A stretch of DNA of 26,241 nt. Source: Candidatus Iainarchaeum sp. (lineage in GTDB: Archaea > Iainarchaeota > Iainarchaeia > Iainarchaeales > 0-14-0-20-30-16). Below the pieces are notes generated by a model. The model made no database searches and was not told the origin of the DNA. It saw only the letters and a list, made by a program, of their open reading frames with translations. This document shows positions 1 to 26,241 of this stretch, in pieces; positions within the stretch are counted from its first letter, which is position 1; each line of letters starts with the position of its first letter. The DNA is taken from assembly GCA_028710695.1 (NCBI GenBank), contig JAQTTP010000010.1, positions 1 to 26,241 on the forward strand, in the 5' to 3' direction. Made by a program: the position numbers and the translations under genes.

Positions 1-66
1 AAGCGATGCTGCAAGAAGTACAACTGCACTTAATTGCAAAAGTGTATCTACAATAATAGCGTCCAT
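1..66 (-). CDS. Partial CDS, N-terminus only (runs off left edge); hydrophobic, probable membrane protein
   Basis: The reverse complement of 1..66 reads ATG GAC GCT ATT ATT GTA GAT ACA CTT TTG CAA TTA AGT GCA GTT GTA CTT CTT GCA GCA TCG CTT (MDAIIVDTLLQLSAVVLLAASL) with no stop. GGAG lies just upstream (rc of 70..73). It is absent from the ORF track because it is open-ended. Only 22 codons are visible. Confidence 0.3.
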   Translation of the reverse strand, partial: MDAIIVDTLLQLSAVVLLAASL

Positions 67-97
67 ATTCTCCTTTATTTATAAGGCTTATTTGTTT

Positions 98-1180
98 TTA
101 ATACTTGTTGTAAATCCTGTTCAGAACTATTTCATTCAACCTATTTAATCTGTCGATAATCATCTTTGTAGTTTTTACTGGAATTGCGGCATCAGATGCC
201 AAGTCTTCTGGCTTTGTAATCATTATTTCAAATAGATTATTCTTAGTTTCAACAACCTTTTCAATAATTGTTGAGGATAACTTTGGAATCTTTGACAATG
301 CCCTATATCCTCTTGGGGAGATTATTTCGTTCTTTTCTGTTTCATTATATCCAAGTAGGCTTAATAGCTCTTCTTTTGATGGCACTTCCGTAAGATTTAC
401 TAGGCTTTGTGTCATTTCTTCAAAGGTAATATCTCTTTTCTCTTTGTGGCAATAATCATAAATAATAAGTTCAAGTTCTCTGTCAAGGCCGTCAGTATAT
501 TCTGATAGCATGTCTTTTCTATCTTTACCTTCTTTCCCAAGTTCAATAATTGCTTTTTCTGCATTCCTTTTTTGAATTAGGGTTCCAATTATTTTTTGGA
601 TTATATTTGTTACATCTGTTAAGCTTACATTGTTTGTAAATTCATAATATGTTAATTCATTTAATGCAACTTCAATCTGAGTTCTAGTGTTATAAAGACT
701 CCTTAAGTTCTGATCAACGCTTGCCAAAACAAATTGTACTGGCTTTAACATGAATTCTTGTTCCTTGAAGAACAAGGTAATATTTTTTCTTCTTTTTGAA
801 ATTGCAACTACTGGCAGATTTGTTTGCTTTGCTGTCTGCTCCGCAGATCTGTGCCTAATTCCTGTTTGCTTTGAAGAAATATCTTTGTCTGGCATTAGAT
901 GGGCATTAGCATAGATTATTTGTTTTAAGTCATTACTTATTATAATTGCTCCATCCATCTTTGAAAGTTCGAATAAATTATTTGGAGTAAGTGGGACGTC
1001 TAAACGAAATCCACCCCTGATTATACATTCTAAAATTAAATTTCTGCCTACAACAATTAATGCACCGATGTCTCCTTTTAAAATTTCATCTAGTCCTGCC
1101 CTTAGAGGAGTCCCTGGCGAAACAAGTGGAATAATTTCATCAACGCTTTTGTATTCCTGCATTTTCTTTTCTTCTGTCAT
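98..1180 (-). CDS. disA: DisA-type diadenylate cyclase (DNA integrity scanning protein-like: DAC domain, helical linker, HhH-like C-terminus)
   Basis: DAC signatures are present in the translation: KMDGAIIISND and QTGIRHRSAEQTAKQT (DGA / RHR motifs). A long helical linker follows, then a C-terminal segment PEDLASDAAIPVKTTKMIIDRLNRL that resembles a helix-hairpin-helix. The size (about 360 aa) fits DisA. ATG at 1180 (MTEEKK) is preferred; the track start at 1189 is GTG. Confidence 0.8.
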   Translation of the reverse strand: MTEEKKMQEYKSVDEIIPLVSPGTPLRAGLDEILKGDIGALIVVGRNLILECIIRGGFRLDVPLTPNNLFELSKMDGAIIISNDLKQIIYANAHLMPDKDISSKQTGIRHRSAEQTAKQTNLPVVAISKRRKNITLFFKEQEFMLKPVQFVLASVDQNLRSLYNTRTQIEVALNELTYYEFTNNVSLTDVTNIIQKIIGTLIQKRNAEKAIIELGKEGKDRKDMLSEYTDGLDRELELIIYDYCHKEKRDITFEEMTQSLVNLTEVPSKEELLSLLGYNETEKNEIISPRGYRALSKIPKLSSTIIEKVVETKNNLFEIMITKPEDLASDAAIPVKTTKMIIDRLNRLNEIVLNRIYNKY

Positions 1181-1199
1181 AAAAACCACTTGAGTTATG

Positions 1200-2045
1200 T
1201 TATTTCATGTTGTCTAACGGGCTTCTTACTTTTTTGAGCTCATCAGTTGTAACCTTTGTATAAATTTGAGTTGTAGATAAATTAGAATGTCCTAAAAGCT
1301 CTTGGATTTTTCTAATATTTTCCCCCGCATCTAACAAATGTGTTGCAAAAGAATGCCTTAAAGTATGAGGTGTTACTTTTTTATTAATCTTTGCCTTGTC
1401 TGCATAATTTTTTATCATCTTTTGAATTGTGTCCGAACTATAATTTGTTCCATTTTTTTTGCAGAAAACATATTCTGAATCCGTCTTCTTAAAAAACTTG
1501 GTTGCAAATACTTGGTACTCTATGAGCCATTTTTTAGACACAATTACAATTCTATCTTTATTGCCTTTTCCACCAGTAATCCGGATTATTGCCTCGCTGA
1601 AGTCTATTGAATTTTTTTTTAGATTGCAAAGTTCTGAGACTCTAAGGCCAGAGCTATAAAGTAGTTCTAATATGAGCTTGTCTTTTTTGTCTTCTATAAC
1701 CTCAAAAAGTCTTTTTACTTCGTCTTTTGTCAAAACGGTTGGAAGATACTTTTCCTTTTTTGGAGTTCTGATATTTTCCATTAGATGTAGCTTTTTGTAG
1801 TTATCAAAATAGTATTTTATACTGGCATAAATTGCATTAAGGGAGGTATTTCTTATTCCCGCATCTTTTTTATGTGAAAGGTAGGATGTAATATCCTCTG
1901 TAGTTATTGTATTAAGATCTTTGTTTATGAACTTAAGGAGGTCATTGAGATACAACAAGTATTGGCTTTGGGTTTTGTCGCTATAACCAGAAATGTTTAG
2001 ATGGTTTTTGTAGTTAGCTATTTCAGCAGAGTTATTAGAATCCAT
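1200..2045 (-). CDS. xerA: XerA/XerCD-family tyrosine site-specific recombinase
   Basis: 281 aa. The N-terminal core-binding segment is YKNHLNISGYSDKTQSQYLLYLNDLL. Catalytic contexts are SGLRVSELCNL (Arg), HTLRHSFATHLL (H-x-x-R) and LLGHSNLSTTQIYTKV (His and the Tyr nucleophile). ATG start at 2045. Confidence 0.85.
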   Translation of the reverse strand: MDSNNSAEIANYKNHLNISGYSDKTQSQYLLYLNDLLKFINKDLNTITTEDITSYLSHKKDAGIRNTSLNAIYASIKYYFDNYKKLHLMENIRTPKKEKYLPTVLTKDEVKRLFEVIEDKKDKLILELLYSSGLRVSELCNLKKNSIDFSEAIIRITGGKGNKDRIVIVSKKWLIEYQVFATKFFKKTDSEYVFCKKNGTNYSSDTIQKMIKNYADKAKINKKVTPHTLRHSFATHLLDAGENIRKIQELLGHSNLSTTQIYTKVTTDELKKVRSPLDNMK

Positions 2046-2095
2046 ATATTATAGATACGTTTTCGATATATTAATGTTTCCAAAAATCGGCCTAA

Positions 2096-2118
2096 CTTGT
2101 TGATGTATACATAACAAG
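2096..2118 (-). terminator. Imperfect 23-nt palindrome (CTTGTTGATGTATACATAACAAG) followed on the minus strand by GGCCGATTTTT; probable terminator of the 174-aa gene, just upstream of the xerA promoter
   Basis: The arms CTTGTT(G)ATGTA / TACATAACAAG pair with one bulged G, and the central ATGTATACAT is a perfect palindrome. It starts 2 nt after the stop codon at 2120..2122. A T-run lies downstream on the minus strand. Confidence 0.35.
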
Positions 2119-2119
2119 A

Positions 2120-2644
2120 TTATTCAGAAAGCCAAGCAATTATTCCTTGGATCCGCAATGCTCTTTCTGGATTAGTCCTTAATATCCTTGTACCATACTC
2201 ATCCAAGGTCTTAAGAATTTGTTCTTTAGTTTTTGATCTATGGAATTGAAATTCAACTCTTTTAAATATTTCCCAGCAATCCCTATCTGAAAGAATAGCT
2301 GTTAATGATTCCATATGTTCTCTTTCAGAATCCATTAATCTCATTAAATTTCTCGAATGTTCATCCTCAGATTCCCTGAGGTCTTTATGATATTCTGGAT
2401 CTTGAAATTGTGGATTTCTCTTTTGAGTTAATACTGACAGTAAGGTATTAATCGTCTTGCTTCTATCATCTAGTATCTGGTCTCTTTTGGCTTGTCTTAA
2501 TGCTCTTTCCCTTTGCGCCCTTTCTACTAAAAATCTTATGTCTTTTGTCCTTCTTTCTTCACGCTCACGGGCAAACTTAAATAGTGGTAGATCATCAACA
2601 CCCTTGTTTCCTTTTTTTCGTTCAGGAGGTTTTCTTTCAGCCAT
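2120..2644 (-). CDS. Hypothetical protein, highly charged Arg/Glu-rich, predicted helical
   Basis: Clean ATG ORF of 174 aa, with a TTTAAAAT box about 24 nt upstream of the ATG. The sequence is unusually Arg-rich for this Lys-biased genome (RERALRQAKRDQ, REREERRTKDIRF). No motif was recognised. Confidence 0.6.
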   Translation of the reverse strand: MAERKPPERKKGNKGVDDLPLFKFAREREERRTKDIRFLVERAQRERALRQAKRDQILDDRSKTINTLLSVLTQKRNPQFQDPEYHKDLRESEDEHSRNLMRLMDSEREHMESLTAILSDRDCWEIFKRVEFQFHRSKTKEQILKTLDEYGTRILRTNPERALRIQGIIAWLSE

Positions 2645-2736
2645 ATTTTATATTTGGTTTCAAATTTTAAATACCTTGCTGTTTTATACATAATAGCAAA
2701 AGGTAACTAGTAATTGGGGTCTAAAAAATCAAGAAT

Positions 2737-2758
2737 CGGCATAATGTACCTTATGCCG
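2737..2758 (-). terminator. Perfect 8-bp stem hairpin (CGGCATAA-6 nt-TTATGCCG) followed on the minus strand by ATTCTTGATTTTTT; a terminator or the 3' end of a small RNA
   Basis: The inverted repeat was read directly at 2737..2744 / 2751..2758. An oligo-T run lies downstream on the minus strand (rc of 2722..2730). It sits in a 247-bp spacer between two minus-strand genes. Confidence 0.3.
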
Positions 2759-2891
2759 CAAATCAGCGAAGGAAATTAAGGTGCGGATGCTTTGTCAATA
2801 GAAAAAGAGTATAAAAAATCAAAAATATGCAAATACTGTAAAGTTATGTAGAATGTGTTACTGGTTTGGTGGTGTTGGGTTTGAAGAGTAG

Positions 2892-3248
2892 TTATCTTAC
2901 TACTCTAATTACCATATCCTTTTTGTATTCTTTTTGTACGAACTTATAATCGCCGTAATGCTCGTAAATTATTAGTCTTGCAGGGTAGTCCCTTGCAGTA
3001 GTTGTTGGCTTAGTAAAAATTTGGAAATAAAATGTTTTTGACTCGCCCGGAGCCATTTCCCCTATAGTTCTTTCTAATTTATTGTTCATTCCTGTACTTT
3101 CAACAGCCAAATCCTTAGCAACCATAAAAGCCAAAGTTAAAAGTTTCTTTTCCTCATCTTTATTCTCTAAAATAAGTTTCAATTCTTGTGGTTTTTTTGT
3201 TCCAAGTTTTATGTTAAATGGTATCAAAACACTTTTTATTGCTAACAT
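2892..3248 (-). CDS. Hypothetical protein, small beta-rich (possibly Ig/CARDB-like sandwich), no signal peptide
   Basis: ATG ORF of 118 aa with an alternating hydrophobic pattern typical of beta strands (KTFYFQIFTKP, ARLIIYEHYGDYKF). No catalytic motif was recognised. Confidence 0.55.
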   Translation of the reverse strand: MLAIKSVLIPFNIKLGTKKPQELKLILENKDEEKKLLTLAFMVAKDLAVESTGMNNKLERTIGEMAPGESKTFYFQIFTKPTTTARDYPARLIIYEHYGDYKFVQKEYKKDMVIRVVR

Positions 3249-3339
3249 TAATCATCACCCTTTAAATCAATCCTTCACTTTATAACTCTTATAATATACA
3301 CAGTAATGTAATATATATTCTTATCATATAAAATAGTTT

Positions 3340-4176
3340 ATGCTTAAAAAGTTTTTCATTTTTTCAAAAGAAGATTGTTTTAGCGAGAGAGTATTCAATG
3401 AGTTAAAAAATGAATTCACGCCAGAGCTAGAATTAGTTGAAAAAAGCAAAGATTATTCACTATTTTCTCTAAATAATAGTACAGAATTTATTTATTTTGA
3501 TGAAATGCATCTTAATTTGGACTCTTCCAAGCACAAAATTCTAAATCAAGAAAATGCAGTTTATTTTTTTATTTCTAAGCACAAATCAAAGGACGGGCCA
3601 GGATATTTTACAGTTCACTTTACTGGTTGCTATCTAAAAGCAGATTTTGGAGGTAAAGACAATACTCTATCTCTTGCACTTTCTGAGCTCAAAGATCTAT
3701 TCTTTGAAAACTATAACAAAAACATAAAACACTTTATGGAAGTTACTCACCATGGCCCGCTTTTTTTGAGACCACACATGTATATTGAAGTTGGACCAGA
3801 TGATGCAAGTTGGGCTAATCCTGATTTGCTTAAAGCATATATATCTTGGATCAAGCCTCTATTTACTAAAGAATTAGAGTTACAAAATAAGCAGGGGGCA
3901 GTTCTAATTGGTGGCTCACATTACTTTGATTTTGAAGAAATAAAAAAGATAGAAGAAAAGGCAAAAGCAGGCATAGGGCACATAATTCCAAAATATATTT
4001 TGACTCAAATGGAAGACAATGGCCTGCTGAAGAAAACAATTCAAGAAGCAATAACAAAGACTCTAAACTGTAAGAAAATAGTAATAAATAAGAGTTATGT
4101 AGCAAAGTACTCTGCTTTGCTAGCCGTAGTCTCAGAAATAAATAAAGATGGGCGGTACGAAATAATAACTTTATAG
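3340..4176 (+). CDS. dtdA: D-aminoacyl-tRNA deacylase, archaeal DTD2 type
   Basis: 278 aa with the MEVTHHGP motif. The length and organisation are typical of the archaeal tRNA_deacylase family. An ATATATAT box lies about 25 nt upstream of the ATG, consistent with a leaderless transcript. Confidence 0.75.
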   Translation: MLKKFFIFSKEDCFSERVFNELKNEFTPELELVEKSKDYSLFSLNNSTEFIYFDEMHLNLDSSKHKILNQENAVYFFISKHKSKDGPGYFTVHFTGCYLKADFGGKDNTLSLALSELKDLFFENYNKNIKHFMEVTHHGPLFLRPHMYIEVGPDDASWANPDLLKAYISWIKPLFTKELELQNKQGAVLIGGSHYFDFEEIKKIEEKAKAGIGHIIPKYILTQMEDNGLLKKTIQEAITKTLNCKKIVINKSYVAKYSALLAVVSEINKDGRYEIITL

Positions 4177-4773
4177 TTTTGTAGCCTGAAGATAATCATC
4201 TTTGTAATTTATCTCATATTCTCTTATATTTTGTCCAAGATCTTGGCGTATTATCTCTTTGAATCCATTAGTTGTTTCTTTTAAAATATTATCTGCAAAG
4301 ATTATTGCCCCGGAATTAAGATTTTTATTAAATCCCTTGTAGTATACGGTATATTGGCTTTTGTTTGCATCCATAAATATGAAGTCAATTTTTTCTGCAT
4401 AAGATTCCATTGAGTTGAGGATATTAGCATTAATTATTTTACAATACTTTGATAAACTTGCTTTATCTAAATTAGATTTTGCAATCTCACATTTTTCTTG
4501 CATTACTTCAATTGATTCTACAAAAGCTTTTACTTTCTTGGCCGCATCTACTAAAAAGAGAGTACTATAACCTACGGAGGTACCGAGCTCTAATATCTTT
4601 TTAGGTTTTAATTGAATAATAAGATTATGTAGAAGAAGCCCTTTTTCAAAAGAAATTCTCCAAAGCTTTATTACTTCTTTTCGGCCTTTACTTTGGATGT
4701 AAAAACGCTCTCCTTTTTTCTCAATTTCTTTAAGTACAAGGGTGGTTTTCTTGTCAAGTTTATCTGTTTGCAT
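4171..4773 (-). CDS. Class I SAM-dependent O-methyltransferase (family 3, COMT/YrrM-like)
   Basis: SAM motif I is ILELGTSVGYSTLFL, and the downstream motif is FIFMDANKSQY (D-A-x-K-x-x-Y). GGTGG lies upstream of the ATG, 20 nt after the gatD stop, so the two genes are probably co-transcribed. The 3' end overlaps the dtdA 3' end by 6 nt. Confidence 0.75.
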   Translation of the reverse strand: MQTDKLDKKTTLVLKEIEKKGERFYIQSKGRKEVIKLWRISFEKGLLLHNLIIQLKPKKILELGTSVGYSTLFLVDAAKKVKAFVESIEVMQEKCEIAKSNLDKASLSKYCKIINANILNSMESYAEKIDFIFMDANKSQYTVYYKGFNKNLNSGAIIFADNILKETTNGFKEIIRQDLGQNIREYEINYKDDYLQATKL

Positions 4774-4793
4774 GTTTGTCCACCTATTTTGCT

Positions 4794-6062
4794 TTATTCA
4801 GTTCTAGAACCCACATCCAAAGCTTTGGGGGCAGTCATTTCCCTAATTATGTCCTCTTTCTTTGAGTATTTTCCAAGAATGTATTTTGCTTTCATAACTG
4901 CTGCCTCAGTAGTCATATCTTCCAGCCCAATAACACCTGCATCTTTGATCTGCCTCAGCCTAGAATAAACATTTTGATTAACCCGTCCGTAAATAGTCTG
5001 GGTTGTCATAAAGAAAAGCACATCTTTAGCTTTTGTAATTTGAGGTATAAAGTCACCAGACACATGCCCTAATCCTGTGCCTTCAAGAATGATTACTTTA
5101 TATCCTTCTTTCTTTAAATAATCAATTATCTTTGGGTCTTGGCTTGGAAAAAATTTTAACAAGTAAACATCATTACTTAGTTTCCCTGGCTTCTCTAATT
5201 TTCCAGAAGAAATCAATTTATAAGAATCGGAAAATTTAACTTTTGCTTTTGATATATCTCTTAAATCAAAAACAACTTTTGCAACGGGTTCAATATTTAT
5301 TGATCTGAAAGCATCTCTTCTTGAACTATGCATTTTTCTTGCTCTGGTACCTGCAATTATATCTATTTCTGTGTCGCCCGAGGATGAGTGCATAGATACA
5401 AACACACCACCCTTTTTACTTTCAGTTATGAACTTAACTGCGCCAAGTAAGTTGTAAGTTGTATCTGCAGAAGGCCTATCACTAGATCTCTGAGAGCCCA
5501 CAACAACAACTGGGATATTAACCCCCTCCAACATATAACTTAAAACTGCTGAAGTATAATGTAATACATCAGTTCCGTGTGTCAAAATAATTCCATCATA
5601 ATCTTTATGTTTTGTGTAAATTAACTGTGCAACCTCTTCCCAATTTTTATTCTTTAAATCTTCACTCATTATCTGTCCATAAGTATGAGTTTCAATATTA
5701 GCCAGAGTTTTTAATTCCGGAATAAGATTCAGAAGATCTTCTGAAGAAAATTTAGCGCTTACCGCACCAGTGTTATAATCGATCTTTGATGCTATAGTTC
5801 CACCAATCGTGCAAATCAAAATTTTCTTTTTGCTACTATCTTGTTTGACTATTTTTTCCTTAACTATCTCTACTTGTTCTATTTTTTCCTTTACTTCTTT
5901 TATAGAGATTATATTTTCTTTAAGTATTCCCACATTATATCCACTTTTTTGCTTTATGATATATACTTTTTCTGTAGAGGATGGCAATACAACCCCTCTA
6001 ATTTTGTCTTCTTTTAAAGCATTTTTAAAATCAATTTCTACAGTCTTCCCAATGTAATTCAT
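4794..6062 (-). CDS. gatD: Glutamyl-tRNA(Gln) amidotransferase subunit D (asparaginase-like)
   Basis: The asparaginase-type core is present (CTIGGTIASK, ILTHGTDVLHYTSA), preceded by the GatD-specific N-terminal domain. ATG at 6062 (MNYIGK) follows GGTGA; the track start at 6083 is GTG. 422 aa from the ATG. Confidence 0.9.
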   Translation of the reverse strand: MNYIGKTVEIDFKNALKEDKIRGVVLPSSTEKVYIIKQKSGYNVGILKENIISIKEVKEKIEQVEIVKEKIVKQDSSKKKILICTIGGTIASKIDYNTGAVSAKFSSEDLLNLIPELKTLANIETHTYGQIMSEDLKNKNWEEVAQLIYTKHKDYDGIILTHGTDVLHYTSAVLSYMLEGVNIPVVVVGSQRSSDRPSADTTYNLLGAVKFITESKKGGVFVSMHSSSGDTEIDIIAGTRARKMHSSRRDAFRSINIEPVAKVVFDLRDISKAKVKFSDSYKLISSGKLEKPGKLSNDVYLLKFFPSQDPKIIDYLKKEGYKVIILEGTGLGHVSGDFIPQITKAKDVLFFMTTQTIYGRVNQNVYSRLRQIKDAGVIGLEDMTTEAAVMKAKYILGKYSKKEDIIREMTAPKALDVGSRTE

Positions 6063-6139
6063 TATCTCACCGTTATAAAGCACAAATAAGTAAGTTATAT
6101 ATAGAATGTATTTGTTATATTTATTAATAGGTGTTGTTG

Positions 6140-6460
6140 ATGGATAAAGAGCTCATTCTTCGGTGTAAAAAGTATTTAGCGCTTTCAAAAAAGGCATTAA
6201 AACTTGCAAAGATTTCTGTTGCAAAAACAGGATCTCTGTACAAGGTTGCAGAGGACTTTCAGAATATGGCAAAGAACTATATCTCTGATGGAGAATACCA
6301 ACTTAAAATTGGAAACTATGATATTGCTTTAGCATCCTTTTCCTATGCTCACGCGTGGCTTGATGCCGGTGCAAGGCTGGGAATTTTTGAAGTTAACGGC
6401 AACACTAAACTCTTTACTCTCTATAGAGAGGTTACCGGGCGAGGGAGTGTGAAAAAATGA
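6140..6460 (+). CDS. DUF357-like small archaeal protein
   Basis: About 106 aa, helical, with the segment SFSYAHAWLDAGARLGIF characteristic of DUF357 as I remember it. ATG at 6140 (the track start at 6131 is GTG). Its stop overlaps the next gene's start (ATGA at 6457..6460). Confidence 0.6.
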   Translation: MDKELILRCKKYLALSKKALKLAKISVAKTGSLYKVAEDFQNMAKNYISDGEYQLKIGNYDIALASFSYAHAWLDAGARLGIFEVNGNTKLFTLYREVTGRGSVKK

Positions 6461-8847
6461 ATAAACTCTTTATTTTCTGTTTAATGTCCTTATTATTTGT
6501 ATCTGTAATCTATGCTGAACCAATAACAACTGGAAGCATTGACTTGTTTGCTGTTAGTGATGATGGCCAAGGAATATCTGCAAGTCTAACTCTTGATTTA
6601 GTAGCCGGTGATGGCCAAATCTGGTCAAAAATTACCTCCCTCATAGGAATTAGTACCCAAAATACAGAAAAAACTGTTGTACAACTCTCAAAAAATTATG
6701 TTGATTTTGTAGACACCTATGACTACAAATACGAGATTGTAAGTGATGCAAAAATTGTGGACGGCCCAAGTGCTGGTCTACCAATGGGTTTGTTGACAGT
6801 AAGCATGCTTCAAGGAATTGAATTGCCAGAATACATTTCCGCAACAGGAACAATTTCATCTCAAGGCCTTATTGGGGCAATTGGGGGTGTTTTAGAAAAA
6901 ACAAAAGTGGCTCATGAAAAAGGCATTAAATTATTCTTTGTGCCAGCATCTAACTTAGATGTAGTAGTAAAAGATGATGGTGTAAAGAAAGTAAACCTTA
7001 GTACTTATGCTTATGAAAAATATGGAATAAAAGTAATCGGGGTTGAAACCTTAGATGAGGCCTTAGAATATCTGAAGACACCAATCGAAGACATAAATAT
7101 AGATATGAGTGACAGTAAAGAAATGGTAATTTACAATCCGCCCCCAACCCAGTACCAAGAAAACATGGCAGGATTTGCGGACTTTGTCAGCTCTTATGCT
7201 CTAACCCTAAAATCTAATATAGACAATTCAAAGGTATTGATGAATAACACTTTATTAGACCAAGATGTAACAAACACAATGCTTGAGCTTGTTGTTTATT
7301 CTGAAAAACTTTATGATGATGGACAATCTGCAAAAGACGGAAACTATCTTTACTCTGCAGCAAATTATTTCTTTTTATCAAATATTTATGCTAACTTAGT
7401 AATAGATGTTTGTAATGATCCATCTCTATTGACAATAAACTCTAAAACCTTTAATGAAAACGTAAATATTCTTAAAGAAAATCTGAACATTTTAGAAGAA
7501 AAATTAAATTACTTGCCTTATGATGGTTTTGAATGGTTTGTTGCTGCTCAAGAGCGTTACCTTTGGGCAAAGAACTATGTCTCACAATTAGACGCCGTAG
7601 CAGTTGTAATTAACAACCAGGTAAAAACAGTGGCTATGGACAAACTAGAAAAATATGAATATGCAAAAGAATGGGTTATGGTTGCTGATGGGTTTTTGAG
7701 TAATATTGACAAAAACACAACTTATGTTTCTGTAAAAGATTATGCTGATTCAGCATATACCACCTTACAAGAAATTGGGAAATCAGAAGAAGCAATAAAC
7801 AAGTATGAATTACAGGACCTAGATAGAAGGATCTTTGGTGCAAAAGAATCTTATAACAAAGGTTGGTACCTAACCTCCCTTTATGAATCCGCAACAGTTT
7901 TGGGCATAGTAAACGCAAATATTCTAATGGAAAATAAAAGCTACCCAGAACTAGAGCCAATAGTTGTAGAAAAAATACAAGCTCTTGAAACAAAAATGAA
8001 AGATTCTAATATTCAATATGTTTGGTCAGAGCTTTATCTTAACCACTCAAAATACTTCTTAAACGAAGCAAAGTTTTACAAAGGACAGAATAACATTATT
8101 TATGCTTTAAATAGCTTAGCAAGTTCATTAGAATTGCTTTATTTAGCAGACAATCTTTACTCCGCATCAAGCAACTTCTACGACAACAGAGAAACATTAG
8201 AAAAAGTTGTTGCTCCGGAAGACACAAAGGACGCAAATAAAGGAACAGTTACTGCAAAAACAAATATGGACTTTGGATTTTTGTATATCGTTGCAGTTAT
8301 TATTGCTTTATTCATACTTTCAATAATAGTAATTTATTTTATTGCAAAAATAAAAGCAAAAACCGAAAATAAAGTCTTCAGAGATGCAAATAAAGAAATA
8401 ACTGCTGCAAAGAATTACTTACTTGATTTAGATAAAAAATATCTTGCTGGCAAGGTAGAAGATAGTGAATATATATTATTAAGAAAAGACTACAACAAGA
8501 AGTTGATCTGCTTAGAAAAGCAAAGAAAAACAATTGTAGACAACTTAGAAGATCTGTCATATTTAGAAAGTCAGCTAAAGTATTTACAGAACAAGCTTTC
8601 AAGAACAATCTCTTTCTATACTAAGAACCTGATTTCAGAAGAAGAATACAACCGCCTTGTTAAGGACTACAAAGAAGAAATAACAAGCATAAAGTACAAT
8701 ATAGAAGCAGATAAGAAGAAGCTCTCAAAGATAGAATCTGGAGACGAACCTTGTACTGATAAACCAGCAAAGATTGAACCCAGTCTACTTACTAAAAAGC
8801 AAGTAGTAAAAAAACCAAAAGAGAAAAAGCAAAAGACAAAAAAATAA
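6457..8847 (+). CDS. Membrane-anchored Lon-like (S16) serine protease domain fused to a large helical ectodomain, one TM helix and a coiled-coil/SHOCT-like cytoplasmic tail
   Basis: The N-terminal signal/anchor is MNKLFIFCLMSLLFVSVIYA. The Lon proteolytic-domain motifs are VDGPSAGLPMGLLTVS (catalytic Ser) and ATGTISSQGLIGAIGGVLEKTKVAHEKG (catalytic Lys region). There is no AAA+ module. The TM helix is FGFLYIVAVIIALFILSIIVIYFIA (about nt 8270-8345). The tail is Lys/Glu-rich. Confidence 0.75.
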   Translation: MNKLFIFCLMSLLFVSVIYAEPITTGSIDLFAVSDDGQGISASLTLDLVAGDGQIWSKITSLIGISTQNTEKTVVQLSKNYVDFVDTYDYKYEIVSDAKIVDGPSAGLPMGLLTVSMLQGIELPEYISATGTISSQGLIGAIGGVLEKTKVAHEKGIKLFFVPASNLDVVVKDDGVKKVNLSTYAYEKYGIKVIGVETLDEALEYLKTPIEDINIDMSDSKEMVIYNPPPTQYQENMAGFADFVSSYALTLKSNIDNSKVLMNNTLLDQDVTNTMLELVVYSEKLYDDGQSAKDGNYLYSAANYFFLSNIYANLVIDVCNDPSLLTINSKTFNENVNILKENLNILEEKLNYLPYDGFEWFVAAQERYLWAKNYVSQLDAVAVVINNQVKTVAMDKLEKYEYAKEWVMVADGFLSNIDKNTTYVSVKDYADSAYTTLQEIGKSEEAINKYELQDLDRRIFGAKESYNKGWYLTSLYESATVLGIVNANILMENKSYPELEPIVVEKIQALETKMKDSNIQYVWSELYLNHSKYFLNEAKFYKGQNNIIYALNSLASSLELLYLADNLYSASSNFYDNRETLEKVVAPEDTKDANKGTVTAKTNMDFGFLYIVAVIIALFILSIIVIYFIAKIKAKTENKVFRDANKEITAAKNYLLDLDKKYLAGKVEDSEYILLRKDYNKKLICLEKQRKTIVDNLEDLSYLESQLKYLQNKLSRTISFYTKNLISEEEYNRLVKDYKEEITSIKYNIEADKKKLSKIESGDEPCTDKPAKIEPSLLTKKQVVKKPKEKKQKTKK

Positions 8848-9122
8848 AGCCTGAAAAAGGCTGACAGAAAGAGTCAGGGATCTGCAAGCAGTTTAACTCT
8901 TTCGAACCAACCTATTCCATTCCAGTTCTTTGATATTTTTCTAAAGAGGGGAAGTCTCTTTATTTCTAATATCTATAGTAAATATCCCCTTGTTTTATAT
9001 ATTGATTTAGCATTCAGTAAACTAATGCAAAAAATCAAAAGACGTTAATTTTAACAACAAAAATAGTAATTACATTAAAAAAATATAATAAAAGTGGGGT
9101 TGGTCATTACGACACAAAGCCC

Positions 9123-10562
9123 TTATTGTTTATACTTTAACTCAAACAGTTTATCTTTCAAATCTTTTATCTTTATTCTATCCTGCTTTGTTGTCCAAGA
9201 GTCCCTTAAAGTTACTGCTTTATCTTTCAAAGAGTCATAATCAACAGTAATAGCATACCTTACTCCAATCTCGTCACTCTTTGCATATCTCTTCCCAACA
9301 CTTCCTTTGTCTTCATACAGCACATTAAACCCACAAGACTTAAGATCTTTATTTAGCTCTTCTGCAACTCCATCAATGCCATCCTTATTTACTAAAGGGT
9401 ACACCGCGCAATCATATGGACTTATTCCCGGATTTAAAGTAAGAACTACTTTCCCATTTATTTCTGTTAAGTTCTGGTCAATCAAACAATAAACTGTTCT
9501 GCCCAAACCTTTAGAAGTCTCGTAAATATGTGGGGTAAATTCCTTTTCTTCACCTTCTTCTTTAACAGAAAGGTTTTGCTTACTAAACTTTCCATGTCTG
9601 CTTAGGTCGTGGTCAGTTCTGTAATTATTTGCAGTTATTTCTACCCATCCTAAACTAGTCTCAACTTCAGTATCAAAAGTAAACGCAGAATAGAATGCTC
9701 TGTCATTTTCATCAACTTCTCTAAATCTTATTTTGTCTTTTTTGAAACCCATTGCTAAAAGCATATCATATTCTTGTAATAAATGAGCGGAAATTACATT
9801 ATGTAGAATTAATTTTTTGTCTTTTAATTCTTTAATTGTTACCTCTTTAAAAGTTCCATTTTTAAACAATATTGGAAGCTTTCTTTTTTCATCAACTTTG
9901 TAGTCATCTTTTTTTGGATTAAAGAATATTTCCACATCCATTTGCTCCATTTCTCTTACTCTTATTAATGCATTTCTTGGGGCGATTTCATTTCTAAAAG
10001 CCCTTCCTGCTTGGGCTATTCCCAAAGGAAGGCAGTTCTTTGTTTTATACATTCTGCTAAATGCCAAAAAAATATTCTGGCAAGCTTCTCCTCTTAAATA
10101 CCCCAATTCTTTTCCAGTTGCACCAAGGGATAAAGGGAACATCAAATTGAACTTCTCTGCTTTCCCGAATTTTCCTTTACATTTTTCACAAACAATTTTT
10201 TTATTAGCAATAATTTTATCAAATTCTTTAGTATCTGCGCTTTCTCCAAGTTCGGTACCAGCAAGCTTTGCAACAAGCTTGTCCGCTCTTTCTACAGACC
10301 CACATTTTGTACATTTTATTATTGGGTCATTTAAAGAACTTAGATGTCCTGATGCCTCAAAAACAATTTTTGGAAGAATACAAGACCCAGATATTTCTGT
10401 ATAATTATTATTTTCAACAGCGTACTTTCTCCAAAAAGTTCGCACATTATCAACAATCTTCAGCCCAATTGGTCCGTAGTCCCAAAGGCCTGCTGCACCA
10501 CCATAGATTTCCGCAGAAGGGAAAAATAAATTTCTTCTTAATGCAAGATTAACAATATCCAT
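9123..10562 (-). CDS. glyS: Glycine--tRNA ligase (archaeal/eukaryotic-type class II)
   Basis: The N-terminus is RRNLFFPSAEIYGGAAGLWDYGPIG. Motif 2 is AFRNEIAPRNALIRVREMEQMDVEIFF. A C-x2-C...C-x2-C insertion is present (KCTKCGS...CEKCKG). GGAGTGA lies upstream of the ATG, 11 nt after the traB-like stop. Confidence 0.9.
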   Translation of the reverse strand: MDIVNLALRRNLFFPSAEIYGGAAGLWDYGPIGLKIVDNVRTFWRKYAVENNNYTEISGSCILPKIVFEASGHLSSLNDPIIKCTKCGSVERADKLVAKLAGTELGESADTKEFDKIIANKKIVCEKCKGKFGKAEKFNLMFPLSLGATGKELGYLRGEACQNIFLAFSRMYKTKNCLPLGIAQAGRAFRNEIAPRNALIRVREMEQMDVEIFFNPKKDDYKVDEKRKLPILFKNGTFKEVTIKELKDKKLILHNVISAHLLQEYDMLLAMGFKKDKIRFREVDENDRAFYSAFTFDTEVETSLGWVEITANNYRTDHDLSRHGKFSKQNLSVKEEGEEKEFTPHIYETSKGLGRTVYCLIDQNLTEINGKVVLTLNPGISPYDCAVYPLVNKDGIDGVAEELNKDLKSCGFNVLYEDKGSVGKRYAKSDEIGVRYAITVDYDSLKDKAVTLRDSWTTKQDRIKIKDLKDKLFELKYKQ

Positions 10563-10573
10563 CTAACTCACTC

Positions 10574-11794
10574 CTAAAATATGAACTTTAACATAATCGG
10601 CAATGCAACTAGTGATCCTATGGTTGCACCTATATTACATAATGCCACAATTAATAAAATTCTACTCACTCTGTTACGCCTTAACTCTTTGAATGAAAAC
10701 TTAACATTACTAAGCCCCAAAAAATCCTCAACTTTTGGTTTGTCCGCCCAAGTCTCTACCGCACCCGCAATCCAACCTGTTGCAATTAGCGGGTTTGCTA
10801 CTGCAAAAGGCGCAGAGAAAAATGCGGCAAGAATTGTGATTAATCTTGCCCCCGCAATTATTGCACTTATTGCAGAAAATACTGCAATCACAAGATAACA
10901 GGTGATCAACATAGTCAGGCCCACACCCAACCCTTTAGTCATAAAGCCATAAACAATTAATCCAATAAATAAAATAGGAACTAACCATTGTAAAAGTTTG
11001 AATTTTTTCTTTTTCCTTACTTTATTTAGCTCAGAAAGGTCTGCTTTTTTTCCGGCCTTTAGATTCTTTTCAATGCCTTCTAAATGCCCTGCACCAACAA
11101 TAGTCAGCACTTTATCTGCCTTTATTCCTCTAATTTTTTCAGAAATAAATTGGTCTCTCTCGTCCACCAAAACCTCTTTCAAGTGTGGGAACTGTTTTAC
11201 CATCTCTTCCATTGCTTGGTTAATCAGATCTTGATTTTTCATTTCCTCTATCTTTTCAGGTGTAATTTGATCTTCCATCTTAAAAAATGACAAAAAGAAG
11301 AAGTACAGCATTTTGAATTTTTCTATAAAATTTAGTTTAAGCATTGCCCTCTTAAGAGTTACCTGCACATCCCGGTCTGCAAGCACAATTGGGATTCCAG
11401 CTGCTTTTGCAATACCGTAGGCCTCTAACATTTCTTGGCCAGGCATAACCCCTACCTTTTCACCCATTTTTTTCTGAAGATTAGCCAGATACAGATTCAA
11501 CAAAAACAAGTATACATTTCCGCTTTTTATAACCTCAAAAATATTCATTTGCTTCCAAGCCTGCTGATTAGTTAACTTATGTAATCTTGCCTCACAAAGT
11601 TCAATAGCAATAACATCTGGTTTTTCCTTATTAATAACTTCTTTTATTTGCTTCACACTGTCTTTAGAAATATGTGCAGTTCCAAGTAAAACGTGCTTAG
11701 TACTAGTATTATTTGGCCCAGAGATAGTAACTGTTCGTATTAGGTTTGTACTTTTTTTTGGCTTCTTAACCACAGTTGTCTTTTTTTCTGGCAT
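10574..11794 (-). CDS. TraB/PrgY-family protein with C-terminal multi-pass membrane domain
   Basis: Family motifs LLGTAHISKDSV and TIVGAGHLEGI are present, plus 4-5 hydrophobic helices at the C-terminus. The start was moved to ATG 11794 (MPEKKTT) because the track's start at 12013 runs through the tRNA-Gln gene on the opposite strand. Confidence 0.8.
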   Translation of the reverse strand: MPEKKTTVVKKPKKSTNLIRTVTISGPNNTSTKHVLLGTAHISKDSVKQIKEVINKEKPDVIAIELCEARLHKLTNQQAWKQMNIFEVIKSGNVYLFLLNLYLANLQKKMGEKVGVMPGQEMLEAYGIAKAAGIPIVLADRDVQVTLKRAMLKLNFIEKFKMLYFFFLSFFKMEDQITPEKIEEMKNQDLINQAMEEMVKQFPHLKEVLVDERDQFISEKIRGIKADKVLTIVGAGHLEGIEKNLKAGKKADLSELNKVRKKKKFKLLQWLVPILFIGLIVYGFMTKGLGVGLTMLITCYLVIAVFSAISAIIAGARLITILAAFFSAPFAVANPLIATGWIAGAVETWADKPKVEDFLGLSNVKFSFKELRRNRVSRILLIVALCNIGATIGSLVALPIMLKFIF

Positions 11795-11921
11795 AGTATT
11801 CACTAAATCCACAAATTGTTTATTAGATAATAAATATATAACAATTACTTGATTATATATATAAACGATTGCAAGTAGGCAAAGGACAGCATAAGTTAGG
11901 TAAAAGGCATAAGAAACAAAA

Positions 11922-11994
11922 AGCCCCGTAGTGTAGCGGCCTATCAGTAGAGGCTCTGGACCTCTAAACCTGGGTTCAAATCCCAGCGGGGCTA
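11922..11994 (+). tRNA. tRNA-Gln (anticodon CUG)
   Basis: Hand-folded. The acceptor stem AGCCCCG/CGGGGCT has an A1-U72 pair. The anticodon stem is AGAGG/CCTCT with loop CT-CTG-GA. The variable loop is AAAC. The T arm is CTGGG-TTCAAAT-CCCAG. The discriminator is A, and no CCA is encoded. The D stem is weak (only U11-A24 and G12-C23 are clean pairs). Confidence 0.85.
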
Positions 11995-11995
11995 T

Positions 11996-12067
11996 CTTTT
12001 CTTTCTTTTCCAAAAGAAAGAAAACCTAAGTTCGCTAAAGAAAGAAAAGGGTGGGCACAAGGCCCAC
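11996..12067 (+). repeat. Homopyrimidine tract, two homopurine complements and a GC hairpin immediately 3' of tRNA-Gln (terminator or structured trailer)
   Basis: TTTTCTTTCTTTT (11997..12009) pairs perfectly with AAAAGAAAGAAAA (12012..12024) across a CC loop. A second copy of AAAGAAAGAAAA lies at 12037..12048. The hairpin GTGGGC-ACAAG-GCCCAC is at 12051..12067. Confidence 0.5.
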
Positions 12068-12167
12068 GTGAATTGGAAAAATAATATAACAAAAGAAGAG
12101 ATTAAAGACTGGACAAATTGTTTGTTCGGCATAAAGAGGGTGTACAAAGATTTGGTAACCTATTAGG

Positions 12168-12926
12168 ATGTTAGTGATAAAAATGGATGTTTCAAGATTA
12201 TTTGGGGAAAAGTTCAAAGCCAGCATAAATAATTTTGAAAGAACTAGAAAGATCTACCGCGAAGTTTTTGATAACAGGCTTTATATCTCAATTTCTAAAC
12301 TATACTCAAAAAAAGTACTAGATACAATGGAGGGTCTAATCTCAACAGGAAAAGAAGCGAATGTATTTTTGGCCCACAAAAATGATAAAAAAATTGTATT
12401 GAAAATCTTTAGAAGAGAAACAACCTCTTTTTCAAAATTCTTGGAATATGTTGAAAGCGACCCTCGATTCCCAGTAATCAAAAAAAATAGGGCTATGATT
12501 TCTAATCTTATGGCGCAAAAAGAATTTAGAAACCTAAAGGTGGCAGCAAAGGCGGGGTGCCTAGTTCCTGAACCAATTAAATTTATTGATAATATAGTAG
12601 CAATGGGTTGTGTTGGAGACCCAGAAATAACATTAGACAAATTAAACAAGGCAGAGATTGAAGCAAACAAAGAGATAATTTTCAGGGGCATTGAAGACAA
12701 TATGAAAGCCTTAAAAAAAGGTAGGCTTGTGCATGGCGATTTGTCTGAGTATAATATTATATTCTGGAAAGATGTTTACTTTATAGATATGTCGCAATCA
12801 ACAACTTATGACAATCCACGAGCAAAAAAGTTTTATTTAAGAGATTTACAAAACATAAAGAAATTATTTGAAAAATACAAATACAAATCAGAGTTTGTAG
12901 AAAAAGAAATCGAGGGATTAATATGA
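12168..12926 (+). CDS. rio1: RIO-type serine/threonine protein kinase, Rio1 class
   Basis: The nucleotide-binding loop is ISTGKEANVF, the catalytic loop is LVHGDLSEYNI and the metal-binding motif is FIDMSQS. At 252 aa there is no N-terminal winged helix, which favours Rio1 over Rio2. Confidence 0.85.
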   Translation: MLVIKMDVSRLFGEKFKASINNFERTRKIYREVFDNRLYISISKLYSKKVLDTMEGLISTGKEANVFLAHKNDKKIVLKIFRRETTSFSKFLEYVESDPRFPVIKKNRAMISNLMAQKEFRNLKVAAKAGCLVPEPIKFIDNIVAMGCVGDPEITLDKLNKAEIEANKEIIFRGIEDNMKALKKGRLVHGDLSEYNIIFWKDVYFIDMSQSTTYDNPRAKKFYLRDLQNIKKLFEKYKYKSEFVEKEIEGLI

Positions 12927-13444
12927 ATACTTATTTGAAAATACCTATGGACCGAGTTCCAATCCTAATTGGAAAAAAGGGTGAAACAAGAAAAAGATTA
13001 GAAGAGATCACTCTTGCAAAAATAGAGGTAGACAGCCAAACTGGTGATGTAAACCTAGAAAAAAAGGAAGCAAACCCACTAACTTTTTATAAACTTGAAA
13101 GTGTGATAAAAGCAATTGGAAGAGGCTTTTCTCCAGACCATGCACTTTACCTATTAGATGATGATTATGTTCTGTGGCTAACTGATCTTACTGAATATGC
13201 AAAATCAGAAAAATCCAGAGAGACCAAAAGGTCAAGAGTCATTGGCACAAAAGGGGCAGTAAGGCAGTATATAGAAGATACTACTTCTTGTTTTATATCT
13301 GTTCAAGGAAAAACAGTTGCAATAATTGGAAAAGAACCAACTCTATCTATTGCAATTGATTCTGTTGGCAGACTTCTACAAGGTTCAGAGATACAAGCAG
13401 TGAAGACATTTGTAAAGAAAGCAATACTAAAACAGAAGAGTTGA
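12923..13444 (+). CDS. KH-domain RNA-binding protein (archaeal Dim2/Pno1-like, two KH modules)
   Basis: There are two GXXG loops, IGKKGETRKRLEE and IGTKGAVRQYIED. The start overlaps the rio1 stop (ATGA). Rio kinase next to a KH protein is a conserved archaeal ribosome-biogenesis arrangement. Confidence 0.75.
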   Translation: MNTYLKIPMDRVPILIGKKGETRKRLEEITLAKIEVDSQTGDVNLEKKEANPLTFYKLESVIKAIGRGFSPDHALYLLDDDYVLWLTDLTEYAKSEKSRETKRSRVIGTKGAVRQYIEDTTSCFISVQGKTVAIIGKEPTLSIAIDSVGRLLQGSEIQAVKTFVKKAILKQKS

Positions 13445-13448
13445 TAAT

Positions 13449-15122
13449 ATGTCCGAAGACAAATTCTCTGCAAGTTTTAAGGAAAGCTCAGTTGCTGAAT
13501 TCTTTAAAAGAAACAGACAGATGTTGGGGCTTTATGGAAAGCTTAGATCTCTGACAACGGTAATTGCAGAATATGTTTGTAATTCTTTGGATGCTTGTGA
13601 AGAAGCAGGGATTCTTCCTGAAATAATAGTGAAAATAATTCCTTTGGGGGAAGAACATTATGAAGTCCATGTTATTGATAATGGCCCAGGAATCCCAAAA
13701 GATAAAGTAGGCAAAGCTCTAGGAAAACTTTTAGCAGGAACCAAATTCCACAGGCTAATACAAACAAGAGGACAGCAAGGTATTGGTGCAAGTGGATGTA
13801 TATTATTAAGCCAAGTGACTACTGGAAAGCCATCAAAAATAATTTCTGGAACTGGCGGAAAGCCCTTGTATATGGAACTTGAGATAGATACTGCGAAAAA
13901 CGAGCCAAAAATAAAGCTACAAAAAGAATTGGATTATGATTATCGGGGCATTGCGGTTAAGTCAGAATTCAAAGAAGTGAATTACCAGAACAGCAGCCAG
14001 AATGCTTTAGAATACCTAAAAAGAACCGCAATTGCAAACCCACATGCAACAATAAAATATACTGATCCTTTTAACAACACTTACATTTTTGAAAGATCGA
14101 GCGGATATATTCCAAAAACCCCAAAAGAAATCAAGCCGCACATAAAATGCATAACTGTTGATGAATTAAAAACCCTTGCAAAAGACCACTCAAAAAAGAC
14201 TATTGCTGGGCTATTCAAACAAGAGTTTGACAGGGTTGGAGACAAAGTAATCAAAGACATAAATTCCCTGTTGGATTTCGATATCTCAAAAGTAACTATG
14301 TCAAAAGCAAATTGGGAAATGTTTGAAAAGGTAGTAAAAGCTATTGACAAGACAAAAACTTTTGCACCAAGGCTTGACACCTTAATCCCAATTGAAGAAA
14401 AGTACTTAGAGGAATCTCTAAGAAAAATTATAAAGCCAGAATTTTTATCTGTACTATCTAGAAAGCCAACAGTATATCATGGCGGTTATCCAATACAAAT
14501 AGAAGTTGCTATTGCTTATGGCGGAGATGCAGGTCAGACATTAGCAAACAACGAAAAAAAGCTTGAGCTTATGCGTTTTGCTAATAGGGCCCCATTGCTT
14601 TTTGATGCCGGTGCTTGTGGAATCACAAAAGCAGTGAACTCTATAGAGTGGAGAAGATACGGTCTAAAAGATATTGAAAACCTTCCACTTTCTATTTTAG
14701 TAAATCTTTCATCTGTTCATATACCTTACACAAGCGCAGGAAAGCAGGCAATAGCAGAAGAGGAAGAAATTGTAGAAGAAATAAGAAAAGCGCTAATGAC
14801 TGCAGCAAGATCTCTTGGATTACACTTGTCCAAGAAAAGGCACCTAGAAACAAAAATGAAGAAAAGAGGGATATTCCTGAACTATGCAAAAGAGGTTGCT
14901 GAAGGCCTACATTTGCTGACAGATAGAAACAAGAAAGAGCTTATTGATAAATTAGAAGACATTATTACTAAAAAATTACAGATAGAAGAAATGAATGAAC
15001 AAGAAGAATCTGAAGACATAAGCGAAGGCGAAATCCCTGAAGATGCAGAAGAGAAAAAAAGTAAAGGTAAAAAAGATAAAATAACAGATTATTTTGAGGC
15101 AGATGGTGATCACGATGAGTGA
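13449..15122 (+). CDS. top6B: DNA topoisomerase VI subunit B
   Basis: Bergerat-fold ATPase motifs are present: EYVCNSLDA (N box), IDNGPGI (G1) and RGQQGIGASG (G2). The transducer region is followed by an acidic/Lys-rich tail. Confidence 0.9.
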   Translation: MSEDKFSASFKESSVAEFFKRNRQMLGLYGKLRSLTTVIAEYVCNSLDACEEAGILPEIIVKIIPLGEEHYEVHVIDNGPGIPKDKVGKALGKLLAGTKFHRLIQTRGQQGIGASGCILLSQVTTGKPSKIISGTGGKPLYMELEIDTAKNEPKIKLQKELDYDYRGIAVKSEFKEVNYQNSSQNALEYLKRTAIANPHATIKYTDPFNNTYIFERSSGYIPKTPKEIKPHIKCITVDELKTLAKDHSKKTIAGLFKQEFDRVGDKVIKDINSLLDFDISKVTMSKANWEMFEKVVKAIDKTKTFAPRLDTLIPIEEKYLEESLRKIIKPEFLSVLSRKPTVYHGGYPIQIEVAIAYGGDAGQTLANNEKKLELMRFANRAPLLFDAGACGITKAVNSIEWRRYGLKDIENLPLSILVNLSSVHIPYTSAGKQAIAEEEEIVEEIRKALMTAARSLGLHLSKKRHLETKMKKRGIFLNYAKEVAEGLHLLTDRNKKELIDKLEDIITKKLQIEEMNEQEESEDISEGEIPEDAEEKKSKGKKDKITDYFEADGDHDE

Positions 15123-16200
15123 TACTGTAAAGAAAATCGAAAAATTAGGTACAGAAATTACTAAACAGATCGATGAGGGGAAAGAACCAAACTATTCCAT
15201 CCCAGTTAGATCTTTAGGGAATGTTTATTATGATAAAGTTTCCAAAACTATCAAGCTTGGAGACAAAGAAAGCAAAAGGCACTTTTTGAACATAGGGCAT
15301 GCAAGAAAATTCATGCAGACAATCCTTGTTGCTTCAGAAGTAAAAAACTTAATAAAGCACGGAGCAACAACTTCAATCAGAGATCTATACTATGCACTAA
15401 AACACACAATCGAAGGCACAAAAGAAAATGTTTTTGAAGATCAGTCAGAATCAGACCCTCTTATTGAGGACTTAGAAGCATCTCTTGGGCTGCTAAGAGA
15501 AGAACTACATTTAACAGCATCTACAAAAGGAATAATTGCTGGAAAAATGACTGTCAAAGATGGAAAAGACACAATTGATTTAGCAAGAATGGGTTCTGGT
15601 GGTTGGGGTGTCCCATCTAATGTTGAGCCAGAGAAAATAGAGATCAAAGACCTAGATGCAGAATATGTGCTGTTCATAGAGAAAGATGCGGTGTGGAAAA
15701 GGTTCAATGAGGACCAATTCTGGAAAAAGCACAAGTGTATTATTATCACTGGAAAAGGACAGCCAGCAAGAGCAGAGAGAAGGCTTGTTCAGAGGTTGAA
15801 CAAAGAGTATAAACTCCCTGTTTATGCCTTAATGGATGCTGATCCATGGGGGATGTATATTTATTCAGTAATAAAGCAAGGCTCTATTTCATTGAGTTAT
15901 TCTGAAGAGAAGCTTGCAACCCCAGATACAAAGTATCTTGGTCTTATGATTTCTGATGTTGACAAGTATAAGATTCCAAGCAATGTAACTATTAAGCTTA
16001 ATTTGCAAGATATAAAAAGAATAAAAGAAATGAAAGAATATCCTTGGTTCAAGAAAGACAAAGGCTGGCAGAAAGAGTTTGATTTAATGAAGCAAAGGAA
16101 CTACAAACTAGAATTGGAAGCCTTAAGTAGAAAAGGGATTAGGTTCATAACCGAAGAGTACCTGCCACACAAGATAGAAACCAGGGATTTTTTAGGATAA
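15115..16200 (+). CDS. top6A: DNA topoisomerase VI subunit A (Spo11 homolog)
   Basis: The catalytic Tyr context is SIRDLYYALK. The Toprim motifs are LFIEKDAVW and ALMDADPWGMYI. ATG at 15115 overlaps the top6B stop by 8 nt. The track's alternative ATG at 15094 would add 7 aa. Confidence 0.9.
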   Translation: MSDTVKKIEKLGTEITKQIDEGKEPNYSIPVRSLGNVYYDKVSKTIKLGDKESKRHFLNIGHARKFMQTILVASEVKNLIKHGATTSIRDLYYALKHTIEGTKENVFEDQSESDPLIEDLEASLGLLREELHLTASTKGIIAGKMTVKDGKDTIDLARMGSGGWGVPSNVEPEKIEIKDLDAEYVLFIEKDAVWKRFNEDQFWKKHKCIIITGKGQPARAERRLVQRLNKEYKLPVYALMDADPWGMYIYSVIKQGSISLSYSEEKLATPDTKYLGLMISDVDKYKIPSNVTIKLNLQDIKRIKEMKEYPWFKKDKGWQKEFDLMKQRNYKLELEALSRKGIRFITEEYLPHKIETRDFLG

Positions 16201-16234
16201 TCTAGTTAAAAACCGATATATTCCAAATATTATT

Positions 16235-16738
16235 ATGGAATTCTCTTTTGACAACTATTTTGTTAGGCAAATGGAATTAAAGGATCTACAGAATATTGTC
16301 TCTAATGCTAAAGATCCAGAAATTGCCAATAACAACATGGTTGTTAAAAAATACAACACACTTGCAAAAGCGAAGAAATACATTGAAAAGATGCAAGATA
16401 AAGAAGCAACAGCAACAGGGTATGAACTAGTTATTGAAGACCAAGAGCATAACTTTGTGGGTGTCTTGAGTTTACATCATATGGATTACAAAAAAGGAAC
16501 TGGCTACATAGGGTATTGGTTAACAAAATCCAACTGGGGTAAAGGAATAGCCACCAAGGCCCTAAAGCATCTTCTTCCTTTTGCCTTTGATTATCTTGGT
16601 TTGAAGAAGATTTACGCAAAGACTCTTATCTCAAACACAAAGTCCCAAGGAGTTCTAGAGCGAGCAGGGTTCAAAGTAATTGGAAAGAGTGGCAAAGCTC
16701 CAGAAGAATACTACTTTTATGAATTGAATTGCAAATAA
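16235..16738 (+). CDS. GNAT-family N-acetyltransferase (RimJ/RimL-like)
   Basis: 167 aa. The acetyl-CoA binding loop SNWGKGIATKALKHLL matches the R/Q-x-x-G-x-G/A pattern, and the C-terminal NTKSQGVLERAGFK is typical of the family. Confidence 0.8.
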   Translation: MEFSFDNYFVRQMELKDLQNIVSNAKDPEIANNNMVVKKYNTLAKAKKYIEKMQDKEATATGYELVIEDQEHNFVGVLSLHHMDYKKGTGYIGYWLTKSNWGKGIATKALKHLLPFAFDYLGLKKIYAKTLISNTKSQGVLERAGFKVIGKSGKAPEEYYFYELNCK

Positions 16739-16799
16739 GACTTAAAATATTAGATATTTTTATAATTTCTCTCTATCTAAGATATATTGGGTGCCGGTT

Positions 16800-16970
16800 A
16801 TGGATCGCAATATGAAGATTTTGCTTATTGTGGTAATTGGTTTTTTTGCGATCTACTGGATAATACAAAATTTTTCTTCAATTTCTTTCAAAACAACAAG
16901 CACATTTTCAACAGCAATAATAATTGCTTTCTTCATCCTACTGTTCATATTTATGAGCAGAAACAAGTAA
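16800..16970 (+). CDS. Small (56 aa) two-helix membrane protein, not in the ORF track
   Basis: My translation from ATG 16800 is MDRNMKILLIVVIGFFAIYWIIQNFSSISFKTTSTFSTAIIIAFFILLFIFMSRNK, ending at TAA 16968..16970. GGGTG lies 6 nt upstream. It has two clean hydrophobic helices. This is more plausible than the overlapping low-complexity track ORF 16787..17026, which starts at TTG and runs into the next gene. Confidence 0.4.
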   Translation: MDRNMKILLIVVIGFFAIYWIIQNFSSISFKTTSTFSTAIIIAFFILLFIFMSRNK

Positions 16971-16974
16971 ACCT

Positions 16975-18282
16975 TTATACTCTTTTTAATTCAAATTTAT
17001 GTTCTTTTCTTACTTCTGGAACATAATCTTTTTTCATTTCTTTGTGCATAGAAGCCCACACGGGCTCTCTTAAAGAATGTACAATTCCATCTACTATTCT
17101 ATTTGTTCGTGTCACATGATCGCGATACTCAGGTGATACCCAGCCATCATGAAAAGTATCATAAAAATTTGTAGCATTAAGTAAGGTAAGAAGTTTTTTC
17201 CTATTTGCTATTCCGCCAGGATTATTCTGATATTCAAAAAAATAATTCATTATTTTTCTCCTTACTCCAATTATAGTTAACTGATCAAGGTTATGCCTTT
17301 CACTTAAACCGATTCCATTTTCGCCTTTTAGGATGTCCATTGCAATACCTAAAAACAATTTTTTATTACCAACATCATTATCTTCTTTTATCTTTGATTC
17401 CAAAAACCTATTAAAAAAAACCATTACTCTGTCTCCACGCGGATAAGATCCAGAACTTTCGTTTGCTCTTTCCTTTTTTACGTCCTCAGACACTGGATCT
17501 TTTTTTTGCTTTGTTTTACCTGCAAGATGGCGTTCTTTTTCTCTTTTTGTCCATCTTGGATTAGTATCTAGCCAAGCATCATATCTTTTTATGCAACCTT
17601 CGAGGCCAATACTTTCCATTAAATAGGCCGGAAAAACAACTCTAAATAATAGTCTTGCCGTTTTTTCATTTTTTATTATTTCCCCCCATTCTCTTTCTGC
17701 TTTTAATAAGTCATTGTGATTTGTTTCAATAATAAGTTTAAGCATATTAAATGTGTGCTTACTGATGTAAGTACCATAACTTACTTTTGCCGAGTCGTCA
17801 CCCCTACCCTTTAATACTCTTCTTCCTCTTTCTGCAGAAGATAGTTTTTTTACTCCCTCCCCCCTTAACCTTCGCCTAAGACTCGCTAGGTCAATTCCTA
17901 TTTTTTTTGCTGTCTGTTGATAAGAAATGCCTGGATTTTCAGCCATAAATAGCTTTGCTTGTGCATAAAGCCTATCTGTTTTAAAAGTTCTATTTTGTTC
18001 AACATAGTTTTTTGCAAGTGCAAGGGGGCTTTCCCCTGTTCTTAATTGTTCCCTAGGAAAGATGTATCTAATCAAAGCCATTATTGCTTCGGGAGTGATT
18101 TTCCCTTCTTTTCTTAGCACCAGTTTCTGAACAATTGGTGCTGCAACAAAATCAGGGCCTTTTGTTCTCACTGCTTCTTCAACAAGAATCGCCAACGCCA
18201 TTACATCATCTGGAGTAATTTTTCTTCCTTTTTGATTTTTTATTCGAACAAGTTCTCGGGATTCTACTGCCATAAAAATCAT
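16975..18282 (-). CDS. Hypothetical 435-aa protein with a duplicated N-terminal motif, an HTH-like segment and an unknown C-terminal domain
   Basis: An internal duplication was seen: GRKITPDDVMALAILVEEAV and EGKITPEAIMALIRYIF. The HTH-like segment is PGISYQQTAKKIGIDLASLRRRL, followed by the Arg-rich ERGRRVLKGRGDD. An alternative ATG lies at 18273. A TATA-like box (rc of 18305..18312) sits about 25 nt upstream. Confidence 0.6.
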   Translation of the reverse strand: MIFMAVESRELVRIKNQKGRKITPDDVMALAILVEEAVRTKGPDFVAAPIVQKLVLRKEGKITPEAIMALIRYIFPREQLRTGESPLALAKNYVEQNRTFKTDRLYAQAKLFMAENPGISYQQTAKKIGIDLASLRRRLRGEGVKKLSSAERGRRVLKGRGDDSAKVSYGTYISKHTFNMLKLIIETNHNDLLKAEREWGEIIKNEKTARLLFRVVFPAYLMESIGLEGCIKRYDAWLDTNPRWTKREKERHLAGKTKQKKDPVSEDVKKERANESSGSYPRGDRVMVFFNRFLESKIKEDNDVGNKKLFLGIAMDILKGENGIGLSERHNLDQLTIIGVRRKIMNYFFEYQNNPGGIANRKKLLTLLNATNFYDTFHDGWVSPEYRDHVTRTNRIVDGIVHSLREPVWASMHKEMKKDYVPEVRKEHKFELKRV

Positions 18283-18304
18283 CTTTACTTTGGCCTTATA
18301 TGTA

Positions 18305-18331
18305 TTTATAATAACTTAACAAGATATATAT
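18305..18331. promoter_or_regulatory. Back-to-back TATA-like boxes of a divergent promoter (TTTATAAT at 18305..18312 serving the minus gene; ATATATAT at 18324..18331 serving the plus gene)
   Basis: Each box is centred about 25-27 nt from its ATG (18282 and 18355) in a 72-nt spacer. This is the spacing expected for archaeal leaderless transcripts. Confidence 0.4.
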
Positions 18332-18354
18332 TCTTTTTTACCCTAATTATAGCT

Positions 18355-19539
18355 ATGACAATGTACTACTACTCAAAGATTAACTCTTTCATATCTTGCC
18401 CACTTAAATTCAAATTCTCTTATATTGATAAAGAAGAAAAGGACTTTGAGACATCTATTGAAAGTCATCTAGGAACTACTGTGCACCACACTCTTGAAAA
18501 ACTTTACAAAGATCTACAGCATGGAAAATTAAACACAAAAAAAGAACTTTTAGATTTTTACAATAAAGAATGGCACAAAGAATTCAAACAGAAAACAAAG
18601 ATAGTTAGAGAGGAATACTCCGAAAAAGAAACTTTGAGTCGAGGAAAAGAGCACATCTCAGACTATTATGACAAATATTCTCCTTTTGACCAAGACTACA
18701 CTGTTGGACTAGAGCAACAGGTTTATTTGAAGCTTGGGGGAGATAAATATACTCTTACTGGGTACATTGACCGACTTGCCCTAAAAAAAGACGGAACTTA
18801 TGTAATTCACGATTATAAAACCTCCGGAACTCTGCCCACAAACGAATACATAGATGAGGACAAACAGCTTGCCCTTTACTCAATAGCAGTAAAAGAAAAA
18901 TACCCAGATGCAAAAAAGATTGAACTTGTATGGCATTATCTTGGTTTTGGGAAGGAAATAAGGATTACAAAATCTGATGAAAAGCTTGAAGAAATAAAGA
19001 CAAGCATTATGGCTTGGATCGATAAAATCGAAGAAGAGAAGGAGTTTAACCCAAAAGAATCTGCCCTCTGTGATTGGTGTGAATTTGCATCTAAATGCCC
19101 AAAAAGAAGGCATCTAGTAGAAACCAAACAGATGAGTTTAGAGAGATTCTCTGCTGATCACGGGGTAAAGCTTGTAGATAAATATACTGAATTAGCAATA
19201 CTAAAAAGCCACATATCCGGACAACTTAAAGAAGTAGAGGAAGATATTGAAAAATACGCAGAACACGAGAAACTTGACAACCTCCAAGGCACAAATGCGC
19301 TTATAAAGATCTTAAAAGAAGAAGGAATAAGGCTACCTTCAAAGACAAGCAAGGAATATAAGGAAATAAAGGATATGCTAATACAATCAGGGTTCTCGGA
19401 ACTATTGGATATAAACCAGTATTATATAGACAAACGCCTAGATTCCATACCCGAACCACTTAAATCAATGATCCAAAAGGCGATCACAAAAAGAGAGACA
19501 ACAAAGCTTAAACTTGTTTCAGATTCATTTATTGAGTGA
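18355..19539 (+). CDS. Cas4/RecB-like PD-(D/E)XK nuclease with 4-Cys (Fe-S) signature and a ~140-aa C-terminal extension
   Basis: The N-terminal Cys context is INSFISCPLKFKFSYI and the His motif is TTVHHTLEKLY. Nuclease motifs are GYIDRL (D), VIHDYKTS (D-x-K) and QLALYS (Q-x-x-x-Y). The C-terminal cysteines are CDWCEFASKCP (C-x2-C-x5-C). The start was moved to ATG 18355 (MTMYYYSK) because the track's TTG-type extension from 18232 overlaps the divergent gene. Confidence 0.8.
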   Translation: MTMYYYSKINSFISCPLKFKFSYIDKEEKDFETSIESHLGTTVHHTLEKLYKDLQHGKLNTKKELLDFYNKEWHKEFKQKTKIVREEYSEKETLSRGKEHISDYYDKYSPFDQDYTVGLEQQVYLKLGGDKYTLTGYIDRLALKKDGTYVIHDYKTSGTLPTNEYIDEDKQLALYSIAVKEKYPDAKKIELVWHYLGFGKEIRITKSDEKLEEIKTSIMAWIDKIEEEKEFNPKESALCDWCEFASKCPKRRHLVETKQMSLERFSADHGVKLVDKYTELAILKSHISGQLKEVEEDIEKYAEHEKLDNLQGTNALIKILKEEGIRLPSKTSKEYKEIKDMLIQSGFSELLDINQYYIDKRLDSIPEPLKSMIQKAITKRETTKLKLVSDSFIE

Positions 19540-19548
19540 ATAAATACA

Positions 19549-19556
19549 TTTATATA
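19549..19556 (+). promoter_or_regulatory. TATA-like box (TTTATATA) about 27 nt upstream of ATG 19579
   Basis: Read directly. No SD-like sequence lies between the box and the ATG, which fits a leaderless first gene of the operon. Confidence 0.4.
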
Positions 19557-19578
19557 CTTATTTAAGTCAGTATATTAT

Positions 19579-20217
19579 ATGATGAAATATATGGGATATA
19601 TTTTTGGATTGTTGTTAATTTTTGTATTGTTTAGCGGAATGGTGTTTGCTTTAGATCCTTTTGCGTTCAAAAACAAAATTGCACAAGACACTTTTGATAA
19701 AAAATTTAAAAATATAAATATTACTAGTTCGTATTATGTTAAACTATCTGGAACAGAAATAGGCATGGCTGGCACAGGATATAAAGCAGTTTTAAAAAGC
19801 GGTGGGGTATTATATTTAAGTTCACTAACTTGGCATATATTTTCTGACAAGTTCGTAGTAAACCTATTTATGCCAAACAAATGTTATGAAGATTTAGATG
19901 ATGCTGATTGTGGGCAGACTTTAGGAAAGCAAATTGAACTTAGTTTATATGGTAAAGAAATAGTTAATACTGAATATGGAAAAATCGAAGTAAACCTTGT
20001 ACAGTTCGGGCTGGATTATACAAAAGATTTGAAAAAATGTGACAAATATGACTCTGTATTACAAGGAGTTTATAGTAATTATGATGGTTATGTTAGCCAA
20101 ACAAGCACAGACAACATATGCAGTGCTTTATTGTCAGGAAATTTTAAACAAGGAAAATCAATACTTTACAACAAAGACACAGTTTATGTGGTTTTAAAAA
20201 TAACGGAGTTAAATTGA
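19579..20217 (+). CDS. Secreted hypothetical protein, paralog A (Cys-containing, ends VLKITELN)
   Basis: The signal-peptide-like N-terminus is MMKYMGYIFGLLLIFVLFSGMVFA. It shares sequence blocks with the next ORF (SYYVKLSG, the LKITELN terminus). It has 4 Cys. Confidence 0.7.
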   Translation: MMKYMGYIFGLLLIFVLFSGMVFALDPFAFKNKIAQDTFDKKFKNINITSSYYVKLSGTEIGMAGTGYKAVLKSGGVLYLSSLTWHIFSDKFVVNLFMPNKCYEDLDDADCGQTLGKQIELSLYGKEIVNTEYGKIEVNLVQFGLDYTKDLKKCDKYDSVLQGVYSNYDGYVSQTSTDNICSALLSGNFKQGKSILYNKDTVYVVLKITELN

Positions 20218-20235
20218 GGTGATTATGATGAAGAA
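20195..20235 (+). repeat. Gene-junction cassette copy 1 (TAAAAATAACGGAGTTAAATTGAGGTGATTATGATGAAGAA)
   Basis: It is 39/41 identical to 20859..20899. It contains the last 7 codons (LKITELN), the TGA stop, GAGGTGAT (complementary to the 16S 3' end) and ATGATGAAGAA. Confidence 0.85.
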
Positions 20236-20881
20236 GATATTAAGTTTGTTAGTGGTTTTAGTTTTAATGTCTGGGTTGGTGTTTGCTTTTATTCCGATGG
20301 ATAAAACAGTAACTATAAACAAGTTTGGATACAACTACGCAAAAAGTACAAATTCATATTATGTAAAGTTATCTGGAGCAGGTTATGCTACTTGGGGAGA
20401 ATCACCATGGACAGATGGAAATACAACATCCATAAACCCTGGCTTTAAACAAATTCTAAAAGACGGAACTAAATTAGAGTTTAAAAGTGTTGCTTATAAT
20501 TGTACTTCTGTTTTTTCAAAAAAAGATTTTGTAGCATTTTTTGATTTATGTGGAAGCAATATACCAAATTATTGTGTTTCCTATGATTTAGGCTTACAAA
20601 AAGGAGATAGCATAATTATTACAAAAACTAATGGAAAAATGAAATTGACATTAGAATATTTAACAGTACCTTCTACAACAATTTTGACAGAATCATTTTA
20701 CTCAAACGATCTTGTAAATGCATCTTTATGTGACAAAGACGAACCACTACTAGTCGGATCTCCTTTAAACACATACTTAGAGAACATGGACGGTTCACCA
20801 TTTATGCAATTATGGGAAACAGTTTATTTTATTAAACCAAAACAAGCATACGCAATACTAAAAATAACAGAATTAAATTGA
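20225..20881 (+). CDS. Secreted hypothetical protein, paralog B (Cys-containing, ends ILKITELN)
   Basis: The signal-peptide-like N-terminus is MMKKILSLLVVLVLMSGLVFA. The GAGG core ends 5 nt before ATG 20225 (the track start at 20219 is the GTG inside the SD). It is a paralog of the preceding ORF. Confidence 0.7.
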   Translation: MMKKILSLLVVLVLMSGLVFAFIPMDKTVTINKFGYNYAKSTNSYYVKLSGAGYATWGESPWTDGNTTSINPGFKQILKDGTKLEFKSVAYNCTSVFSKKDFVAFFDLCGSNIPNYCVSYDLGLQKGDSIIITKTNGKMKLTLEYLTVPSTTILTESFYSNDLVNASLCDKDEPLLVGSPLNTYLENMDGSPFMQLWETVYFIKPKQAYAILKITELN

Positions 20882-20899
20882 GGTGATTATGATGAAGAA
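20859..20899 (+). repeat. Gene-junction cassette copy 2 (TAAAAATAACAGAATTAAATTGAGGTGATTATGATGAAGAA)
   Basis: See copy 1. The two mismatches are synonymous third-codon positions (ACG/ACA Thr, GAG/GAA Glu). Confidence 0.85.
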
Positions 20900-21236
20900 T
20901 AAATTTTATTATATATTAGCAGCAATATTGCTGATTTTGGCAGTTGTGCCACTAAGCTTTTCATATGCTTATTACCCAAGCACATATAACTATTACGGAT
21001 ACACTACTACAACATACACATCTAACACATATGTAGCACAAACATACCCAACATACTACTACCCCGCATATTATGTTCCAGCAACTTACTATGTTCCAGT
21101 AGTTAACTACTCCCCAGTTTACACATTCCCATATAGTTATTATGTAAACGGAGTTCCAACAACCTATGCATACGGAACCTATGGCTATCCAGCATATAAC
21201 TATGCTTATGGCTATACAACATATTATGTTAGTTAG
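20889..21236 (+). CDS. Secreted Tyr/Thr/Pro-rich low-complexity protein with no charged residues in the mature part
   Basis: The signal-like N-terminus is MMKNKFYYILAAILLILAVVPLSFSYA. The remaining 88 aa use only Y, T, P, A, V, N, G, S, Q and F, and I count 31 Tyr. The same SD/start cassette precedes it as for paralog B. Confidence 0.6.
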   Translation: MMKNKFYYILAAILLILAVVPLSFSYAYYPSTYNYYGYTTTTYTSNTYVAQTYPTYYYPAYYVPATYYVPVVNYSPVYTFPYSYYVNGVPTTYAYGTYGYPAYNYAYGYTTYYVS

Positions 21237-21248
21237 AAATAGCTAACT
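21231..21248. terminator. Hairpin AGTTAG-AAATAG-CTAACT spanning both convergent stop codons, flanked by T-runs (possible bidirectional terminator)
   Basis: A 6-bp perfect stem was read directly. TTTTTT follows on the plus strand. It lies between the stops at 21234..21236 (+) and 21243..21245 (-). Confidence 0.35.
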
Positions 21249-21518
21249 TTTTTCTTCTTTTTTTGGTTTTTTATATCTATATCCTTCATAGTACTTTCCA
21301 TCTATACATATACGGATCTTTTTACCCAAAAAGTATAATCTAAAGAAATTCCAAAGCCCCATCCACGGCGGCAGGTTATCATATTTTCCTTGTTCCCATT
21401 CAGAATTCCACCAGCAAGTACCATTGTGATACATATCTCTTGTATGCCTTTTCTCATAAGGGCAATGAGGACAAAGGTATTTCAAATGGAACTTCGCCCA
21501 CCATTTCTTTAGAATCAC
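21243..21518 (-). CDS. Hypothetical small Trp-rich, 4-Cys protein (CPHC...C...C) with Lys-rich tail
   Basis: 91 aa from a GTG start, with no in-frame ATG until residue 29. It has 7 Trp and 4 Cys. It is the only long ORF filling this gap and is co-oriented with the upstream genes. Confidence 0.45.
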   Translation of the reverse strand: MILKKWWAKFHLKYLCPHCPYEKRHTRDMYHNGTCWWNSEWEQGKYDNLPPWMGLWNFFRLYFLGKKIRICIDGKYYEGYRYKKPKKEEKS

Positions 21519-21536
21519 TTGAAAGCACCGTCCTGA

Positions 21537-21734
21537 TTAGATCATTTTCTTCGCCATTTTCTTTGCTTTTCGAAGGCAATTCTTATGCCAATACTGGCCC
21601 ATCCATTTAGTCTCTGGATTTCCCTGGTTACACAAAGCACATACTTCTAAATCCTTCTGCTGCGGCTTCTTCTGCTCTTCTTGATTATTATCCACAGTTG
21701 GAATTAGCTTCTTAAAAAATCCTTTTACATCCAT
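21537..21734 (-). CDS. Hypothetical small zinc-ribbon-like protein (C-x2-C-x15-H-x2-C)
   Basis: 65 aa from an ATG start. The metal-binding-like motif is VCALCNQGNPETKWMGQYWHKNCLRK, followed by a basic tail. Confidence 0.5.
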   Translation of the reverse strand: MDVKGFFKKLIPTVDNNQEEQKKPQQKDLEVCALCNQGNPETKWMGQYWHKNCLRKAKKMAKKMI

Positions 21735-21795
21735 ATCTTCACATCCATTTTTGTATCTTATTGCCTGACTAGATCAGGTTCTTTGCCCTATTTGA

Positions 21796-23256
21796 TCACT
21801 TATACCAGTTCTCAATCTTTATATTCCCGCCTGTTTCTTGCTTTTCTTCTTTGTCTTCCTTTGGGGGTTTATACTCAAACTTCTTTTCTTTCTGTTCCTT
21901 CTTCTTAAATAGCTTTTTAAAGAAAGACTCTTTTTTCTCTACTACTGCTGGTGCTACAGACACCGGCTTTTCCTTTACTTCAGAAGTCTCTGCAACTGTT
22001 TTTTCTAGTTCAGTAAATCTCTTGTTCCTAATTGGCTCTAGCTCTTCCGGCTCTTTAGATTCAATCTCAAGAATCTTCTTGTTAAGATAAGTCAAAACGT
22101 ATTCTATCTTCTCGTTCTCAGAATCAAAATAACTCTTTGTAATTGCGCCTGCTAAAAACTGTTTTTTCATATCTTTCTGCTTTTTTTTGTAAACATCTCT
22201 TTTTCCAATAAGTTCGTTCAAATCTTCTTTTTTTAACTTCTTTACTAAAAGAATTACGGTCTCTAATAAAAATATAAAAATAAAAAATCCCACAAGTAGG
22301 TAAAACCAAAGCCCTGGTTTAAGACTAAAATCAGTACTAAGCACCCCTTTACTTTTTCCATAAATAAATTCTAAATTATGGTCAAAAGAGATATAGGGAA
22401 ACATAAAATAATTCATAAAATAGTAATCTTTTGCCTTTTTTAGAGTCTCTTCTTTGCCATCAAAAACAAACTTCCCATATTCATTCCCAAACTCTTCGCC
22501 ATTTGCATAAAAAACTTTAAAATCTACGGAAAAAGGGCTATTAACTGTTCCATCTTTTTCAGGGTTTGTTATCTGAATATCTAATTTATCACTAAGCAAG
22601 ACATTATATTGATCAATAAAGGGAATATTTCGCCCGTGATATGTAAACACACCATAAATAAATAAGTCCATACTATTGGCATCTAAAGCAGGAATCTCAA
22701 AGCTTAATTTACATACAAAACCATCACAAGAAAATTGTCCATTTTCTATGCCTGGTTTAAGGACCCACATTTTCAAATTTTTTATATCTTTTTTATATGG
22801 GCTTATAGTATATTCCAAAGAAAGCTTCTGCCCAAAGTTATAAATCTCTTTTATTTTTGGCTTAATCAAATCAATATAATCAGTGATCTCTTCAACATCA
22901 AAGCTAAATTTCTGCTTAGAAAATTCGTAACCCGCTTTTTGTTCAAGGGAAACATCTAACTTGCCACCATAAACAAGATCTGAAGTTATGAAAAGATCAG
23001 GATTTGAAACATAAACATTATCCAATTTGTATAATTCTATTTTTTTATCATCCAAAAAAACCATTATCTTATCAAAGGGGGCCATAACCTGCCCATTTAT
23101 ATCAGAAAAAGACAATCTTAAAGTATTGATCTCTGTGCCTACAAGATAAGGTGCTGTTTCTGGAGCAGTTGTAACAAGCTCCAGGTTCGGAGTAAGGGCA
23201 AGCCCAAATACGGAAGGTAAGAAAAAAAACAGAAATATTAGGATGTATAATTTCAT
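21796..23256 (-). CDS. Single-pass membrane protein: signal peptide, ~290-aa beta-rich ectodomain, TM helix, Lys/Glu-rich cytoplasmic tail with SHOCT-like motif
   Basis: The signal peptide is MKLYILIFLFFFLPSVFG. The TM helix is WFYLLVGFFIFIFLLETVILLV (about nt 22243-22314). The tail contains KKQFLAGAITKSYFDSENEKI. GGAG lies upstream of the ATG, 10 nt after the preceding stop. Confidence 0.7.
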   Translation of the reverse strand: MKLYILIFLFFFLPSVFGLALTPNLELVTTAPETAPYLVGTEINTLRLSFSDINGQVMAPFDKIMVFLDDKKIELYKLDNVYVSNPDLFITSDLVYGGKLDVSLEQKAGYEFSKQKFSFDVEEITDYIDLIKPKIKEIYNFGQKLSLEYTISPYKKDIKNLKMWVLKPGIENGQFSCDGFVCKLSFEIPALDANSMDLFIYGVFTYHGRNIPFIDQYNVLLSDKLDIQITNPEKDGTVNSPFSVDFKVFYANGEEFGNEYGKFVFDGKEETLKKAKDYYFMNYFMFPYISFDHNLEFIYGKSKGVLSTDFSLKPGLWFYLLVGFFIFIFLLETVILLVKKLKKEDLNELIGKRDVYKKKQKDMKKQFLAGAITKSYFDSENEKIEYVLTYLNKKILEIESKEPEELEPIRNKRFTELEKTVAETSEVKEKPVSVAPAVVEKKESFFKKLFKKKEQKEKKFEYKPPKEDKEEKQETGGNIKIENWYK

Positions 23257-23266
23257 ATTATACTCC

Positions 23267-23578
23267 TTACATCTTCTTTACAAACTCTTCTGCACAACCT
23301 TTACAAACAAAATGTCCTCTGTATAACATACCCTCGTCCTTTTCTTCTTGGCAAAAGGTACATCTTGATGTTTCTGCATCTCTCATTGCCCAGGTTCTTA
23401 GTATATCCCAAGTTAACCAACTAGGAAGAATTAATTCCCTCAAAACAGACTTATCGTTTGCGATTATCTTTTGCTTAAACATTGGAGATATTTTCTTATC
23501 TATACTTTCAAGCCATCTTGCTTTATCTATGTCTCCAGTTCTTTGCATCTTTAAAATCATTGATTCAAATTCATCCAT
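23267..23578 (-). CDS. Hypothetical protein with C-terminal C-x2-C...C-x2-C zinc-ribbon-like motif
   Basis: The C-terminus is RCTFCQEEKDEGMLYRGHFVCKGCAEEF. ATG at 23578 (MDEFES) is preferred; the track start at 23584 is GTG. A TATA-like box (rc of about 23601..23613) lies about 28 nt upstream of the ATG. Confidence 0.55.
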   Translation of the reverse strand: MDEFESMILKMQRTGDIDKARWLESIDKKISPMFKQKIIANDKSVLRELILPSWLTWDILRTWAMRDAETSRCTFCQEEKDEGMLYRGHFVCKGCAEEFVKKM

Positions 23579-23654
23579 AAACACTCCCCCATCTCATTTA
23601 GTTTTATATTAAAAGAGCATTATTTTATATAAAGCTTTTTACCAATATTATGTT

Positions 23655-24137
23655 ATGGTTCCAGAAACTAGCCTTTTTCTTAAGAAGATATCTCCCAACA
23701 AATATGAGCTCTTGACAAAGGACTTAGATATAGAACAAGGATCTTATTCTATCCAAAACATTGATGGACTTTGGATCATGAAGAAATTAGCCCAAACCAG
23801 CATGTTTAAGAACAGTGAAATCCACACAAAAGGCTTTTTCATTTTTGAAGACAGTAATAGTGCAACAAAATTTGCATACAGCATAAGAGAAGATATTGAA
23901 CAAGAAAAAGTAAAAGGCATTAAAGGGTTTAACAACAGGTTTTATTTCTTTAGTACCACATATTATACGAAGATGAAGGATAAGATAATTCCTTTGTTGA
24001 CAGTTAGCCCACAAACCTTAACTCAACTAGCAGAAGGATTAGAAGTAAATGAGGATATAGTCAAAGGGATCTTAGAGCTTCTTAAAGAGGATGGACTTGT
24101 GTTTGAGAAGAAAAAAGATGTATTCCATAAGATATAG
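23655..24137 (+). CDS. Hypothetical 160-aa protein, beta-rich N-terminal half and winged-helix-like C-terminus, immediately upstream of mcm
   Basis: The C-terminus LTQLAEGLEVNEDIVKGILELLKEDGLVFEKKKDVF resembles a wHTH recognition module. TTTTATATAAAG lies about 27 nt upstream of the ATG. Only 20 nt separate its stop from the mcm ATG. Confidence 0.55.
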   Translation: MVPETSLFLKKISPNKYELLTKDLDIEQGSYSIQNIDGLWIMKKLAQTSMFKNSEIHTKGFFIFEDSNSATKFAYSIREDIEQEKVKGIKGFNNRFYFFSTTYYTKMKDKIIPLLTVSPQTLTQLAEGLEVNEDIVKGILELLKEDGLVFEKKKDVFHKI

Positions 24138-24157
24138 GCAATATAAATGGTGAATTT

Positions 24158-26241
24158 ATGGCTGAAGAAGAAAAAAAAGTTGAAAAGCAAGAGGAGCAAG
24201 AATTCTTCAACGAGCCAATAACAAATCCGCACATAGAAAAATTTGATTATTTTTTAAATCTAAAATACAGCAAGGAAATTGAAAAGCTAAATGATAAAGA
24301 AAGAATTCTAAGGATAGACTTTAAAAGTCTTGAAGAGTATGATCCATACCTTGCAGACGAGTTAGTAAAAAAACCAGACAAATGTATAGACGCAATAAAA
24401 TATTGTATAAATAAAAAAATCTCTCTTTTTGCTGAAAACAAAGATCTTGAGCCGATAGTAAGCGTTTACAACTTACCACAAGAACACAAAATGTTCATAA
24501 AACACATAAATGCTGAAAATATTGATAACTTAATCGGGGTAGAAGGAATTGTAAGGCAATTTACCACAATTCTACCAAAGCTAAAAGTTGCACACTGGCT
24601 TTGTAAAAGATGTGGATACGAATTTAATATTGATGTTAAACACGAAATAGAAACCCCTACTGCTTGCCCAGAATGTAGGCACAAGTTCTTAAGTCTAATA
24701 GAAAATAAAAGCATATTTATCGATTACCAAAAATTAGAAATACAAGAACCATTAGAAGTTTTAAAAGGTGGAGAACAATCAGGCACTCTTGTAGTTTCGG
24801 TTACTGATTCACTAGTTGGAAAGGTTGGGGCGGGAGATAGAATCGTTGTGACTGGCGTTATGCGATTAGTTCCGCCACAAAAAAAGCAATCTGTTTATGG
24901 AAGATATCTAGAATGCTTTGATATTGAAGAAACAAAGCAAGACTATGAAGACATAGAAATAGATGAAGAAAATTTAGAACAAATAAAAGCCTACTCTGAA
25001 AATCCGGAGATATATGAAATTTTAGTTAATTCAATTGCCCCGAATATATTCGGGCATGATATAATAAAAGAATCAATTGCCTTACAATTATTTGGGGGAG
25101 TAAAAAAACATATGGAGGATGGTTCAAAAACCAGAGGAAACATTCACATCCTTTTGATCGGTGACCCAGGTGTAGGAAAATCTAAACTTCTTTTATATGC
25201 AAGTAATGTTGCCCCAAAAAGCCTATATGTTGTAGGAAAAACCGCTTCTGGTGCAGGATTAACTGCTTCTGCAGTAAAAGATGAATTTGGAGAAGGTGGC
25301 TGGACACTAAAAGCTGGTGCACTTGTATTAGCAAGTGGTGGGTTTGCAATGATTGATGAGTTCGACAAGATGAACCCCGAGGACAGAAGTGCAATGCACG
25401 AAGCAATGGAACAAGAAACCGTGTCTATAGCCAAGGCAGGCATTGTATCTAACTTTAAAACAGAGACAAGTATTTTGGCTGCAGCAAACCCAAAGTACGG
25501 TAGGTTTGATCAGTACAAAACAATTCCCGAACAGATAGAGATACCGCCAACTTTGATGTCAAGATTTGATTTATTTTTCTCAATAAAAGATTTGCTAGAT
25601 GAAAAAAAAGATAGGGAAACTGTAATGTCTATTTTAAAAGGCCATAAAACAGGGGAATTACTAAGCAGAATGAAACAAACAGACCTTGTAAAAAAAGATA
25701 GGGATTACTTAGAAAAAAGTTCAAAACCACAAATTAATCCAGATTTATTAAAAAAATATATCTCTTACGCAAGAACAAAAATCTTTCCAATTCTTTCCGA
25801 TAAAGCAATGGACAGGTTAGGTAAATTCTTCATAGATTTAAGAAAAAAGAGTAAAGATGGAAGGGTAACAGTAACTTACAGGCAGCTAGAGGCCCTAATC
25901 AGATTATCCGAAGCAAGTGCGAGGGTGAGATTAGCTCCAACAGTAGAAATTGATGATGCAGAAAGGGCAATCAAATTGTTCAGGACTTCTATGGAGCAGG
26001 TAGGAATGGATCCAGAAACAGGAGACATGGATATTGATATTATCTCCACTGGACAAAGCCATTCTCAAGCAGTCCAAATGCGTAATATGCTAGAAGTAAT
26101 AAAAGATTGGTGTAAAGAGCATGACTCAATAAATTTGCACAAGTTAATGTCTGAGGCGGAAGCAAAAAAAATAGATAAAACAAAAGTGCAAGACTACGTT
26201 AGCAAGCTCTTGAGAGCAGGGGATGTTTATGAACCTAAGCC
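24158..26241 (+). CDS. mcm: MCM replicative helicase (3' end runs off the window)
   Basis: I translated from ATG 24158 and found an open frame to the window end (694 codons). It is absent from the ORF track because there is no stop. Motifs are the zinc finger CKRCGYEF...CPECRHK, Walker A LLIGDPGVGKSKLL, Walker B FAMIDEFDKM, sensor 1 ILAAANP, Arg finger LMSRFDLFF and sensor 2 TYRQLEALIRLSEA. Confidence 0.92.
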   Translation, partial: MAEEEKKVEKQEEQEFFNEPITNPHIEKFDYFLNLKYSKEIEKLNDKERILRIDFKSLEEYDPYLADELVKKPDKCIDAIKYCINKKISLFAENKDLEPIVSVYNLPQEHKMFIKHINAENIDNLIGVEGIVRQFTTILPKLKVAHWLCKRCGYEFNIDVKHEIETPTACPECRHKFLSLIENKSIFIDYQKLEIQEPLEVLKGGEQSGTLVVSVTDSLVGKVGAGDRIVVTGVMRLVPPQKKQSVYGRYLECFDIEETKQDYEDIEIDEENLEQIKAYSENPEIYEILVNSIAPNIFGHDIIKESIALQLFGGVKKHMEDGSKTRGNIHILLIGDPGVGKSKLLLYASNVAPKSLYVVGKTASGAGLTASAVKDEFGEGGWTLKAGALVLASGGFAMIDEFDKMNPEDRSAMHEAMEQETVSIAKAGIVSNFKTETSILAAANPKYGRFDQYKTIPEQIEIPPTLMSRFDLFFSIKDLLDEKKDRETVMSILKGHKTGELLSRMKQTDLVKKDRDYLEKSSKPQINPDLLKKYISYARTKIFPILSDKAMDRLGKFFIDLRKKSKDGRVTVTYRQLEALIRLSEASARVRLAPTVEIDDAERAIKLFRTSMEQVGMDPETGDMDIDIISTGQSHSQAVQMRNMLEVIKDWCKEHDSINLHKLMSEAEAKKIDKTKVQDYVSKLLRAGDVYEPK

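Follow-up and report, generated by a model that had tools for sequence, protein, structure and literature searches.

The window (the whole stretch of DNA analysed, 26,241 nt) carried three co-oriented and tightly packed open reading frames, the P1, P2 and P3 genes (Table 1), which a first-pass annotation had delineated and which were recovered as described, together with the start ATGATGAA common to all three. P1 and P2 belong to one orphan family and P3 is a tyrosine-rich protein. The T-rich stretch behind the P3 stop codon, which may work as a terminator, overlapped the 3' end of a convergent ORF (21243-21518) and was kept in locus L005. No RNA family of Rfam matched between positions 19000 and 22000.

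The archaeal origin previously proposed for this DNA was borne out by the genes for GatD, Topo VI A/B, DtdA and MCM encoded in the window and by the NCBI label of the MAG, Candidatus Iainarchaeum sp. The host is a small groundwater DPANN archaeon of the Iainarchaeia and, judging from the sample names, its habitat is probably anaerobic groundwater. DPANN archaea rely on their cell surface to contact other cells and minerals, and the majority of the proteins found there lack annotation.

Table 1. Features of the P1-P2-P3 locus, in coordinates of the window.
Feature	Position	Strand	Description
TATA-box-like TTTATATA	19549..19556	+	read from the sequence; 22 nt to the ATG of gene 1; inferred promoter
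P1 gene	19579..20217	+	212 aa; P1-type member of the YYVKLSG...LKITELN orphan family; predicted secreted
P1+P2 insertion	19591..20887	+	in the window and L004, not in the closest relatives; ATGATGAA at both ends
Junction repeat, copy 1	20195..20241	+	P1 LKITELN codons (last 7), TGA 20215-20217, SD GAGGTGAT 20216-20223, P2 ATGATGAAG
P2 gene	20225..20881	+	218 aa; P2-type member of the YYVKLSG...LKITELN family; predicted secreted; likely true start 20228
Junction repeat, copy 2	20859..20905	+	P2 LKITELN codons, stop 20879-20881, SD GAGGTGAT 20880-20887, P3 ATGATGAAG
P3 gene	20889..21236	+	115 aa; Tyr-rich; likely true start 20892
T-rich stretch TTTTTTCTTCTTTTTTTGGTTTTTT	21237..21275	+	after the P3 stop; read from the sequence; oligo-T, terminator-like; function inferred

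Transcription and translation signals

In leaderless transcription units of archaea, a Shine-Dalgarno (SD) site is lacking and the start codon follows a TATA box at a distance of about 25-30 nt. Upstream of gene 1, 22 nt separated the TATA-like element from the ATG, without an SD site, and the same geometry was found in loci L005 and L017, where TTTATAAA, followed by 22 nt and the ATG, stood before the Tyr-rich gene itself. Gene 1 is thus plausibly leaderless, and it is the only gene of the trio for which a leaderless start fits. Genes 2 and 3 were each preceded by a perfect GAGGTGAT SD site, located 1 nt before the first ATG and 4 nt before the second. Both SD copies were identical and lay within a 47-nt direct repeat, whose two copies were 91% identical and had an exact 24-mer in common (chance expectation, 0). 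Since the relatives place 4 nt between GGTGA and ATG and have N-termini of the type MKK.../MKN..., the second ATG is suggested to be the real start of genes 2 and 3. The SD sites at both intergenic junctions imply that these two genes are not leaderless; therefore, the earlier description of a leaderless three-gene operon can be retained for gene 1 at most.

The junction repeat includes the codons for the C-terminal LKITELN of P1 and P2. A purely DNA-level element as the main cause of the conservation of this motif was considered and rejected, the peptide being kept with synonymous changes in loci L001 and L015, where no gene follows. Hence, LKITELN is constrained at the protein level; in the AF2 model of P1 it also makes up the best-predicted C-terminal strand.

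Predicted export and the tyrosine-rich protein P3

Signal peptides were judged in 14 proteins by our own heuristic analysis of the n-, h- and c-regions combined with the -3/-1 rule. All 14 had one or two K/R in the n-region, an h-core with a mean Kyte-Doolittle value of 2.6-3.6 and a predicted cleavage site ending in VFA, VSA, SYA or ANA, and no TM-like window was found past residue 30 in any of them. The Sec-type N-termini formerly ascribed to P1, P2 and P3 were accordingly recognized again. These features point to Sec-exported proteins that would be substrates of signal peptidase I, and the trio would most likely consist of envelope or extracellular proteins.

Other routes of export or anchoring were also considered. 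Class III (prepilin/archaellin-type) signal peptides have a short basic leader with a [KR]-[GA] junction and are cleaved just before the hydrophobic stretch; the N-termini MMKYMGY, MMKKILS and MMKNKFYY lacked a K/R-G/A junction ahead of the h-region. The lipobox L-[ASTVI]-[GAS]-C, which would close the signal peptide, was absent from the proteins of the window, where Ser occupies the Cys position (LFSG, LMSG); some relatives carry LMC-G, but with Met at -1. The C-termini of the trio (LKITELN or TTYYVS) showed neither the C-terminal hydrophobic segment nor an NCBIfam match expected of a PGF-CTERM/archaeosortase anchor, which comprises a motif, a TM helix and a basic tail.

The N-terminal segment of P3 (aa 1-27) has a predicted cleavage site between SYA and YYPS. 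Its h-region is long (about 18 residues), AF2 gave a single confident helix covering residues 4-25, and the ortholog P0006 has Val at -1 (between FSYV and YY), a poor cleavage site. These three features would suit an uncleaved signal-anchor, with the Tyr-rich tail displayed as a membrane-tethered surface brush. Nevertheless, such a tether seems unlikely, given the canonical S-Y-A site in four of the five orthologs, the helix-breaking Pro at -7 and the A-N-A site of the Tyr-rich analogue in L015.

The mature P3 (after SFSYA) comprises 88 residues, Y31 T16 P9 V9 A6 S5 N5 G5 Q1 F1, that is, 35% Tyr, 18% Thr, 10% Pro and 10% Val, with a conserved NYS sequon; the count of 31 Tyr and zero D/E/K/R/H/C/L/I/M/W in the first-pass annotation was reproduced. 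With the composition of the other window proteins as reference, the chance of 88 residues lacking those ten amino acids was about 2e-29, and that of at least 31 Tyr in 88 residues about 1e-19. The beta-formers Y/T/V made up 63% of the residues, interrupted by P/G/N, and eight YxY motifs and eight YY pairs were present. Tyr-Tyr spacing was the same as in shuffled sequences, with no periodicity, and there was no internal repeat structure in P3 beyond two short 18-nt duplications. Outside the N-terminal helix, the AF2 model was disordered (pLDDT 30).

The low-complexity sequence and the predicted disorder of P3 would be compatible with a chance frame in a C/A-rich stretch, or with a precursor or storage peptide devoid of a structural role. 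Several results argue against both. When the DNA of P3 was shuffled preserving dinucleotides, the 115-codon open frame survived in 13 of 5000 cases (p of about 0.003). The dN/dS of P3 was 0.12, with 36 synonymous and 21 non-synonymous changes, as compared with 0.125 for the flanking nuclease, and ranged from 0.12 to 0.26 across orthologs. These orthologs, found in related Iainarchaeia contigs, were 87% (P0005), 83% (L017), about 65% (L021) and 48% (P0006) identical to P3; they contained 29-36% Tyr and 0-4 charged residues and retained the NYS sequon. The same PD-(D/E)XK nuclease gene was always located upstream of the Tyr-rich gene in the Iainarchaeia orthologs, and the P3-type gene was kept at this syntenic site in at least five lineages. 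In addition, either an SD site or a dedicated TATA box precedes the P3 gene, and no modifying enzyme is encoded next to it. Therefore, ORF3 is more than a chance frame, as had been supposed: it is a real, conserved gene under purifying selection. Selection, synteny and the shuffling test refute the chance-ORF reading, and the alternative as a whole, storage peptide included, is hardly credible.

The known functional amyloid subunits include curli CsgA, Fap and MspA of Methanosaeta. Like them, P3 is small, has a Sec-type N-terminus, is encoded with putatively secreted accessory proteins, is predicted by AF2 to be disordered as a monomer and is rich in beta-formers. In contrast to them, it lacks the tandem imperfect repeats by which such amyloids are recognized, as well as Q/N ladders and Tyr periodicity, and no Pfam, NCBIfam or PDB-sequence homology was detected. 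A second comparison is offered by the Tyr-rich wall proteins of eukaryotes, which harden extracellular walls by dityrosine links (PMC4776368, PMC2726925, PMC2196470). P3 resembles the coccidian oocyst-wall proteins GAM56/GAM82, TrOWP, plant extensins and nematode cuticle proteins in that a signal peptide, predicted for P3, is followed by Tyr-rich low-complexity sequence; however, it shows no sequence homology to them, is much smaller and has no charged residues. Its Tyr content and its YxY motifs would agree with a dityrosine substrate, whereas no peroxidase or oxidase gene lies near P3 and its host is probably anaerobic. Among the domains encoded in the 26-kb window, no oxidising enzyme (oxidase, peroxidase or laccase), sortase or assembly protein was found. 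Literature searches brought up no publication about Tyr-rich proteins from archaea or from DPANN.

The paralogous proteins P1 and P2

P1 has a predicted signal peptide of about 24 residues (last base, 19650), cleaved between VFA and LDP, and one N-glycosylation sequon, while that of P2 would span about residues 1-21, with cleavage between VFA and FIP, and P2 contains three sequons. Each protein has exactly four Cys, the lower of the two figures (four to five) initially given. BLASTP aligned P1 and P2 with 27% identity (E=3e-5), and the similarity of the mature parts reached z=12 over 1000 shuffles and z=10.5 after removal of the last 11 residues. Both proteins end in LKITELN, and the proposal that they are old paralogs is upheld, at a considerable distance.

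Homologs of P1 with 60% (P0003) and 66% (P0004) identity were found, and the dN/dS of P1 against L001 was 0.17. The relatives of P2 were P0008 (235 aa, with a C-terminal LKITELN), P0007 and L002:1035-1601. P1, P2 and their relatives contained two to four Cys, in most cases four, together with one to three sequons, and had the hallmarks YYVKLSG...CDK...AYxILKITELN, the terminal strand being the most conserved motif. The family amounted to about 10 members among billions of public proteins, and a metagenome scan with the P1/P2 alignment gave no further loci. The searches of Pfam, NCBIfam and PDB sequences with P1, P2, P3 and their relatives stayed at noise level, and no match by fold was obtained with Foldseek for the P1 model. 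The absence of a characterised family for any of the three proteins, already suspected from the sequence, was thus confirmed in these databases.

Two links to other proteins were not accepted as evidence of homology, the second being no more than a lead. The 'type 3' proteins of 172 and 178 aa gave an hhalign probability of 0.2% against the P1/P2 family, their HMM matches arising by construction; beyond the signal peptide and two short motifs, no similarity to P1/P2 was apparent. The motif SYYVKLSGxxxGxxGxGYKAVLKNG of P1/P2 resembles SYQWKLNGTNVGTNSNTYQNAALTNGAKV of the PKD-like/Ig-like repeats (PKD_3, Ig_3) of giant surface proteins of Bacteroidota. These giants were the only matches outside the family in an exhaustive profile search, with E-values of 1e-7 to 4e-4 that are summed over 4-9 near-identical repeats; the hhalign probability was 1% over 34 columns, which is not significant, and neither P1 nor P2 matched an Ig or PKD family of Pfam.

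The AF2 model of P1 was all-beta, with low confidence (pLDDT 61, pTM 0.60). TasA-related bundling pili and the threads of Sulfolobus are assembled by donor-strand exchange, and P1/P2 could be imagined as archaeal fibre subunits of this type, each donating its LKITELN strand to the next, with P3 as a minor or matrix component. Their size (about 190 aa), predicted Sec export, all-beta model and best-conserved terminal strand would fit such subunits. However, no Peptidase_M73 (TasA/camelysin) or archaeal bundling-pilin match was detected in Pfam or NCBIfam or by fold of the P1 model, the LKITELN strand packed into its own sheet in the AF2 monomer, the copy number of the genes varies, and close relatives lack them. 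Altogether, a donor-strand fibre is improbable.

Insertion of the P1/P2 cassette and its linkage to P3

When compared by blastn, loci L017, L005 and L006 were colinear with the window, at 78-86% identity, up to position 19590 and again from 20888. L005 and L006 belong to assembly GCA_002778895.1 and L017 to an uncultured-archaeon MAG that includes contig CAZMCX010000001.1, while L011 and L002 are from GCA_964480435.1 and GCA_964358865.1, respectively. In L005, L006, L017, L019, L021 and L022, the Tyr-rich gene occurred alone, with the nuclease gene directly upstream and behind the same promoter. Because the closest relatives have this arrangement, the comparison identifies P1+P2 as a 1.3-kb insertion between the TATA promoter and the start codon of the Tyr-rich gene, and the view of the three genes as one ancestral conserved unit was not sustained. 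The locus reads as a clean natural promoter capture: once a two-gene cassette had separated the Tyr-rich gene from its promoter, what had been a leaderless monocistron became an operon coupled through SD sites.

The genes ahead of the Tyr-rich gene numbered 0, 1 or 2, depending on the locus. The order was P1-P2-Y in the window, whereas L011 had, at the same site, a gene for a 178-aa protein followed by the Tyr-rich gene; L015 had a Tyr-rich ORF followed by a P2-type gene, at a different genomic site and in reverse order. The L015 Tyr-rich ORF was rejected as a P3 homolog (BLASTP E=1.5 after composition adjustment) and is a compositional analogue only. Altogether, five locus types had a Tyr-rich ORF, and in three of them it adjoined a gene of the P1/P2 type or one for a similar secreted protein; the co-occurrence with LKITELN-type genes looked for at the outset therefore exists as adjacency and is not obligatory. 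Since the Tyr-rich gene also occurs by itself and P1/P2-type genes were found without a Tyr-rich neighbour (L001, L016), the partnership is non-obligatory, and it could reflect a coincidence of insertion site.

The explanation that best accommodates these results, with a probability of about 0.5, is a Sec-exported set of envelope or extracellular proteins encoded in two layers. The first would be the Tyr-rich core gene of the clade, following the PD-(D/E)XK nuclease gene and expressed from a TATA-driven leaderless mRNA; the second would be the 1.3-kb cassette of two diverged, all-beta, four-Cys, sequon-bearing paralogs inserted exactly between promoter and start codon. One promoter would then serve three genes, the first translated without a leader and the others through the identical GAGGTGAT junctions, whose overlap with the upstream stop codon may couple translation. 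Once exported and freed of its signal peptide, the Tyr-rich protein would be a disordered and poorly soluble monomer. Stacking of its aromatic rings and hydrogen bonding of its hydroxyl groups may let it self-associate at the outer surface of the membrane or S-layer, where glycosylation or oxidative links between Tyr residues could stabilise it further, and a coat or an adhesive material would form. The globular P1 and P2 would be variable partners, binding or capping the material, anchoring it or adding to its diversity; their recurrence next to Tyr-rich genes, which is not obligatory, agrees with such an accessory role. A more specific version is put forward with little confidence: P3 as the subunit of a new archaeal extracellular material, either an aromatic self-assembling or a Tyr-cross-linked coat or glue, and P1/P2 as adaptors or specificity proteins exchanged as cassettes.

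What is gained is a selection-constrained gene, with its set of orthologs, for a predicted exported protein of extreme composition, together with a very small family of proposed partners whose sequence hallmarks are clear. All of them lend themselves to metaproteomics, to expression in a heterologous host and to assays of the materials type. If these proteins were ordinary lineage-specific secreted orphans, the value would be one of annotation only.

The main competitor of the two-layer explanation, possible although clearly less probable, is that P1 and P2 are functionally independent, fast-evolving secreted proteins, acting for instance in antagonism, in cell-cell contact or in the capture of nutrients, and that their place in the Tyr-rich gene's transcription unit is incidental. 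Their cassettes would spread by recombination at the 5' signal-peptide and 3' AYAILKITELN ends. In line with this, ATGATGAA bounds the insertion, the number of preceding genes changes among loci, family genes occur at the unrelated sites L001, L002 and L016, and near-identical signal peptides are joined to unrelated mature domains in type 3 and P1/P2 proteins. Furthermore, L002 contained a relic, 'KYAILKITELN' plus stop codon, right after the stop of a 188-aa gene; its 3' flank resembles the one in L001, and the relic points to replacement through recombination at the conserved 3' end. Nevertheless, the family has about 10 genes in all public data, and adjacency to a Tyr-rich ORF, itself rare, at two sites and in two orders (the window and L015) is unlikely to be due to chance. 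L011 would be a third case, but its 178-aa upstream protein has only a signal peptide like that of P1/P2.

The variable lipoproteins of mycoplasmas exemplify multigene families of secreted or surface proteins that vary except in their signal peptide and terminal segments, which are conserved. Unlike these systems, the P1/P2 locus has no lipobox, repeats, invertible promoter or recombinase, and its hosts are archaeal. The likeness lies in the conserved signal peptides and C-terminal codons that flank divergent mature parts in P1/P2, and in a copy number that varies by strain, with relics of recombination.

Composition and conservation of P3

After the predicted cleavage SFSYA|YYPS, the mature P3 protein was recounted at 88 aa (Y31 T16 P9 V9 A6 S5 N5 G5 Q1 F1), exactly the 31 Tyr and ten residue types of the first-pass annotation. 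With 18 other proteins of the window as the reference for composition, in which Tyr accounts for 4.6% and the ten residues absent from P3 together for 53%, the chance of that absence was ~2e-29 and that of at least 31 Tyr ~1e-19. Neither repeat structure nor Tyr periodicity was found when both were looked for in P3.

A word-seeded search of 5.8 billion proteins retrieved two relatives, P0005 (87% identity; a Diapherotrites archaeon of the Crystal Geyser CG09 series) and P0006 (48%), and scans of genomes and metagenomes added the orthologs of loci L017 and L019 (83-85%) and L021/L022 (~65%). All of the orthologs share one site, with a PD-(D/E)XK nuclease gene on the 5' side and a convergent conserved gene set on the other (65-aa zinc-ribbon-like protein, 480-486-aa membrane protein, Gin-like zinc finger, 160-aa wHTH and MCM). 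Their composition was maintained (Tyr 29-36%, Thr 13-19%, Pro 9-10%, Val 9-11%, 0-4 charged residues), as was the core AYYVPVVNYSPVYTFPYSYYVNGVP with its NYS sequon. The dN/dS ratio (Nei-Gojobori) was 0.12 between the window and L005 (36 synonymous and 21 non-synonymous differences) and 0.26 against the 48% ortholog, with 0.125 for the C-terminus of the adjacent nuclease, used as the comparison gene. Furthermore, when its DNA was dinucleotide-shuffled 5000 times, the 115-codon frame stayed open in only 13 cases. These results argued firmly that ORF3 is a real gene. For all its odd composition, the single site of its orthologs, the dN/dS value and the shuffles make both a chance ORF and a precursor peptide very improbable.

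Insertion of P1 and P2 and signals at the gene junctions

The three co-oriented ORFs of the trio (19549-21236) were re-found in the sequence with the same first bases, ATGATGAA. The genes for which a leaderless operon had been proposed differ in their signals: TTTATATA precedes the P1 ATG by 22 nt without a Shine-Dalgarno (SD) sequence, which fits a predicted leaderless first gene, but at both internal junctions the stop TGA overlaps a perfect GAGGTGAT, followed by T and ATGATG. Hence, the description would hold at most for gene 1. Since related loci have the spacing GGTGA, 4 nt, ATG and N-termini MKK/MKN, the second ATG is the likelier start of P2 and P3, and the 'MMK' start is in part an ORF-calling artefact. 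The two junctions have an exact 24-mer in common (0 expected by chance) and constitute a 47-nt direct repeat with 91% identity, compared with only 27% protein identity between the paralogs otherwise. Additionally, TAAAAATA was located within the L-K-I-T codons, exactly 22 nt before the first ATG of the following gene, the spacing of the P1 TATA box; its L001 counterpart is TGAAAATA. It could be an internal promoter from which genes 2 and 3 are transcribed without a leader, or a coincidence in an AT-rich genome.

Features of the window, with coordinates on its forward strand
Feature	Position	Strand	Size or remark
DisA-like protein (DAC domain + DisA linker)	98-1189	-	
Tyrosine recombinase	1200-2045		adjoins DisA-like gene
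TraB/PrgY/GumN-family ORF	10574-12013	-	called from TTG
tRNA-Gln(CTG)	11922-11994	+	
Topoisomerase VI B	13449-15122		557 aa, no intein
TTTATATA	19549-19556		
P1 ORF	19579-20217	+	212 aa
Insertion	19591-20887		P1 + P2
TAAAAATA	20195-20202; 20859-20866		
GAGGTGAT	20216-20223; 20880-20887		
P2 ORF	20225-20881	+	218 aa
Second ATG of P2; of P3	20228; 20892		likelier starts
P3 ORF	20889-21236	+	115 aa
Cys/Trp-rich ORF	21243-21518	-	91 aa
Zinc-ribbon-like protein	21537-21734	-	65 aa
Ectodomain protein	21796-23256	-	486 aa
Gin-like zinc finger	23267-23584	-	105 aa

In six related loci (L005, L006, L017, L019, L021, L022), the Tyr-rich gene lies directly 3' of the nuclease gene and is preceded by TTTATAAA, 22 nt and ATG, which is the P1 promoter geometry. 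In blastn, the window was colinear with L017 and L005 as far as 19590, and colinearity resumed at 20888 (78-86% identity); therefore, the DNA in between, carrying P1 and P2, is best read as an insertion between promoter and start codon, repeated precise deletion elsewhere being less parsimonious. This segment is flanked by ATGATGAA, and the first three P3 codons in the window, ATGATGAAG, are the same as in P2 and unlike the ATGAAAAAT of the orthologs. One 178-aa secreted protein occupies the slot in L011. L004, which stems from another sequencing run, matched 18369-23135 of the window at 100% identity. The comparison thus argues against the trio as an ancestral unit.

In L002, an intact relic, 'KYAILKITELN*' (1611-1646), was found 10 nt behind the stop of a 188-aa P2-type gene whose product ends LILEIEEVY, and the 3' flank of the relic resembles that of the L001 gene. 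It looks like the fossil of an event in which a gene was replaced at its conserved 3' end. Together with the ATGATGAA-flanked insertion and the variable gene number, this relic suggests that P1/P2-family genes are exchanged by recombination at conserved ends.

The P1/P2 family and its export

P1 and P2 proved to be distant homologs, as the proposed paralogy had implied (BLASTP, 27% identity, E=3e-5); their mature parts scored 12 SD (standard deviations) over shuffles, and 10.5 SD without the common C-terminus. Each has 4 Cys, the lower of the 4-5 initially counted. The family is very small. Word-seeded searching returned for P1 only its own copy, P0003 (60%) and P0004 (66%), and for P2 nothing besides itself. 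An exhaustive HMMER profile search across 1.84 billion cluster representatives gave P0004, P0007, P0008 and P0001 (P2 itself) as its four true relatives, and weak multi-repeat matches to PKD/Ig-like giants, which profile-profile comparison did not confirm (probability 1%). The NCBI label of the partial P1-type protein P0004 (L003), 'Candidatus Firestonebacteria bacterium', is probably a binning error; its sequence also occurs in L002, where a 39.7-kb contig carries an archaeal ribosomal-protein operon (SUI1, RNase P p29, S4e).

The signal peptide, MKKILGIALILVLMCGMVFA|F.P, is nearly the same in all members, which also have in common the motifs SYYVKLSG, LKNG and CDK and the C-terminus AYxILKITELN. 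Since LKITELN was retained with synonymous codon changes in L001 and L015, where no gene follows, its conservation points to a protein-level constraint and not just to a by-product of the SD junction; dN/dS of P1 against L001 was 0.17. The AlphaFold2 model of P1 was all-beta at low-to-moderate confidence (pLDDT 61, pTM 0.60) and matched no known fold in PDB or BFVD. LKITELN forms its last strand, among the better-predicted ones; that P1/P2 build a donor-strand fibre is nonetheless improbable. The type 3 proteins (172 aa in L002, 178 aa in L011; 40% identical) have a signal peptide of the P1/P2 kind and end xVEVW, in codons holding the SD site of the next gene. Homology of their mature domains to P1/P2 could not be demonstrated (hhalign probability 0.2%).

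By a simple n/h/c and -3/-1 rule, all 14 proteins analyzed resembled Sec/SPase I substrates, in agreement with the Sec-type N-termini noted for the trio, and had no further TM segment; no class III (prepilin) signal, lipobox or PGF-CTERM anchor fitted among them. The globular proteins carry 2-4 Cys (mostly 4) and 1-3 N-glycosylation sequons each, which fits a predicted extracellular location. AlphaFold2 modeled P3 confidently in a single N-terminal helix only and left the rest disordered. An uncleaved P3 forming a tethered surface brush is rather unlikely beside the predicted cleavage site, and would be compatible with the envelope module favored below. Directly upstream of solitary P1/P2-type genes, L001 (1-285) and L016 (35-817) encode C-terminally anchored surface proteins, one ending ...TGTPTGFPILGSGIFAGIIVLLILGAFIYRGR, PGF-CTERM-like; these neighbors point to a cell-surface context for the family.

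Linkage, interpretation and neighboring genes

Tyr-rich ORFs occurred in five locus types, three of them with an adjoining signal-tagged P1/P2-family or type 3 gene: P1-P2-Y in the window (Y, the Tyr-rich ORF), type 3 then Y in L011, and, reversed and at another genomic site (radical SAM, PLD and AP endonuclease neighbors), Y then a P2-type gene in L015. No further Tyr-rich ORF was found in any of the DNA covered. The adjacency is thus recurrent, but it is absent in the closest relatives, runs in reverse order in L015 and involves type 3 in L011. A functional partnership is a candidate reading, likelier than its absence; the case for it is weakened because the L015 protein resembles P3 in composition alone and the closest relatives lack adjoining P1/P2 genes. 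That P1/P2 are independent hitch-hiker cassettes is less likely, given the recurrent adjacency.

The best explanation (probability about 0.5) is an exported envelope module whose conserved core would be P3, a self-associating aromatic polypeptide, with P1/P2 as variable accessory partners that may have come in as an inserted cassette and taken over the leaderless promoter. Confidence is high for a real exported gene set and low for the mechanism. Of the extracellular or envelope module first proposed, real genes with Sec-type signals and no known family were upheld, but not a single ancestral leaderless operon. Tyr-rich cross-linked wall proteins occur in coccidia, plants and nematodes (PMC4776368, PMC2726925, PMC2196470); the likeness of P3 to these, and to functional amyloid subunits, is compositional only, with no homology or defining feature beyond composition demonstrable. 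P3 and P1/P2 are orphan sequence families, but on present evidence small Sec-exported envelope proteins, one extremely low in complexity, are not a categorically new kind.

The trio lies among housekeeping genes (G+C, 30-37%). The window encodes GatD, topoisomerase VI A and B, an archaeal D-aminoacyl-tRNA deacylase, a RIO kinase, a KH protein, MCM, a class II aminoacyl-tRNA synthetase, a DisA-like diadenylate cyclase and a tyrosine recombinase; no oxidase, peroxidase, sortase, secretion or assembly gene was found in it. The host of the DisA-like protein, Candidatus Iainarchaeum, is placed in Iainarchaeota, kingdom Nanobdellati (DPANN). Convergent with P3, the Cys/Trp-rich ORF (CPHCPYEKRH...CWWNSEW; no family match) is intact in L021 (95 aa) and apparently truncated in L017 (51 aa). 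The zinc-ribbon-like protein, with the invariant C-terminus ETKWMGQYWHKNCLRKAKKMAKKMI and no match in Pfam or NCBIfam, is encoded by one of the two best conserved segments aligned to L005/L006/L017 (89% nt identity to L005/L017; 91% for a 101-bp L006 piece). The 486-aa protein, without family match, combines a signal peptide, a large ectodomain, one TM segment and a Lys/Glu-rich tail; its gene forms a conserved pair with that of the Gin-like zinc finger, in synteny kept in L005, L006 and L011. The start of the TraB/PrgY/GumN-family ORF, whose 5' end as called overlaps tRNA-Gln(CTG), is probably over-extended. In L011, the locus of the 48% relative, the topoisomerase VI B gene (698-4057; 1119 aa) has an intein with a LAGLIDADG domain, unlike the copy in the window.
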